Of a stretch of DNA of 64,000 bases, positions 1-64,000 are shown one piece after another. Position 1 is the first letter of the stretch, and each line of letters starts with the position of its first letter. Under the pieces are notes generated by a model. That model worked only from the letters and a program-made list of their open reading frames with translations. It was not told where the DNA came from and did not search any database. The DNA is taken from contig JAZIGN010000002.1 of assembly GCA_036679065.1 (NCBI GenBank), positions 9,713 to 73,712 on the forward strand, in the 5' to 3' direction. This stretch comes from Coprothermobacterota bacterium (GTDB taxonomy: Bacteria; Coprothermobacterota; Coprothermobacteria; Coprothermobacterales; Coprothermobacteraceae). The position numbers and the translations under genes were made by a program.

Positions 1-656
1 CTCGCAAGTACATTTTGGAAGGCAACAAAGAACCTGCTGCTTTCGTGGCAGAGCATCAAACTAGGGGCAAAGGTCGTTTGGGTCGAGTGTGGGAGGACGA
101 GCCAGGGAAAAGTCTGTTGGTAAGCTTCGCTTTGCCGGGTAGTACCTACAGTAATCCACCTTTGCTTGGGCTTGCTACTGCCGTTTTTGTGGGAGAGTAT
201 TTGGATTTACTCCCTGTGCCATGGGAAACCAAGTGGCCCAATGACGTACTAATTGAAGGTAAGAAGGTGGCAGGCATTCTGCCTGAAGGCATTTGGCAGG
301 ATGGACTTCTGGGTGTGGTAGTGGGTGTTGGTCTCAATGTTAATCAAGATGAGTTTCCCGACGATACTGAGGCAACTTCTATAAAACACGCGTTCGGACA
401 GGCTTTACCAGTAGAGCAACCACTCATGTACCTTATCTACCGCATGGAGCAGGTGTACGAGCAAATCGTTGATTTTTCGGAAATCCTTGCCACGTTCAAA
501 GACAAATTCAAATCCATGGGAAAGAGACTGAGGGTACGTAGCAACGACGAAGTTTGGGAAGGAACCGCTGTGGACATTGAAGAAGATGGAAGTTTGATCC
601 TGAACATGGAAGGCAAACTGGTAACGTTAGGTTGGGGTGAGGTTACGCTGCGGTAA
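1..656 (+). CDS. birA: Biotin--[acetyl-CoA-carboxylase] ligase (5' end outside window)
   Basis: QTRGKGRLGRVW biotin-binding loop, KWPND, KVAGIL, GVGLNV; frame stays open to the window edge. Confidence 0.93.
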   Translation, partial: RKYILEGNKEPAAFVAEHQTRGKGRLGRVWEDEPGKSLLVSFALPGSTYSNPPLLGLATAVFVGEYLDLLPVPWETKWPNDVLIEGKKVAGILPEGIWQDGLLGVVVGVGLNVNQDEFPDDTEATSIKHAFGQALPVEQPLMYLIYRMEQVYEQIVDFSEILATFKDKFKSMGKRLRVRSNDEVWEGTAVDIEEDGSLILNMEGKLVTLGWGEVTLR

Positions 657-1374
657 TTTTCTCAAACACAGCGACAATCCTCGGGGCTTCAGGGTAAAAA
701 GGGTTACCACTTAAGTCGCGGTAAGTGGCTCTGAGGAAAAGCTGATAAGGTTCTGCCAAAGCCTGCAAATCTTCTAAAGTATAAAGTTTTAGCTGCCTGG
801 TTACCTTGTAGGTGCTCCCTGCATCTAGAAGAAATTGCCGTGTTGTGGTAAGTTTGCTACCTTTAAGTGCATGCTGGTCAAGAACATAACCACCATCAAC
901 TCTTTCCCACCACTTTCTGCAAAAGCGTGCTTGCCAGCCTTTAAGGTTATCTACATCCAGCAAGAGTAAACCTCCAGGCGAAAGGAATTCTGATAGTTTT
1001 CTGAACAGCTCTTGTTCTTCCTGATCACTTTGATCCCAGCCAATACTGGTCCACAAGCTCACCACAGCTGAAAACTGCTTGAACACATTGAGATTTTGCA
1101 GTTTGTTATGTATGATACGATTTGACCACAAAGGATTACGTTCTTTGAAAATCTGCACAAAAAACGGGTTCGGTTCCACCCCCCAGGCATCCAATCCCCA
1201 GCGAAGAAAGTACTGCAAGTGACGTCCCCAGCCGCAACCCACGTCCAAAATGCTGCGAGGCGAATCAAGTAGCTTCAGCGCAAGACGTGCCTCCTGCTCG
1301 GAGCGCTGCTCCAGTTTAGTTGCAAAGCATTTGTAGTAAAGCTCACCAAAGTAGTCAATAATACCATTCTCCAT
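643..1374 (-). CDS. Class I SAM-dependent methyltransferase
   Basis: ILDVGCGWGRH motif I and LSPGGLLLLD; start moved to ATG 1374 because the longer ORF runs through a terminator. Confidence 0.85.
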   Translation of the reverse strand: MENGIIDYFGELYYKCFATKLEQRSEQEARLALKLLDSPRSILDVGCGWGRHLQYFLRWGLDAWGVEPNPFFVQIFKERNPLWSNRIIHNKLQNLNVFKQFSAVVSLWTSIGWDQSDQEEQELFRKLSEFLSPGGLLLLDVDNLKGWQARFCRKWWERVDGGYVLDQHALKGSKLTTTRQFLLDAGSTYKVTRQLKLYTLEDLQALAEPYQLFLRATYRDLSGNPFYPEAPRIVAVFEKITAA

Positions 1375-1387
1375 ATAAAAGCATTGT

Positions 1388-1428
1388 AAAACAAAAGAGG
1401 GCACATGTAGATTTTCATGCGCCCTCTT
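1388..1428 (-). terminator. Intrinsic terminator after the SIMPL gene
   Basis: Minus-strand stem AAGAGGGCGCATG/CATGTGCCCTCTT (one G-U pair) followed by TTGTTTT. Confidence 0.7.
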
Positions 1429-1482
1429 CCCCCGCAAGTGACTTCCTAAACGTTCTTACAGCACAGTACTTTTAGTGCCCTA

Positions 1483-2214
1483 TTATTGATTGATGACGTA
1501 AGAAACAGATACACTGACGCTTACTTCTTGAACACCAGGCATGATGTTGATGTCCTGTGCCATTGCTTGTGCATCCTTGGATAATGAGCTCTGGCTTTGC
1601 CAAATTGGTGTAGAGCTATCTAAAACCTGTACGCTGGCTAGTTTACCTGGTGTGGCATGCTCAGCAGACAAAGCCACTTCAGCTTTGTGACGAGCATCAG
1701 CCATGGCATCCTTAATAAGCTGGTCCATAACAGAGGCGGTCTTCGAGTACTCGTATGTGATGCCGCTCATTCCAGTAGCGCCTGCAGTAAATGCTTCATC
1801 AATGATTGAAGGAAGGTCTTCTACGGAAGACTTAACAGAAATCTGCACAATTGCCCTGTATCCCAAAAGCTCGGTACCTTTTTCGGTGTAGTCGTACCAA
1901 GGGTAAACGCTCACATTACTAGTTTTTATGTTCTTTTCGTCCTTCACGATATCTTTTACTGCCTCCACTACGGCGTTGGCTCCTTTGGTTACCTCAGCCA
2001 TGGCCTTTGAAGCTGTCTCCTGCACTGTTTCGACTACAAAATTCACCGTACCGATGTCAGGAACAACTTCAACTTTTGCTATACCATTTACTGAAATGGT
2101 GGGTGTTTCCTGTGAATCCGTGCTGGCCGCTCCTACAGGTAATAGCCAAGCACCTAGTAAAACTGCCGCTACCACTGCCAATGCCAGCAGTGGACTGCTG
2201 TAGAACTTTTTCAT
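1483..2214 (-). CDS. SIMPL (DUF541) domain exported protein
   Basis: Signal peptide, TISVNGIAKVEVVPD, AMADARHKAE, C-terminal VSVSVSY; GGAGGTG RBS. Confidence 0.85.
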   Translation of the reverse strand: MKKFYSSPLLALAVVAAVLLGAWLLPVGAASTDSQETPTISVNGIAKVEVVPDIGTVNFVVETVQETASKAMAEVTKGANAVVEAVKDIVKDEKNIKTSNVSVYPWYDYTEKGTELLGYRAIVQISVKSSVEDLPSIIDEAFTAGATGMSGITYEYSKTASVMDQLIKDAMADARHKAEVALSAEHATPGKLASVQVLDSSTPIWQSQSSLSKDAQAMAQDINIMPGVQEVSVSVSVSYVINQ

Positions 2215-2259
2215 TTTGTATCACCTCCGTCAAGTAGACGCACACGGAGGCAAAAAGTT

Positions 2260-2736
2260 TCACACAGCTGTCACAGTGCCGAAAATTGTCTCAAGTAGCC
2301 TAAAAGTGTGAGTTCCTTGGAAGTATGGCATGAGCCAGATGTAACTCTGCCATGAGCTTCTCAGAAGAGCATTAAGCAAGTAAAGGTAAGCATAGCCGTT
2401 AACAATCACACTACCCACAGCGTAAATAACTCTGCCAATGCCTGCCCGAGGCAAGATAACGCCAAGTAAGGCTCTTAAAACTAGACGAGCCAGGGTAAAA
2501 AACAGGAGAAATGAAAGAACTAATGATAGAGGCTGACCATAAGAAGGATCTGCGCCCAGACTGGAGATGAGCTGAAAAACCCAGTGCGTAAGCTGTGTAG
2601 TTATAAAGCTACGCGATGCCACAGTGAGAAACACACTTAACGTAGTTGCCAGTGCACCTGCGCCACTGAGAAGGCCAGAGACAGCAAAGTAAACTATTAT
2701 TGCGGCAGTGATCCAATCAAGTGGAGCCATTGTCAA
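2260..2736 (-). CDS. CvpA (colicin V production)-like membrane protein
   Basis: N-terminal LDWI...G signature, about 4 hydrophobic segments. Confidence 0.55.
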   Translation of the reverse strand: MTMAPLDWITAAIIVYFAVSGLLSGAGALATTLSVFLTVASRSFITTQLTHWVFQLISSLGADPSYGQPLSLVLSFLLFFTLARLVLRALLGVILPRAGIGRVIYAVGSVIVNGYAYLYLLNALLRSSWQSYIWLMPYFQGTHTFRLLETIFGTVTAV

Positions 2737-3380
2737 AAGCTATCCTTTTGGTTACCATTGCTGCCTGCATTACTGCTGGGACAACAATCCTTTAAGGGGC
2801 ATTTGTCACACAGCGGCTTTCTTGCCAGACAAATAGTTTTACCATGCCTCATGAAAGAATAGGAAAGCTTACCCCAGTACTCTGGTGCGAGCATTTTTCT
2901 GATTTCTTCTTCAGCCACATCGGCGTCTTTGAAACTAAAACCAAGTCGATTTAGTACTCTGAGCACATGACGGTCCACAACCACCGCAGGCTGCCCAAAA
3001 GCGCCTAGTACAACCATGGACGCAGTCTTTTTACCCACACCCGGAAGTTCTGTCAAATCCTCAACGTTGTTTGGTACCTCACCATGAAACTTCTCAACCA
3101 ACGCTTGACAACACTCTTTGAGTCGCTTGGCTTTGGTCTTGTAAAAATTCACCGGATAAATGGCCTTTTCCAGCGTTTCCACGTCAGCTTCGGCTACAGC
3201 TTGCGCAGATGGAAACTTGGGGAAGAACCCTTTAGTGATTTCGTTAACGGATTCATCGCTAGCCTGAGCAGCCAGCAGAGCAGCTATGAGAAGCTCATAA
3301 GGGCTATCAAATTCCAGGTCAAAATGCAAATCGTTCTTGTGGGTCTCAGATAAGATCTCCACTGCTTTTTGCAGTTCCAA
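2733..3380 (-). CDS. nth: Endonuclease III
   Basis: HhH LPGVGKKTA, VDRHV, 4Fe-4S motif C-X6-C-X2-C-X5-C. Confidence 0.95.
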   Translation of the reverse strand: MELQKAVEILSETHKNDLHFDLEFDSPYELLIAALLAAQASDESVNEITKGFFPKFPSAQAVAEADVETLEKAIYPVNFYKTKAKRLKECCQALVEKFHGEVPNNVEDLTELPGVGKKTASMVVLGAFGQPAVVVDRHVLRVLNRLGFSFKDADVAEEEIRKMLAPEYWGKLSYSFMRHGKTICLARKPLCDKCPLKDCCPSSNAGSNGNQKDSF

Positions 3381-4107
3381 TTTTCGTCCCCTCCCACATC
3401 AGTATGGCACTAGTAACTGATACATTGAGAGACTCTACTTTTGAAGGTATCCAGGCGTTGGCTTTTGCAATACGTCTCCAGGATTCAGTAAGCCCTTGCC
3501 CCTCATTGCCCAAAACAATGGCAAAGGGTTGCCGCCACTTGAAATCCGGCTTTTCTGAAGATTTGTAAGTAGTGACAACAAACAGGTTTTTGCAAAGTTC
3601 CAGGGCTTCACCGCCAGTGACATAGACAAAAGGAGCTAGGAAATTGCCTGCTAAAGCACGCACAACCTTGGGATTGTAAACGTCAGCGCTCCCAGTAGTT
3701 AGTATTACCCCGTAATCAAAGGCCGCTGCCGTTCGAAGTATGGTGCCCAAGTTACCTGGATCTTGAAGCTGTTCCAAAACCACAATACGCTTACGCTTTA
3801 GGACCTGCTGGGGTGTCCAATCCCTTTTCTGAGCAATGGCGATGACACCCTGATCTCCTGCTACATCACTTACAGCTTCCATAACTCCTGGAGCGCACTG
3901 GGTAACTACGGTGTTCACTTTAGGCAAGTCTTTGGCATCTTTACTGTAAAGGAGTTCTAACACCTTTCCACCTGACTGAACGTAAGCTTCAATGGCTTTC
4001 GGACCCTCCAGAACAAACTGACCCTTTTCATCACGTGCTTTCTTACTACTTAGCAGTTTTTTGATTTCCTTTATTTTTGGATTCTTTGGACTCTCTATGA
4101 ATCTCAC
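3346..4107 (-). CDS. TrmH/SpoU family RNA methyltransferase
   Basis: DPGNLGTILRTA, GNEGQGL, ESLNVSV SPOUT motifs. Confidence 0.93.
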   Translation of the reverse strand: MRFIESPKNPKIKEIKKLLSSKKARDEKGQFVLEGPKAIEAYVQSGGKVLELLYSKDAKDLPKVNTVVTQCAPGVMEAVSDVAGDQGVIAIAQKRDWTPQQVLKRKRIVVLEQLQDPGNLGTILRTAAAFDYGVILTTGSADVYNPKVVRALAGNFLAPFVYVTGGEALELCKNLFVVTTYKSSEKPDFKWRQPFAIVLGNEGQGLTESWRRIAKANAWIPSKVESLNVSVTSAILMWEGTKIGTAKSSGDLI

Positions 4108-4685
4108 GGAAGCAACTCCTGAGAAAGTATGACCTTACCGCCCATGTCCTTGATGTGCTGCAGCGCTTTCTGGGAATCATCAGGATTAACATTTACACCT
4201 TTTGCTGCGTCAGCCACAACAAAGGTTTCATACCTGTAGCGAAGCGCGTCTACAGCCGTTTCTTTTACACAGTAGTCAGTGGCAAGCCCCACAACGAAAA
4301 CCCTATTTACGCCACGATCTTTGAAAATTTGATGCAGCCCCGTACCTTGAAAACCACTATATGCTTCAAACTCAGGATGCGTGCCTTTGTCTAAAATGAT
4401 GCCCTTTTCAGAAAGATAAAGTTGTGGGTGAAATTCAGCACCTGGTGTCCACTGCACACAGTGAGGTGGCCAAATACCACCATATGCTTTGAATGAAAGA
4501 TGATTTTCTGGATGCCAATCTCTGGTGTAAACAATTACTGAACCAGCTTCTTCTGCCTTCTTAATGATCCTGTTTACCACATCTATTATTTCATCTCCCT
4601 GGGGCACCGCTAAGGTGCCCCCAGGACAAAAATCCCTTTGAATATCAACTACAATGAGCCCGTCAGTGGGCTGAAAATCTATCAT
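4104..4685 (-). CDS. pncA: Nicotinamidase/pyrazinamidase
   Basis: VVDIQRDF, DWHP, WPPHCVQ, GLATDYCV. Confidence 0.92.
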   Translation of the reverse strand: MIDFQPTDGLIVVDIQRDFCPGGTLAVPQGDEIIDVVNRIIKKAEEAGSVIVYTRDWHPENHLSFKAYGGIWPPHCVQWTPGAEFHPQLYLSEKGIILDKGTHPEFEAYSGFQGTGLHQIFKDRGVNRVFVVGLATDYCVKETAVDALRYRYETFVVADAAKGVNVNPDDSQKALQHIKDMGGKVILSQELLP

Positions 4686-4693
4686 TTAATGCT

Positions 4694-6979
4694 TCACCAT
4701 CCCAGCTCTTTTAGGCGAGCCAACCTTTTTTCACGGTCATTAACAAAGCGCTCGATGCCCTGGAATATGGACTGAGGATCAAGGTGCGCTTCCTCGATGA
4801 CTTCATCCACGGTGCCACCAGTTCTCCAATTGTTGTCCCAGTCACTAGATAGAGAATACTCCTCATTCAGCTTCGAGAACAACCACGGCTGCATTAATGA
4901 GAGAGCCTCGTTGGTAATGACCATGGAATCAGCCCAATCAGTGGGCGGCAAAATCTGCATGCGGTAATGTTCAGGTTGCATGTCAAAGAGTTCTCTGCTT
5001 ATGGCCGCAATGATTTTCACATTGAAAGCCTTTCTTATTTCAGGCAGTATGCTTATGAGGTTAGCGGTTGTACTTGTTCCCCTGACAATAACTGTGCCCT
5101 GCTTAGGACGAGCTGGATCAAAATCGTTAATGAGATAAGCTCCCTTCGCAGCCTCAAAATAGTGAGCAATGCCCAGTGCCTTTCTGTCAGGTATGGTTAT
5201 GGGCGGCCTAGTTAAGTGCAAAGCAACGATGGGAACATCTTTACTAAGCGCTTCGCCCAGAACTACTGGCACTTCGTTGTGCTCCCAAGGATAAAGGTTG
5301 ATTATCTTTCCCTTGGGGAACAGCTGAGAGACACCGGGAGCGAATACACCAAAGTGCGTACGCGAATCTTCAGCAGTCTCAGGGCCAGAGTGACCAAGGA
5401 CCCAAATGACCTTTCCCACCTTAAGTGGGCAATCCTGAGCCAGTTGGCTGAGGAGTCTCATGGGACCGTATTTAAGGTAAGCAAAAGAGCCGTAGGTGGA
5501 CATAATAACCCAGTAGCCGTTGAATTCTTCGTAGGGGTTCTCAGCCATGTTCACAGTTACCATACCGGCAGCTAAGCCTGAGTTCATGAACTCGGTTATT
5601 TCAGAAGGAAGTATGGCACCATCAATGTTGGTGGAACGGTCATACCAACCCCAACCTGGGTTGTCGCCCCAACCTTGACCGAAGCCGTGTAAGTTAGTGG
5701 ATTCAGTTAGGTCAGCCGAGGTAGCTATGATCAAGGGCCTGTTGTACTTACGACCGATGGCAGCGTTCACATAGCTGCCCCACTTTATCAAAGCTGCACG
5801 GTTAGGCACCTTTTCACCAGGCTTCGCAAACATTTCCTCAGGGTACTTGGTGTAGTCATAAATGTCAGGATCTTTGTATGGGTTCACATCCAGCTTGAAC
5901 GTGGGAACAGCCTTAGGTAGGCTTTCACCAATTTCAGTAAGCCTATCGGTGATGTATTCCACCAGTTCACGGTCGTTACGCAGCACACTTAAGGCAATGT
6001 CGATATTATTCTTGAATTGCTTTAGCTCTTCTTCACTATCTTCGGGAGCGGGTTTGCCAAAACCGTCGTACTCCACACCATATTTTTCCATGAATCCTTT
6101 ACGTATTTCCCAGAACAAAGGTGCATTCTTTTTTATGGGCGTGCCATGGGATTTATTGTCATAGACACCATAACCATAGCCTTTTTTGGTCTTGAAGTAC
6201 ATGGCTGTGGGAAGTAATTCATCGGGGTGATCCAAGGCGTCCACAAAGACCTTCCATATGTTGTTCCAGTCGTGGCCTTCTAAGGTACCGAATACTCTCC
6301 AACCATGAGAAGCAAACCATTCATCAGGCCCACCAAAGACCACTGAAGATGTTCTTCTATCATCAATGCCAAAATCGTTCCAGTCCACCAGCCAGTAAAG
6401 GTTGCCAAGACCATAGCCCCATGCACCATTCTTAGCTTCATGTGATCCGCCTGCTGTTAAGGCTCCTTCACCTTCAATGGCAAAAACTTTGAACTCCGAT
6501 AAACCAGCTTTTTTCAAAGCTAGTGCTTCTCCCACGGAGGCTGGTAAACCGTGGGCCGATGGGCCCGTGTTGAACTTGAGGAACATGGTCTTGCCACCAA
6601 ACTCAGCGTGACCTGGCAAGCCACCGCGGTGCCTAAAATGTAGCAAATCTTCTGGCAATACAATCTTTTCGGGAGCGATGAAAAACCGTTGATCACCCGT
6701 ATCTGTGAAACGCAAGCGGAAAGCATCTCCGATCATGGCAAGCACAGCATCCACCATTGGGATGGTATGCCCCGCTGCCAAAATGAAACGGTCGCTAAAA
6801 CGGTACTCCGGACGACGAATGTCGTACCGCATCTTGCCACCGAACATGAGAGCTAAAAGCATTTGAGTCTTGGAGTGACTTCCGCCTGGATGACCACTCT
6901 GCCTGTAGTTCAGCATGATATCCATGAGTTCGAAAGAGATGTCCTTCATCTTCTCCCAGTATTTGAAGTCATTTTGCAT
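4694..6979 (-). CDS. Transketolase-family ThDP enzyme (divergent, 761 aa)
   Basis: SGHPGG, DRFILAAGH, LPGH, GEG-X26-N ThDP-like motif, SADL, EDSRTH. Confidence 0.8.
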   Translation of the reverse strand: MQNDFKYWEKMKDISFELMDIMLNYRQSGHPGGSHSKTQMLLALMFGGKMRYDIRRPEYRFSDRFILAAGHTIPMVDAVLAMIGDAFRLRFTDTGDQRFFIAPEKIVLPEDLLHFRHRGGLPGHAEFGGKTMFLKFNTGPSAHGLPASVGEALALKKAGLSEFKVFAIEGEGALTAGGSHEAKNGAWGYGLGNLYWLVDWNDFGIDDRRTSSVVFGGPDEWFASHGWRVFGTLEGHDWNNIWKVFVDALDHPDELLPTAMYFKTKKGYGYGVYDNKSHGTPIKKNAPLFWEIRKGFMEKYGVEYDGFGKPAPEDSEEELKQFKNNIDIALSVLRNDRELVEYITDRLTEIGESLPKAVPTFKLDVNPYKDPDIYDYTKYPEEMFAKPGEKVPNRAALIKWGSYVNAAIGRKYNRPLIIATSADLTESTNLHGFGQGWGDNPGWGWYDRSTNIDGAILPSEITEFMNSGLAAGMVTVNMAENPYEEFNGYWVIMSTYGSFAYLKYGPMRLLSQLAQDCPLKVGKVIWVLGHSGPETAEDSRTHFGVFAPGVSQLFPKGKIINLYPWEHNEVPVVLGEALSKDVPIVALHLTRPPITIPDRKALGIAHYFEAAKGAYLINDFDPARPKQGTVIVRGTSTTANLISILPEIRKAFNVKIIAAISRELFDMQPEHYRMQILPPTDWADSMVITNEALSLMQPWLFSKLNEEYSLSSDWDNNWRTGGTVDEVIEEAHLDPQSIFQGIERFVNDREKRLARLKELGW

Positions 6980-7067
6980 GAAAAAACCTCCTTTAATTGA
7001 TGGTAAAAAGCTGCATAAGTTAATTATAATTTAAACAGCGCCCCATTGTCCAAAAAAGGAGGTTTCC

Positions 7068-7571
7068 GTGTACATGAAAGAGTTCTTAACCACACGCGAG
7101 GATTATCATCTGCTGCATCCGCGCCAAGTAATCATACTGGTGGTTGGTAGCTTTGAAAGAGCAAACATGATGCCCTTAGGGTGGCATACCATCCTCTCAA
7201 GGAACCCGTTTTTGGTTGGACTGGCTATTTCGCCTAAGCGTTTTAGTCACAGCATGCTCATGGATTTCCCTTTTGCCACCATAAACTTAGTAGATAAGTC
7301 CTTCGAGGAGCTGGTTGAAAATACGGGAAAATGCTCAGGAAAGGACGTGGACAAGTTTGAACAGTTCCACGTCAATAAGGTACTTGCGGAGAATGGTAGC
7401 GCCTACATTGAAGGCATACCAGCTTACTTGGAAGCAACCAGAAAAGGTTATTTTGAAACAGGTGATCACACCCTTTTTGTGCTGGAAATTACAAAATCCG
7501 TGTTAAAACGTCCGTTTTGCCCACTGTTCCAGATAGCAGGTAACCAGTACCAGCAGTTCTTAGTTGAATGA
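7068..7571 (+). CDS. Flavin reductase-like (flavoredoxin) protein
   Basis: N-M-x-x-x-W motif, GKCSGKDVDKF, GDHTLF; AAGGAGG RBS. Confidence 0.85.
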   Translation: MYMKEFLTTREDYHLLHPRQVIILVVGSFERANMMPLGWHTILSRNPFLVGLAISPKRFSHSMLMDFPFATINLVDKSFEELVENTGKCSGKDVDKFEQFHVNKVLAENGSAYIEGIPAYLEATRKGYFETGDHTLFVLEITKSVLKRPFCPLFQIAGNQYQQFLVE

Positions 7572-7612
7572 ACACAAAAAAAGCACGTAACCTTTGTGAC
7601 CTTTGTTAAAGA

Positions 7613-8281
7613 TCACTTATCTACAGTGTTCTTGACAGCGAACCACAGGTAAAGATCCATTTCACCTAAATCCATGTGAAGCTTCTGCACAACTGGAATA
7701 AGCAATTGTTCATGCGCTTCATAGCGAGCCCTGGTCCAGCCTTTGGGCATATTCTCGATAAGTTTGTAGTGGTGCATGAGCCTGAGGATGTGCTTGTCGA
7801 GGATTGCCACGTCCAGTAACCCCACGTTTCTTAAGAAGTGACTGGCTTCTTTCCAGCCGATGCCTTTAAAGTTTTTGACCAACATGCTGCGAGCCTCTGG
7901 TGAAGACAGACTGTCGTTCACGATTGAAGGAAGTAAATGAGCTCGGTGGCGGTTTTCCAGAATGAAACGAGCACGTTGGTAAGCGAAGCGGTGCCCCACA
8001 CTACGTAAAGCATCTTCAAGATCCTCAGGAGGCATGTTTAGAAAACCCTCGCCTATGAGCTCCTGAGCACGCATTCCACCTTGAGCGCTCCAGTTCGCAG
8101 TAAGCACACAAAAACTGAGCTCGGAAAACAGACTACTGACATCATGACGTGGGAAGTTTTTGAACTGTGCAATTCGCTGAGAAACAAGGTCTTTAGCTTC
8201 GTCCTTGACAAGACTTACAAGCTCTTCTAATGAGTTAGCTATTTCTAATCTTGCGGAAAGAGCACTGGAATTTCGCGCCAC
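7613..8281 (-). CDS. ogg: 8-oxoguanine N-glycosylase/DNA lyase (Ogg2, archaeal/Thermotoga type)
   Basis: ELSFCVLTAN, GIGWKEASHFLRNVG, AILDKHI, DLYLW, C-terminal Lys. Confidence 0.9.
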   Translation of the reverse strand: MARNSSALSARLEIANSLEELVSLVKDEAKDLVSQRIAQFKNFPRHDVSSLFSELSFCVLTANWSAQGGMRAQELIGEGFLNMPPEDLEDALRSVGHRFAYQRARFILENRHRAHLLPSIVNDSLSSPEARSMLVKNFKGIGWKEASHFLRNVGLLDVAILDKHILRLMHHYKLIENMPKGWTRARYEAHEQLLIPVVQKLHMDLGEMDLYLWFAVKNTVDK

Positions 8282-8904
8282 GGCCTTATCTCCTCCTTTG
8301 TTACTATGCAGTTCACAGCTTTAAAACTTACACCTTTCTTCTTTGCCCATTTCATGGCACTTGCAAATTCCTCGTCCATGGCACTGTGAAATGTGACAGC
8401 TTCCGCATCACACCGCTGCACCACAAAGACCACCAAGCCTTCACCTTTATCGGCAAGCTCGTAAAGATGTTTAGTCCCGCGTTTTGTGGGGGCATCAGGG
8501 AACAAGCCCAATCCATCTTGAACTAACGTTACAGACTTTACCTCCACCAAACGCCCGTCAATGGAAAAATCTAAACGTGAATGCCCCAGACTAACCTCTT
8601 TGAGAACCTGAACATTGCCGCCTAAACCGAGCAGATCAAGACTTTCCAGAAACAATTTGTTTGCCAAAGCGGCATACAAACAAACCAGGACAGAATCATA
8701 GCCAAGAACAGCCTCATAGGCGAGTTTGCGTTTTACGGAGTGCACAGGCTTTAACCACACAGGAGCTCCCGGGTAAATGAGTTCACGTAGCCGCCCCGGA
8801 TTAGGCAGATAAGCCCAGTCCAAATGGTCGCCAAAGTCAACAAGCAGTTTGAAACGCTTTTGACGTTCCACAACTGTTCCAAAATGCAGGGGTGGAAACT
8901 TCAT
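8245..8904 (-). CDS. sfsA: Sugar fermentation stimulation protein SfsA (PD-(D/E)xK nuclease fold)
   Basis: PNPGRLREL, SRLDF, VEVKSVTL, FPDAPTKRGTKHL. Confidence 0.92.
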   Translation of the reverse strand: MKFPPLHFGTVVERQKRFKLLVDFGDHLDWAYLPNPGRLRELIYPGAPVWLKPVHSVKRKLAYEAVLGYDSVLVCLYAALANKLFLESLDLLGLGGNVQVLKEVSLGHSRLDFSIDGRLVEVKSVTLVQDGLGLFPDAPTKRGTKHLYELADKGEGLVVFVVQRCDAEAVTFHSAMDEEFASAMKWAKKKGVSFKAVNCIVTKEEIRPWREIPVLFPQD

Positions 8905-9515
8905 AGTGTAATCGCAAAAGCCCTGACCGGAGCCCCACTACAGCCTTCCAGCTTCAGTGTGGCAACTACCAAAAAATACTCCTGTTTTTCATTTAGCATG
9001 TGAAGGTTACACAACCCCTCCACAATGAGCACCCCAGAAGAAAGAAGTTGCTTGTGAACCACCAAATCATCACTGTGCTCCACGCTCATTGCATCTACAC
9101 CCAGCAGTTTTACACCGCCAGTTATGAGCACTTCCACTTCTTCGGGTGTAATATTCGCAGATAGCTTCTCATTAGTACTCAGAAGTAAGGCTTTATCTTT
9201 TAAGTCCGTAAAACGTCCCTTTAGCTTGGCTAGGCGGTCTTCCTTCTTTGACAAGGCGGACATGTCCACATACACACAGGGCAACATGAGCTGTTCTAAG
9301 GCAATAGAGCTTACGTCAGCACCACCCTTAAGAACGTGCCAAGGAGCATCCAAGTGAGTGCCTGCATGGGAGGACATGCAAACTCGCTCCAAAACAAAAC
9401 CGTCTTCAAGCGTGGACACAGTATGCACCTCAACTGGTGGGTCGCCCGGATATACTTCCAGATTTTCGGAAATGGTTTGGGTTAGATCGATTATCCTTTT
9501 AGCTTCTAACTGCAT
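8901..9515 (-). CDS. Cyclase family protein (kynurenine formamidase-like)
   Basis: HAGTHLDAPWH, YPGDP, GVD..SVE, GAPVRAFA. Confidence 0.9.
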   Translation of the reverse strand: MQLEAKRIIDLTQTISENLEVYPGDPPVEVHTVSTLEDGFVLERVCMSSHAGTHLDAPWHVLKGGADVSSIALEQLMLPCVYVDMSALSKKEDRLAKLKGRFTDLKDKALLLSTNEKLSANITPEEVEVLITGGVKLLGVDAMSVEHSDDLVVHKQLLSSGVLIVEGLCNLHMLNEKQEYFLVVATLKLEGCSGAPVRAFAITL

Positions 9516-10252
9516 ACAGCGTATTTCCCGCTAAATGAGGCAGCCTGCGAAAGTTCCTTCGAGGAAAACTCAGCCTGGGTAAAGTGCAAATCCAGAGCAT
9601 CCTCAAAACCTTCACGCAGAGCATTTTCAAGTACGCCTATGGTTATATCGGGAAGTAGCTCCCGAAGGGCAATAGCGTGGGCTCTTATCTCAGATTCCTC
9701 AATGGAAAAAAGCTCAGCCATCTCACGGTATATGGGTTCAACCATGATGGATCCATGCTGTAAAAAGCCCCATGGCTTTCTTGCTTGAGCTGACCCGATG
9801 AGCTTCTTCCCTGCTACACCAACTTCATGGCCTGACAGATGAACAAAACAGCTTGATGGATCCTCCTTGGTAGGCAAAGGTGCCGGCAGAAACTCAGCAG
9901 GTATTCCTAAAAGCTCAAGACCCTTGATAAGCCCCTGAGACACAAGAAAATAGGTTTCCAAAACACTGTTTCCAAAACCGCTAAGAGGTCCAACAAATGA
10001 GTAACTCACATCGAACAAATGAAGAACAGCTTTTCCACCGGTGGGACGCCGAACCACGGGGTAAGGACAATGTTGTTGCTGCTGCCACTTTTGGAACAAA
10101 CCGATGGACACAGTCGCTGGACACCAAGTGTAGAATCTTAGGAACACCTGCTCCTCTTCTCGCAGCTGTTGCAGAAGCAGGCTATCCAGCGCCATGTTCA
10201 AACTGCCTTCTCTACAAGTATCAAATATGACTGTAGCTTTCATGGTGATCAC
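9506..10252 (-). CDS. Lipoate-protein ligase family (LipM-like octanoyltransferase)
   Basis: NMALD, RRPTGGKAVLH, CF, KLIGSAQ, LQHGSI; no LplA C-terminal domain; alternative start ATG 10243. Confidence 0.85.
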   Translation of the reverse strand: MITMKATVIFDTCREGSLNMALDSLLLQQLREEEQVFLRFYTWCPATVSIGLFQKWQQQQHCPYPVVRRPTGGKAVLHLFDVSYSFVGPLSGFGNSVLETYFLVSQGLIKGLELLGIPAEFLPAPLPTKEDPSSCFVHLSGHEVGVAGKKLIGSAQARKPWGFLQHGSIMVEPIYREMAELFSIEESEIRAHAIALRELLPDITIGVLENALREGFEDALDLHFTQAEFSSKELSQAASFSGKYAVCS

Positions 10253-10476
10253 CCAGCACTGGATAGCAAAACAATCTCTTCCTCGTTGCCAGTAACTACA
10301 TATTCTTCTGAAACCTTTAGATCACCCACCTTTGCCCCCATGAACAAACTAAAAGGCACATTCCAAAGACGTTTTACCAGCTCACCTAATGTTATGGGCT
10401 CATCCAAAAGAACCTCAAGACCTTCAGGTGGCACTGACAGAACTTCAGCCATGTGGCCTACAATTTTCACTCGCAT
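10249..10476 (-). CDS. MoaD/ThiS-like beta-grasp (ubiquitin-like) protein ending -SSAG
   Basis: 75 aa, MRVKIVG..., TLGELVKRL, EEIVLL...G C-terminal pattern. Confidence 0.6.
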   Translation of the reverse strand: MRVKIVGHMAEVLSVPPEGLEVLLDEPITLGELVKRLWNVPFSLFMGAKVGDLKVSEEYVVTGNEEEIVLLSSAG

Positions 10477-10532
10477 AAGTTAAAGTTTAATACGTTTTCG
10501 AGTGAATTACGGAATCGTACACGTAATGAGTT

Positions 10533-11186
10533 TTATTCAACAAATTGCACCACTTCATCAAATGATTTCATGGTTTTTGGGCGAGGTGTTTCATCAGGAT
10601 AACCAGTAGCGATAAGTGCCACCAAATCGAATCCTTCAGGCTTCCCCAATAGCTGTTCGATGTCACCTTTAGCTTGCATCGGACCTGTCATCCACACACT
10701 GCCCAGCCCCTGTGCATGGAGAGCCAACAAGAGGTATGCAATGGCTGAAGCAACAGATTGTATCCTCGGATTTGCCAAATCAAGCCAGGATTTCATCAAG
10801 GCAGCTTCTTCATCATGCACCATACGTTCTAGGTAGATTTGGTCCCTGCTAGAGGGATAGATCTGGGAATAGACTGCGATGAGCACGGGAGCTTTTCTAA
10901 AAAAGCCAGCACGCTCTACCATGGCTTGTGGATTCTCCATGTGGCGAGCGGTTTCCTCCCAGCTTGCTATCCTCTGAGCCCTGTTTCTTACAGCATCGGC
11001 GATGGCGTTTATCATGTCCTTGTTCTTTACTACTACGAATTTCCAGCCTTGGTAGTTCATACCACTGGGAGCATAGGTTGCCAATTCCAGCGCTTGTTTC
11101 AAAACTTCGTCAGGCACATCCTTATCCTGCCAATTCCTTACAGATCGCCTACTCTTGATAAGCTGTGAAAGTTCTTCAAAATTCAT
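10533..11186 (-). CDS. Nitroreductase family protein
   Basis: RRSVR, APSGMNYQGW, GLGSVW, GYP. Confidence 0.92.
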   Translation of the reverse strand: MNFEELSQLIKSRRSVRNWQDKDVPDEVLKQALELATYAPSGMNYQGWKFVVVKNKDMINAIADAVRNRAQRIASWEETARHMENPQAMVERAGFFRKAPVLIAVYSQIYPSSRDQIYLERMVHDEEAALMKSWLDLANPRIQSVASAIAYLLLALHAQGLGSVWMTGPMQAKGDIEQLLGKPEGFDLVALIATGYPDETPRPKTMKSFDEVVQFVE

Positions 11187-11204
11187 GCTCGTATCACCTT
11201 GTCC

Positions 11205-11558
11205 TTAAAACACCATAGGAATGTAGCCTTCGTTAACCAGCTTTGCAATTTCTATGGGGATTTGCACATTGTCGAAACCCAGATTATCAAGTTTTACTGT
11301 AACCTCAAATTTGTCACTGATGTGGCGACATGCCATGGGACTAATGCCTGCCTTAACCAATTCACTGATAAGCTCTTGTACCTCAGGATCTTCAGCTGCA
11401 ATCTTTTGACTAATGCCAAAAAACTGCACTTTCACGTCTTCGTAAAGATTATCTCTCTTGGATTTTAGTGCCATGTTCAAGGCAGGCATGATCACCTGCT
11501 TATCACCAGAAGAGATCACAATGACTACTTTCTTCTTATTTCTATTTTCGTTTATCAA
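11205..11558 (-). CDS. DsrE-family protein
   Basis: DVKVQFFG, ACRHISD, C-terminal GYIPMVF; TTG start after GGAGGTG. Confidence 0.7.
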   Translation of the reverse strand: MINENRNKKKVVIVISSGDKQVIMPALNMALKSKRDNLYEDVKVQFFGISQKIAAEDPEVQELISELVKAGISPMACRHISDKFEVTVKLDNLGFDNVQIPIEIAKLVNEGYIPMVF

Positions 11559-11635
11559 CGAATTCACCTCCCTATACTTATAGATAACCAAAGCAAAGCA
11601 CTACTATACGGCGGATCGTGATAGAATTCATTTAT

Positions 11636-12166
11636 ATGGAAAACTATATGGAAAACATTTATGACTTAATCAAACAACGCAGGAGCGTAAGGAGCTTTAA
11701 ACCAGATTCGGTAGATGATGCAGTACTAAAACGTATATTGGAAGCAGCACTGTGGGCACCTTCCGCTGGTAATACGCAGGCAAGAATGTTTTTTTTGGTT
11801 AAAAACCCAGAGCTTAAGAAGGCTATCGCTTCTGCTTGCTTTGATCAAGATCACGTGGAGTTAGCGCCAGTAATAGTTGTAGCTTGCACGGATGTTGAAG
11901 CCATGCGAGCTCTTTATGGGAAACGTGGAACCACCCTTTACGGCATATGTGATGTGAGCGCTGCCGTGGAGAACCTGTTGCTGGCAGCATGGTCTGAGGG
12001 GTTGGGTAGCTGCTGGGTGGGAAATTTTAACGAACAAGAACTTCAGAAGGCTTTGAAGATACCTAAACGATTCCTACCGGTAGCCGTGGTACCACTGGGA
12101 TATCCCGCAGAAGTACCACCCTCTCCCGCTCGTAAGTCCTTTGATGAAAGCGTAGTTATACTCTAA
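11636..12166 (+). CDS. Nitroreductase family protein
   Basis: RRSVR, APSAGNTQ, GLGSCWV, LGYP. Confidence 0.92.
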   Translation: MENYMENIYDLIKQRRSVRSFKPDSVDDAVLKRILEAALWAPSAGNTQARMFFLVKNPELKKAIASACFDQDHVELAPVIVVACTDVEAMRALYGKRGTTLYGICDVSAAVENLLLAAWSEGLGSCWVGNFNEQELQKALKIPKRFLPVAVVPLGYPAEVPPSPARKSFDESVVIL

Positions 12167-12207
12167 AAAAACATTTTTAGCACACTAAGACCATATAATT
12201 AATGTGT

Positions 12208-12648
12208 ATGGATATGGATAAACTATCTGAGTATTTGTTCGACCTTTATATCCAATTGCCAAGAAGGTTTAAAAGGCTATTCTATGCTTCAATGCAGGAT
12301 GAAGAACTACAACTTGGGTTAAGCGAGCTAAAAATACTCAATGAACTGGACAAAATCGGACCCTGTAAAATGTCAGATCTGTCTGATGCTCTGGTAGTAA
12401 CCATGGGCGGTTTAACCCCTCATGTGGACAAACTCGTCGAAAAAGGTTTAGTAAGAAGGTTCAGAGACGAAGAAAGAGACAGGCGACTGGTTTTGGTAGA
12501 GATAACCGATCAAGGACAGCGCTTATTAAAAGAGACCAAAGAGCAATTCTTAAGAACGCTAGAGCATCACTTGGAAAAATTCACGAATGAAGAAAAGGAC
12601 GACATTGCAAAAGCAGTAGAAACGCTTAGAAGAACCTTCGAGTTTTAG
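12208..12648 (+). CDS. MarR family transcriptional regulator
   Basis: wHTH with VDKLVEKGLVRR..DRR...ITDQG. Confidence 0.93.
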   Translation: MDMDKLSEYLFDLYIQLPRRFKRLFYASMQDEELQLGLSELKILNELDKIGPCKMSDLSDALVVTMGGLTPHVDKLVEKGLVRRFRDEERDRRLVLVEITDQGQRLLKETKEQFLRTLEHHLEKFTNEEKDDIAKAVETLRRTFEF

Positions 12649-12694
12649 GTTGTATAAAGACAAGTAAAGAATACCAAATGGACACATGAATAAC

Positions 12695-12731
12695 AGAGGA
12701 GGGGACCACAGATCCCCTCCTCTCTTCTTTC
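12695..12731 (+). terminator. Intrinsic terminator between marR and the aminopeptidase gene
   Basis: AGAGGAGGGGA/TCCCCTCCTCT stem followed by CTTCTTT. Confidence 0.7.
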
Positions 12732-12771
12732 ACATGCTTTCACTGCCGGGAAAGCACTGTTGCTAGTGGTT

Positions 12772-14178
12772 TTACTTCAAATGTTTGAAGAATGCTTGGT
12801 TTGCCTTGTAAGCGTAATAGACATCTAGTTTGCTGGAAACCTCAAACAGAGAATGCATGCCCCACAGAGCCACACCGATGTCCACTACGTCAGCTCCCCT
12901 ATCAGCCATGAACAGAGCCACCGTTCCGCCACCGCCTTCATCAACTTTCCCAAGCTCCGCCATTTGCCAAATAACGCCCTCTTTGTCAAAGGCTTCGCGA
13001 ACCTGAGCAAGGAACTCAGCGTGAGCATCGTTGGCTCCGCCTTTACCCCTGCTACCCGTGTACTTGGTCAGAACTGGCCCATAGTGCATCCTTGCAGCAT
13101 TCTGCATCTCATGAACACTTTTCCAAATGGGGTCTACAGCAGCGGTTACGTCAGCTGATAGCACCTTTGTGCGGTTCCAAGCTTCGTAAAGATCCAATGG
13201 ACTGAACGAGGGTTTGGTCAGTGCAATGAGCTTGGAAAGGAACTTATCGATGAAAGCAGATCTCATACCCGTGTTCCCCATGGATCCTACTTCTTCTTTG
13301 TCAGCCAAGATTACCACGGCTGTCTTCTCAGGTACTTCTGCTAGATCCAATAAAGCACGAAACGCCGTGTAACCACACACGCGATCGTCTTGAGCATAAG
13401 CACCAATGAGTGCTCTGTCCAAACCTACTTCTCGAGGTTTCAATGCAGGTACTATCTCTAACTCAGCTGACAGAAAGTCGGCTTCAGTAATACCGTAAGT
13501 GTCGTTAAGTAACTTAAGAACGAATTTCTTAACGGGTTCCTTTTCCTCATCCTTAAGAGGAACAGAACCAATCACAACATCTAAGGATTCGCCCGGTATG
13601 GCTTCATCCATGGTCTTAGACATTTGAATCTTTCTACCTAAATGAGGCAATATGTCCGGAATTACCAAGACGGGGTCTTCATCCTTGTCTCCCACAGCAA
13701 TTTCCACCACAGTACCATCTGTTTTAACTACCACACCGTGCAAAGCCAAAGGCGTAGAAACCCAATGGAAGTTCTTTATACCGCCGTAGTAATGTGTCTC
13801 TAAAATGGCAATCTGCTCATCTTCTTTTAGTGGCCTGGGCTTAAGATCCAGCCTAGGTGCGTCTACGTGTGCCACTACAATGTTTACGCCCTCAGTAGCA
13901 GGCTTCTGACCTAGAACAGCAAAAACCACACTCTTTTTACGGTTTTCAAAATATACCTTCTCTCCTGGTCTCCAAGAGCCTTCCAGTTCATCTAAATTGC
14001 GGAAACCCTTTTCTCGGGCTTCCTTTATGGACTGTGTAACAGTTTCACGTTCTGTTTTTGCCACAGCCATAAACTGCATGTAATCCTTGGCAAAGGATTC
14101 GATCTCTGAGAGCGTGGTTTCATCAACTTTCAAGTGTCCGTTCTTCCAGTTAATCATGAGCTCTTCAAAATTCACCAC
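12772..14178 (-). CDS. M18 family aminopeptidase
   Basis: AHVDAP, HYYGGI, QDDR, DKEEVGS, SADV, MHS. Confidence 0.92.
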   Translation of the reverse strand: MVNFEELMINWKNGHLKVDETTLSEIESFAKDYMQFMAVAKTERETVTQSIKEAREKGFRNLDELEGSWRPGEKVYFENRKKSVVFAVLGQKPATEGVNIVVAHVDAPRLDLKPRPLKEDEQIAILETHYYGGIKNFHWVSTPLALHGVVVKTDGTVVEIAVGDKDEDPVLVIPDILPHLGRKIQMSKTMDEAIPGESLDVVIGSVPLKDEEKEPVKKFVLKLLNDTYGITEADFLSAELEIVPALKPREVGLDRALIGAYAQDDRVCGYTAFRALLDLAEVPEKTAVVILADKEEVGSMGNTGMRSAFIDKFLSKLIALTKPSFSPLDLYEAWNRTKVLSADVTAAVDPIWKSVHEMQNAARMHYGPVLTKYTGSRGKGGANDAHAEFLAQVREAFDKEGVIWQMAELGKVDEGGGGTVALFMADRGADVVDIGVALWGMHSLFEVSSKLDVYYAYKANQAFFKHLK

Positions 14179-14249
14179 ACATGCGCCTCCTTCGTTTACA
14201 AACAAATATAGTTTAACATTGTATTGAAGTTAACCACTCGCGGGGGGTT

Positions 14250-14264
14250 TGCTATAATTCTTTT
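14250..14264 (+). promoter_or_regulatory. Extended -10 promoter of udk (probably leaderless)
   Basis: TGcTATAAT 6 nt before the GTG start, no SD. Confidence 0.6.
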
Positions 14265-14954
14265 GTGCAGAAAAAGTACCTTCTTCTTGGTATAGCTGGC
14301 GGAACAGGTTCAGGTAAGACCACGGTTGCAAAAACCTTACATGATATTGTCCCGAAAGACCAGGTGACCATGCTCAGCATGGACTCTTACTACAGAGATT
14401 TCCCGGACCTGAGCTTGGAAGAACGTCGGAAGTTAAATTATGACCACCCCAATGCTTTCGACTTTGATTTACTTTATAAACACTTGCAGATGCTAATCCA
14501 AGGAGAGTCCATAAAAGTACCAGAATATTCCTTTGAACTTTATGGAAGAACGGGTAACTACGAGATTGTAGTGCCCAGGCCTGTAATCATAGTAGAAGGC
14601 ATTCTGTTGTTTTACGATGAACGCATTAGGAATTTGTTCGATATAAAAATCTACGTGGATACCGATGCTGACGTGAGAATACTGAGAAGACTAAAACGCG
14701 ATGTGGAAAAACGAGGTCGCACACTGGACTCTGTTATTAAGCAGTACTTGGAAACAGTACGTCCCATGCACATCCAGTTTGTGGAACCAACGAAGAGATT
14801 TGCTGATATCATCGTCCCAGAAGGTGGAAAGAACATGGTTGCCATGGACATAATTAAAGCTAAAATACAAGTGCTTCTGCAAGAACTTTATGATGATAAA
14901 AGCTATAAGAGTGACAATGATTCCTCTGTATTAGGGGAGGAAGGAGACATATGA
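14265..14954 (+). CDS. udk: Uridine kinase
   Basis: GIAGGTGSGKTT, NYDHPNAFD, RRLKRD, FVEPTKRFADII. Confidence 0.96.
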   Translation: MQKKYLLLGIAGGTGSGKTTVAKTLHDIVPKDQVTMLSMDSYYRDFPDLSLEERRKLNYDHPNAFDFDLLYKHLQMLIQGESIKVPEYSFELYGRTGNYEIVVPRPVIIVEGILLFYDERIRNLFDIKIYVDTDADVRILRRLKRDVEKRGRTLDSVIKQYLETVRPMHIQFVEPTKRFADIIVPEGGKNMVAMDIIKAKIQVLLQELYDDKSYKSDNDSSVLGEEGDI

Positions 14955-15505
14955 ACAAAGTGGAAGAAGAACTTTTGGCGGCTGTCCGCGCCATTAACAC
15001 GAGCATGCTGGCTAGTGACGGCCATACCACCATATCAATAAAGTTGGAAAACGGCAACATACTGGCAGTAGTGGGTAAGAAAGACCCATTTGTTACCGAA
15101 GAGGATTTACTGGAGATAGAACCCAGTGGTGAAGTTCTAAGAGGCAATCCTGAGGAAGAAATTTTGGTTCACTTAGACATTTACAGACATTGGGACAACG
15201 TGAAAGCATTAATTCACTCCTATCCTATTAGCCTCGTGAATCTAGCTTTGGGACGAGTACCCATGGCAGAAAACGTTGAACCAGGCATGTTATTTCAAGA
15301 TCTTCAGATCATCGCTGCACCACCTTTGGATAGGAAACAGCTCATAGAGCAAATAAAGGACATCTTTGACGTGGGGGTGGCTTTAGTAACCACTGATTTT
15401 GGCCTCCTATTGGCTGGAGAGAGTTTGTGGGAAGTGTTCTTCCGGTTGCAACAGCTGGAAGAATTGGCTGAACGAATCACATTTAAGAGCATCGTAGGAC
15501 ATTAG
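14951..15505 (+). CDS. Class II aldolase/adducin-fold protein (metal ligands degenerate)
   Basis: E...HLDIY....KALIH, GLLLAGESL pattern. Confidence 0.7.
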   Translation: MNKVEEELLAAVRAINTSMLASDGHTTISIKLENGNILAVVGKKDPFVTEEDLLEIEPSGEVLRGNPEEEILVHLDIYRHWDNVKALIHSYPISLVNLALGRVPMAENVEPGMLFQDLQIIAAPPLDRKQLIEQIKDIFDVGVALVTTDFGLLLAGESLWEVFFRLQQLEELAERITFKSIVGH

Positions 15506-15509
15506 AGAT

Positions 15510-16478
15510 ATGGAATACGTAAAGAGAATCTTTTCAATTGAACTTAAACCGGGTATGACCAACGTCAAAGAACTCTTTGTCCTGCAGCAAAAAACTTACG
15601 GCTCAAAAAAGAAAGACGGCAGCCACTACGCAAACTTAGTGCTTTCTGATGCTAAAGGAAGCATTAGGGGCTTCATGGAGCTTAATGACAACGGCATGAT
15701 AAACATTGAGAACGGCCAACTAGTCTGCTGCACAGGTAATATTGGCGAATTTAACTCTGAAGTAACCATGTATGTCTCTCACATAGAACAAGTGGATTTA
15801 TCTGTTATCGACGAAAAGACTTTGGCACTGCTTTATCCCAGCGTGGAAAATCCGGAACAATTAAAAGCAGATCTAAGGAACTTGGTAGAAAGCGTAGAAA
15901 ACACTGAAATGAAATTGCTGCTGGAGTACGTATTGTTCGAAAAAATCTGGGACCAATTTATTAAGAAACCAGCAGCCAAGAGTATTCACCACGCGCGCAT
16001 CGGTGGACTTTTGGAACACTCTGTTCACGTAGCTGAAATAGTTAGTGATCTTTCAAGGTTTTATCCTGACGTAAACAGAGACCTGGCTCTCACAGGAGCA
16101 CTTTTGCACGATATTGGCAAAGTGGAAGAAATGAGTATACCAGGGGGCGATTACACCGACAACGGCAAACTGCTGGGGCATGTGGTTCACGGCTCGCTTA
16201 TGTTGGCAAAATTCATGGATAACTTAGGTTTAGACGAATCCTTGAAACAAGCACTGCTTCACATTGTGCTCAGCCACCACGGAGAGAAAGAATGGGGTTC
16301 ACCAGTTAAGCCAAAAACATTGGAAGCTTTGCTGGTAGCCATGGCGGATCGCACAGATGCATATTTAGACCACGCCCAGAAGATTTACCGTGAAACCAAG
16401 GCAAAAGGACTAAAATGGTCGCACTACAGCGAACCCTTAGATGCAGCCATATTTGTTTTGGACGAGGATTCTAACTGA
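15510..16478 (+). CDS. yhaM: OB-fold + HD domain 3'-5' exoribonuclease (YhaM family)
   Basis: PAAKSIHHA, GGLLEHS, LLHDIGK, SHHG..EWGSP. Confidence 0.85.
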   Translation: MEYVKRIFSIELKPGMTNVKELFVLQQKTYGSKKKDGSHYANLVLSDAKGSIRGFMELNDNGMINIENGQLVCCTGNIGEFNSEVTMYVSHIEQVDLSVIDEKTLALLYPSVENPEQLKADLRNLVESVENTEMKLLLEYVLFEKIWDQFIKKPAAKSIHHARIGGLLEHSVHVAEIVSDLSRFYPDVNRDLALTGALLHDIGKVEEMSIPGGDYTDNGKLLGHVVHGSLMLAKFMDNLGLDESLKQALLHIVLSHHGEKEWGSPVKPKTLEALLVAMADRTDAYLDHAQKIYRETKAKGLKWSHYSEPLDAAIFVLDEDSN

Positions 16479-16548
16479 TATCACTACAAAGCCTGTAAAC
16501 GCTTCGTTTATCCATCATACACTCATATCTCTGCTATAACCAAATCTA

Positions 16549-16578
16549 TTGACTATGGGGGAAACTGTGGTATATAAT
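16549..16578 (+). promoter_or_regulatory. Sigma70-type promoter of hup
   Basis: TTGACT-18 nt-TATAAT. Confidence 0.6.
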
Positions 16579-16630
16579 ACGCTTAGAGGGTATGATGCAT
16601 AACCCTCTAAAAACCAGGAGGTGGACAAAA

Positions 16631-16894
16631 ATGACAAAACCAGAATTGGTAGATGCTTTAGCAGAGAGGACCGGAATGAAGAAGAAAGACGCAGAGCTGT
16701 TTTTGAACGCTTTCATGGATGTGGTCACGGAAACCGTGAAGAGCGGTGAACCAGTAGTTTTGGTGGGCTTTGGTAAGTTTATGCTGCGCGAAAGAAAAGC
16801 CAGAAAAGGCGTCAACCCAAAGACCCGTGAACCCATCGACATTCCAGCCAAGAAGACCGTGGTATTCAAACCCGGCAAAGAGCTTCGTGACTAA
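16631..16894 (+). CDS. hup: DNA-binding protein HU
   Basis: MTKPELV, GFGKF, ARKGVNPKT, FKPGKEL; AGGAGGTG RBS. Confidence 0.96.
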   Translation: MTKPELVDALAERTGMKKKDAELFLNAFMDVVTETVKSGEPVVLVGFGKFMLRERKARKGVNPKTREPIDIPAKKTVVFKPGKELRD

Positions 16895-16924
16895 GGAAAG
16901 CTAACAAGAGGAAGAGAATTAACA

Positions 16925-16956
16925 GGGGACCCACATATAAGGGTCCCCTCTTTTTT
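16925..16956 (+). terminator. Intrinsic terminator of hup
   Basis: GGGGACCC/GGGTCCCC stem followed by TCTTTTTT. Confidence 0.85.
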
Positions 16957-16980
16957 ATATGCATCCCAAAAAGCTAAACC

Positions 16981-18186
16981 TTAAGTGCCTTCTCGTTTGA
17001 GTACAGATTTGACAGTAAGAAGCAGTATTTTAATGTCAGTGGAAAGCACATTGGGACTGGTTATGTAAAACAGGTCGAAGAAGAACTTGTGCTTGAAGTC
17101 AACGCTGTAGCTGGCATATACCTGAGCGTAGCCTGTAAGCCCTGGTTTCACAATTAAGCGTAACCTAAAATCCTCAATCTCATCTAAAGCCTTTTCATAG
17201 AACTCAGGTCTTTCAGGCCTCGGACCTACCACAGACATATCACCTACAAGCACATTGAAGAACTGAGGAAGCTCATCTAAACGTGTCTTCCTTAGGAATC
17301 TTCCAACCCTTGTAATTCTTGGATCATCTTCACTAGCCAACACCGGACCTGTGTACTTTTCCGCCTCGGGTATCATGGTTCTAAACTTTATCACTTTAAA
17401 GGGCCTTCCTCCTTGACCCAAGCGCTTCTGGGTGTAAAAAATAGGCCCAGGGCTGTCGATGAAAATGGCTAAAGCAATAAAAGGCAAAAGAATCACTGTT
17501 ATGGCACTCCCTAAAAGCCCGATAATAATATCCACTACTCTTTTTAAGAAAACCTGTACTCGATCAAAAATCCACGAATGGATAAGTATAAAAGGATGGT
17601 CGTCGAAAGATACCATGAGGCCGTTGAGAAGAGCCATTTGCTCCACTGTTGGATCAATAATAACTGGTTTACCATGCTCAATGCCTTTCTTTAGCTCCTC
17701 CACCAAATCTAAACCAGCTATGACAATGGCTTGGGCTTCATCAACGGACTGAGTTCTATTACTAGAAAGCAGTGAAGCAATACTTTCATCAACCCCTTTG
17801 ACGAACACACTTGGAAAAGGCTCCTTGGATATGAACCGAACCTTAAGCCAAGTAATAAGGAAAAAGAGCAGTAGCTGGTACAGGAGTGCGTAAAGGATAA
17901 CACTTCTTGGAAACGCAAAAGCCCTTAGCCAGAAAGACAGCACCAAGGAAGCAAGGCTGGCACCTGCAATGGAAATAACAGTAGCCCAAGCTATGTCTTC
18001 AAAGGATCTGGTATAGGTGGCATAGGCATCCAGGTAATACATGAGAAACAGGAATATTAAGGCAGACCAAGGGAGAACAATCAACATGGACTCAAGGTTT
18101 TCGGGAGGTATGGGGAAGCCAAATTTTGTCAAAGAACCTAAAGCATAGGACGAAAGAAAAACCAAGAGGTCAATTACTGCCCACAC
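16981..18186 (-). CDS. Polyprenyl-phosphate glycosyl-phosphotransferase (bacterial sugar transferase, WcaJ/CpsE-like)
   Basis: KFRTM, DPRITRVGRFLRKTRLDELPQ, VGPRPE, KPGLTGYAQV; N-terminal TM helices. Confidence 0.92.
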   Translation of the reverse strand: MWAVIDLLVFLSSYALGSLTKFGFPIPPENLESMLIVLPWSALIFLFLMYYLDAYATYTRSFEDIAWATVISIAGASLASLVLSFWLRAFAFPRSVILYALLYQLLLFFLITWLKVRFISKEPFPSVFVKGVDESIASLLSSNRTQSVDEAQAIVIAGLDLVEELKKGIEHGKPVIIDPTVEQMALLNGLMVSFDDHPFILIHSWIFDRVQVFLKRVVDIIIGLLGSAITVILLPFIALAIFIDSPGPIFYTQKRLGQGGRPFKVIKFRTMIPEAEKYTGPVLASEDDPRITRVGRFLRKTRLDELPQFFNVLVGDMSVVGPRPERPEFYEKALDEIEDFRLRLIVKPGLTGYAQVYASYSVDFKHKFFFDLFYITSPNVLSTDIKILLLTVKSVLKREGT

Positions 18187-19549
18187 TGGAAAACCACTCC
18201 TTCAACCGCTTCTTTGCATAATCCAGGTCAATCTGCAACAAATCTGCTACTGCCTCTGGATCCAAGCCTGCCATGGCAACCGCCTGCCTGAAAGCTCTAC
18301 GCTCTGCTTCCAACAGAACCTCTTTTAAAGGCCTCAAGGCGGGCTTCGGTTCAACAACCTGAGGTGGAAGTACGTCTAAGGTGAGAACTTTACCTGAACA
18401 CAAAGCAACGGCACGAGCTATGATGTTCTCCAGCTCCCTGACATTTCCGGGGTAGTCATAGGCCATTAATGCCGCCATGACTTCCGGGGTGACCCCAGTA
18501 ACCTCCTTGCCCGTTTCCGCTGCGTATTTCTTAATGAAATGATCAGCAAGCAGCGGTATGTCTTCTTTTCGCTCTCGTAGTGGAGGCAGTTGTATTTGAA
18601 CCACATTCAGCCGGAAATAAAGATCTTCTCTGAAACTCCCACTTTTTACTAAACTCTGCAGATCTTTGTTAGTAGCTGCCAAAACTCTGACATCTACTGG
18701 TATGGACCTGGTTCCACCGATACGCTCAATGACGTGCTCCTGAAGCACACGAAGGATCTTTGCTTGAAGCATGGGGCTCATATCACCGATTTCATCGAGA
18801 AGAATGGTACCGTGGTTTGCCAGCTCGAACTTTCCAATCTTGCGTTCATCAGCACCAGTAAAGGCACCCTTTTCGTAACCAAACAGTTCACTTTCCAACA
18901 GATCTTCGGGAATGGCAGCACAGTTCACAACCACAAAGGGACCCTTGTTTCTGGGTGAGTTGTAGTGGATTGCCCTACTGACCAATTCCTTTCCGGTACC
19001 CGATTCACCAGTTATGAGCACCGTTACATCGGTAGAAGCTACACGTCCAATGAGTTTATACACTTCCTGCATGGCAGCTGACATGCCCACCATTAATGAT
19101 GATGTCTCTTTACTGCCCTTTATGGGTAACACTTCAGTGGTTTTGGAGTAGTCCAGTGCTTTGCGTACCTTTTCCGCCAAGTCGTCGATGTCGAAGGGTT
19201 TGGTTATAAAATCGTAGGCACCTCTGCGCATAGCTTCAATGGTGACGTCGGAAGTTCCGTAAGCAGTTATAACAATTACAGGAATATTTTTCAATACCAG
19301 TTGTTCAAGAACAGCCAAGCCATCCACTTTAGGCATGCGAATATCCACTAATGCGCAGTCAACAACCTGAGCTTCTGAGACCTTAAGTGCTTCTTCACCA
19401 TCCGATGCGGTAACCACTTCCAAAGACTGCTGAGAAAGAACAGTTTGAACCAGTTCCCTTATGGAAGGCTCATCGTCAGCCACCAAAACTACTGGCTTTT
19501 CATTAGTTTTTTTACTACGCTTTGACACTCTCTCTTCTTTTTTCTCCAT
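18170..19549 (-). CDS. Sigma-54-dependent response regulator (NtrC/AtoC family)
   Basis: Receiver (DDE, DIRMP, KP), GESGTGKE, ESELFG, GAFTGA, FREDLYFRL. Confidence 0.94.
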   Translation of the reverse strand: MEKKEERVSKRSKKTNEKPVVLVADDEPSIRELVQTVLSQQSLEVVTASDGEEALKVSEAQVVDCALVDIRMPKVDGLAVLEQLVLKNIPVIVITAYGTSDVTIEAMRRGAYDFITKPFDIDDLAEKVRKALDYSKTTEVLPIKGSKETSSLMVGMSAAMQEVYKLIGRVASTDVTVLITGESGTGKELVSRAIHYNSPRNKGPFVVVNCAAIPEDLLESELFGYEKGAFTGADERKIGKFELANHGTILLDEIGDMSPMLQAKILRVLQEHVIERIGGTRSIPVDVRVLAATNKDLQSLVKSGSFREDLYFRLNVVQIQLPPLRERKEDIPLLADHFIKKYAAETGKEVTGVTPEVMAALMAYDYPGNVRELENIIARAVALCSGKVLTLDVLPPQVVEPKPALRPLKEVLLEAERRAFRQAVAMAGLDPEAVADLLQIDLDYAKKRLKEWFSSVGSN

Positions 19550-19613
19550 GACTATACAGATGTAAAGATGTTATTTCCCTACTGCTCAATAAAAGAATGC
19601 TCTGTTCCTTTTC

Positions 19614-20801
19614 TTACTCTTCAGACTGCTCAGCCGTTCTCAGCTGTGGCTCTGCCTTCAGTCCTAACCTGGTTTCCATTTTTTCTGGAGCAGTGCCACT
19701 GCACACTCGTACTCCGGTATCCAGATCAAACAGATGAGCACCAGTCATATCCATGTAAATGTCATACTCCATGCCCATGGAAACTGTGCGCACAGCAGAA
19801 ACGCGTCCCACCAGCTCAAAGTCGTCCAGGGTGAAGTGTACATATGTTTCTGTACCTAGTCTTTCTGCTACATCACTAATGCAGTGCAAAACCCAGCCAG
19901 AATTCTCAATCATTCTGGCTTCGTCAGCCAAATGAACATCTTGAGGTCTTATGCCCATCAAAACTTTGTTTTTGGGATAATCCTTGAGCCCAACTGCCAT
20001 GTCTGCTGTAACAGGCACTTTCAACCCGTTGTGCTTCAAGTACATTTGACCTTCTTCAGTAACAATGTCCATGGTAAGAAAGTTCATAGGAGGCGTGCCA
20101 ACAAAACCAGCTACAAACTGGTTCGCCGGATAAAGGTACAGCATTTGTGGGCTATCCACCTGCTGCAAAGTACCTTCCATCATCACAGCCACACGATCAC
20201 CCAAAGTCATTGCTTCCACTTGGTCGTGAGTAACGTAGATGGTCGTAGTTGGAAAATCCTTGTGCAACCTGAGTAGTTCACCTCTGGCTTGGGTTCTTAG
20301 TTTTGCATCAAGGTTGGATAACGGCTCGTCCATGAGGAAAACTTGTGGCCTTCTCACTAAAGCCCTTGCCAGTGCCACCCTTTGTCTTTGACCACCGGAA
20401 AGTTCCCGTGGCCTGCGGTTAAGCAGTTCCTTTAAGCCTAACCATCCTGCTACCTCATCGACTCTGGCTTTAATTTCTTCCTTGGGTAAACCCCTGAGCT
20501 TCAGCCCAAAACTTATGTTATCAAATACCGACATGTGCGGGTAAAGTGCATAGTTTTGAAACACCATGGCAATATCGCGATCCTTAGGATGAACATCGTT
20601 AACAACACGATCCCCGATGTAGATGGTTCCCTCAGTTACATCTTCTAACCCAGCTATCATTCTGAGCGTGGTAGTTTTTCCGCAACCGCTGGGACCTAAA
20701 AGGACAAAAAACTCACCATCTTTGACTTCCAGTGTTAAATCCTTCACGGCTACAACAGTGCCGAACTTTTTCCACACATGCTCAAGATATACCCGAGCCA
20801 A
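19614..20801 (-). CDS. Carbohydrate ABC transporter ATP-binding protein (MalK/MsmX/UgpC family)
   Basis: GPSGCGKTT, VFQNYALYPH, LSGGQRQR, DEPLSNLD, C-terminal TOBE region. Confidence 0.94.
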   Translation of the reverse strand: MARVYLEHVWKKFGTVVAVKDLTLEVKDGEFFVLLGPSGCGKTTTLRMIAGLEDVTEGTIYIGDRVVNDVHPKDRDIAMVFQNYALYPHMSVFDNISFGLKLRGLPKEEIKARVDEVAGWLGLKELLNRRPRELSGGQRQRVALARALVRRPQVFLMDEPLSNLDAKLRTQARGELLRLHKDFPTTTIYVTHDQVEAMTLGDRVAVMMEGTLQQVDSPQMLYLYPANQFVAGFVGTPPMNFLTMDIVTEEGQMYLKHNGLKVPVTADMAVGLKDYPKNKVLMGIRPQDVHLADEARMIENSGWVLHCISDVAERLGTETYVHFTLDDFELVGRVSAVRTVSMGMEYDIYMDMTGAHLFDLDTGVRVCSGTAPEKMETRLGLKAEPQLRTAEQSEE

Positions 20802-20821
20802 TTTGTATTACCTCCTCTCTT

Positions 20822-21043
20822 CTACTGTGTTGGCCTGTAGGGGGTTGCCTTTCCAGGTCCAGTAACTTGTTTCATGATCTCCTGGAAGTAATGTTCCCAA
20901 TCCAGTTGACTTGGCGTAGTCACGTTACCTGAAGAATGGGAATAGCCCACCATGTACAGGGCACCAAATATGAGAGCCACCAGTAAACCGACTACGAGCA
21001 AACCCTTAAGAACCTGTTTCATCTTCCCTCTCTCCCTTAACAT
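20822..21043 (-). CDS. Small single-TM hypothetical protein
   Basis: MKQVLKG followed by a hydrophobic helix; fills the operon gap; true start probably the second Met. Confidence 0.55.
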   Translation of the reverse strand: MLRERGKMKQVLKGLLVVGLLVALIFGALYMVGYSHSSGNVTTPSQLDWEHYFQEIMKQVTGPGKATPYRPTQ

Positions 21044-21953
21044 CGAAATACCTTAAGATTTCCATGGGGAGTGGAAATACTATGGTGCTGTTCTTCTCAA
21101 CAGCTATCTCTGATAGTGTTTGCAGCATACGAAGCATGACACCGACTCTGGTGGAGCCGATCACCTCAGCAGCCTGAGCCAGTTTTTCAGAAGCTTGGTA
21201 TTCACCTTCAGCGGATATGACCTTCGCGCGACGTTCACGCTCTGCCTCGGCTTGCTTGGCCATGGCGCGCTTCATGTCCTCGGGTAAATCCACTGCTTTT
21301 ATCTCCACACCAGTGACTCTAACTCCCCAAGGATCAGTGGCTTTGTCAAGATCCAGTTTGAGCACTTCGTTCAGCTTTTCTCGTTGGCTGAGCATGTCAT
21401 CTAATTCATGGGACCCTAAGACAGAGCGCAATATGGTCTGAGCCAAAAGGGTAGTAGCTTGTCTGTAGTCTTGAACCTCTAGTACAGCCAACTTAGGATC
21501 AAACACATTGAAATAGACCACGGCATCCACTGATACTGGAACGTTATCCCGTGTAATTATGTCCTGTTTTGGAACGTCAATGGTGGTAGTACGCATTTCC
21601 ACATACAACGCCCTATCAATTCCCCAAGGCAGTATGACATTTAACCCGGGTTCCAGCACTGACTGAAGCTTTCCAAACCGTAGCAGCACTGCACGCTGAT
21701 ACTGGTTCACGACTTTCAGCATACCTGGAAGGGTAATAATGAGTATGACAAAAAGTATGACCATGCTTACAACATCGCCAGCCATGGCTCGCCAAAATCC
21801 AAGACCAGCCCAAATCAATGAGAAAACTGCCAACACGGCCAGTGTGCTTTTCTGTTTTGAAGAATAAGCCAGGATAAGCCATATAAGGAGCCAAACTATC
21901 CCAACACCTAACAAGAACAAGCTTCCAGTTCTTCCCATAACGGTTCCGGGCAT
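21006..21953 (-). CDS. SPFH/stomatin (slipin) family protein
   Basis: QDIITRDNV, LAQTILRSVLG, PWGV.V, AMAKQAEAERERRA, IVFPLP. Confidence 0.93.
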   Translation of the reverse strand: MPGTVMGRTGSLFLLGVGIVWLLIWLILAYSSKQKSTLAVLAVFSLIWAGLGFWRAMAGDVVSMVILFVILIITLPGMLKVVNQYQRAVLLRFGKLQSVLEPGLNVILPWGIDRALYVEMRTTTIDVPKQDIITRDNVPVSVDAVVYFNVFDPKLAVLEVQDYRQATTLLAQTILRSVLGSHELDDMLSQREKLNEVLKLDLDKATDPWGVRVTGVEIKAVDLPEDMKRAMAKQAEAERERRAKVISAEGEYQASEKLAQAAEVIGSTRVGVMLRMLQTLSEIAVEKNSTIVFPLPMEILRYFDVKGEREDETGS

Positions 21954-22021
21954 TATACCCTTACCTCCTCTCTGGCACTCATATGTGGGTGCCAGAAGGA
22001 CTGTTGCATTATTAGCAGTCC

Positions 22022-22684
22022 TCAGTTGTATTTTAGCAGAATTTCATTTAGCTGGTCGAGGTTTGTCTTCAAATCGCCTTTGAAGACACCACTTCCACTT
22101 ACAATCCATTCTGCGCCTGCATTCAAAACCTGTTCCACATTTGAGCGATTAATACCGCCGTCTACTTCAACGATGTATTTATAGTCTTCACGTTCTTGCT
22201 TCCACTGATGAAGCATTTTTACTTTGCTCAGTGTTTCTGGTAGGAAGTCTTGACCACCAAAACCTGGATTAACACTCATTACAAGCACTAAATCCACCAT
22301 GTGCAGTATGGGTTTTATAAGTTCCAGAGGAGTCCCCGGATTAAGAGAAACCCCAGCCTTACATCCAACGTTTCTTATTTGCTGAATGAGCCGATGAATG
22401 TGATAAGTAGCCTCTATGTGTACTGTTAAAAGATCTGCTCCAGCTTCCCTAAAGGTTTCAATGAAACGCTCTGGATTTGCAATCATGAGATGAACATCAA
22501 GGGAAAAATCACTGTGTTTGCGCAAACTTTCCACCAACGGTACTCCCATGGAAATATTGGGCACAAAATTGCCGTCCATGACATCTACATGCAAGGTATC
22601 TACTTGATATTGCTTTAATACATCCAGCTGATCCTTTAAACACCATAAATCGGCAGATAAGAGGGAAGGAACAAGTTTTCTCAT
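22022..22684 (-). CDS. rpe: Ribulose-phosphate 3-epimerase
   Basis: PSLLSAD, HVDVMDG, DVHLM, MSVNPGFGGQ, VDGG. Confidence 0.96.
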   Translation of the reverse strand: MRKLVPSLLSADLWCLKDQLDVLKQYQVDTLHVDVMDGNFVPNISMGVPLVESLRKHSDFSLDVHLMIANPERFIETFREAGADLLTVHIEATYHIHRLIQQIRNVGCKAGVSLNPGTPLELIKPILHMVDLVLVMSVNPGFGGQDFLPETLSKVKMLHQWKQEREDYKYIVEVDGGINRSNVEQVLNAGAEWIVSGSGVFKGDLKTNLDQLNEILLKYN

Positions 22685-23550
22685 CTTTTCTTTGCCTCCT
22701 CCTGTTGTTTGTCAAGAAAATAAAGGTAAGAGTTATAGCGCGATTCTGCTATGAGTCCCTTTTTAACAGCTTCTTTCACTGCACAACTGGGTTCCTTCAA
22801 ATGCAAACAATCTGAGAAAAAGCAGCCTTTTGCCGTAGTCTCGATCTCTGGAAACATGCGCTGGATATCCCAAGGATTCATTGCAGGCATTTCCAAAAGA
22901 GAAAAACCAGGCGCGTCTACAACGTAAGTATCATCTAGGGGCAACAGCTCTACCCAACTGGTAGTGTGCTTACCGCGACCAACTTTAGAGATGTCGCCCA
23001 CACGCACTGACGCATCTTTCCAAAGAGCCTTTACCAGACTGCTTTTCCCAACACCTGTGGGACCGCTGAAAAGCACTGTTTTTCCACGTAACCGCTCCTT
23101 TAACGCAGACAAATCATAGTACACTGACGTTACCATTACGTCATATCCCAGACTGGTGTATAAACTTGTCCAAGGCTGAATATCTTCATCGCGAAGGAGG
23201 TCGGCTTTGTGAAACAAGACCAAAACGGGTATGTTCTGTAGAGTCGCTAATCCCAGCGTAAGATCGAGATATCTTACATCACACTGAGGATTCTTGAAAG
23301 AATGCACATAAACAAGCAAATCCAAGTTTGCCACAGGGGGCCTGAGGAAATAATTCTTCCTGCCAGTTGTACGTTCAACAGATACTTCTGTATCGGTAAT
23401 TGGCTCAAACCAGACACGATCGTTGACCAAAACCTTATCTTGTTCCCAAACCTTCTTTTTTACTAAACCCAAATAAACGCTGTTTTCGTAGGAAACTAAC
23501 ACGTTATACCGTTCTCTGCGTAGCACCCTGCCTAAGAGTAAGGCCCTCAT
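22681..23550 (-). CDS. rsgA: Ribosome small subunit-dependent GTPase A
   Basis: RPPVAN, HKAD, GPTGVGKSS, GKHTT, DAPG, C-x4-C-x-H-x5-C zinc motif. Confidence 0.93.
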   Translation of the reverse strand: MRALLLGRVLRRERYNVLVSYENSVYLGLVKKKVWEQDKVLVNDRVWFEPITDTEVSVERTTGRKNYFLRPPVANLDLLVYVHSFKNPQCDVRYLDLTLGLATLQNIPVLVLFHKADLLRDEDIQPWTSLYTSLGYDVMVTSVYYDLSALKERLRGKTVLFSGPTGVGKSSLVKALWKDASVRVGDISKVGRGKHTTSWVELLPLDDTYVVDAPGFSLLEMPAMNPWDIQRMFPEIETTAKGCFFSDCLHLKEPSCAVKEAVKKGLIAESRYNSYLYFLDKQQEEAKKR

Positions 23551-24215
23551 TTTGGTGACCAGACCTCGATATCCACGGGTGTTCCCTCATAACGGTACAC
23601 ACCGCTGCGTGGGTTCTGTGCTTTTACAATTTCTAAATCGGTGCTTGTAGTGGCTGTGCGTTTTATCTCGCCCACTTTGAGCCCGGCAGCTTCTACGCTG
23701 GAGCGAGCTTTTTCCAGCGTTAACCCGATTAGAGGAGGAACACGTACCAGTTTGGGTATACCGACCGTTATATTCACCACGTCACCAACCACAGTTAGCT
23801 TACCCGAAGTTGGATCTTGGCTCTTAACAACAAAGCGATCTCCGGTTTGCACCTCTGTAATGGTCCCTATGCGTAGGTTCAAGTCCTTGATCTTGTCGAT
23901 GGCGTCAGCAGCAACAACACCTACTACGTTCGGAACTTCTACCAGTTTTAATCCCTTTGAGACAATAAGTTTGACCTGTTGCCCGGCTGGTGCCAAGATG
24001 CCGCCGTCAGGGCTTTGGGCAATCACAACACCGGGAGCCACGGTCGCATATTCGTACTCTACTGAAGCAGCATATTTTGCTTTGGCAATCTCCTCCAAAG
24101 CTTGATTTACCGTTAAACCTGTAACTGCAGGAACTCGTCCGACATTCTGTGCCCCCGCAGGCAGTGTTACAAGCAAGCAAAATAATATGAGGAGTACGCT
24201 CACCTTATGGACCAT
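23547..24215 (-). CDS. Secreted stand-alone PASTA-repeat protein (3 PASTA domains)
   Basis: Signal peptide; repeats VPAVTG / VPNVVG / VPPLIG with Q-x-P motifs. Confidence 0.85.
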   Translation of the reverse strand: MVHKVSVLLILFCLLVTLPAGAQNVGRVPAVTGLTVNQALEEIAKAKYAASVEYEYATVAPGVVIAQSPDGGILAPAGQQVKLIVSKGLKLVEVPNVVGVVAADAIDKIKDLNLRIGTITEVQTGDRFVVKSQDPTSGKLTVVGDVVNITVGIPKLVRVPPLIGLTLEKARSSVEAAGLKVGEIKRTATTSTDLEIVKAQNPRSGVYRYEGTPVDIEVWSPK

Positions 24216-24838
24216 TTGATATCACCCTTTCTTGTGTGCACAAAAACTCCATGAACGGACCACCCTCTAATTATTAATTCTGCATTTTCTATTTCCACAT
24301 CATGGACACGCCAGTCGGTAGTAACGTGACGTTGTACCCAAGGACTCAAAACACTACCCAATATTGCACCAAGCACTAGTGAAAGCAAAAGATTAACAAA
24401 TGAGAATAAGCCAAAGAGTATGGAAAACACGATGAACAATATTGCAAATACTAATCCCGTAACCACCGACGTAGTACCACACCGAGGATGCACAGCCAAG
24501 TCTTTCTCACCACTGAGCAAGCGCCTCTTTGCCTCGTGTGCGGCCTGTAGCACCAAATACGGATCACTTACACCCTGTATGATGAACCCATTGGGGTTAC
24601 TCACGCCTGAAAGCTTCACGGGCACAAGCTCTTCCAATACGTGAATGGTTGCGTGTTCCAAAGCGTGGTTCTTTCTAACCTCTGGGTGAGTCAACAAGTA
24701 AAACAATTGAACAGGTGCGTTTATGAGTGTCATTATGGCCACACCTAAGAAACTTAACGGAAGGAACAGCATCAAGAAAAACATAAAGGTAAACAACGCC
24801 AAAATAGTATAAAGGAAAAATATCATAGGTTCCGCCAC
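24200..24838 (-). CDS. Membrane protein, DUF6391-like
   Basis: RKNHALEHATIHVL and LAVHPRCGT motifs. Confidence 0.65.
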   Translation of the reverse strand: MAEPMIFFLYTILALFTFMFFLMLFLPLSFLGVAIMTLINAPVQLFYLLTHPEVRKNHALEHATIHVLEELVPVKLSGVSNPNGFIIQGVSDPYLVLQAAHEAKRRLLSGEKDLAVHPRCGTTSVVTGLVFAILFIVFSILFGLFSFVNLLLSLVLGAILGSVLSPWVQRHVTTDWRVHDVEIENAELIIRGWSVHGVFVHTRKGDIKWSIR

Positions 24839-25464
24839 CTCAAGTGGAACACCACGTACCGCAAAATGCGGTACGGTTCGCCCAAAGACTCAAATATGAA
24901 ACTGGGTGGTATAAGCCTTATGCGATCGGCCACTTCAGGGGAGTATTGTGCCAGAACCAACTTGGATCTGTTTAGAGCATCTGCTGAGAGTATATAACTT
25001 GTGTAATCAAGAAGGACACCTAGCACCGCGAAAAAATACAAAATCTTAGTGGCACCAAAAAAGAGCGAACAAAAGAAACCCACCAAAAAAATCCAACGTA
25101 GCACCGGCTTAGCCTTGTAGTAAACATGCCAGAAGCTACTACGCATTTGCAAAGCCTCACCCACGGCTCTGGAAATCAAATTGAGATTCCACACATTGTT
25201 GTACATGAGCATGCGTTCAGGAAAATAGACAAAATCGTTTTGCGGATCCATATAAGGAAAAACAATGTCAGGTCTAACCTTAAAACGCAGTAGTGAGTTC
25301 CACGGAAGAAGTTGCGGGAACACGTCACTAAGACGCTCCGTGAGTGGTACTACTTCTCTGGACCAAGTGTTATAAACGCCACTATTTATGAGAAGCACTG
25401 CTGCATAGTAGACAAAAAGTACAATACCAGGTAATATGGCCAGTAGGTTAACCACCAAACACAC
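24823..25464 (-). CDS. Membrane protein, probable degenerate YugP-like neutral zinc metallopeptidase
   Basis: YMDP..., RAVGEALQ in place of HEVGHAIQ, DALNRS in place of DASRRA; position next to fmt. Confidence 0.45.
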   Translation of the reverse strand: MCLVVNLLAILPGIVLFVYYAAVLLINSGVYNTWSREVVPLTERLSDVFPQLLPWNSLLRFKVRPDIVFPYMDPQNDFVYFPERMLMYNNVWNLNLISRAVGEALQMRSSFWHVYYKAKPVLRWIFLVGFFCSLFFGATKILYFFAVLGVLLDYTSYILSADALNRSKLVLAQYSPEVADRIRLIPPSFIFESLGEPYRILRYVVFHLRWRNL

Positions 25465-26362
25465 CCTCTTTTTCCCTAAGACCCTTTACGAACGAGGCGG
25501 CGTCCTGCTTCTTTCTTCCTTCCAGTTGTAAACTCAGTATTTCCAGCGAACCTTGTCCAGTACCAACGTAAAGACTTTCTTTTTCAGCTACATAGTGGCC
25601 TGGTGGCAGTGAGTCCTCCATGCCGCTTATGCGAACTTTGAAAATCTTCAGCAGCTTTGACCCCAAAGTTGTTTTTGCCCCTACATCAGCTAAAGCACGT
25701 ACCTGGTTTTGTATGTCATGAGCTGGTTTTTGCCAGTCAATCCATAGCTCATCAGGAGTGAACTTTGGAGCATAAGAAGGATCTCCCAACTGCGCAAAAG
25801 CACGTAAATTTCCCTGCTTTAGCTCCAAGAAGAACTTCTTTAGCAATTCCATAGAAACATGCTGCAACTTCGGAGTAAGGGACACATAGTCATCGTCTGG
25901 GTCAATAGGTACACGTTCCTGAAGATAAATATCACCTTCATCCATTTTTTCCGAGATCTTTATCAAGGTTACGCCTGTCTCAAGTTCGCCGCTGCAGATA
26001 GCTCTTCGTATGGGATTAGGTCCCCTGTATTTTGGTAGCAGTGAGGGATGGATGTTTACCATGACAGGCTCATCAGCTTGGAATAATTGTTTGGGAATGT
26101 AAAAACCGAAGTCCACTACAATGGCCACATCGAATCCCTGACTAAAATACCATTCTATAAAATCGCTCTTTAGCGAATTCACCTTGACAATGGGAATCTG
26201 AAGTACCTCAGCCACAACAGCAGAAGGAGAAGGCTGCAACTTTAAGCCTCGACCTGAAGGGGCATCAACTTTTGTGATCAACACAATTTCATGGTTCTCT
26301 TTCTTTAGCTCCTCTAAAACTGGAAGACCGAAAGTCCCTGAGGAAAAGAAAGCTATTTTCAT
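25448..26362 (-). CDS. fmt: Methionyl-tRNA formyltransferase
   Basis: NIHPSLLPKYRGPNPI, ETGVT, MDEGDI, LQLEGRK; ATGA overlap with def. Confidence 0.95.
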   Translation of the reverse strand: MKIAFFSSGTFGLPVLEELKKENHEIVLITKVDAPSGRGLKLQPSPSAVVAEVLQIPIVKVNSLKSDFIEWYFSQGFDVAIVVDFGFYIPKQLFQADEPVMVNIHPSLLPKYRGPNPIRRAICSGELETGVTLIKISEKMDEGDIYLQERVPIDPDDDYVSLTPKLQHVSMELLKKFFLELKQGNLRAFAQLGDPSYAPKFTPDELWIDWQKPAHDIQNQVRALADVGAKTTLGSKLLKIFKVRISGMEDSLPPGHYVAEKESLYVGTGQGSLEILSLQLEGRKKQDAASFVKGLREKEGVFGG

Positions 26363-26874
26363 CGATCGTGTTCCTTTAGAAGTTCTACGACTCCTGGATA
26401 ATGCAATGCCAGTGGCATGACTTCGATGCGGTCCCAATCTGTGATCTTGTCGATGAACAACACACCATCCAGATGGTCTACCTCATGCTGCACCACACGA
26501 CTGAGCATGCCGTCAAGCTTTAAGGTGATTTTCTCGCCATAAAGATTGGTAAAACTCACTTTTATTTTCTTAAACCTTTCCACGGGGCCGTAAACTCCTG
26601 GCACGGATAAGCAGCCTTCAATGTCTTCTTCTTTCTCCTTCCCCAAGGGCTCCCACCTTGGGTTGATCAGCACCTCATGGAACTCATCCAGGTCGATAAC
26701 TACGAAGCGTTTAGATATACCCACCTGAGGTGCAGCCAAGCCTACGCCTTCCACCTCGTTTTCTTTCATGAGGCGGAACATGTCCTCCACAATCCTTCGA
26801 TCTTCTTCGGTAAAAGACTTTACTTTTTGTGCTTTTGCTCTTAACATTTTATCCGGTATGACTCTTATGTCCAC
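26359..26874 (-). CDS. def: Peptide deformylase
   Basis: GVGLAAPQ, EGCLS, QHEVDHLDG. Confidence 0.97.
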   Translation of the reverse strand: MDIRVIPDKMLRAKAQKVKSFTEEDRRIVEDMFRLMKENEVEGVGLAAPQVGISKRFVVIDLDEFHEVLINPRWEPLGKEKEEDIEGCLSVPGVYGPVERFKKIKVSFTNLYGEKITLKLDGMLSRVVQHEVDHLDGVLFIDKITDWDRIEVMPLALHYPGVVELLKEHDR

Positions 26875-27485
26875 AGAAAACCTCCTAAATAACTCATTGC
26901 ACATAATATGGGCAAAAAGATACCCAATAGAAAACCTATGAGCACCTGCATGGGCGTATGTACACCCAGCCGGATTCTTGACCAGCCAATAACCAAACTA
27001 ACTAATAGCAGCAGCACCAAACTCCACCAACTGCTGGTGACCATGAAGAACATGGTTGCCATGGCTGATGAAGCAAATGTGTGAAAAGACACCTTCCAGA
27101 AAAGGTTTATAAAGCCGCATATGCCCAAGCCAATGCCCATGGTAGAAGTCAGGAATACCAACCATTTTGGGGACCAGTCCTGACGGTTAAAAATGGCGGC
27201 AACAACCATGTAAGCCAAAAACGTACAAAAATAAGGTAAAGATCTTATTTCACGTTCTATTAAGTCTCTGGTATCCGAAAACTGTCTGCTTCGAGCCACG
27301 TTGAAGGTTATGGCGGAAACCACTCCCACAGTCAGTAAGAATATAGCCAAAGAGAGCAATATGTGGCTCAACGAAAGCCCTTTTATCCACATAAGCAAAA
27401 CGAACAAAAACGTTCCCCACACCATGGGGTTCCCGAAATCAGAAATAACTTGCCATAACGTCGAAGTGTGATGAGCTCTTTCCAT
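26865..27485 (-). CDS. PAP2 (phosphatidic acid phosphatase) family membrane protein
   Basis: KVSFH and SRIRLGVHTPMQV motifs, multiple TMs. Confidence 0.75.
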   Translation of the reverse strand: MERAHHTSTLWQVISDFGNPMVWGTFLFVLLMWIKGLSLSHILLSLAIFLLTVGVVSAITFNVARSRQFSDTRDLIEREIRSLPYFCTFLAYMVVAAIFNRQDWSPKWLVFLTSTMGIGLGICGFINLFWKVSFHTFASSAMATMFFMVTSSWWSLVLLLLVSLVIGWSRIRLGVHTPMQVLIGFLLGIFLPILCAMSYLGGFLWT

Positions 27486-27573
27486 CTTTTATTTATTTTA
27501 CCCGATTATGTTTACTAATAACCTTGTCTAATTCGGGGTATGATATAAGTAACTACTTAAGAGGGGTGATGCC

Positions 27574-27942
27574 ATGAGATCCTTTGTTCAATTCGAAAAG
27601 GAACTAGCAGCAGAATTCAGGGATAAGTTAGCAAAAACGGAGACTACCATTGAAGTTAGCGATCTTTTCAGCCAAACAGCGCAAAAGCTTCTAAGTAAAA
27701 TACTGCCTGATTACAGTCCCAAAGCAGGGTTTCAGATAAAGTTTGACTCCACAAAACCCCCATATTACATTATTCCAGAGGAAATGAAAAAAGACGAACG
27801 CATAAAAGAGTTAATCGAGGGCAGCGACTTTCCTGCCATACTTGAACGGTTCGCTACGTCCTGCTACAACAGAAAAGCCCACTTAGACGAAATGGACAAG
27901 ACAAAGACATCTAAACGTCCACCTGGAACACCCAATCCGTAA
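27574..27942 (+). CDS. Hypothetical protein
   Basis: GAGGGGTG RBS, plausible soluble protein. Confidence 0.65.
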   Translation: MRSFVQFEKELAAEFRDKLAKTETTIEVSDLFSQTAQKLLSKILPDYSPKAGFQIKFDSTKPPYYIIPEEMKKDERIKELIEGSDFPAILERFATSCYNRKAHLDEMDKTKTSKRPPGTPNP

Positions 27943-28046
27943 TCGGGTAACAAGTATAAATTCTTAATCAACAGCATAAAGAAACTGTTGATACAAAAAG
28001 TAAGGGCATCTTTACAAGCAAATGCAAGGTATCATATAATTCAATA

Positions 28047-29237
28047 ATGAATTTGGCATTGTGGCTCTTAGTAATCTTTGTAGTTATTGTGCTGCTACTT
28101 GACAAGGTAGACCTTTATCTACTGTTTTTAGGTGCCACCGTATTCCTTGGCTTTATAGGGGGATTGTCTTTTGCAGATTTGGGCAAAGGGTTTTTAGAAA
28201 GCTTATTTGCCCAGCGCACAGTGGCCGTACTGCTAACGCTATATTTAATGTCTTTGTACGAAGTGTTTTTACGCCGTAGCGGTGCTTTGGCAAGGCTGAC
28301 TCACAATTTTATCAAAATGCTCGGAGATTACAGGCTAACAAGTGTTGTAATGCCTGCAATTATGGGGCTGCTCCCCTCACCTGGAGGGGCTAGATTCTCT
28401 GCTCCACTGGTAGCAGAGACATTGGAAAATTCAGCGGTGTCTAACCAAGAGAAAGCTTTCATAAATTTCTGGTTTCGCCACATATGGGAACCTATCTTGC
28501 CTGTATACCCAGGTACTTTAATGGCAGCCATGCTTATGGGCATCACACCAGGCCACTTAGCCCAGATGAACTGGTACATACCACTTTTGATGATAGTAGT
28601 TGGCTGGGTTTTAGTGTTCGGTTTCTCCTTACCTTCTGTGAGATTTCAGAACCCTTCATGGAAAGAGGTTATCTTGGATTTGGGCCCTCTTTTAGCAGTC
28701 ATTGTGGCAGGCGTTACTATAAAAAATGATTTTACAGTGCCCATAGCCATACTTTTGGCTTGCGCTTTTATATACATTTTGCACGCCAAGTCGTTACCCA
28801 AAATGGGAACATTGCTTAGTGAAGCCCTGAAGTGGAAAATGCTAGCTATAATACCTGCGGTGTACTATTTTGCTAACATTTTGGAGTCCACAGGTGCCAA
28901 TGAAGCTGTAGCTTCGAGTTTGAGTGCTTTACATTTACCTACAATTGTATTTTTTATAGCCCTTCCTTTTGTGGTTTCAATGATAACTGGTTTAACCCAA
29001 GCTGGTGTTGGCACCTCACTGCCTTTGCTAATCGGCCTGACAACACCTGCAAACCGTGTCGCCATGCTTAACTTGGCATTCATTTTTGCCTTCATAGGTG
29101 TAATGGCAAGCCCCACTCATTTGTGTTTGATACTGTCACGGGACTACTTTGAAGCAAGAGCGGGAGCTCTTTATAACAAACTGTTCATGGCTGTGTTTGT
29201 AGTTGGTCTGCTCCCTGTTGTGCTTGCATTATTCTGA
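28047..29237 (+). CDS. DUF401 family membrane protein (ion transporter superfamily)
   Basis: GLLPSPGGA.FSAP, NFWFRHIWE, SPTHLCL. Confidence 0.8.
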   Translation: MNLALWLLVIFVVIVLLLDKVDLYLLFLGATVFLGFIGGLSFADLGKGFLESLFAQRTVAVLLTLYLMSLYEVFLRRSGALARLTHNFIKMLGDYRLTSVVMPAIMGLLPSPGGARFSAPLVAETLENSAVSNQEKAFINFWFRHIWEPILPVYPGTLMAAMLMGITPGHLAQMNWYIPLLMIVVGWVLVFGFSLPSVRFQNPSWKEVILDLGPLLAVIVAGVTIKNDFTVPIAILLACAFIYILHAKSLPKMGTLLSEALKWKMLAIIPAVYYFANILESTGANEAVASSLSALHLPTIVFFIALPFVVSMITGLTQAGVGTSLPLLIGLTTPANRVAMLNLAFIFAFIGVMASPTHLCLILSRDYFEARAGALYNKLFMAVFVVGLLPVVLALF

Positions 29238-29304
29238 GTGCTAATGAGTGTTAATATTTAAGTGTGCTAACTAATATTACTTACCGCATTTGGGAGGTGT
29301 AAGT

Positions 29305-30471
29305 GTGAAAGTACTCATCACTAACGTCCAGGTTTACACAGTTTCCCATGGTGTTATTGACAAAGGCAGCGTTCTAGTAGAAGATGGTAAAATCAGCCAG
29401 GTTTCTGCAGGAGACATTCAAGTAGAAGGAGCAAATGTTGTAGACGGAAAAGGTTTAACGCTGATGCCTGGGTTCATTGATGCTCACACACACGTAGGCA
29501 TTTCTGAAGAAGGTTTCGGATGGGAAGGTGCAGACTACAACGAATGGGTAGACCCTGTAACGCCCTACCTTAGAGCTATTGACGGAATCAATCCCATGGA
29601 ACAGGGCGTCAAAGATGCTTTAGAAGGCGGCGTAACCACGATTTGTGCTGCTCCTGGTTCTGCAAATGTCATAGGAGGCACAGCTTGCGTCTTCAAGCCC
29701 TTTGGAAAAGCCATTGACAAGATGGTTATTAAAGATCCCGTTGCATTGAAAGCTGCTACTGGCGAAAACCCCAAGAGGGTCTACAGGGACATGAAGAAGT
29801 CTCCAGTAACCAGAATGGCCACAGCATCACTGATGAGGCAGGCGCTACTTAAGGCTAAATCTTACATGGAAAAGAAAGAAAAATACGCCAATGAGCCCGA
29901 AAAGCAACCTGATTTCGACTTAGGTATGGAACATCTTTGCATGGTACTTCGTAAGGAAATCCCCATGAAGATCCATGCTCATAGGGCTGATGACATCCTA
30001 ACCGCTATCAGAATAGCGAGAGAGTTCGACATAAACATAACCATTGACCACTGCACTGAAGGACACTTAGTACCTGAGGAAATTGCTGAATCCAAGTTCC
30101 CATGTATTGTTGGACCAAACTTAACCAATAGAAGCAAAGTGGAACTCATGAACAAAAGTTTCGAAACACCCGCAGTACTCCATAAACACGGCGTTCTCTT
30201 CGCTATAATGACAGATCACCCTGTTATCCCCATACAGTTTCTTCCTCTAACTGTGGGCTTGGCTGTAAAGTACGGCCTGCCCTATGATGAAGGCATAAAA
30301 GCCATAACCATCAATGCTGCAAGGATTCTAGGATTGGACGAGCGCTTGGGCTCCATTGAACCTGGAAAGGATGCAGATCTAGTACTTTGGGAAGGAGATC
30401 CACTGTCTGTTGACGGAAAGCCAATGTTCGTTATGGTAAACGGACAGATTGCTGTGAACAAACTCCAATAA
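29305..30471 (+). CDS. Amidohydrolase family protein
   Basis: PGFIDAHTH, GENPK, HAHRADD, TDHP, GSIEPGKDADLV. Confidence 0.92.
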   Translation: MKVLITNVQVYTVSHGVIDKGSVLVEDGKISQVSAGDIQVEGANVVDGKGLTLMPGFIDAHTHVGISEEGFGWEGADYNEWVDPVTPYLRAIDGINPMEQGVKDALEGGVTTICAAPGSANVIGGTACVFKPFGKAIDKMVIKDPVALKAATGENPKRVYRDMKKSPVTRMATASLMRQALLKAKSYMEKKEKYANEPEKQPDFDLGMEHLCMVLRKEIPMKIHAHRADDILTAIRIAREFDINITIDHCTEGHLVPEEIAESKFPCIVGPNLTNRSKVELMNKSFETPAVLHKHGVLFAIMTDHPVIPIQFLPLTVGLAVKYGLPYDEGIKAITINAARILGLDERLGSIEPGKDADLVLWEGDPLSVDGKPMFVMVNGQIAVNKLQ

Positions 30472-30480
30472 ACAAATATA

Positions 30481-30519
30481 GAAAAAAAGAAAAGGGACGG
30501 TGGGGGTAACCGTCCCTTT
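30481..30519 (-). terminator. Intrinsic terminator (probably bidirectional)
   Basis: AAAGGGACGGT/ACCGTCCCTTT stem with long minus-strand U-tract. Confidence 0.8.
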
Positions 30520-30610
30520 GTAGGTGTGGTGAGGAAAGGAGGTGGGTGAGATGCCAGGGGTATGCATCTCACAGGGAGGCTTACTCGGAAGATATACTTC
30601 CGTTCTTCGA
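30481..30610 (-). ncRNA. Candidate small RNA with anti-SD sequence and C-rich loops
   Basis: Three perfect hairpins, the last followed by a U-tract on the minus strand; unpaired CACCUCCUUUC; TATTAT -10-like box at 30616-30621. Confidence 0.5.
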
Positions 30611-30765
30611 TAACTATAATACCGCAAAGGGCTGCGTATAATTCTTAAATCATTGTTAAGAAATGTGCTCCATCAGTAGTCCTTGGGGTGCATAAAAGAG
30701 GTCTCAGGCTGGTAAATATCATAAGTAGAAGCGTAAAGGAACTAGTAAATGCAGGAGGTGCAATT

Positions 30766-32586
30766 ATGGCCAAGATCATAGGAATAGATCTGGGAACATC
30801 AAACTCTTGTGCCGCAGTTATGCTGGGTGGCAAACCTACAATCATTCCATCTGCCGAAGGAACTACCATGTACGGCAAGACAGTACCATCGGTTGTTGCA
30901 TTCACTAAGGACGGACAAATACTCGTGGGTGAACCAGCCAGAAGGCAGGCAGCCATGAACCCAGAAGGAACTATAACGGGCATAAAGAGAAAAATGGGCA
31001 CACGGGAAACTATCCAGGTTTTCGGTAAGACATACACGCCTGAACAAATCTCAGCTTTTATTCTACAAAAGATAAAGAAGGACGCGGAGGCTTTCTTAGG
31101 AGAACCTGTTAGCAAAGCTGTCATAACCGTACCTGCTTACTTTAACGATGCCCAAAGACAGGCCACAAAGGATGCAGGTGCCATTGCGGGCTTGGAAGTT
31201 GTCAGACTTATTAACGAGCCCACGGCAGCTGCTTTTGCATACGGCTTGGACAAAGCGAACCAAGAACTGAAGATCATGGTTTTTGATTTTGGTGGTGGTA
31301 CGCTGGACGTGACCATCATGGACTTTGGTCACGGAGTGTTCCAGGTAGTTTCCACCAGCGGCGATACACAGCTAGGCGGACGTGACATGGATAAAGTGCT
31401 CATGGATTACGTTCTTGAAGAGTTTCAGAGAGAATCGGGAATCGATTTGCGTAATGACAGAATGGCAATGATCAGGGTCAATGAAGCTGTGGAGAAGGCA
31501 AAGATTGAACTATCCTCAGTTTTAGAAACTGACATATCCCTACCATTCATAGCAATGAAGGACGGACAACCAGTTCATCTTCAAATGAAAGTAACCCGAG
31601 CAAAACTAGAGCAATTGGTGAGACCCATCGTAGAAAAAACTGCTGGGCCCATTGAACAGGCACTAAAAGACGCTCAATTAACACCCAATGACATAGACAA
31701 GATTATTCTCATAGGTGGACCTACACGTATGCCCATCGTGAGAGATTTTGTTGAACAGTTCATGGGAAAACCAGTGGAAAGAGGCATCGACCCCATGGAA
31801 GCTGTAGCAATGGGCGCTGCAATACAGGCTGGTATAATCGAGGGAACCGTCAACGATATTGTACTGGTGGATGTTACCCCACTATCACTGGGTGTAGAAA
31901 CGGTTGGTGGCATCATGACTACGCTGATACCTAGGAATACACCTATCCCAGTAACAAAATCAGAAATCTTCACCACAGCAACAGATTTCCAAACCAGTGT
32001 GCAAATACATGTGCTCCAAGGAGAAAGGCCACTGGCAAAGGACAACTTATCTTTGGGGCAATTCATCCTAGATGGTATACCACCTGCACCACGTGGTGTG
32101 CCACAAATAGAAGTCACCTTTAGCATTGATGCTAACGGTATCTTAAGCGTAACGGCAAAAGACAAAGCCACAGGAAAGAGTCAGCAAATCACCATCACCA
32201 ACAGCACACGCTTGACTGAAGAAGAAATAGAGCGAATGCGGAAAGAGGCAGAGATGTACGCTGACGAAGACCGCAGGCGTAAAGAAGAAATTGAAACAAG
32301 AAACCAAGCTGACACATATGTTTATCAAGCCAGGAAACTCTTAAAGGAAAATGAAGGGAAGCTCCCCGATGACATCGTCAAAGAGATCACAGAAAAGGTC
32401 GATAATTTAGAGAAAGCCTTACGAGACAATCAGCCAGCAGAACAATTAAAGCAGCTCATGGAAGATGTTATAACCGCCATGGGAAAGGCAGGTGCTTATC
32501 TGTACCAAAGTGGTGGTGAGCAGCAGCCCAGAAGTGATGGCGGTAATGACACTACCGATCAAGGTCCTCAAGGAGAAGTACACTAA
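30766..32586 (+). CDS. dnaK: Molecular chaperone DnaK (Hsp70)
   Basis: [32 protein letters not shown]; AGGAGGTG RBS. Confidence 0.97.
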
Positions 32587-33686
32587 TGAAGGATTATTAT
32601 GAAATTCTTGGTGTACCGGAAGACGCATCAGTAGATGAAATCAAGAAAAGGTACCGAGAACTGGTAAAACAATACCACCCTGACTTGAACAAGGGTGACG
32701 AGGAAGCCGCTAAGCGCATGGCGGAAATTAACGAGGCTTATCAAGTATTGACTGACCCGAAGAAGAGAGCCGAATACGACGCCATGCGCAAAGGTGGCGT
32801 TGGCTTTAGTTCTGAGTACTACAGGCCAGGACAGGGTTTTGATTTCTTTGACTCCATATTCCGTGATTTCTTTACTGACTTTCCTTTTGGATCTTCTTTC
32901 TTCAATAGAACTGCCACTAAAACAAAGCCGAGGGGCACTGACATAAACTTGGAAGTAACGCTATCACTCAAAGACGTTGTAACAGGCTGCACAAAGTCGC
33001 TACGTTTCTTCCGTGATGAACTCTGCGAAGAATGCCATGGCACAGGTGCCAAAGATGGCAAGACAAAAACCTGTGAAAGATGCCACGGCACTGGTGTAGT
33101 GGAAAACAGACAGAGTACCCCTTTTGGTGTATTCATCACCCAAACCACGTGTCCCACGTGCCATGGTGCAGGTTCAGTGCCTGAACAAGTCTGTCCAGTG
33201 TGCCATGGTACTGGTGTGGTTAAAAGGCAGAGAACCTTGGATTTGCAGATTCCACCTGGCATAGAAAATAACGATGTGATTACATTAAAGGGACAAGGCA
33301 ACGCCGTAAAAGATGGCGCAAGCGGAGACATTAACGTCACAGTGAAGATAATTATCCCTCCACCATGGCGCAGAAAAGGAAAGGATCTTTACACGGAAGT
33401 GCACGTGCCTTATTACCATGCCATATTGGGTGGAAAGATTAAAGTGACCACTGCCACAGGGGAAGAAAAGGAGCTACTCCTTGAACCAGGAACACAACCA
33501 GACCAAGAGTACATTCTGGCTAACGAAGGCGTTCCTGACAAAAGCGGTCGTTACAGAGGAGATTTGCATGTAACCATTAAGGTGGATTTGCCGTCAAAAC
33601 TAAGTCCTCAGGAGCGTAAGTTCCTTGAAGAGATACGAAAACTCCACGAAGGTGACAACAAGAAGAGGTTTGGCTTATTCAACTAA
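32586..33686 (+). CDS. dnaJ: Molecular chaperone DnaJ
   Basis: J domain with HPD, G/F region, four CxxCxGxG repeats. Confidence 0.96.
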   Translation: MKDYYEILGVPEDASVDEIKKRYRELVKQYHPDLNKGDEEAAKRMAEINEAYQVLTDPKKRAEYDAMRKGGVGFSSEYYRPGQGFDFFDSIFRDFFTDFPFGSSFFNRTATKTKPRGTDINLEVTLSLKDVVTGCTKSLRFFRDELCEECHGTGAKDGKTKTCERCHGTGVVENRQSTPFGVFITQTTCPTCHGAGSVPEQVCPVCHGTGVVKRQRTLDLQIPPGIENNDVITLKGQGNAVKDGASGDINVTVKIIIPPPWRRKGKDLYTEVHVPYYHAILGGKIKVTTATGEEKELLLEPGTQPDQEYILANEGVPDKSGRYRGDLHVTIKVDLPSKLSPQERKFLEEIRKLHEGDNKKRFGLFN

Positions 33687-33690
33687 AAAC

Positions 33691-33717
33691 GGGAGCGCCC
33701 TTAACTGGGGCGTTCCC
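33691..33717. terminator. Stem-loop between convergent dnaJ and ytxH-like genes
   Basis: GGGAGCGCCC/GGGCGTTCCC. Confidence 0.6.
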
Positions 33718-33767
33718 CATGTTCAAGTATTAGCAGTCAACAACTCATCAAATCGAAGTTTTTCGAT

Positions 33768-34046
33768 TTAGTCTTCTTTTCCCTCTTCTTCTGCCAGTTC
33801 TTCTTCGATTTCTACTACCTGTTCACTGATCATATCTTCTGCTTTCTTTGTTAGCTCTTGAGCCTTTTCTTTTAGCTGTTCAGCTTTCTCGAGAGTTTTT
33901 TCCTTAAGACTAAGAGCTTTCTCTTTAACTACTCCCCTCATTTCAGCACCCGACATGGGAGCTAAGAGAAGCCCACAAACAGTACCGATCAAGACACCAG
34001 CCGCAAACAAGCCCGCTACCCGAAGAGTATCACGGATATCATCCAT
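33768..34046 (-). CDS. YtxH-like protein
   Basis: G..IG..GLLLAPMSGAEMR followed by a charged coiled coil; AAGGAGGG RBS. Confidence 0.85.
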   Translation of the reverse strand: MDDIRDTLRVAGLFAAGVLIGTVCGLLLAPMSGAEMRGVVKEKALSLKEKTLEKAEQLKEKAQELTKKAEDMISEQVVEIEEELAEEEGKED

Positions 34047-34095
34047 ATTTTCCCCTCCTTTGCTTCGCTTCATATTTGATGAAGCCAGACTTTTA

Positions 34096-34311
34096 CTACT
34101 CTTTTTCTTCTTCATGTTCCTGGCACTCTTCACACTCTTCATCTTCTTCGCACCATAGGCATTCATTCTCCATTTTGCAGCGAGCTAACAGAGTCAAAGC
34201 ACCTTGAATTATGGCGCCGAGCAAGAGTCCAGCAAAAAACGGACCCCAACAGGAACAACTTCTCTTTTCAACCGTCTGGTCACCTCTTGCCATAAGCCTG
34301 CCTAATAACAT
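34096..34311 (-). CDS. Small TM protein with Cys-rich acidic tail
   Basis: FFAGLLLGAII helix, CLWC...CEEC, fills the operon gap. Confidence 0.5.
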   Translation of the reverse strand: MLLGRLMARGDQTVEKRSCSCWGPFFAGLLLGAIIQGALTLLARCKMENECLWCEEDEECEECQEHEEEKE

Positions 34312-34330
34312 GCCAAACACCCCCTTTGTA

Positions 34331-34696
34331 TTATTTTACCTTCTTACCTTTGCCGATGTGCAAGAACGATAGAACGGACGGGAGCACCTTCAAAGCAACC
34401 GTTGTCCAATTTGGTCTTACCACATATGGAAGGACTGCGCTGAATTGTTTTAAGTTGGACGTAATTTGCTTGACTTCTTCGGAAGTCTCACTGGCATTTC
34501 TTAAGATTTCCGGAACCTCTGTAGCCGCGCTGCTGGTAATCTGCTTTATGTCCACCTGCAAATCTTCTAAACTCTTTTTTATTTCGTCACCATACTTCCT
34601 TAAAGCTTGAAGAATTAAAAAGAGAAACACAATTAGCGTAACGGCAAATACCCAAAGCGGAAAAGCGATAAAAAACACTTGCCAATTTGTCAACAT
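34331..34696 (-). CDS. YtxG/DUF948-like membrane protein
   Basis: N-terminal TM followed by coiled coil; upstream of ytxH-like gene; GGAGG RBS. Confidence 0.6.
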   Translation of the reverse strand: MLTNWQVFFIAFPLWVFAVTLIVFLFLILQALRKYGDEIKKSLEDLQVDIKQITSSAATEVPEILRNASETSEEVKQITSNLKQFSAVLPYVVRPNWTTVALKVLPSVLSFLHIGKGKKVK

Positions 34697-34717
34697 CATG
34701 CCTCCCCTCTTCAAAGA

Positions 34718-34865
34718 AACCCGCCGTGCCGTAAAGGGCCAGAAAGCTGCGTCCCTGTCACACAGGTGGGTGCTTCCCTCCTGCTACCTGAGCAGTAGCA
34801 GGATTCGAGCTCCCAAGACGCATTTGTTGGATGCACTTCTGCCCCTGCTTACGCACACGGCAGGT
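34718..34865 (-). ncRNA. ssrS: 6S RNA
   Basis: Closing stem ACCUGCCGUG/CACGGCGGGU, conserved GGGAGC...GCACCCACCUG...ACGGCA elements, TGGTATAAT promoter at 34872-34880. Confidence 0.85.
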
Positions 34866-34886
34866 AATAACATTATACCATCAAAA

Positions 34887-36065
34887 TTACATTCTCAATA
34901 TTACGCTTTCCCTATTCATAAATTTGCTTATGACAAACGCCAGAAGTACAGCTACAGCCACATCTATGAGAAGAGCAGCGCCTACCAAGGGCCATACAAC
35001 GCTGCCAATGATGACATTATATGTAACTGCAGAAGCATTGACAATGGGTACGAAGAAAACCCAGGCAGGCATGGTTGAAGCATTGGTAAACGCCGGCATG
35101 AGTATGAAGATAAAAGGCAGAATCACCATGCCCATTTGTCCCAAATAAAGCTGAGCTTCCCTCATGTTGCGGCTGTACATGGAGATAATAAACTGAAGAG
35201 CACCACCTGTTAGGGAAAGCAAAACTGCGCCTATGATCATGGCCCAGATACCAGCACCCCAGATGGCAAGTGCTGAACCTCCAGTGGCAAGGCCTAAGCC
35301 CATGTCGAAATGGGTCATAGCATAGGAGTAGGAAAACGTGAAGGAAAGCAGTGAAATGAGTGTACCCATGCAGTTTAGGGCGGACAAAGCAAGCCACTTG
35401 CCCATAGCAATAGAGAATCTGGATACGGGTGTAGCCAGCAAGCTCTCCAGTGTGCCTCGCTCTTTTTCACCTGCTCCAATATCTGTTCCGAGGTACACGT
35501 TTCCCACAAAACCACTGGTAAGCATGACCAGTGAAACCAGATAGGCCAAGAAGAACTTGGCAAAAGCCATAGGCTCCCCTACTTGTTTACTCTGCACCAC
35601 TACCAAAGAAAAAACGTCCTCATTTATGCCCTTTTGGCTCAAGTAATCTTTGATGCGCTGCTCCCTATAAAGAGGAAGAATACTGTTAAGGTAACTAGCT
35701 GCACTATCTCCACTGGTACCTGAGGCATACGACGTAACTACAACAACCTTAGATTGAGACGATGTGTATTCTTCAATGAGTCCCACGTCCGCCTCTTTTT
35801 CCAAAACTGCTTTTTCCACATCCTGGACTTCTATGACTTCTAATTTAGCTTGACTTAGAAATGATCGAAGTTCCTGGCTCCCTTGGAAAGCTACCGTAAA
35901 GCCATCTGCATTTTGCTTTTCCACCGTTCTCCCTTCAAAATAGAAGATGCCAAGCACAATGGCAGGAACGAGAACTGCTGGAAGGAGTACACTCATTATG
36001 AGCGTACGTCTATCCCTGAAGGCCTCCTTAATTTCCTTTTTCATGACAGCAAAAATGGATTTCAT
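34887..36065 (-). CDS. ABC exporter permease (NatB-like)
   Basis: KKEIKEAFRDRRT, AGEKERGTLESLLATP, GKW. Confidence 0.88.
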   Translation of the reverse strand: MKSIFAVMKKEIKEAFRDRRTLIMSVLLPAVLVPAIVLGIFYFEGRTVEKQNADGFTVAFQGSQELRSFLSQAKLEVIEVQDVEKAVLEKEADVGLIEEYTSSQSKVVVVTSYASGTSGDSAASYLNSILPLYREQRIKDYLSQKGINEDVFSLVVVQSKQVGEPMAFAKFFLAYLVSLVMLTSGFVGNVYLGTDIGAGEKERGTLESLLATPVSRFSIAMGKWLALSALNCMGTLISLLSFTFSYSYAMTHFDMGLGLATGGSALAIWGAGIWAMIIGAVLLSLTGGALQFIISMYSRNMREAQLYLGQMGMVILPFIFILMPAFTNASTMPAWVFFVPIVNASAVTYNVIIGSVVWPLVGAALLIDVAVAVLLAFVISKFMNRESVILRM

Positions 36066-36775
36066 TCCTTCACCACCTTCATAAATGCTTCTTCCAAGTT
36101 ACTACTCTGAGTTCGCTTTTTAAGTTCTTCAGGCGTTCCCTCAGCCACTATGAGGCCCAGGTTGATTATGTACACATAGTCACACAGTAGCTCTACTTCA
36201 TTCATCAGATGTGTGCTTAATAGTACAGTCTTCCCAGCTTCTTTCTGCTGCTCCACAAATGTTCTAACCGCTACAGTGCTGGGAACATCCAATCCAGCTG
36301 TTGGCTCGTCAAGGATCAGAACAGGGGGATCATGAATAACGGACCGCACCAAGTTAATCTTCTGTGCCATCCCCTTGGAGTAAGTTCCAGCCTGCCGCTT
36401 CCCGTAATCAATTTCAAGCAGTTTGTAGAGAAACTGCATCCTTTCTAGAGCTTCGCCCCTGGGCACATCGGCAAGATCTGCAAAATAAAGCACGTTCTCG
36501 TCACCGCTAAGTCGACGGTAAAGACCTGTATTCTCAAGAACCACACCCAAAGATGCTCTCACTTTGTCTGACTCTCTTACAACATCGAAACCATTTACTG
36601 TGGCAGTACCACTTAGGGGCTTGAGAATGGTGCTTAAGATTCTTATGGTGGTGGTTTTCCCAGCTCCGTTTGGGCCTAAAAGCCCTGTCACTTTTCCGGG
36701 TTCGCAGTGGAAAGAAATACCTTTGAGCGCTTGAACCTGGCCGAAACTCTTTCGTAGCTCCCGAACTTCAATCAC
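36062..36775 (-). CDS. ABC exporter ATP-binding protein (NatA-like)
   Basis: GPNGAGKTT, YSKGMAQK, LDEPTAGLD. Confidence 0.9.
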   Translation of the reverse strand: MIEVRELRKSFGQVQALKGISFHCEPGKVTGLLGPNGAGKTTTIRILSTILKPLSGTATVNGFDVVRESDKVRASLGVVLENTGLYRRLSGDENVLYFADLADVPRGEALERMQFLYKLLEIDYGKRQAGTYSKGMAQKINLVRSVIHDPPVLILDEPTAGLDVPSTVAVRTFVEQQKEAGKTVLLSTHLMNEVELLCDYVYIINLGLIVAEGTPEELKKRTQSSNLEEAFMKVVKE

Positions 36776-36879
36776 TTCGGCGCCTCCTTTACAAAAAAAA
36801 CCTGGACAATGTATAAAGTACTACTAGTGCTTTGTGATAATTATATCACACATACTAAGGCATAAACTAATTCACAGAA

Positions 36880-37665
36880 CTACTTTTGCGGAAATACGAA
36901 ACGAGCAACAAGGAAAGAGAGAGACAAGATGACTACCATTAAAGGAGAAACTGGTAAGTTCCAGTAAAATGCCAGGATCAAACTAGCTACCCCAGAAACG
37001 GCTATTAAAACCATGGATATCTTCCAGGATGTGTGGTAGGAATCTGTCAACTGTAATGCCACAGCACCCGGGATCACCAGTAGTGCTTCCATCATGAGCG
37101 TGCCTACTGCTCTTATGGTGACCGTAATGTAAAAGGCCAAGAGAACTGAGATGACAATCTTGAGCATCTTTACAGGCATACCCACCACGGAAGAATATTC
37201 TTCGTCAAAAGTGGTACTTAGTATTTCCCAATAGTGCCTTACAAAAAAAACTACAAGCAGCAACGTAGCGACCGACGTGAGCATAATATCAAAAGAATCA
37301 ACGCCCAACATGGAGCCGAAAAGTAGACCCATAACCGTAGAAACCTGCCCCGGAACAAAGTAGGAAAGTATGAGCCCGAAGGCCAAGATAAAGGTAAAAG
37401 CCACAATTACTGAGTTAGCGCTAGATACTCTCTTTCCTTCAATTCTTTGAGACAGCAAAGCTACAAGCATGCCTGTTAAAATGGTCCAAAGCCACGGAGC
37501 TCCAAGTAGAATTCCTATAACTCCGCCTGTGAAAGCTGCATGCCCAATGCCTGTACCCAGTACTCCCAGATCGCGCAAGTTCACCAATATGGTGAGCAAC
37601 CCCAAACCGACTGAGAGAAGCATGATTTCTAGCAGGGCACGTTGAACAAAATCAAAGCTAAGCAT
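36880..37665 (-). CDS. Metal (Zn/Mn) ABC transporter permease, ZnuB-like
   Basis: GHAAFTG, LLFGS, TFDEE, VGTLM..ALLVIP. Confidence 0.88.
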   Translation of the reverse strand: MLSFDFVQRALLEIMLLSVGLGLLTILVNLRDLGVLGTGIGHAAFTGGVIGILLGAPWLWTILTGMLVALLSQRIEGKRVSSANSVIVAFTFILAFGLILSYFVPGQVSTVMGLLFGSMLGVDSFDIMLTSVATLLLVVFFVRHYWEILSTTFDEEYSSVVGMPVKMLKIVISVLLAFYITVTIRAVGTLMMEALLVIPGAVALQLTDSYHTSWKISMVLIAVSGVASLILAFYWNLPVSPLMVVILSLSFLVARFVFPQK

Positions 37666-38347
37666 GATCTTTCAGCTCCCATCCTTCAAAGCTTATGGTA
37701 AGGCACTTGTTCACAATCCGACTGATCCCTTCTACGTCATGGGAAACCAATATGAAAGCATTGCCTTTTTCTTTTTCTTGAGCAAGAATCTCATAGAACC
37801 TTTCGGTAAAGGCCGGGTCTAAGTTGGAAGTGGGTTCGTCCATGATGGTTAGTATTGGCTCGTTAACAAAGGCACGTGCGATCAATAGTCTTTGGAGCTG
37901 ACCACCCGATAGTTTTCTCAAAGGGGTGTTGGGATCATCGAACCCGAATCTATTAAGCACAGACCGGATTACATCGTCAAGGGTACTTGAGCTTAGCATA
38001 TTTAGCCGGAGTTTGTTTACAAGGGACACGTAAATCACGTCTCTAAGGTTCACCGGAAAGGAAAGGTCCACCGTTGTGCGTTGAGGTACATACCCCAGTC
38101 TAATTCTTTTCTCGGGTTTCACTTCTTCCATCTTTTCGCCAAGAAAGCTCACGGAACCAGATAGCGGAGGTATGAGACCAAGAAGAGTACGCACCAGCGT
38201 ACTTTTCCCTGCTCCGTTCGGTCCTACAATACCTAAGCAGTCACCTTCTCTTACAAAGAAACGCAAATTGCTAACCAACGGCTTCTCATAGCCCACAGAT
38301 AAGTTTTCCACGGACAATATGATTGAGTCATCAAACATGACACTCAC
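37658..38347 (-). CDS. Metal ABC transporter ATP-binding protein, ZnuC-like
   Basis: GPNGAGKST, GYVPQ, LSGGQLQR, VSHD. Confidence 0.88.
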   Translation of the reverse strand: MSVMFDDSIILSVENLSVGYEKPLVSNLRFFVREGDCLGIVGPNGAGKSTLVRTLLGLIPPLSGSVSFLGEKMEEVKPEKRIRLGYVPQRTTVDLSFPVNLRDVIYVSLVNKLRLNMLSSSTLDDVIRSVLNRFGFDDPNTPLRKLSGGQLQRLLIARAFVNEPILTIMDEPTSNLDPAFTERFYEILAQEKEKGNAFILVSHDVEGISRIVNKCLTISFEGWELKDHA

Positions 38348-39165
38348 TGCCTAAGAGCATGGAGGACACCGTCAATATTCTCTGCCATGATGGAAGAATA
38401 ACTTCTTGTAGCCACTTCCAGAATATCAAAATCAACCGAAGGCAAACCCAGTTGCTCACTTAACATTTCAGCTGTTTTTGATGGTTCGTAAGGATTGAGT
38501 AAAAGCAGGCAATTTTGTTCGCTCTTCAGCGCTTCCATAAGAGCGGTAAGCTGCTTAGGAGAAATCTCTGCCTCCCCCACTTCCAAAGTCCCCAGAACGC
38601 GCCAACCATAATCCTGCTCCACATAAGTGAAAGCCGGATGCTGGGTCACAAAACAATACCCCCTGAGCTTTTCAAAGTTGGCGTCAAGCTCTTGTAGGGC
38701 AGCCATGAACTTTTCAGCGTTTTGTGCATGTACATTTTTTGTATTAGGGAACTGCTCATCCAGAAAGGATTGTATTTGTGGCACCCATGCCAAGACCCTT
38801 TTCGGTGAGAGCCAAACATGGGGGTCCTCAAGTCCTTCTGGCAGTAGGAAAAGTTTTGGCTTACTCAGCTCGCTCACCATCTTCCTGTCAGCTGAAGCAC
38901 CCAGCGCAATGACAGCCTTTGACTGCTCGAGCACCTTAGCCACTGACGAGGTAAACTCCACGTAGTGCGGATCACTTCCCAACGGCGTAGCATTCACGAT
39001 TTCACCTTCAGCAGCGATCTCACTGGTCACAGCATAGGCAGGGCTCCCCAAAACAGCAACTTGTGAAACGGATTCTCTTCTAGTACATGACACCAAGAGT
39101 AAGCCGATGACGACACAAGCTATTACACGAAAGATCTTTTCTCGGTGTGATTTGTTCACGATCAT
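38344..39165 (-). CDS. Metal ABC transporter substrate-binding lipoprotein, ZnuA-like
   Basis: Lipobox LVSC, DPH, DPHVWLSP, HPAFTY. Confidence 0.9.
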   Translation of the reverse strand: MIVNKSHREKIFRVIACVVIGLLLVSCTRRESVSQVAVLGSPAYAVTSEIAAEGEIVNATPLGSDPHYVEFTSSVAKVLEQSKAVIALGASADRKMVSELSKPKLFLLPEGLEDPHVWLSPKRVLAWVPQIQSFLDEQFPNTKNVHAQNAEKFMAALQELDANFEKLRGYCFVTQHPAFTYVEQDYGWRVLGTLEVGEAEISPKQLTALMEALKSEQNCLLLLNPYEPSKTAEMLSEQLGLPSVDFDILEVATRSYSSIMAENIDGVLHALRQ

Positions 39166-39184
39166 AATGTTAATGGTAACATTA
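39165..39184. promoter_or_regulatory. Palindrome TAATGTTA-N4-TAACATTA overlapping divergent -10 boxes (candidate metal-regulator operator)
   Basis: Perfect 8-bp inverted repeat in the 27-bp znuA/mscS gap. Confidence 0.45.
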
Positions 39185-39192
39185 AAAATAAC

Positions 39193-40023
39193 ATGTTTGG
39201 GGAATTAAATCTTTCTGAAGAAATGCTCAAACTACTAAACCAAATAGCTGTAAAAGGTGCGTACATATTCGTAGCTATTGCTTTCTTTATTGTTATCCAG
39301 CGCATTACTGCATCTCTAATAAACAGTTCAAAACAAAAACTTGAAGATCGCCCAGGAATCTCAGGTATAAGCGTCAGTTTTTGGCTTTCCTTTCTTTATT
39401 ACGTCATAGTTATTGTGGCATTCTTGGGAGCCCTGAGAATTGCAGGTATTTCTTACACCTCCATACTTGCAGGTGTCAGTATAACAGGACTCATCGTTGG
39501 GTTAGCTACTCAGAACATTCTCTCGAACTTGTTTGCAGGAATGATGATTCTAGCTCAGAAGCCTTTTGATATAGGAGACTCTGTGACAGTGGGAAACTAC
39601 ACTGGAACTGTAAAGGTCATCAATGTGTTAACTACCACTATTGAAACATTGGAGCGATTAGAGATAACCATGCCCAATAAGATGCTGGTAGATGGTGCCA
39701 TTGTTAACAATACAAAAAGCCCTACGAGAATGTGGAATTTCTCCTTTTACGTAGATTGCTGGGAAAAATACCCCGATATCAAAGCCCACATAGTAGACAT
39801 ACTTAAAGCTGATGAACGCGTACTGGAAGATCCCATCGTCTTTGGCGAGATTACTGAAAAAGGCATAAGAATAACGATGCGAGCAATTGTGGAAACGAGT
39901 CAGTTAGTTACTATGAGCCGCGAAACTCAAGACCGTATCATCGACTTGTTAGCCGATATGGGCTGTAAACCTTTGGGGGTAACAGAAATCACCATTCAGG
40001 GAGGTAAACCGCTTAGTGAGTGA
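39193..40023 (+). CDS. Small-conductance mechanosensitive channel (MscS family)
   Basis: GLATQNILSNLFAG, KPFDIGD, PN..L. Confidence 0.92.
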   Translation: MFGELNLSEEMLKLLNQIAVKGAYIFVAIAFFIVIQRITASLINSSKQKLEDRPGISGISVSFWLSFLYYVIVIVAFLGALRIAGISYTSILAGVSITGLIVGLATQNILSNLFAGMMILAQKPFDIGDSVTVGNYTGTVKVINVLTTTIETLERLEITMPNKMLVDGAIVNNTKSPTRMWNFSFYVDCWEKYPDIKAHIVDILKADERVLEDPIVFGEITEKGIRITMRAIVETSQLVTMSRETQDRIIDLLADMGCKPLGVTEITIQGGKPLSE

Positions 40024-40151
40024 TGAGCAATCTCATATGATCAAAAGAGATGGTGTCGTTGTAAGGTGTGGTGAGCAAGGAATTGAGCTGTGCATGGAAG
40101 AATGTGGCATGAGCCCCACAAAGGTTTTAAACACACTCATGGAAATGCGTA

Positions 40152-40673
40152 TTAATGTAGAAAAACGCGAGGTAGTTGTGCCATAGATTCATAAGCTTTT
40201 AAATAGTATTGAAGAGCTTTTTCAAGCCAAATCTGTTCGTCTTCTTCATCTTTTGCTTCTCTGTACAACCAGGCAATATTCTGAGCCACATAGCCTAGGT
40301 TATACGGATCAATATTCCTAATCTCGTACTGCTCAAAAACAGAAGACAGTACGTAGAGAGCATCTTCCCACGTTCTTTCTTCGCTCATACCCTTAATCCC
40401 CGCCAAACGTTTCTTGGCTAGTAAAGGCAAAAGTTTCCTAATCTCCTCGGAAGAGATTTCTTCGAAGTTAGACTCCAAAGCAACATACCCACAATTTTCA
40501 CAAATAGCACCTACGTAACAAACGGGATTGATTCCATTTACCCAAGGATGCAAGTCAAAATCCCTGGAAATAACGGTGTAAGCGCCATGTTTCAAACGCA
40601 CAACGTACACTTCGCTCTTGCATACAGGACACGTGAGCTTTTTAGTGTAAACGCCTTCCTTGTCATCTCCTAT
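40152..40673 (-). pseudogene. DUF2225-family gene fragment
   Basis: The frame continues upstream of the called GTG through KKLTCPVC with no ATG/GTG/TTG; second CENCGY motif; abrupt C-terminal end. Confidence 0.55.
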
Positions 40674-40724
40674 ATAGGATGATATAAGGTGGAATGATTT
40701 ATACTGTCTAAGAAAATAAATCCT

Positions 40725-40931
40725 GTGCGGTTAGTGTTCTCTCTTGCTTTCGGTTTTGCAGTTTCCGGTAAGGAGATTTTGCATCCTAGCCTGGTAACAC
40801 TCGGTATGGCGTTTACAGTCTTCGGTGCTTATTTAATAGGAAGAGCCGAGGAACAAAACAAGGGATATACTGTCAAACGCGGAGCCCAGGCGGGCCCCGC
40901 GCCCTCCCTATCCTCCTATTTGTTATTTTAA
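40725..40931 (+). CDS. Possible small membrane protein or fragment
   Basis: Two short hydrophobic segments, no RBS; weak. Confidence 0.25.
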   Translation: MRLVFSLAFGFAVSGKEILHPSLVTLGMAFTVFGAYLIGRAEEQNKGYTVKRGAQAGPAPSLSSYLLF

Positions 40932-41014
40932 CCCAACACGGACTAAACCTTTATGTAACATGGTAAAATCAAAAAATGTAAAGATGTTCTTAGATACCCG
41001 ATTAGGGAGGACTG

Positions 41015-41545
41015 ATGCATAAAATGGACGTTCCATTGCCAAAAGCGCGCGTTAGCGAAGTATTAGGACTCTTGGAGATCCTGGATGACGAAGGCGGTCA
41101 TGTGGATTTGTACAAGTTGGGAAGGACATTGGGACATGATATTGACGAGCTTATATCCACCATTGAGACTGCCCAATTGTTCAATCTGGTGGAAGTGGAT
41201 AACGGAGACGTGGTGTTCACGGAAGTAGGAAAACAATTCACTGACCAGAACATGGAACAACGTAAAACCTATATTTCCGAGGTACTGAGTAAACTGCCTT
41301 ATATGGTGGAATTGCTTACGGCACTGGCAGAATCTGAGGAACACAGTGTCGACATGGAATACTTAGAGAAAATCATTGACGGTGAATACAGTGAAAGAGA
41401 AGTTAAATACTTCGTTAGAAATCTCTTGGACTGGTCAAGATTTGCTGAGCTTATCTGGGTGGATTCTGACGAACAAACCATCCACCTGGAAACCCAGGAA
41501 GACGAAGAAAACAACCCTGAGCAAAACGACCAAGCAGAAGAGTGA
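41015..41545 (+). CDS. Stand-alone AAA-associated (winged-helix) domain protein
   Basis: LP.A.V..VLGLLEIL, DLYKL, LLDWSRFAEL; similar to the C-terminal domain of NitT-type ATPases. Confidence 0.7.
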   Translation: MHKMDVPLPKARVSEVLGLLEILDDEGGHVDLYKLGRTLGHDIDELISTIETAQLFNLVEVDNGDVVFTEVGKQFTDQNMEQRKTYISEVLSKLPYMVELLTALAESEEHSVDMEYLEKIIDGEYSEREVKYFVRNLLDWSRFAELIWVDSDEQTIHLETQEDEENNPEQNDQAEE

Positions 41546-41597
41546 ACTAGATTAATAATACCTAGGACAACGTTTTTACTAGGAGGTATAGAGAAGT

Positions 41598-43097
41598 GTG
41601 CAACTGATATCAGCTGCTTTGTGGTCTACATATCGTATTTTTGTTGCATATTTTCTTTCCTTGGCTTTTGGAATCTTTTATGGGGTATCTGCGAGCTCGG
41701 GTCCCAGAAGAGAAAAAATCATGATAGCCATTTTGGACATACTTCAGTCTGTCCCCATACTGGGCTTCTTCCCTGTTGCTATAGCATTCTTCGTCGCTGT
41801 TTTTAGAGGCCAGCGTGTAGGCTTAGAACTGGCAGCCATATTCCTTATTTTTACCTCTCAAGCGTGGAACATCGCCTTCGGTGTATACGAGACAGTCAAA
41901 ACATTACCAAGGGAATTAGTGGAAGTAGGTAAGGCTTTTAATTTTAGCAAAACGTTTACAATCCAGCGTATTTATTTGCCAGCCATGATGCCAACCATCG
42001 TGTTTAACAGCGGTGTTAGTATGGCCAATGGCTGGTATTTCCTGATGGCAAGTGAAATTATAACCTTAGGTAGCCAAGAAGTGAAATTGCCTGGTTTGGG
42101 ATCTAGTATGATGAATTACCTGGCGCAAGGCAACATTTTGGGCGTGGTCATGTGCATTGCAACCATCGTTCTCATAAATGCATTGCTTCAAGTGCTCATC
42201 TTCAGACCATTAGTTAAATGGTCCGAGTTGTTTCAGTACAATGCTGTTGGAACAGCACCTGAATGGCCTACAGTGGCAGACGTACTCTTCGACTTTGGGA
42301 AAGCTTTAAAGGTCGATACCGTTTTAGTTAAACTAGTTAGCCTAGGTACCAAAAAACTAAGTGCGGCAGCCAAGTACGTTTTTTATGCAATAGGTGCTGC
42401 CTTGGTAGGAGGTCTGGGGTATCTTATCTTCTGGCTGTTCTCGCCTCCCTATCCTAGTAACATTCTTTCACAAATCCCTGCTGCTCTCACGGTTACCACA
42501 ATGCGCGTAGTAGCTGCAGTAGTAATTGCTGTCCTCTTGGCTTTACCTTTTGTAATAAGAAGCGTTAAAAACGTGGCGGCCGCCCAAAACATTTACTCAT
42601 TGGCTTCTATATTGGGAAGCATACCAGCAGTTGTTTTTTATCCTCCCATTGTGGCTTTAGGAGGTCGTGCTTACATGGAGCCTTTGTCCATATTGCTCTT
42701 ACTTACAGGTTCGTTCTGGTACGCGCTGTTTAACATGAGCAAGGGAGCCATGCTTTTACCAGGTGTGTTAACAGAAATGGCACAGGTATTCAATATAAAA
42801 GGGCGGCTTTACTACAGGAACATACTCATTCCAGCTATCCTGCCACCTTTAATAACGGGAGCTCTAACAGCATGGGGAGGAGCATGGAACGCTTCCATTG
42901 TGGCTGAGCACGTGCAGTTTGGTGATAAGGTGTATTCCATACCCGGTATCGGAGCATTGCTAGTGCAGTCAACCTCTGATACAAAGGCACTGCTCCTTAT
43001 CGTGCTAAGCATGACAGCGCTGATTGTTTTGGTTAACATGCTCTTTTGGAGACCTTGGTACAGCAAAGCAGCGGAAAAGTACAATATAACGGAGTGA
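41598..43097 (+). CDS. ABC transporter permease (duplicated TM module, NitT/TauT type)
   Basis: LDILQSVPILGF, SQAWN, GWYFLMASE, GGAWNASIVAE. Confidence 0.85.
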   Translation: MQLISAALWSTYRIFVAYFLSLAFGIFYGVSASSGPRREKIMIAILDILQSVPILGFFPVAIAFFVAVFRGQRVGLELAAIFLIFTSQAWNIAFGVYETVKTLPRELVEVGKAFNFSKTFTIQRIYLPAMMPTIVFNSGVSMANGWYFLMASEIITLGSQEVKLPGLGSSMMNYLAQGNILGVVMCIATIVLINALLQVLIFRPLVKWSELFQYNAVGTAPEWPTVADVLFDFGKALKVDTVLVKLVSLGTKKLSAAAKYVFYAIGAALVGGLGYLIFWLFSPPYPSNILSQIPAALTVTTMRVVAAVVIAVLLALPFVIRSVKNVAAAQNIYSLASILGSIPAVVFYPPIVALGGRAYMEPLSILLLLTGSFWYALFNMSKGAMLLPGVLTEMAQVFNIKGRLYYRNILIPAILPPLITGALTAWGGAWNASIVAEHVQFGDKVYSIPGIGALLVQSTSDTKALLLIVLSMTALIVLVNMLFWRPWYSKAAEKYNITE

Positions 43098-43873
43098 TGA
43101 CTGCGGTGACATTATTGGATGTTAGAAACTTAAACCTGACATTTAAAGAGAAGGGAAAAGAACTTTCTGTATTGGAAGATATTAGTTTTACCTTAGACGA
43201 AGGCGAATTCCTCTGTTTGGTTGGGCCCTCTGGCTCTGGGAAATCCACCATACTGCGTATCATAAGTGGCATCCTGAATGAATATACTGGCGAAGTTCTC
43301 TACAAGGGAGAGCTTAACCCCCAACCGAACCCAAACGTGAGCATGGTTTTCCAGAGCTTCGCACTCATACCATGGCTAACTGTACAAGAGAATATAGAAC
43401 TCGTTTTGGAAGCTCGAGGCATAGCCCCGCGCCAGAGAATAAGAACAGCCCTAAGATACATCGACATGGTAGGGCTGGATTCATTTGAAGATGCTTACCC
43501 AAGAGAACTTTCTGGTGGCATGAAACAGCGAGTAGGAATAGCCAGAGCTTTGGCAGTGGAGCCTGAAATTTTACTCATGGATGAACCGTTTTCTGCTTTG
43601 GACGTGCTAACCGCAGCGGACCTCAGAGAACAAGTAGTGAATTTGTGGTTAGAGAAACGCTTGCCGCTTAAGTCTGTACTCATGGTTACTCATAACATGG
43701 AAGAAGCTGTTTTTTTGGCAGATCGCATTTTAGTGCTAAGCGCCAGACCTGGCCACATTATTGGAGAAATAAGCGTAGACCTACCAAGACCCCGTGATTC
43801 TCGTGACAAGGCCTTTGAAGAAATCCTAGACAAAGTTTACTCAATGATTCTGTCCAGTCGCATTAAAAGTTGA
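43097..43873 (+). CDS. ABC transporter ATP-binding protein (NitT/TauT type)
   Basis: GPSGSGKST, LSGGMKQR, DEPFSALD, VTHN. Confidence 0.92.
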   Translation: MTAVTLLDVRNLNLTFKEKGKELSVLEDISFTLDEGEFLCLVGPSGSGKSTILRIISGILNEYTGEVLYKGELNPQPNPNVSMVFQSFALIPWLTVQENIELVLEARGIAPRQRIRTALRYIDMVGLDSFEDAYPRELSGGMKQRVGIARALAVEPEILLMDEPFSALDVLTAADLREQVVNLWLEKRLPLKSVLMVTHNMEEAVFLADRILVLSARPGHIIGEISVDLPRPRDSRDKAFEEILDKVYSMILSSRIKS

Positions 43874-44308
43874 AAGTGAACAACTAGTGCTGTTTTCGTC
43901 AGCGGGAGCAAGAGAGAAACTAGACATTTTTATTTCGTCGTGAGCCTTGAAGAATGCAGCGTAAGAACTTAGCGTTGAAGTGCACATAAGGTTACCGTCA
44001 ACTAGGCGAATTTCATACATGGTCACCACGTATCCTTTTATTTCCAGCACCATGTTGTAACTCGCAAATCCCGTATCCGCATAGTCAACGTCCCTGAAAA
44101 CCAGTGACTCATAACCCACAGTATGCTCCCCAGTAAAGGAAGAAATACGCTCTAGCTGCTCTCTTACAGAGTCTTCAACCAACGTTTGATATGAGTCAAA
44201 TGCCTTCTGACGTTCCAAATCCGTGAAAGGTCCCAAAGTTGCATAACCAAAAAAAGACCCTAAACCAAAAACAACAGCTAAGATAAAAGCCTTAACCTGA
44301 CCGATCAT
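43841..44308 (-). CDS. Hypothetical exported/membrane-anchored protein
   Basis: N-terminal hydrophobic segment after ATG 44308; TACAAT box 6 nt upstream. Confidence 0.55.
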   Translation of the reverse strand: MIGQVKAFILAVVFGLGSFFGYATLGPFTDLERQKAFDSYQTLVEDSVREQLERISSFTGEHTVGYESLVFRDVDYADTGFASYNMVLEIKGYVVTMYEIRLVDGNLMCTSTLSSYAAFFKAHDEIKMSSFSLAPADENSTSCSLSTFNATGQNH

Positions 44309-44331
44309 AACAGTATTGTATAATAGGCACT

Positions 44332-44790
44332 GTGAACATGAGTAAATGGATCTACTTGGCACTTATTTCCATGAGCCCCATTGTGGAATGCCGTGGTAGT
44401 ATTCCATACGGATTATTGGCAGGGTTGCCCGTAGTTGGAGTTTTCATAGTAGCATTCTTCAGTAATACATTAATGAGCATAGTAGTTTACGAAGGAGTAA
44501 AGCTACTCAAGTCTTGGCTACTCAAGTACCCAAAACTGAGGAATTACTATGAGAACTATGTGAGAAACGCCTTAAAGCGATTCAAACAATACGAAATGGG
44601 TGTAGCTGTGTCCTTAGCCATCTTCGTGGGAATTCCATTACCTGGTACAGGTGGATTCACAGGGGCAGTGGTTGCAGAAGCACTAGAAGTAAAAAGGCCT
44701 CTGGCATGGGCTTCACTGGCTGCTGGCGTACTAATAGCCTGCACAGTGGTTACGCTCATAACATGGTCTGCTATGCAAATCGCGAGGTGA
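44332..44790 (+). CDS. Small multi-drug export protein family (COG2426)
   Basis: P..E.RGSIP and FVGIPLPGTG motifs. Confidence 0.85.
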   Translation: MNMSKWIYLALISMSPIVECRGSIPYGLLAGLPVVGVFIVAFFSNTLMSIVVYEGVKLLKSWLLKYPKLRNYYENYVRNALKRFKQYEMGVAVSLAIFVGIPLPGTGGFTGAVVAEALEVKRPLAWASLAAGVLIACTVVTLITWSAMQIAR

Positions 44791-44794
44791 AAAC

Positions 44795-45910
44795 GTGAAA
44801 GTCAAATTCGTTGCAAGTCCCATCATGAACTTAGCCGAAACTATGAAAAAGGAAGCTACGGAGTTTTTTAACGCTCACGGGATCGCTTTGGAAGAATCGC
44901 AAGATCCTGAAGCTTTAATTGTACTTAGCGGAGGAAGCGAAGAGATTGCAAAAGACTTCTTAAAACCCGGCGTTATCCTCATACCTTTCGGTACTGCTAA
45001 TGGCCTAGCTGCTAGTTTAGAGATTCAAAGTTACGCCTTGGAGCAAGGGTTTAATGTCCCTCTGGTTAGTGAACTTTCAGATAACTACGTTAAGTGGCTT
45101 AGTATTTTCGAGAATTTAAAGCAGCAAAAAGCGGGCCTCATTGGTAAGCCCAGTTCATGGCTTATAAAAAGTGGTGATTACACCATACTGAGTCAGTTAG
45201 AGATACCTTATGTGGAAATACCCTTGGAAGAGTTGAATAGTTTCCTTCAAGAAGAGGAATCACTAGCTGATGAAATATGGGGTAAGGCATCGTCCTCAGG
45301 TATTGAGAAAGTGGAAGTCCTAAAGGGTACAAAGGTCTACACCGCTTTAGAAAAGGTCATCGATAAATACCAGCTAACCGCTTTTGCACTCCGATGCTTT
45401 GATATGGCAGTTCAACTCAAGATAACAGGCTGCTTATCTCTTTCACTATTCAATACCAAGAAAATACCAGCTGCCTGTGAAGGGGATGTAGAAAGCCTAG
45501 TAACAATGATGATAGCGAATCAGCTAATGGGGACACCAGGCTTCATGATAAACTTGGCACGCAAGAACCACCCCGAGTATACCTTTGCTCATTGCACCAT
45601 AGCGCTTGATTTAGTAGATAGCTACTCCTTGACCACTCATTTTGAAACAGGCTACAACGTAGGCATCAATGGTCAATTACGTGAAGGCGTTTACACAGCC
45701 TTCAGAGTGGGTAAAGACAAAAAGTACAAGTACTTTGTAGGAGAAACTGTGGAAAAACCGCATGTGGAAAACATGTGCCGAACCCAGATCACGCTGAGGC
45801 TAAAGCAGAACCCATTCAAGCGTAGCATTGGCAACCACATGGTGCTTGTGCCAGGTGACTGGAGCAAAGAACTAGCACTACTGGAGGAATTTGGCTGGCA
45901 GCTGATATAA
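44795..45910 (+). CDS. L-fucose/L-arabinose isomerase-like protein
   Basis: RCF, CLSLS, AACEGD, FAHCT, CRTQ, GNH. Confidence 0.65.
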   Translation: MKVKFVASPIMNLAETMKKEATEFFNAHGIALEESQDPEALIVLSGGSEEIAKDFLKPGVILIPFGTANGLAASLEIQSYALEQGFNVPLVSELSDNYVKWLSIFENLKQQKAGLIGKPSSWLIKSGDYTILSQLEIPYVEIPLEELNSFLQEEESLADEIWGKASSSGIEKVEVLKGTKVYTALEKVIDKYQLTAFALRCFDMAVQLKITGCLSLSLFNTKKIPAACEGDVESLVTMMIANQLMGTPGFMINLARKNHPEYTFAHCTIALDLVDSYSLTTHFETGYNVGINGQLREGVYTAFRVGKDKKYKYFVGETVEKPHVENMCRTQITLRLKQNPFKRSIGNHMVLVPGDWSKELALLEEFGWQLI

Positions 45911-45960
45911 TGTAAAGTAAAGGTTAAGGTATTAACTTTTACTTAATAGGAGGCTGCGCC

Positions 45961-47433
45961 ATGTGGGAAAAGTTCTTTACCGATTTTTCATTTATGGAGA
46001 ACCCTGAGCTTTCTGATCTTCGGCAGATGGCTAAGAAGGATGAAATTCCAAATCGTTACGGTATCCCGGTGTATCACTCGAAAATCAAGTCCAGGAGTGC
46101 CAAGTTTACCGAGTATCACTATGAGATTACGCCTGACTTGGAGACTTTATTTCAAGAGGTTTTCCAGCACTACCAATCCAGAAAATGGATAAAAGTGGAA
46201 AGAAACATTGGGCAGTCACCGGAAAACTTATTCAGACAGCTTTATATTGTGCCATCGGAATACGCACGCCTTGCCTTTATGATGACTCATAATAACTTTG
46301 ACCCAGTGGGGCAAAAAGATCCTGACATTTACATTGCTGCATTCCCTGATTGGCCTGACAGACGCATATTGGTGTTCCCTAATTTGCACTTCACCATGAT
46401 TCTTGGTTCAGATTACTATGGAGAATCGAAGATGGCTGGTTTGAGAATGGCAATGCACATAATGCGCGAAGAACGGGGCGGCATTGGGCTACATGCAGGT
46501 AGCAAAATATACCGAGTCAAGAATGCCCAAGGACAACTTACTGAAAGAGGTGCCTTAATTTTCGGTTTGTCAGGTACCGGTAAAACTACCATAAGCGTAA
46601 ACAGCCACAATTTGGTGGCACCGGAGGGCGTAGAAATACTGCAAGACGACATTAACATGCTCACCACAAAAGGAAATTCCTACGGCACTGAAAAGAACTT
46701 TTATGTGAAAACAGATTCAGTAAGCTCCACACCAGAACTTCAAGATGCCTGTTTAGCTGAAGATGCCATACTTGAGAACGTGTATGTCTCTCCTGAAGGG
46801 GAAATAGATTTTGACAACATGAGCATAAGTACCAACGGCCGGGCTGTGATAAACCGAAGGCGTATTCCTAACACCAGCGACCGCATCGATCTTCCGCAAG
46901 TAAATTTCTTCCTATTTAACACAAGGCGCTATGATATTCCGCCTGTAGGTAAACTCACAGGTCCGGCACAGGCTGCCGCTTTCTTCATGCTCGGTGAGAG
47001 TACTATTACTAGCGCCGATGACCCCACACGTGTGGGCGAGACGACTCGTGTGGTAGGTTTCGACCCATTTATCATAAACAAACCAGAAAAAAGTGGGAAC
47101 AGGCTTTACGAAATACTAAGCAACCATCCCATTGATGTGTACATTGTGAACACAGGTAAAATTGGTGGATTGGACGGAATAAAGATTACACCTGAAGTCA
47201 CACTTAAAATAGTGGAAAACATAGCCAGAGGTACCATAAAGTGGCAATACAACGAAGATCTGGGATACGAAATTCCTGTAGAAGTACCTGGTTTAGACCT
47301 TTCACAATTTGACCCTTATAAGATCTATGGTAAAGAAGAATACAAGAACATGATGGAAGCACTCAGAAACGACCGAAGAAAACATTTGCAACAGTTTCCT
47401 GATCTTTATGACCAGATAAAGGAATCTATTTAA
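45961..47433 (+). CDS. pckA: Phosphoenolpyruvate carboxykinase (ATP)
   Basis: YYGESK, LHAG, FGLSGTGKTT, QDD, NGR, NTG. Confidence 0.88.
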   Translation: MWEKFFTDFSFMENPELSDLRQMAKKDEIPNRYGIPVYHSKIKSRSAKFTEYHYEITPDLETLFQEVFQHYQSRKWIKVERNIGQSPENLFRQLYIVPSEYARLAFMMTHNNFDPVGQKDPDIYIAAFPDWPDRRILVFPNLHFTMILGSDYYGESKMAGLRMAMHIMREERGGIGLHAGSKIYRVKNAQGQLTERGALIFGLSGTGKTTISVNSHNLVAPEGVEILQDDINMLTTKGNSYGTEKNFYVKTDSVSSTPELQDACLAEDAILENVYVSPEGEIDFDNMSISTNGRAVINRRRIPNTSDRIDLPQVNFFLFNTRRYDIPPVGKLTGPAQAAAFFMLGESTITSADDPTRVGETTRVVGFDPFIINKPEKSGNRLYEILSNHPIDVYIVNTGKIGGLDGIKITPEVTLKIVENIARGTIKWQYNEDLGYEIPVEVPGLDLSQFDPYKIYGKEEYKNMMEALRNDRRKHLQQFPDLYDQIKESI

Positions 47434-47457
47434 TTAGCACTGGCAGTTGTTAGACGT

Positions 47458-47799
47458 TTAGCAGCCCAAATGCAGAAACGCCACAGCTTTTTCGCCTTTG
47501 CTTAGGAGCTTCTCGTAAGTCTCCAAAGCCTGTGGCGTTTTCTGCTCCACACAAGCTATACCTTTCTTGTGGAGGTGCTCTGCCACAACAGGCGAAACTA
47601 CCATACGCCCAGTGAAACCTGTTCCGAAAACTACATAGCAAACATCAGAAGGAATTAGCTCCTGTACATCCTCCAATACCACTTGATGGGGTTCTATTCT
47701 TTGCCAAGGTTGCGGCTCGCCATATCCAAGGAACACATCGTCTCGATAAGACTTGCCTTGGATAACGATTTCCCCAAAAGCCAAACCTTCGCTAACCAA
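47458..47799 (-). CDS. Mth938-like (DUF498) domain protein
   Basis: FGEIVI.GK.Y..DV, GTG, C-terminal HLGC. Confidence 0.8.
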   Translation of the reverse strand: MVSEGLAFGEIVIQGKSYRDDVFLGYGEPQPWQRIEPHQVVLEDVQELIPSDVCYVVFGTGFTGRMVVSPVVAEHLHKKGIACVEQKTPQALETYEKLLSKGEKAVAFLHLGC

Positions 47800-47831
47800 C
47801 TCCTCACCCCCTTTGTAAAACAATTATACCG

Positions 47832-48353
47832 CTAATCTAAAATTAACTTAACAATATCGACTACACTTTCATCTTTACCAGTAGACCTAAGCACCTTTAC
47901 GCTCGGTGGCAATGGCTCTCGGGAGGAGTGCTGAATAATGACAATGCCTGTGAACTCAATAGCGCTAAGCGCATCCAGTGTCTTTGTTACAAGGCCTTTG
48001 TGGTTTGGAGGTCCCATAAATAAATAATCGGCTTCTAGGGGACGCCTAAGAAAACGAAACACATCCTCACAAACCACTTTCAAATTCACGTTCCATTTTT
48101 TAGCCTGTGTTCGCATAAACTGGCACAGTTTTCTATTGTTTTCAACGCCAACAGCCTCTACTGCTCCCCTGGACAAGAACTCGAAAGCGACAATGCCTGA
48201 ACCAGCATAAAGGTCTACGACGCGGCTTCCTTCCACATTTCCCAACATGGAAAAAAGGGCAAGCCGTTCTCTTTGCGGAAGAGGCCTTAGAGCAGGCACA
48301 TCAGGTGGGTTCATGGATAAATTCTTAAGTGAGCCGCCTGTAATTTTCAGCAA
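47832..48353 (-). CDS. rsmD: 16S rRNA m2G966 methyltransferase RsmD family
   Basis: KITGG, RP...R..LF, DLYAGSG, SRGA; DPPY motif altered to GPPN; recG synteny. Confidence 0.8.
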   Translation of the reverse strand: MLKITGGSLKNLSMNPPDVPALRPLPQRERLALFSMLGNVEGSRVVDLYAGSGIVAFEFLSRGAVEAVGVENNRKLCQFMRTQAKKWNVNLKVVCEDVFRFLRRPLEADYLFMGPPNHKGLVTKTLDALSAIEFTGIVIIQHSSREPLPPSVKVLRSTGKDESVVDIVKLILD

Positions 48354-49272
48354 GAGCAATCACCTCTTCAGTAACGCTTGGGCTGGGCACTGTCAGCCTG
48401 CCCCACTTTTTTAAGAACTTTATTTTAAAACCTTTTGAAGCCAAGAATTCAGCAAAGCCCTTGTCCACCAAAATGAAGTTGCAGGCACTGGGTCTTGAAC
48501 TAATATGAAGAGTCCTCAGAGCATTTATTAGGCGTTCCATCTGCTTTTTTACTACTTGAACGTACTCAGTTACATAGCTCGTATCTGCTAAAGCATTTTT
48601 AGCCAGCATTAGTGAAAGAGTGGAAACTCTGTAAACCTCTGAGTACTGTGAAAAAAGGCCAACAGTTTTGGGATGCGCCAACATGTAAGCAACCCTGGCA
48701 CCAGCTAGACCAAAAGCTTTGGAAAAGGTACGGAAAATGGCCAAGTTCGGCCATTTCTCAAGCAAGGGAGCAAAGGTGACACCCGAAAATTCATAGTATG
48801 CTTCATCAACTACCAAAAGTTCAACATTAGAAAGAAGTTCCTCAGCTAAGGTTTCATCCATTAGTATGTTTCCAGTTGGGTTATTGGGATTCACCACCAC
48901 TGTCACTTTTCCCTGAGCTTGTACTGAAAAGTCGCTAGGTAACTTAGAAGATCTAAGTTTCGCCTTGGATAAAGCTATTCCCTGCCTTAATGCCTCATGC
49001 TCATAGACGTAGTAAGCAGGATCATGTATGAGAAAAGCTCTGTCCCAAAACACCTTGTACATGAGCTCGATGAGTCCATCAATGCCAGAATAAATAAAAA
49101 CAAAAGAGGGATCCACACCTGCGTAGCCAGCAATCTGTAAGCGCAGTTGTTCTTCAAGCTCCTCAGGAGGATAGAATCTAACACAATCCAAATCCAAACC
49201 TTCGAACAACGATGGTGGCAAAGGAAGTTGCATTTCGTTGAGATGAAGCCGTCTACTTTCCTCTTCTACCAT
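48325..49272 (-). CDS. PLP-dependent aminotransferase, histidinol-phosphate aminotransferase (HisC/CobD) family
   Basis: NPNNPTG, DEAYYEF, RTFSKAFGLAGAR. Confidence 0.85.
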   Translation of the reverse strand: MVEEESRRLHLNEMQLPLPPSLFEGLDLDCVRFYPPEELEEQLRLQIAGYAGVDPSFVFIYSGIDGLIELMYKVFWDRAFLIHDPAYYVYEHEALRQGIALSKAKLRSSKLPSDFSVQAQGKVTVVVNPNNPTGNILMDETLAEELLSNVELLVVDEAYYEFSGVTFAPLLEKWPNLAIFRTFSKAFGLAGARVAYMLAHPKTVGLFSQYSEVYRVSTLSLMLAKNALADTSYVTEYVQVVKKQMERLINALRTLHISSRPSACNFILVDKGFAEFLASKGFKIKFLKKWGRLTVPSPSVTEEVIALAENYRRLT

Positions 49273-49276
49273 CTTC

Positions 49277-51658
49277 TCAAGCCACACCCAAAAGGAAACT
49301 GGCGTCACCGAACTCCTTGAGCAGGTAGCGTCTTAGGAAACCGGAACTAGGTCGTTCCAAATTTGGATCTTCACTTACTAAACGTTCAGCATCTTGACGA
49401 GCCGGTTCCAGCATTTTCATGTCTTTTATAAGATCAGCCACACGCATACCGGAAAAACCGTGTTGACGCTCCCCCATGAGTTCACCAGGTCCCCTAAGAA
49501 GCAAATCCTTCTCAGCAAGGGCAAAACCGTCACTGTATTTGACCATGGATTCCAAACGTTCAACAGCTTCCTGAGTCTTCGCATTTGCTATTAAATAGCA
49601 ATAAGCTTGATAAGAACTTCGTACCACCCTACCCCTGAGTTGATGTAGTTGCGAAAGCCCGAAGCGGTCAGCTCCCTCAATAACCATGACAGTGGCATTT
49701 GGCACATCTACACCTACTTCAATCACAGTGGTAGAAACAAGAACCTGCAATGAACCTTTCCTAAATTCATCCATGACGTTTTTCTTTTCTTCTTTGTTCA
49801 TTTTTCCATGCAGTAGCCCCACTTTGTAATCCTTCAGGAAAGTGCTGCACAGTTCCTCATAGAGGCTGGTAGCTGCCGCTGCCTCGATGGATTCTGACTC
49901 CTCAATGAGAGGAGCTACTACGTAAGCTTGACGACCTTCATCAAGCTCACGTTTCACAGCTTCATAAACGGAACTGCGCCTCTTCTCTGAAACCCAAAAG
50001 GTTTTGACTGGCTTTCTATTGGGAGGAAGCTCGTCAATCACCGACACATCCAAGTCACCGTAGTAAGTAAGCACCAAAGTCCTGGGTATGGGGGTAGCAC
50101 TCATCACTAGTACGTCAGGCTGTTTGTTTTTATCCATGTTAATCAGTGCAGCTCGTTGATAAACTCCAAAGCGGTGTTGCTCGTCAATAATCACCAGTCC
50201 CAAGTCCTTAAAACTGGTATCTTCCTGGATGAGTGCATGGGTACCCACCACGATGTCCAGTTGACCTGACTTAAGGTAACGCTTCACCTTACTCTTTTCT
50301 GATGCAGATAGTGAACCTACCAAAAGTCCAACTCTTAGCCCAAACTGTTCAGCCCACTGAGAAAACACCATGTAGTGCTGAAAAGCCAATACCTCTGTGG
50401 GCACCATGACAGCTGATTGTTTACCATTTTTTGCTGCCACAAACATGGCAAACATGGCAACCACAGTCTTTCCAGAACCTACGTCGCCTTGCAAGAGCCT
50501 GTTCATGGGCTTGCTTTTTTGCATATCGTTTAATATTTCTAAAATCACACGTTTTTGAGCATTCGTCAGAGTAAAAGGTAGCTTTCTCTCTAGCTCTTCA
50601 ATCCAATCCCGTTCCACCCTAAAACTGATACCCTGTGCTTGACCTATGACTTTTTTCCTTAATGCGAGGAGTACCTGGAGTACAAAAATCTCTCTGTAAG
50701 CAATTTCAGAACGTGCCTTTTCAAACTGCGCCTGATTTTCAGGACGATGCAGTTTTTCAGCTGCCTCAGGGTAACTTAAAAAACCTTTTTCTTGCCAATA
50801 TGGAAAAATCTCAGGTACTTTGTGCAAGTACTGATCTAGAGCGTTGAAGATTACCTTCCTTATTGTGTTAGTCGTAATACCTGCTCCAGCTCTGTAAACA
50901 GGAATCATGGGCAGTATTTCTTTCCCAGGCTCCAAAACCTCAAAGGAATCTGACCGTAGGTTTGTCAGTTGCAAACGACCATGGTTCGATTCCACTTTAC
51001 CAGTAACCATTACAAGTTGGCCTCGGCGGAATTTCCTAGCTAAGAACTCTTGATTGAAGAAAACCAAGTCAACCCTGCCTGTGTCATCTTGCAGAGTTAC
51101 AGTGAGCAATCTGTAACCACGGTACGTCTTTTGCAGCTTCACATCCACCACCGTTCCCAACACCGTGGCATCAACACCCGTCCGAAGCTGCTTTACTTTA
51201 AGTATCTTACTTCTATCTACGAACCTCATGGGCACATAATGGATAAGGTCCCAAACGGTAGTTACATCAAGTTTCTCCAAAGAAGCTCCTACTTTGCTGC
51301 CAACTCCTTTTACCCTGCTCACAGGCTCTTCCCAAAGTTCAGCTGGTTCATATGGACGCTGTTGAACACCTGAGCCCTCTTCATCCGCTTCTTTGGAGTG
51401 CTTTTTTACAAGGCCGACTAAATGCTGACAAAGTTTCTTTCGCTCCGATAGAGGAAGTAAGGGGTAACGGTTAAACTCCGCAATAAGCTCGTCTATTTGG
51501 ACAAGCTCAAGGGGTGTGTTCACAGACTTTCTCAGCTCACTGAGATACTCCACTACCACATAGTGGAACCATTCATCTTCCGTCTGCGTAACAGCAAACT
51601 TGCTGTCCACTTCACGTTTTAGAGCCAAAGAGAGCTTGTTCTGTAATTCACTTTTCAA
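49277..51658 (-). CDS. recG: ATP-dependent DNA helicase RecG
   Basis: QGDVGSGKT, DEQHRFG, SATPIPRT, QLRGRV, RGPGE; start uncertain (51658 or 51679). Confidence 0.96.
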   Translation of the reverse strand: MKSELQNKLSLALKREVDSKFAVTQTEDEWFHYVVVEYLSELRKSVNTPLELVQIDELIAEFNRYPLLPLSERKKLCQHLVGLVKKHSKEADEEGSGVQQRPYEPAELWEEPVSRVKGVGSKVGASLEKLDVTTVWDLIHYVPMRFVDRSKILKVKQLRTGVDATVLGTVVDVKLQKTYRGYRLLTVTLQDDTGRVDLVFFNQEFLARKFRRGQLVMVTGKVESNHGRLQLTNLRSDSFEVLEPGKEILPMIPVYRAGAGITTNTIRKVIFNALDQYLHKVPEIFPYWQEKGFLSYPEAAEKLHRPENQAQFEKARSEIAYREIFVLQVLLALRKKVIGQAQGISFRVERDWIEELERKLPFTLTNAQKRVILEILNDMQKSKPMNRLLQGDVGSGKTVVAMFAMFVAAKNGKQSAVMVPTEVLAFQHYMVFSQWAEQFGLRVGLLVGSLSASEKSKVKRYLKSGQLDIVVGTHALIQEDTSFKDLGLVIIDEQHRFGVYQRAALINMDKNKQPDVLVMSATPIPRTLVLTYYGDLDVSVIDELPPNRKPVKTFWVSEKRRSSVYEAVKRELDEGRQAYVVAPLIEESESIEAAAATSLYEELCSTFLKDYKVGLLHGKMNKEEKKNVMDEFRKGSLQVLVSTTVIEVGVDVPNATVMVIEGADRFGLSQLHQLRGRVVRSSYQAYCYLIANAKTQEAVERLESMVKYSDGFALAEKDLLLRGPGELMGERQHGFSGMRVADLIKDMKMLEPARQDAERLVSEDPNLERPSSGFLRRYLLKEFGDASFLLGVA

Positions 51659-53232
51659 CTTTTTTCTACCAGCACCCAATAAGGATAAAAAGGCTGATCC
51701 ATGTCGTATTCTTCAACTTCCATGCCCAGTGATGCAAAAAGCTCTTTCATGGTTTGGGTCTCTTGCTCTTTCGCATCCACGCCTTTGAAAATGCTGGCAA
51801 TGGTGTAGCCAGAGTTCTTGGTCAGCTCCTGCACTTTTTCAAGTACACATTCCCATCTGCTGCAAGCTGCTTTTAACTCATCATCCCAGAGGACGAGCCA
51901 ATCTCCAGCTTTGACGTCAAGCCCATCTACGTGTGAATCTTTTGTGGCTCTAGTAAGCTCGATAAAATTCGTATGATCGAGGATCTGTTTAAAAAATACA
52001 TCCAACGGATCCTCAACCCCGAAATACAAGGAAAGCCCAACTGCAGCCTGTGCAGGATTCTTCGTTGGAATGACAACAACCTCTTTATCTGTTAGTTCTC
52101 TTACCTGCTGTGCCGACAAAATGATGTTTGGATTATTGGGCAAAATATAGACTTTGTTGCTGTGAACATGTTTAACCCCATCAAGTATTTGTCCCACTGA
52201 AGGGTTCATGGTCTGACCACCCATTACCACAAAATCCACCTTTATAGAACGAAATAACTCAGCCCATTTAGGTGAGGGAGCCACAGCTACCACTGCAAAA
52301 GGTTTTTCTTCTACTTGGAATCTGCCTTCCACTTGGGCCGCCATATTGTCGATCTTTACCTGTATGAGCTCTCCGAACTTGCCCATTTCCTGCAAAACTA
52401 AAAAAGGCTCGTTAGTGTGAACATGAAAGTGCCACAAACCGCCTTCTTGTCCAAGAACAATGGAATCGCCTTGAGAGGACAAAAAGTTTTTAGCATATTC
52501 AAAATCCATATTGTCAGACTTAAAATAAGCTTCTGTGCAGAACTTATATTCTCCATAACCACTTTCACTAATAAACGTTTCTGACACTCTTTGAGTTACT
52601 CGGTGAGGTTTAGGAGTTTCTCCAGCCACAGCTGCTCTAAAACCCTCAAAAAACACATAAAGACCATATCCACCAGCATCTACTACGTCGGCTTTCTTTA
52701 GAACATCCAACATTTCTGGCGTCTCCAATACGGTCTGCCAGCCCACCTCAACTATGTCGTGCAAAGCTTCTTCGAAAGAGCTATAAGTTTTTGTCTCAAT
52801 GCGCTCAGAAATCTTCCTTATGACCGTAAGAATGGTTCCCTCAACGGGCTTTATGACAGCATGGTAGGCAGTTTTCTTCCCTTCCACAATAGCTAGGAGG
52901 AAATTTGATAAGGTGAGCCGCCTGCCATCTGTGGATTGTAAAACCCTGCCGAAACCTTTAAGTATTTGCGAAAGAATGACACCAGAGTTACCACGTGCCC
53001 CGGACAAAGAAGCTTTTATCAGTGCGTGCCCTAGTTCAGAGAAGTCTGCCTCTTCCATTCTCCTGATTTCATTTACGACACTTTCTAAAGTCAAGGACAT
53101 GTTGATCCCCGTATCACCGTCTGGCACAGGGTACACATTTAGCGCGTTGATGTCGTCCTGCAACTGCTTAACCAGACTGTAGCCATTATCAAAAGCAGAA
53201 ATAAACTCCCTCACAGTAAGATGATCTTTCAT
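51655..53232 (-). CDS. fakA: DAK2 domain protein (fatty acid kinase A)
   Basis: LNVYPVPDGDTG, GARGNSG, GTILTV, VVDAGG, GGQTMNPS. Confidence 0.9.
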   Translation of the reverse strand: MKDHLTVREFISAFDNGYSLVKQLQDDINALNVYPVPDGDTGINMSLTLESVVNEIRRMEEADFSELGHALIKASLSGARGNSGVILSQILKGFGRVLQSTDGRRLTLSNFLLAIVEGKKTAYHAVIKPVEGTILTVIRKISERIETKTYSSFEEALHDIVEVGWQTVLETPEMLDVLKKADVVDAGGYGLYVFFEGFRAAVAGETPKPHRVTQRVSETFISESGYGEYKFCTEAYFKSDNMDFEYAKNFLSSQGDSIVLGQEGGLWHFHVHTNEPFLVLQEMGKFGELIQVKIDNMAAQVEGRFQVEEKPFAVVAVAPSPKWAELFRSIKVDFVVMGGQTMNPSVGQILDGVKHVHSNKVYILPNNPNIILSAQQVRELTDKEVVVIPTKNPAQAAVGLSLYFGVEDPLDVFFKQILDHTNFIELTRATKDSHVDGLDVKAGDWLVLWDDELKAACSRWECVLEKVQELTKNSGYTIASIFKGVDAKEQETQTMKELFASLGMEVEEYDMDQPFYPYWVLVEKS

Positions 53233-53236
53233 TACG

Positions 53237-53563
53237 TTAAGCCCTCTCTTTGGCGACGTGTATTTTCACGTCAACTTCATAGTCTTTTATTAACAGCTTC
53301 TTGAAAGCATAATCCAAGGATTCTCTTAGGTTTTTCACAATCGCTGCTACAGGGCTAAGCGGATCCACTACCACATGCACAGTAGCATAAACCACATTAT
53401 CCTTTATGCGAACCAAGACGCCTTCATCATACGCATATAACCCCACCAAACCACTGGCATAGTCTTTCAGCGAAGATTTCGGAACAGACGTGATCCCGTA
53501 ACAACTCTTTATAACCTTAGACAAGTATTGAGCTATTGCTTTCGCCTTTATTCTTATTTTCAA
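53237..53563 (-). CDS. Asp23/Gls24 family protein (YloU-like)
   Basis: CYGI motif; conserved rpmB-yloU-fakA-recG synteny. Confidence 0.75.
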   Translation of the reverse strand: MKIRIKAKAIAQYLSKVIKSCYGITSVPKSSLKDYASGLVGLYAYDEGVLVRIKDNVVYATVHVVVDPLSPVAAIVKNLRESLDYAFKKLLIKDYEVDVKIHVAKERA

Positions 53564-53688
53564 TGTTTACCACCACCTGGCTGTTATTTTAACATGCGAC
53601 AAAATCTTGCTTGAACCAAAGCAGGAATCTCAATCACATGATATAATAAAAATTCGTAGACCACAACGCATATCAGGAGGAGATAGAT

Positions 53689-53880
53689 ATGGCAAGAGTT
53701 TGCTCTGTTTGTGGAAAAGGAACCACGTTCGGTCATAATGTGAGCCACTCCAACAGAAGGACCAATCGCCGTTGGGTAGCCAACCTTAAGCGTGTACATG
53801 GGCGTTTTCCAGATGGAAAAGTGCGCACCGCTTACGTATGTGTGAAGTGCCTGAAAGCAGGTAAAGTAGAGATCCTCTAA
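53689..53880 (+). CDS. rpmB: 50S ribosomal protein L28 (zinc-ribbon form)
   Basis: CSVCGK, GHNVSHS, RRWVANL, CVKCLK. Confidence 0.97.
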   Translation: MARVCSVCGKGTTFGHNVSHSNRRTNRRWVANLKRVHGRFPDGKVRTAYVCVKCLKAGKVEIL

Positions 53881-53896
53881 GAAACACTTTAGAAAC

Positions 53897-54802
53897 GTGA
53901 AAGATCGAAACGATAAGGAAGCCAGCCACTGGTTAGCTGACCAAAACCTGGGCAGTACTGAGGGCTGGCTTAGTGTTTTTCTGAACACTTTTTTGTTCTT
54001 CCTCAAATACTGGGTGGGTATGGCTTCTGGCTCGGTAGCCATGATTGCTGACGCTTGGCATACCCTTTCAGACACACTTACGTCAGTAGTGGTACTTATC
54101 GGTTTCTGGATCAAGAAAATGCCCCCTGACAAGGAACATCCTTTTGGCCACGGAAGAGCAGAGTCAGTAGCCTCCGTGGTAATAGCTACTCTACTCATGG
54201 TTGTTGGATTTAGTTTCTTAAGGGATTCCGTGCAACGACTGATTAACTACCAAGCCGCTGCTTTCACCACAGTAGCGCTTTTGGTGTTTCTCGTCTCCAC
54301 GTTGCTTAAAGAGCTACTTGCCCGCTTTTCGCTCTGGGCTGGAAAGAAAATAAACGCTTATTCGCTCATAGCAGATGCTTGGCACCACCGTTCTGACGCC
54401 ATTGCATCACTGCTCATTGTTGTAGGGGCATACTTTGGTAGATATGTTTGGTGGGTAGATGGCGCTTTAGGTATTGCAGTGTCAGTAGTTATTTTGTACA
54501 CTGCCATAGAGCTGTTGCTTAAGGCAACATCAATTATCATGGGCATCGAACCTTCCCCGGAGTTAAGAGAGAATATCGTTGCGATTGCCAAAGAGGTTTG
54601 TGATGATGATATCCAGGATGTACACCACCTTCACGTGCACCAATACGGAGACCACGTGGAGGTAACCTTTCATATCAGGGTAAATCCTAATACAACAGTC
54701 CATGAAGCACATGAAATGGCTTCAAAAATTGAGCAGGCAGTACGTGAGAAACTGCACATAGAAGCCACTGTGCACGTGGAGCCAGAATACTCGGCATCCT
54801 GA
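53897..54802 (+). CDS. Cation diffusion facilitator family transporter
   Basis: ADAWHTLSD, HPFGHGRAE, DAWHHRSD, VHVEP. Confidence 0.93.
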   Translation: MKDRNDKEASHWLADQNLGSTEGWLSVFLNTFLFFLKYWVGMASGSVAMIADAWHTLSDTLTSVVVLIGFWIKKMPPDKEHPFGHGRAESVASVVIATLLMVVGFSFLRDSVQRLINYQAAAFTTVALLVFLVSTLLKELLARFSLWAGKKINAYSLIADAWHHRSDAIASLLIVVGAYFGRYVWWVDGALGIAVSVVILYTAIELLLKATSIIMGIEPSPELRENIVAIAKEVCDDDIQDVHHLHVHQYGDHVEVTFHIRVNPNTTVHEAHEMASKIEQAVREKLHIEATVHVEPEYSAS

Positions 54803-54974
54803 CTTTAACAAGAGTGTCCTTACCCTACCCGGAGAGCCACGTTCATTACGTAAACGTCCCGGTATGACCAATTAATGTTCGCCTTTGCTCATAAAAAATT
54901 CCTATTTTTCAAAATACTGTTCAAAAGATCTTAGCCCTAAATAAGCAAGGCTGTATCAAAAGTTCCTACTCTAC

Positions 54975-55754
54975 TTAGGGAAGTGTGCTGATTACACGCC
55001 CCTCGCTATCAACAAGCTTGGCAGCATCACCATTGTTGTTCCATATGTTGGCTTTAGTCCACTTAAGTACCGAAGGAGGGTTGCTGTAGGCATTCTTGCC
55101 TGACGTAATGGTAACTGTCTGTCCTTTCTTTAAGACAAACTTCTGTGGAAATGTAAAGACTTGGTTACCTTCAACACTTATTAGCTTCCAACCGCTCATG
55201 TCCACATCAGTATTGCCGTTGTTCTTAATTACTACTTTTTCACCTGCAAGATCTTTGCTAATTATCGACACAGACACCGTAGATACTTTTGAATTGTCAA
55301 TGACCACCTTCTTACTTTCAGCTACCCATTCTACGTTGTAACCTAACTGTTCTGATACAAACCTAACAGGGACCATAGTGCGGTTGTTAATTATCTTAGC
55401 CGGTACGTCAATTGTTGCAGATTTTCCATTCACAACCACTTTACTGGAATTGATAGTGAGTATGATTGTCTTTGAACCTTGCACAATAGTTACTTGCTTT
55501 TTGGCCCCATCCCATGTGACTTTGGCACCCATTTGTTCGCTGATAAATCTTACGGGAACTAATGTTCTACCACTTTGGATAATGGGCGGAGCATCAAGTT
55601 TTACACCAACACCATTAACGTAGGCAGTAGTGTTGCCTACGAACAGTTCAAGCTTCTTCGTTGATTCAGCGCTCACGGGTAGCCCAATACTTCCAACCAA
55701 CAAACTGATGACAAATAGAACCACCAAAAGCCTACCGTTTCTGTTTGCTCTCAT
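54975..55754 (-). CDS. Secreted protein: copper amine oxidase N-terminal (stalk) domain + lamin-tail domain
   Basis: Two GRT.VPVRF.SE repeats; E.V.IKN....VDMSGW and WNNNGD LTD motifs; signal peptide. Confidence 0.85.
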   Translation of the reverse strand: MRANRNGRLLVVLFVISLLVGSIGLPVSAESTKKLELFVGNTTAYVNGVGVKLDAPPIIQSGRTLVPVRFISEQMGAKVTWDGAKKQVTIVQGSKTIILTINSSKVVVNGKSATIDVPAKIINNRTMVPVRFVSEQLGYNVEWVAESKKVVIDNSKVSTVSVSIISKDLAGEKVVIKNNGNTDVDMSGWKLISVEGNQVFTFPQKFVLKKGQTVTITSGKNAYSNPPSVLKWTKANIWNNNGDAAKLVDSEGRVISTLP

Positions 55755-55837
55755 TAATATCCCTCCCTTTTGCAAGCTTTTGCTTCTTACCATATCGGCT
55801 GTCAACAAGCTTTTTCTGTGTAAAGTTGCAGTATAAG

Positions 55838-56260
55838 ATGCGGTTTGATGTTACGTTACTCTTTCATACTGCGCAGGTTTCTCCATTACTGTTATCGCTA
55901 AGCAGGTTCTGGTTCAACAACAAATCACAAACTACTGCTGTTGCTAAATCCAGGCATCAGCATCAACTTAGGAACATTTCCTTTAGCTACTTACTATTTT
56001 ACCTTAGTACTTTGCTAGCAAAAAATCCGTACTTTGGTGGTCTTTACCCTCCCACAGAGGACCCAATTAGGGCTGGTTCAGCCCTAAGACCTGTTGAGAG
56101 CCCAAGTTAAAGGAGATGCAGCCAATATGCAAGGAAAGTGCTTCCACCATCTTTAGTCCATATCCGGGCAGCTGGCAATAGTGTGGCTAAACTAAAAACA
56201 GCGGTACTCTTCTCACCACACCTCTCTGAATATGATGACATTTCTTTTAGTTCTGCTTGA
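55838..56260 (+). pseudogene. Possible eroded remnant of a B12/radical SAM paralog
   Basis: KSVLW/GLYPPT (with frameshift) vs KPILWGGYHPT, and TIFSPYPG vs VFSPYPS of the adjacent gene. Confidence 0.35.
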
Positions 56261-56688
56261 AAGACTTGAAGTTCACAGCATCTGCGTAAAGTCTTCCTGA
56301 AACGAAAAAGTACCATACCAAGGCCCCATGCCTTCATGCCTGTTTTGTCTGAAGCCAACTGATAAAGCTGATTCCCATTTGAACATTGCTCTATTTACCT
56401 CTCAGCTAGAAATTAGCAATGTTTTGCCTCTCTATGCCCTTTCTCGTATTATGAAAACGCCCAAAGGGTGGCATTGCCCTTAAAAATTCACAGCAAATGG
56501 CTTCAACAGATGAACAAGCATTACACGGAGAGTTGAACACAGAGGCGGCTCCGCTACACGTCCAATCCAAGTACCGATAATGTAGCTGTGCCACAGCTAA
56601 TCTACTCATTCCTTTATTTGCACAATCATTCTACATGTGCTATACAGAGAATGTTGACTTTTTCATTTTTGGTATTACAATGGCATTT

Positions 56689-58182
56689 ATGAATGTCACC
56701 TTGGTATACCCAGACTACACGATGCAGAGACCCTTTACCAGACCCAAGGTGCTTCGAGTAGAAAAAGGCGGTTGGTACAACGAGGGTTTAGCTGCCTTGT
56801 CAGCGGGCCTCAAACAAAAAGGGGCACATGTTTCCCTTTTGCATTACAGAGCTCCTATAGATGAACAAGCATTCAAGGAAAAGCTTAACCGTACAGATCC
56901 CGACATAGTTGCCTTCACGGTCAGAACAAGTGCCTTAGAACTGGCAACAACATGGTCAAAGTGGGCAAAAGAAGCTGTTGAAAAACCAATACTGTGGGGA
57001 GGTTATCATCCCACATTAGCACCTGAGGAATGCTTAAGCGTGCCTTACGTGGATGCCGTGGTACGTGGAGATGGAGATCTGGTTATTTACCCAGCCTGCG
57101 AAGCTCTCGTAAACGGGCACGACTTGGAGAACGTTCCTTCTTTATCTTATAGAAAAGACGGTAAATTCACGAGCAATCCCACAGCTCCCTTGGTCTGGAA
57201 CCTTGATGAGCTCCCAATGCCTGATTTTTCTATTTTCAATTACAAGGAGCTGATCTCCACTAAGACTAATGTGGCACTAGGGATGCTTTCTAGAGGCTGT
57301 CCCTACAACTGCACCTACTGTTCAAATCGCGCTTTCAGATCGGTCTACCCAAACCCTGAACACTACCACAGGTCCAGAAGTCCAGAAGGTGCGATCGAGT
57401 ACATTGAGCAGCTAAGAGCGATCTACCCTGAGGTGAAGGAATTTAGGTTCTTGGATAACGTTTTCGGTCTTAACATGCAGTGGCTTGAGCAGTTTACAAA
57501 GCTGTACAAACGCCGTGTGAATCTTCCTTTTTCCTGCGATGAGAGGGTTGAACTCCTGAGCGATGACCGTGTGAAATTATTGAAAGAAGCTAATTGCAAG
57601 CAGGTTTATCTTGGGGTAGAATCAGGCGATGAAGAGCTCCGTAAGTTAGTGCTTGAAAGGACCATGAGCAATGAGCTTCTAAAGAAAGGCGTAAATCGAT
57701 TGCACGATAACGGCATACGCGCCTTTGCGTTCAACATGGTAGGCTTACCCGGAGAAAACAGACAAAAAGCTCTTTCCACGGTCAAACTCAACGCTGCCAT
57801 AAAGGTTGATGACTCCATAGTGAGTGTATTTTCTCCTTACCCATCAACCATACTTTATGAGATCAGTGTAGAAAAAGGTTACGTGAAACTTCCCATTGAT
57901 TACACGCAGTTTACTTTTCTTGATCAGCCCAATTTTTCAAAAGAAGAAGTCGCCTTTTTTGCCGTGTATTTTGGCTTTCTAAGACGTTTTTACAGAAGCC
58001 ACGGTGAAAACTCTGGGCTCAGCCGAATGATGGACAACTTTATCCTTTCGCCAAAACTACCAATTAGGCCTCTTATTTCCATTGGAGAAAGCTACGCCTT
58101 TGCTTGGGAGGACTTAAAGTCATTCGTAAGAATGCGCATGCCAGGGCTGTTTAAAACCGCTAAGAAGATACTAAGAAGGTAA
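56689..58182 (+). CDS. B12-binding domain radical SAM protein
   Basis: GGYHPT, VRGDGD, SRGCPYNCTYC, GVESG, GLPGE; TTGACT-16-TACAAT promoter 7 nt before ATG 56689. Confidence 0.92.
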   Translation: MNVTLVYPDYTMQRPFTRPKVLRVEKGGWYNEGLAALSAGLKQKGAHVSLLHYRAPIDEQAFKEKLNRTDPDIVAFTVRTSALELATTWSKWAKEAVEKPILWGGYHPTLAPEECLSVPYVDAVVRGDGDLVIYPACEALVNGHDLENVPSLSYRKDGKFTSNPTAPLVWNLDELPMPDFSIFNYKELISTKTNVALGMLSRGCPYNCTYCSNRAFRSVYPNPEHYHRSRSPEGAIEYIEQLRAIYPEVKEFRFLDNVFGLNMQWLEQFTKLYKRRVNLPFSCDERVELLSDDRVKLLKEANCKQVYLGVESGDEELRKLVLERTMSNELLKKGVNRLHDNGIRAFAFNMVGLPGENRQKALSTVKLNAAIKVDDSIVSVFSPYPSTILYEISVEKGYVKLPIDYTQFTFLDQPNFSKEEVAFFAVYFGFLRRFYRSHGENSGLSRMMDNFILSPKLPIRPLISIGESYAFAWEDLKSFVRMRMPGLFKTAKKILRR

Positions 58183-58365
58183 GCAAATCATACCATATCC
58201 AACTGGGATTGAATAAGAAGCCTTTTGTTGACCACGCAAACACTCCTTGTTTAATATGACAAGTACTAGAGGTAACTTCTTTCTTATACCACGTTGCCGT
58301 TACTAGACGACCATTGCCCTTAGCAAGCACAAATAAGCGCCCCATGGGTTACCTGAGCCTTTAGT

Positions 58366-58752
58366 CTATTCCTCCACTGTTCTCGTGGCAATCACGTTTA
58401 CGCCCAGGTCCAGGACATTTTCCAAAACTACATCGCCCACCTTCACAGGCACATTCACTTTTACCTTACGTATTTCATTTACCACTTCAAAGATGCGGTC
58501 CTTGGGAACAGGTTTATCGGTTTTTACGGGTAACCTGCGCTCAGTCTTACTTCCCATTAAAACGACCGTGCTTTGGACATACCTTTGAGGATTAGTTACC
58601 TCACTTAGTGCGTATTCTGCTCCTTTAGGACATTTGTTACCCAAAACCCTTATTTGATTACCTTCACTCACAGTAACATTGAGCGTGCAGCCCACTGGGC
58701 AAACAATGCATGTAAACTCCAGTGCGCTTCTTTGATCAGTTTTCTCACTCAT
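58366..58752 (-). CDS. DUF1667 domain (CxxC) protein of the G3P dehydrogenase cluster
   Basis: CIVCPVGC, GNKCPKG, LPVKT. Confidence 0.85.
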   Translation of the reverse strand: MSEKTDQRSALEFTCIVCPVGCTLNVTVSEGNQIRVLGNKCPKGAEYALSEVTNPQRYVQSTVVLMGSKTERRLPVKTDKPVPKDRIFEVVNEIRKVKVNVPVKVGDVVLENVLDLGVNVIATRTVEE

Positions 58753-59981
58753 GGCTGCTGTACCTTTAACTGGAGTTTATCGCCTGGTCTTATGGCGCGG
58801 TACTGTTCTTCCTTCAGAGGAAACTCAGCCATTTCAGCAGGCTTTAGACCCGCAAAACCTTTTCTCGCAATGACCTCTTCTCCACGAGTAATCAGAGCCA
58901 CACCCACAGGCATGGGACAAGCCACTCTGAACCAAATACGGGGAACATCAGATTCACCCAGAGACAAGCGCTGAGGTATGACCACACGAACACCGACGCC
59001 TGGCAAAACCTCAGCAAGTTTAGGCCTGTCACCTACGGATTTTACAGCGCGTGCTCCAGCAATGGAAGCAGAAATTGCCACATTATCCACCAAATCCCAA
59101 ATGCCTACGCCGTTACCCACAACATAGACGCCCGGCAAGTCTGTCTGGAAGAATTGATCCACGGCCGCACTTCCCGTGTACGGTAAGATGGGTAGCCCCA
59201 TTTGTCTGATAAGCTCGGCTTCGGGGAGCAAACCCACCGACAGCACAAGCGTGTCTACGGGGAACACTTTCTTAGTTCCTGGTATGGTTTTTCCGTTTTC
59301 TACCTGTGCTACCTTCACAGCTTCTACCCGGTCTGATCCCACAACCTCAGTAACAGTATGAGAAAGTAGCAAGGGTATATTGAAGTCTTTTAAACACTGC
59401 TGCACATTCCGAGCCAAACCACCAGGGAAAGGCATAAGCTCCGCCACACCATGTACTTTGGCTCCTTCTAAAGCCATCCTCCTGGCTGTTATGAGTCCAA
59501 TATCACCTGAACCTAGTACAAAGACTTCTTTGCCAACTTCAAACCCTTGAATGTTTATCATGTACTGCGCAGTGCCCGCTGTGTAAACGCCTGCAGGACG
59601 TGTACCTGGTATGGTAATAGCTCCACGAGGACGTTCCCTGGCACCCACAGCAAAAATGACAGCGTCAGGCTTAACTGAACTTATCCCTTCTGGTCTTGAA
59701 ACTATGAGTGTCTTATCTGGATAAGCTTCGATAACCATGGCATTGAGCCACACATCAATGTTGGCTGCCTTTACATCGGCACGTAAACGCTCTGCAAACT
59801 CTGGTCCCGTTAAGTCCTCACCGTAGTAATTCACACCAAAACCTGAATGAATACATTGGGGCAGTACACCGCCCAAACGCTCTGCACGCTCAATGATTAC
59901 CACACGGTCTGCCCCTGCTCGCTTCGCAGACACTGCGGCTGCCATACCAGCAGGGCCTCCGCCCACTACTGCTACGAGCAT
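58749..59981 (-). CDS. NAD(P)/FAD-dependent oxidoreductase
   Basis: GGGPAG, LPQCIHSGFG, GSGDIG, LSVGL. Confidence 0.9.
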   Translation of the reverse strand: MLVAVVGGGPAGMAAAVSAKRAGADRVVIIERAERLGGVLPQCIHSGFGVNYYGEDLTGPEFAERLRADVKAANIDVWLNAMVIEAYPDKTLIVSRPEGISSVKPDAVIFAVGARERPRGAITIPGTRPAGVYTAGTAQYMINIQGFEVGKEVFVLGSGDIGLITARRMALEGAKVHGVAELMPFPGGLARNVQQCLKDFNIPLLLSHTVTEVVGSDRVEAVKVAQVENGKTIPGTKKVFPVDTLVLSVGLLPEAELIRQMGLPILPYTGSAAVDQFFQTDLPGVYVVGNGVGIWDLVDNVAISASIAGARAVKSVGDRPKLAEVLPGVGVRVVIPQRLSLGESDVPRIWFRVACPMPVGVALITRGEEVIARKGFAGLKPAEMAEFPLKEEQYRAIRPGDKLQLKVQQP

Positions 59982-61471
59982 TATTCATCACCTCGTCGGT
60001 TGTCACCGTAAACCAGCTTCGAATTCCTGCCAAATTTTGTTATCTGGTCATAACTTAGGTTCAGCTCCCGGGACAGAATATCGATAATTCTTGGCGTGCA
60101 AAAACCGCCCTGACACCGACCAGCTGTGGCTCTGACGCGCCGCTTGATGCCGTCCAGATCACTGGCCGCTGGTTGCATCTTGAGTACACTTTTGATTTCC
60201 CCCTCAGTCACCAGTTCACACCGGCAAACCATATGCCCGTAGGCGGGATCCTCATTTATGAGCCTTTCACGGTCAACATAGGGAAGTTCCCTAAGTATGG
60301 GCGGAAATTCAAAATAGGGATCAAAGTCTCTTTTTTCCTCCGAAGCTAACAAATCCGTTACCAGTTCAACTAACCTGTGGGCAATACCTGGTGCTGCAGT
60401 TAGTCCTGGAGACTTTATACCTGCTGCGTTTATAAGGCCTTCCATGGTTTTGGAATGCTGTACCACAAAGTCATCCACTGAACCAATGGCTCTTAACCCG
60501 GCGTACTGCGCAATGGCATAACGTTCATAGGAGAATGGAACTAAGTGCTTTGCGCCCTCAAGGACTTCAGCCAAACCCTCGGCAGTTGTTCTCCTATCCG
60601 GCTCAGTAAGATCTTCAGCTGTGGGCCCAATGAGCAAATTGCCATGGGTGGTTCTGCTAACCAAAACACCCTTTCCTTTTGGTGTAGGGGCTCTAAAGAT
60701 TACATGGCGCACCAAGTTACCCACATTCTTGTCCAAGATGAAGTACTGCCCACGGCGTGGATGAATGGAAAACCAGTCTTCACCAGCCATGCGCATTATG
60801 TGGGCTGCATTGAGTCCGGCGGCATTTATGACCACCTTGGTTCTCAGTTCACCTTGGTTTGTTTGCACAGTTATGTAACCATCAGATGACTTGCTAAGAT
60901 TTATAACCTCCGTATCCAGCATAAGCTGACCGCCGTTTTTCAGACCGTTACCAACCAAACCAATCACCGCTTGGAAAGGATCAATAATACCTGAAACCGG
61001 CGCATATAAGGAAGCTCTTACTTCCGGATTAACCACAGGTTCTCTTTTTAACGTTTCGTCGCGTCCCAAAAACTTCACAGGTACTCTTACTTTTTTGCCG
61101 TTGTGGTAAAGTCTGGTAATTTCAGCTATGTCAGCATCATTGAAGGCAAGCACCAATGAGCCTGTCCATTCCACATCAATGGAAAGCTCCTGCGCCCACT
61201 GAAACCAGAGCTGAATACCCTGTTTGTTGAAATTGCTCATCAGTGTGCCAGGCTGAGGATCAAATCCACCATGTAATATGGCTGAATTTGCTCTGCTGGC
61301 ATCTCCTCCCACATCGTGCAACGAATCCAGCAGCAGCACTCTTAAATCGTACTTGCAGAGCTCACGGAAAGCAGCAGCACCAACAATACCTGCCCCAATA
61401 ATGATCACATCATACACGGCGGTATGTGCTACTGGGCCCATCCCCGAGCTCTTTCCACTGCTCGTTTCCAT
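59981..61471 (-). CDS. FAD-dependent glycerol-3-phosphate dehydrogenase-like protein with BFD-like [2Fe-2S] domain
   Basis: [29 protein letters not shown]...GRCQGGFC; downstream of glpK. Confidence 0.85.
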
Positions 61472-62925
61472 CCAGCGTACATCTCCTCTCTCTTTATTGC
61501 CGTTATCTGAGGTTCAAAAGATTTGTCCAGTTGCCAAATACTTGATATCTCTTCCAGATTATGCCAGACCCCCGTAGCTAAACCCGCTAGGTAGGCCGTC
61601 CCAAGTGCAGTGGTTTCTCTGACCACTGGTCTTTGTACTGTGAGCCCTAAGACATCGGCTTGGATCTGAAGCAGTAGGTTATCCACGGAAGCTCCTCCAT
61701 CAGCCCTAAGTAGTTTTAAGTCAAAACCGCAGTCGCTCTTCATTGCTTCCAACACGTCACGGGTTTGATAAGCCATGGCCTCCAGTGTTGCTCGAGCTAG
61801 ATGGCACGCTGTGGTGCCCCGTGTAATTCCGATAATCATACCGCGGGCATACATGTCCCAGTAAGGAGCACCTAACCCCACAAAGGCTGGTACAAAATAA
61901 ACACCAGCTGTATCTTCGACTTGCTTAGCCAAGGTTTCTACTTCATCTGCCACCTTTATTATTCCTAAACCGTCACGAAGCCATTGAACGGCTGCTCCTG
62001 TGATAAAAATGGAGCCTTCCAAAGCATAATAAACCCTGTCCTCCAACCCGAAAGCAACTGTCGTAATTAAGCCGTGTTTGCTTTCCACTGGCTTACTGCC
62101 AGTGTTAACAAGCAAAAAAGAACCAGTGCCGTAGGTATTCTTAGCAGAACCAGGCTCAAAACAGGCTTGCCCAAACAAAGCCGCCTGTTGATCTCCTGCA
62201 TCACCCGCTATGGGAATCTCACTGCCAAACAATTTGGCATCAGTATAACCAAATAAGTGAGACGAAGCACACACCTTTGGAAGCATAGCTCTGGGTATGC
62301 CCAGCTCCTGCAGTATGTCATCGTCCCAGTCCAATGTGTGAATGTTGAAAATCATAGTTCTGGAAGCATTGGTGTAATCGGTTACATGCACCTTACCGCC
62401 GGTGAGACGCCAAATGAGGAATGTATCCACGTTGCCAAAAAGCACTTCCCCTTTTTCGGCTCTTTCTCTTACCCCTGGCACATTGTCCAGTATCCACTTA
62501 ATCTTTGTCCCACTAAAGTAAGCGTCAATGACTAAGCCTGTCTTTTCCTTTATGGGTTTCTCCCATCCTCTTTCCTTAAGTTCATCACAAAACTCTGCGG
62601 TTCTACGACACTGCCAAACAATAGCATTGTAAACAGGTTTACCAGTATTTCTGTCCCAAAGAATTGTGGTTTCACGTTGATTGGCTATGCCCAAAGCATC
62701 AATGTGTTCGGCAGTAAGTCCCGCTTTTAGAATGGCTTCCTTTGCCACATCTATTTGACTGTTCCAAATGTCCTCCGGATCGTGTTCTACCCAACCAGGC
62801 TTTGGAAAAATCTGTGGGAATTCTTTCTGAGCCATGCTTACGATGCATCCATTCTGGTCAAATATCATGGCCCTACTGCTGGTAGTACCTTGATCAAAGG
62901 ATAAAACATATTTCTTTTGTTCCAT
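61429..62925 (-). CDS. glpK: Glycerol kinase
   Basis: [39 protein letters not shown]. Confidence 0.97.
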
Positions 62926-63138
62926 AGAATCACACCTCTCCTCCCCATCCGCCTTGGTAAGCAACAAAATGAGAAAAAACCATAATGCACAGCGACTTTC
63001 ATTGTTGTCACCTTTATTATAGATTACCAATATGCACTGTGTTTCCTTCTTTACGGGCGCTAGACGATACTCGGAATCCCTATGCAGTCTAGCACGGCAT
63101 ATAATGTAGTAAGCAGTAACAGGGAGGTGACCAAAAGC

Positions 63139-63861
63139 ATGGAGGAGGCTTTCTTTAAAGAGGGAAATGATGTGGGTGTTTTGGTCATACACGGCTTTAC
63201 GGGGTCGCCAGGAAGCATGCGCGACCTAGCTGAGTTCTACGCCGATCAAGGTTTCACTGTCGCTTTGCCAAGACTTGCTGGTCACGGCACAACTCCAGAA
63301 GACCTTGAAAAACGTAAATATCAGGAATGGATAGAAGACGTGGAGAAAGCATATCAATGGCTAAAAGAGCACACTAGCAAACGATTTGTGACAGGACTTT
63401 CTATGGGTGGTACTTTAACACTCTATATGGGCGAAAAGCACAAAGACATTGCGGGGCTTATAACCATAAATGCAGCAGTACGGATGCCAAATGAGACCTC
63501 CATGCTCATACTAGGGTCCTTGGGTATACCAAGATTTGCAAAGGGCGTAGGGAGTGACATCAAGAAAAGCATCAAAGAGCCAGCATATGAGCTTACACCG
63601 ATACGAGCCACAAGACAGCTTGCTTTACTGCTAAGACTGGTCAGAAACAATATAAAAGATGTCGATCAACCCATACTCATCTTCTCTTCCAAGGAAGATC
63701 ATGTGGTACCGCCAGAGAACCAAAGATGGATTTACGAAAACGTGAGTTCACAGACTAAAGAGCTTGTAACATTGGAGAACAGCTACCATGTAGCTACAAT
63801 GGATTACGATTTAGAGCTCATTGAACAAAAAAGTCTGGAGTTCATTCAAAAGTTGCTATGA
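63139..63861 (+). CDS. Carboxylesterase / monoacylglycerol lipase-like alpha/beta hydrolase
   Basis: [24 protein letters not shown]; GGAGGTG RBS. Confidence 0.9.
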
Positions 63862-64000
63862 GTTCCATATTACTTAAATCGCGCAGTCTAGGAGTGCTGC
63901 TAATCCATGGATTTACTTCTTCGCCTGAGCAGATGCTTCCTTTTGCCCAAGAGCTGAACAAATATGGTATCACCTGCCTTTTACCAAGATTATCTGGACA
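63858..64000 (+). CDS. Second alpha/beta hydrolase (esterase paralog), 5' part only
   Basis: [26 protein letters not shown]...LPRLSG; ATGA overlap; not in the ORF track. Confidence 0.85.
   Translation, partial: MSSILLKSRSLGVLLIHGFTSSPEQMLPFAQELNKYGITCLLPRLSG

What the first reader, a model, noticed from the sequence alone, without database searches (positions are those of the whole stretch)
30481..30621. Candidate anti-Shine-Dalgarno small RNA upstream of dnaK
Seen, on the minus strand 5'->3': a TATTAT box; hairpin CGGAAG/CUUCCG; linker GCCUCCCU; a 9-bp hairpin with loop AUACCCCUG; single-stranded CCACCUCCUUUCCUCACCACACCU; an 11-bp terminator with loop UACCCCC and a long U-tract; about 125-130 nt in all. 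CACCUCCUUUC matches the typical 16S rRNA 3' tail and is complementary to the AGGAGGUG RBS of dnaK, hup and others here. Known: C-rich sRNAs (RsaE/RoxS, FsrA) block SD sequences. Inference: a global repressor of SD-led mRNAs that would spare the many leaderless mRNAs in this window, i.e. a translational switch between mRNA classes. Alternative: the plus strand has AAAGGAGGTG then ATG 30551 encoding MPGVCISQGGLLGRYTSVLR (20 aa), whose start sits in hairpin 2, giving a small-peptide/antisense pair.
Basis: partly seen in the sequence, partly recalled or inferred. Interest (0 to 1): 0.75.

Follow-up and report, generated by a model that had tools for sequence, protein, structure and literature searches.

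The report
New C-rich small RNA beside dnaK
The flagged stretch is very probably a real gene for a ~125-base small RNA found only in the heat-loving Coprothermobacter family. Its open C-rich stretch copies the ribosome's mRNA-docking sequence, so it most likely silences selected messages by covering their ribosome-binding sites, a known kind of regulator in a group where none had been described.

Summary
Observation confirmed. On the minus strand lie a -10 box (30621-30616), three hairpins, C-rich unpaired tracts and an intrinsic terminator (30519-30491), about 125 nt in all. The unpaired CACCUCCUUUC (30544-30534) equals the 3' tail of this genome's own 16S rRNA.

The unit is conserved in every well-assembled Coprothermobacteraceae genome searched (two genera) and in no other family of the phylum. 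The 64-nt core is 94-98% identical, while dnaK third codon positions are 40-46% identical. The -10 box, its spacing to an upstream direct repeat, the U-tract side and compensatory stem changes all point to a minus-strand RNA.

The plus-strand 20-aa ORF is frameshifted between species and is rejected. Rfam gives only a sub-threshold RsaE/RoxS hit (25 bits against a cut-off of 79).

Best reading: a new family of the known kind of C-rich sRNA that blocks Shine-Dalgarno sites, like RoxS/RsaE and streptococcal csRNAs. The best candidate target is rtcB. Its ribosome-binding site is the top match in this genome and the only other match to the seed's 18-nt complement (up to 3 mismatches) in C. platensis.

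The "global switch to leaderless mRNAs" idea is neither supported nor excluded. Transcription could not be shown, because only assembled contigs were available. This scan has noted similar anti-SD sRNAs in other genomes.

The parts
30644..30660 (-). Direct repeat CTTAAC-N5-TTTAAG upstream of the sRNA promoter; probably a regulator site (inferred)
   Evidence: It is conserved in G000, C. platensis, metagenome contig L033 and Ch108, which has CTTAAC-N5-CTTAAC. The 21-22-nt spacer to the -10 box keeps its length while its sequence diverges. Spacing to the dnaK -10 varies from 24 to 30 nt. Only 5 such repeats occur in the genome.
30616..30621 (-). -10 box TATTAT of the sRNA gene
   Evidence: It is kept as TAT[T/G][A/C]T in all lineages while the flanks diverge. 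The conserved block starts 7 nt downstream. No canonical -35 lies 16-18 nt upstream (read; the scan lists no full promoter here).
30484..30608 (-). Predicted sRNA transcript, about 125 nt; the 5' end at about 30608 is inferred
   Evidence: Fold z = -6.6. About 90% identical between genera, with a 64-nt core at 94-98%, against 40-46% at dnaK third codon positions. The covariance model scores 117-132 bits only in family f1.
30586..30602 (-). Hairpin 1
   Evidence: The stem is kept with different extra pairs: an outer C-G in G000, an inner A-U in C. platensis and L033, and G-C plus C-G in Ch108. The indels of +4 and +2 nt are not multiples of three.
30573..30580 (-). C-rich linker GCCUCCCU (C-rich tract 1)
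   Evidence: Invariant. P(unpaired) is 0.75-0.9.
30546..30572 (-). Hairpin 2, 9 bp, with C-rich loop AUACCCCUG (30563-30555)
   Evidence: The stem is invariant and only the loop varies (AUA, CUU or CUC before CCCCUG). CAU in the 3' arm lies 8 nt 5' of CACCUCC, so the stretch is the complement of an SD, a spacer and an AUG.
30520..30545 (-). Unpaired G-free tract. Positions 30544-30534 (CACCUCCUUUC) equal the 16S rRNA 3' tail
   Evidence: Identity to the genome's own 16S. P(unpaired) is about 0.9. One substitution across two genera. It pairs with ribosome-binding sites as widely as the 16S tail does.
30482..30519 (-). Intrinsic terminator (11 bp, loop UACCCCC) plus U tract
   Evidence: C. platensis has a compensating change, and Ch108 has a U-G closing pair that would be C-A on the other strand. 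The T tract lies on the minus-strand side in all lineages.
30551..30613 (+). 20-aa ORF on the opposite strand; judged a by-product, not a gene
   Evidence: Its C-terminal half is frameshifted between species (20, 26 and 22 aa).
30689..30720 (+). Probable dnaK promoter region, divergent from the sRNA gene
   Evidence: TGnTATAAA-type extended -10 at 30689-30696 and the block CAGGCTGGTAAATATC at 30705-30720 are conserved in four lineages. They lie outside the sRNA, so the dnaK mRNA should not overlap it.

Best explanation
This is a stand-alone gene for a trans-acting small RNA of about 125 nt. It is specific to Coprothermobacteraceae and is transcribed on the minus strand, divergently from dnaK.

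The promoter has a conserved -10 box and no canonical -35. A direct repeat (CTTAAC-N5-TTTAAG) sits 22 nt upstream, so transcription is probably activator-dependent (inferred).

The RNA folds into three stable hairpins. They display four C-rich tracts: the linker, the loop of hairpin 2, a 26-nt G-free single strand and the terminator loop.

The single strand carries the ribosome's anti-Shine-Dalgarno sequence. With the CAU in the adjoining stem, it is the complement of an idealised translation start region.

The most likely mechanism is pairing with the Shine-Dalgarno region of a limited set of mRNAs. This would block 30S binding, as RoxS/RsaE and streptococcal csRNAs do.

The best candidate target is rtcB, in the archease-rtcB operon.

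Shown here: sequence and structure conservation, strand polarity signals and pairing potential. Inferred: transcription, its ends, the regulator, the targets and the direction of regulation.
For: 1. Purifying selection:
- The core is 94-98% identical and the whole RNA about 90%.
- dnaK third codon positions are only 40-46% identical, and the rest of the intergenic region 54-65%.

2. Conservation and synteny:
- In another genus only the sRNA part of the intergenic region is recognisable.
- The order amidohydrolase / sRNA / dnaK is kept.

3. Polarity:
- The -10 box is conserved 7 nt before the conserved block.
- The terminator U tract lies on the minus-strand side in all lineages.
- Ch108 has a U-G pair that is valid only on this strand.

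4. RNA structure rather than coding:
- All four variants give the same three-hairpin fold.
- Hairpin 1 and the terminator carry compensating changes.
- Indels of +4 and +2 nt would break any reading frame, and the plus-strand ORF is frameshifted.

5. Accessibility: the C-rich tracts are about 90% unpaired up to 70 C.

6. Pairing potential:
- 11 nt are identical to the genome's own 16S tail.
- 8 nt or more of perfect pairing occurs at 194 of 1162 ribosome-binding sites, against 218 for the 16S tail.

7. Candidate target rtcB:
- It has the longest contiguous match (13 nt) and the lowest duplex energy of all 1162 start regions.
- It is also the top site in a whole-genome scan, apart from the sRNA's own antisense.
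- In C. platensis the diverged rtcB ribosome-binding site matches 16 of 18. No G000 start region exceeds 14 of 18.
- In C. platensis it is the only site besides the sRNA gene within 3 mismatches.
- The sRNA duplex beats the 16S-tail duplex by 13-15 kcal/mol in both species.

8. Same design as RoxS/RsaE:
- Both have a C-rich motif in a hairpin loop, another unpaired between two stems, and four C-rich regions. Both families bind SD sequences (PMC6158497, PMC5419742).
- RsaE is the only Rfam family with a weak hit.

9. A second conserved sRNA with the CACCUCC core exists in the same genomes, as expected for a set of selective regulators.
Against: - There is no transcript evidence. The RNA runs were available only as assembled contigs spanning the whole region, which show neither strand nor ends.
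- Only about four independent lineages exist and most of the RNA is invariant, so covariation is thin.
- Complementarity is largely generic. It correlates with 16S-tail binding (r = 0.66).
- The sRNA-specific extension GGAGGTGGG is not enriched.
- tldD and moaE sites are not consistently kept, and rtcB complementarity is lost in genus 2 (11 of 18).
- Part of the C. platensis rtcB match needs the base of hairpin 2 to open.
- No Hfq was found (the genome is 85% complete). RoxS/RsaE, however, act in species without a known RNA hub protein such as Hfq (PMC8216469).
Confidence: 0.6

Rival explanations
1. Global competitor. When strongly induced, the RNA acts as a free copy of the 16S anti-SD tail. 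It occupies SD sequences in bulk and shifts translation towards leaderless or SD-less mRNAs.
For: - 11 nt are identical to the 16S tail.
- Its pairing spectrum is nearly the same as that of the 16S tail.
- About 80% of ORFs are SD-led.
- A leaderless class is plausible. 65 of 228 SD-less ORFs have a -10-like hexamer 11-16 nt before a start codon, against 6 of 934 SD-led ORFs.
- The gene lies next to the stress gene dnaK in all lineages.
Against: - Nothing shows the near-stoichiometric abundance this role would need.
- The 16 invariant nucleotides 3' of the anti-SD part (CUCACCACACCUACA) and the CCC on its 5' side are not explained by SD mimicry.
- A second sRNA shares the core.
- One target stands out.
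- Known C-rich sRNAs with similar seeds have restricted regulons (PMC6158497).
Confidence: 0.1
2. Decoy or sponge. The RNA mimics the 16S rRNA 3' end or a pyrimidine-rich ligand. It would titrate a protein that handles that tail, or a G-rich RNA, rather than mRNAs.
For: - It carries an exact copy of the 16S tail in an unpaired, G-free context.
- Invariance extends over the whole 64-nt core.
- The best mRNA match is rtcB, whose E. coli homologue re-ligates the cleaved 16S 3' end (PMC5416887). This is a coincidence worth noting.
Against: - No candidate partner was identified.
- No MazF/PemK homologue was found (the genome is 85% complete).
- The design matches base-pairing sRNAs.
Confidence: 0.08
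3. Cis element rather than a trans sRNA. It could be a plus-strand dnaK leader or amidohydrolase 3' UTR. Or it could be a minus-strand leader whose terminator conditionally allows antisense transcription into the amidohydrolase gene.
For: - The plus strand also folds well (z = -4.6).
- The terminator hairpin lies 20 nt after the amidohydrolase stop codon and could serve both strands.
- Synteny with both neighbours is fixed.
Against: - The conserved dnaK -10 lies downstream of the element, at 30689-30696.
- On the plus strand the hairpin is followed by only UUUG.
- The minus-strand -10 is conserved with fixed spacing.
- Ch108 has a U-G pair on the minus strand only.
- No gene lies downstream on the minus strand.
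Confidence: 0.07
4. Small-peptide gene on the plus strand (MPGVCISQGGLLGRYTSVLR), with or without an antisense RNA.
For: A perfect SD (AAAGGAGGTG) lies 7 nt before the ATG at 30551. The first 10 residues are conserved.
Against: - The C-terminal half is frameshifted and its length varies: 20, 26 and 22 aa.
- The conserved N-terminus is fully explained by conservation of the sRNA.
- The start codon sits inside a 9-bp stem.
- No plus-strand promoter is conserved upstream of it.
Confidence: 0.03

Closest known systems
RsaE / RoxS of Bacillales (Rfam RF01820)
   Same: - Both are sRNAs of about 100-125 nt with their own promoter and an intrinsic terminator.
- Both have several C-rich regions: one in a hairpin loop, one unpaired between two stems, and one in the terminator loop.
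- RsaE/RoxS act by pairing with SD sequences to block initiation (PMC6158497, PMC5419742).
- There is local sequence likeness: Rfam consensus UCUCCCAUCCCCUUUGU against UCACCCACCUCCUUUCC here.
   Different: - The score is 25.4 bits against a gathering score of 79, and a whole-genome search does not recover the locus.
- The host phylum is Coprothermobacterota, not Bacillales.
- There is an extra 5' hairpin.
- The seed is the full anti-SD (CACCUCCUUUC), not duplicated CCCC/UCCC motifs.
- No Rex-box-like sequence is found in 30481-30700 (consensus taken from memory).
- Likeness by convergence is at least as likely as common descent.
CiaR-dependent csRNAs of streptococci
   Same: - Both have two stem-loops flanking an unpaired region complementary to the SD plus the start codon.
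- csRNA promoters have a -10 box and, in place of a -35, a direct repeat NTTAAG-N5-TTTAAG (PMC3091779).
- Here the repeat is CTTAAC-N5-TTTAAG, and CAU lies 8 nt 5' of the anti-SD.
   Different: - The repeat lies 22 nt from the -10 rather than 10 nt.
- The first repeat ends in C, where csRNA promoters have an invariant G.
- The CAU is inside a stem.
- No Rfam match exists, the phylum is unrelated, and no CiaR orthologue was examined.
MazF / RtcB ribosome-heterogeneity model in E. coli
   Same: The idea is the same: reprogram translation by removing or masking SD:anti-SD pairing, which favours leaderless mRNAs. RtcB restores the anti-SD-bearing 16S tail (PMC5416887, PMC6431027). rtcB is the best predicted target here.
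   Different: That system cuts rRNA with a toxin. Here a free RNA would mask mRNAs instead. No MazF/PemK was found in this genome. The link is speculative.

Membership tests
RsaE/RoxS (RF01820) | Covariance-model score at or above the Rfam gathering score of 79 bits | tested here: not met
   25.4 bits, E = 0.045, seen only with permissive filters on 501 nt. The locus is not recovered in whole-genome searches of 6 family genomes, while the B. subtilis control passes.
RsaE/RoxS (RF01820) | Distribution in Bacillales (PMC6158497) | tested here: not met
   Relatives are Coprothermobacter platensis, Coprothermobacter sp. UBA10526 and Coprothermobacteraceae Ch108.
RsaE/RoxS (RF01820) | C-rich motif in a hairpin loop plus a C-rich motif unpaired between two stems; four C-rich regions (PMC6158497, PMC5419742) | tested here: met
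   The linker GCCUCCCU, loop ACCCCU, the single-stranded tract and the terminator loop ACCCCC are all predicted unpaired.
RsaE/RoxS (RF01820) | Two identical 10-nt repeat motifs (PMC6158497) | tested here: not met
   The two loops share only UACCCC (6 nt). The single-stranded seed is different.
RsaE/RoxS (RF01820) | Rex operator just downstream of the transcription start (PMC5419742) | tested here: not met
   No match to TTGTGAA-N4-TTCACAA with up to 3 mismatches near 30481-30700. The consensus was taken from memory.
RsaE/RoxS (RF01820) | Blocks initiation complexes on SD sequences of target mRNAs | not testable with these tools
   Only pairing potential was computed.
csRNA (CiaR-dependent sRNAs) | NTTAAG-N5-TTTAAG repeat 10 nt upstream of the -10 box, with the final G invariant (PMC3091779) | tested here: not met
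   The repeat is CTTAAC-N5-TTTAAG, and CTTAAC-N5-CTTAAC in Ch108. It lies 22 nt (21 in Ch108) from the -10 box.
csRNA (CiaR-dependent sRNAs) | Unpaired anti-SD plus anti-start codon between two stem-loops | tested here: inconclusive
   The anti-SD is unpaired between hairpin 2 and the terminator. CAU is present but lies in the 3' arm of hairpin 2.
Independent trans-acting sRNA gene (generic) | Own promoter, intrinsic terminator, no conserved ORF, conserved apart from its flanks | tested here: met
Independent trans-acting sRNA gene (generic) | Detectable discrete transcript on the predicted strand | not testable with these tools
   19 metatranscriptome runs hold the region, but only as contigs that span it whole.

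The most novel reading that the evidence does not exclude
The RNA is a regulated free copy of the ribosome's anti-SD tail with two linked effects.
- It masks strong Shine-Dalgarno sites broadly, shifting translation towards the leaderless or SD-less gene class that this genome appears to have.
- It most tightly represses rtcB. This is the RNA ligase that in E. coli restores the anti-SD-bearing 16S 3' end.

Together these would form an RNA-based switch of ribosome-mRNA docking, placed next to the stress gene dnaK.
Probability: 0.07. Interest if true: 0.85.

Novelty: new member of a known kind. Interest (0 to 1): 0.45.

Why it matters
- A full-text search for Coprothermobacter with "small RNA" found no paper describing an sRNA in the genus. 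The group is abundant in thermophilic anaerobic digesters.
- This would be a first sRNA there, with a clear and testable design: a seed that equals the anti-SD sequence.
- It comes with a concrete candidate target, the ribosome-binding site of archease-rtcB.
- A sister sRNA exists in the same genomes.
- It adds a deep-branching thermophile to the list of lineages that use C-rich sRNAs to block SD sites. These may have arisen independently or be very old.
- It offers a simple system for asking how an sRNA carrying the full anti-SD stays selective in a genome where about 80% of genes have strong SD sites.

Tried and rejected
1. Expression. 19 RNA runs hold the region, and four were laid. All are assembled contigs spanning the region, with no strand, ends or level. 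In run X16 one contig ends at 30609 and another starts at 30586, close to the predicted 5' end. This is one run and contigs only, so it is not evidence.

2. Homologues outside the family.
- The covariance model R1 on all 13 phylum genomes gave hits of 25 bits or less elsewhere. These are antisense ribosome-binding sites next to terminators.
- A gapped pattern scan of GTDB genomes and JGI metagenomes found only Coprothermobacteraceae plus chance hits in C-rich DNA, such as a Polyangium MAG and low-complexity contigs.
- The regions upstream of dnaK in the other families hold grpE or a CIRCE-like operator, not this RNA.

3. RsaE membership: below threshold and not recovered genome-wide.

4. Target conservation.
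- The tldD site is kept in C. platensis, but there the whole leader is conserved.
- The moaE site and the rtcB site in genus 2 are not kept.
- GGAGGTGGG is not enriched.
- No long match to the non-anti-SD part of the seed exceeds chance.

5. Regulator sites. No CIRCE element occurs in the genome, and no Rex-like box lies near the gene.

6. Partner proteins. Hfq and MazF/PemK were not found in this 85%-complete genome, so absence is not proven.

7. Literature. No paper describing an sRNA in Coprothermobacter was found.

8. Alternative fold. RNAalifold on a MAFFT alignment paired the 5' end (GAAGAACGGA) with the anti-SD core. This came partly from a misaligned hairpin 1. Single-sequence folds prefer hairpin 1. 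A self-masking alternative fold remains possible but unsupported.

Full report
**Layout.**
The window carries an amidohydrolase gene (plus strand, 29290-30471), a 294-nt gap, then dnaK (plus strand) and dnaJ. The true dnaK start is the ATG at 30766, with SD AGGAGGTG at 30753-30760.

The flagged unit lies in the gap on the minus strand. Read 5' to 3' it contains:
- TATTAT at 30621-30616
- a conserved block starting at G30608
- hairpin 1 at 30602-30586
- the linker GCCUCCCU
- hairpin 2 at 30572-30546, with loop AUACCCCUG
- a 26-nt G-free single strand at 30545-30520
- an 11-bp terminator at 30519-30491, with loop UACCCCC and a U tract

**Is it more than chance?**
- The minus strand folds at -41.6 kcal/mol, z = -6.5. 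Orthologues give z = -5 to -7 with the same three hairpins.
- At 37-70 C the hairpins persist and the C-rich tracts are about 90% unpaired.
- The genome's own 16S genes end GGAUCACCUCCUUUCUA. The unpaired CACCUCCUUUC is therefore an exact 11-nt copy of the anti-SD tail.

**Organism and distribution.**
Relatives found with the sequence are Coprothermobacter platensis DSM 11748, Coprothermobacter sp. UBA10526 and Coprothermobacteraceae bacterium Ch108.
- BLAST of the whole gap finds it in 4 of 5 other family genomes. The missing one is 68% complete.
- In the other genus only the sRNA part matches, at 86%.
- Synteny is the same in all: amidohydrolase, sRNA, dnaK.
- A covariance model built from hairpin 2, the single strand and the terminator scores 117-132 bits in these genomes. 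It scores at most 25 bits in the other two families of the phylum, where the hits are antisense ribosome-binding sites next to terminators.
- Scans of GTDB genomes and JGI metagenomes with a pattern that leaves hairpin 2 free found only Coprothermobacteraceae plus chance hits.
- In the other families dnaK is preceded by grpE or by a CIRCE-like operator, not by this RNA.

**Selection.**
- Between G000 and C. platensis or Ch108, DnaK is 95-96% identical in protein. Its third codon positions are only 40-46% identical.
- The 64-nt sRNA core is 94-98% identical and the whole sRNA about 90%.
- The rest of the gap is 54-65% identical.

**Strand and nature.**
Five observations favour a non-coding minus-strand RNA.
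1. The -10 box is kept as TAT[T/G][A/C]T, 7 nt before the conserved block, while neighbouring bases diverge.
2. The T tract follows the terminator on the minus-strand side in every lineage. On the plus strand the hairpin is followed by only TTTG.
3. Hairpin 1 keeps GGAAG/CUUCC but adds different pairs in each lineage. The terminator of C. platensis has a compensating change. Ch108 has a U-G closing pair that would be C-A on the other strand.
4. Indels of +4 and +2 nt in hairpin 1 would break any reading frame. The plus-strand ORF keeps 10 residues and then diverges to 20, 26 and 22 aa.
5. A conserved extended -10 for dnaK (TGnTATAAA, 30689-30696) lies between the sRNA promoter and dnaK. The two genes are therefore divergent and should not overlap.

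**Promoter.**
- No canonical -35 is present.
- A direct repeat CTTAAC-N5-TTTAAG (30660-30644) is conserved. The spacer to the -10 keeps its length (22 nt; 21 in Ch108) while its sequence diverges.
- Its distance to the dnaK -10 varies from 24 to 30 nt, so it belongs to the sRNA promoter.
- It resembles the CiaR box of streptococcal csRNA promoters, NTTAAG-N5-TTTAAG placed 10 nt from the -10 (PMC3091779). It differs in spacing and in the first repeat.
- An activator of the response-regulator type is a reasonable inference, nothing more.
- Only five such repeats occur in the genome. One lies 23 nt upstream of a TACAAT box before a sugar-ABC binding-protein gene.

**Known families.**
- At gathering thresholds the window has only 6S RNA.
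- With permissive settings the sRNA gives one weak hit, RsaE/RoxS at 25.4 bits against a gathering score of 79, E = 0.045.
- A whole-genome search with that family does not recover the locus.
- The design is nevertheless the same: four C-rich regions, one in a loop and one unpaired between two stems, acting on SD sequences (PMC5419742, PMC6158497).
- I therefore file it as working like RoxS/RsaE and csRNAs, but not as a member of either family.

**Targets.**
I called 1162 ORFs of 90 aa or more in the 1.25-Mb assembly.
- About 80% have a start with SD duplex energy of -8 kcal/mol or lower against the genome's own 16S tail. The background at internal in-frame candidate start codons is 10%.
- The sRNA single strand pairs almost as the 16S tail does. 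Perfect pairing of 8 nt or more occurs at 194 start regions, against 218 for the tail. The two energies correlate at r = 0.66.
- The pairing potential is therefore broad, and the computation cannot define a regulon.

One gene stands out: rtcB, which follows archease.
- Its start region has the longest contiguous match (13 nt, GAAAGGAGGUGGG) and the lowest duplex energy of all genes.
- It is the best site in a whole-genome scan, apart from the sRNA's own antisense.
- In C. platensis the archease-rtcB spacer has diverged, yet it reads GGAAAGAAGGCGGGUGAG. This matches 16 of 18 positions of the complement of sRNA positions 59-76. No G000 start region exceeds 14 of 18.
- In the 1.4-Mb C. platensis genome this is the only site within 3 mismatches besides the sRNA gene itself.
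- The sRNA duplex is 13-15 kcal/mol stronger than the 16S-tail duplex in both species at 37 C, and 7-8 kcal/mol stronger at 63 C.

Caveats on rtcB:
- Five of the C. platensis pairs need the base of hairpin 2 to open.
- In Ch108 rtcB has an ordinary SD, matching 11 of 18.
- I examined three candidates (rtcB, tldD and moaE), and the other two were not convincingly kept.

**The global-switch idea.**
- Its premises hold. SD use is high, and a leaderless class is plausible. 65 of 228 SD-less ORFs have a -10-like hexamer 11-16 nt before a candidate start (33 at a control distance of 41-46 nt), against 6 of 934 SD-led ORFs. One example is the DUF401 gene at 28047.
- Nothing speaks to abundance.
- Several facts fit selective targeting better: invariance of the flanks beyond the anti-SD part, a second sRNA with the same CACCUCC core, and the rtcB result.
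- No MazF/PemK homologue was found.

**Second sRNA.**
- One of the weak covariance-model hits in C. platensis led to G000:C3:441548-441655 (plus strand).
- It has a TTGTCA-17-CATAAT promoter with TGG before the -10, and a terminator.
- Its 23-nt seed ACCUUACACCUCCCUAUCCACCC is identical in both Coprothermobacter species, and 21 of 23 positions are kept in Ch108.
- The middle hairpin is variable. The fold gives z = -5.2, and no Rfam hit passes threshold.

**Expression.**
19 metatranscriptome runs from 15 studies hold the region. They were available only as contigs that span it whole, so transcription of the sRNA itself is not shown.

**Verdict.**
- This is a real, conserved, lineage-specific sRNA gene with about 85-90% probability.
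- It belongs to the known kind of C-rich anti-SD sRNAs, as a new family.
- The mechanism (SD occlusion on selected mRNAs, with rtcB the best candidate) is inferred.
- Earlier notes of this scan list similar anti-SD sRNAs in many other genomes. This lowers the surprise but adds no evidence here.

Noticed in passing
G000:C3:441548-441655 (+), = L060:148-258; orthologues at L063 (C. platensis) and L064 (Ch108): A second conserved C-rich sRNA candidate. It has a TTGTCA-17-CATAAT promoter with TGG before the -10, and a terminator. Its 23-nt seed ACCUUACACCUCCCUAUCCACCC is identical in both Coprothermobacter species, and 21 of 23 positions are kept in Ch108. The middle hairpin is variable. Fold z = -5.2, and no Rfam family passes threshold.
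   Followed up: partly
window 34714-34869 (-): 6S RNA (RF00013), 49.5 bits, just over the gathering score.
   Followed up: no
genome-wide; e.g. window 28047 (DUF401 gene) and window 56688: There is a likely class of leaderless genes. 65 of 228 ORFs without an SD have a TATAAT-like hexamer 11-16 nt before a candidate start, against 6 of 934 SD-led ORFs.
   Followed up: partly
window 30689-30720 (+): The dnaK promoter region is conserved in four lineages: an extended -10 TGnTATAAA plus the block CAGGCTGGTAAATATC. No CIRCE element occurs anywhere in this genome. A sister family has a CIRCE-like TTAGCAATC-N9-TATTGCTAA before dnaK, and another has grpE-dnaK.
   Followed up: partly
G000:C4:181508-181560 (+): TTTAAC-N5-TTTAAC lies 23 nt upstream of a TACAAT box, before a lipoprotein of sugar-ABC binding-protein type followed by an ABC ATPase. 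The geometry matches the sRNA promoter, so the two may share a regulator.
   Followed up: no
G000:C1:115313-121826: The gene order is gyrB-gyrA-archease-rtcB-tsaE. rtcB sits in a housekeeping cluster rather than next to an RtcR-type regulator.
   Followed up: no
G000:C3:613864-613960 (+): An exact TTTAAG-N5-TTTAAG and a 27-nt palindrome (TTAGCA-N15-TGCTAA) lie upstream of a 174-aa ORF (MarR-like by eye; not run against Pfam) followed by two ABC exporter genes. The palindrome is probably that regulator's own operator, not a heat-shock site.
   Followed up: no
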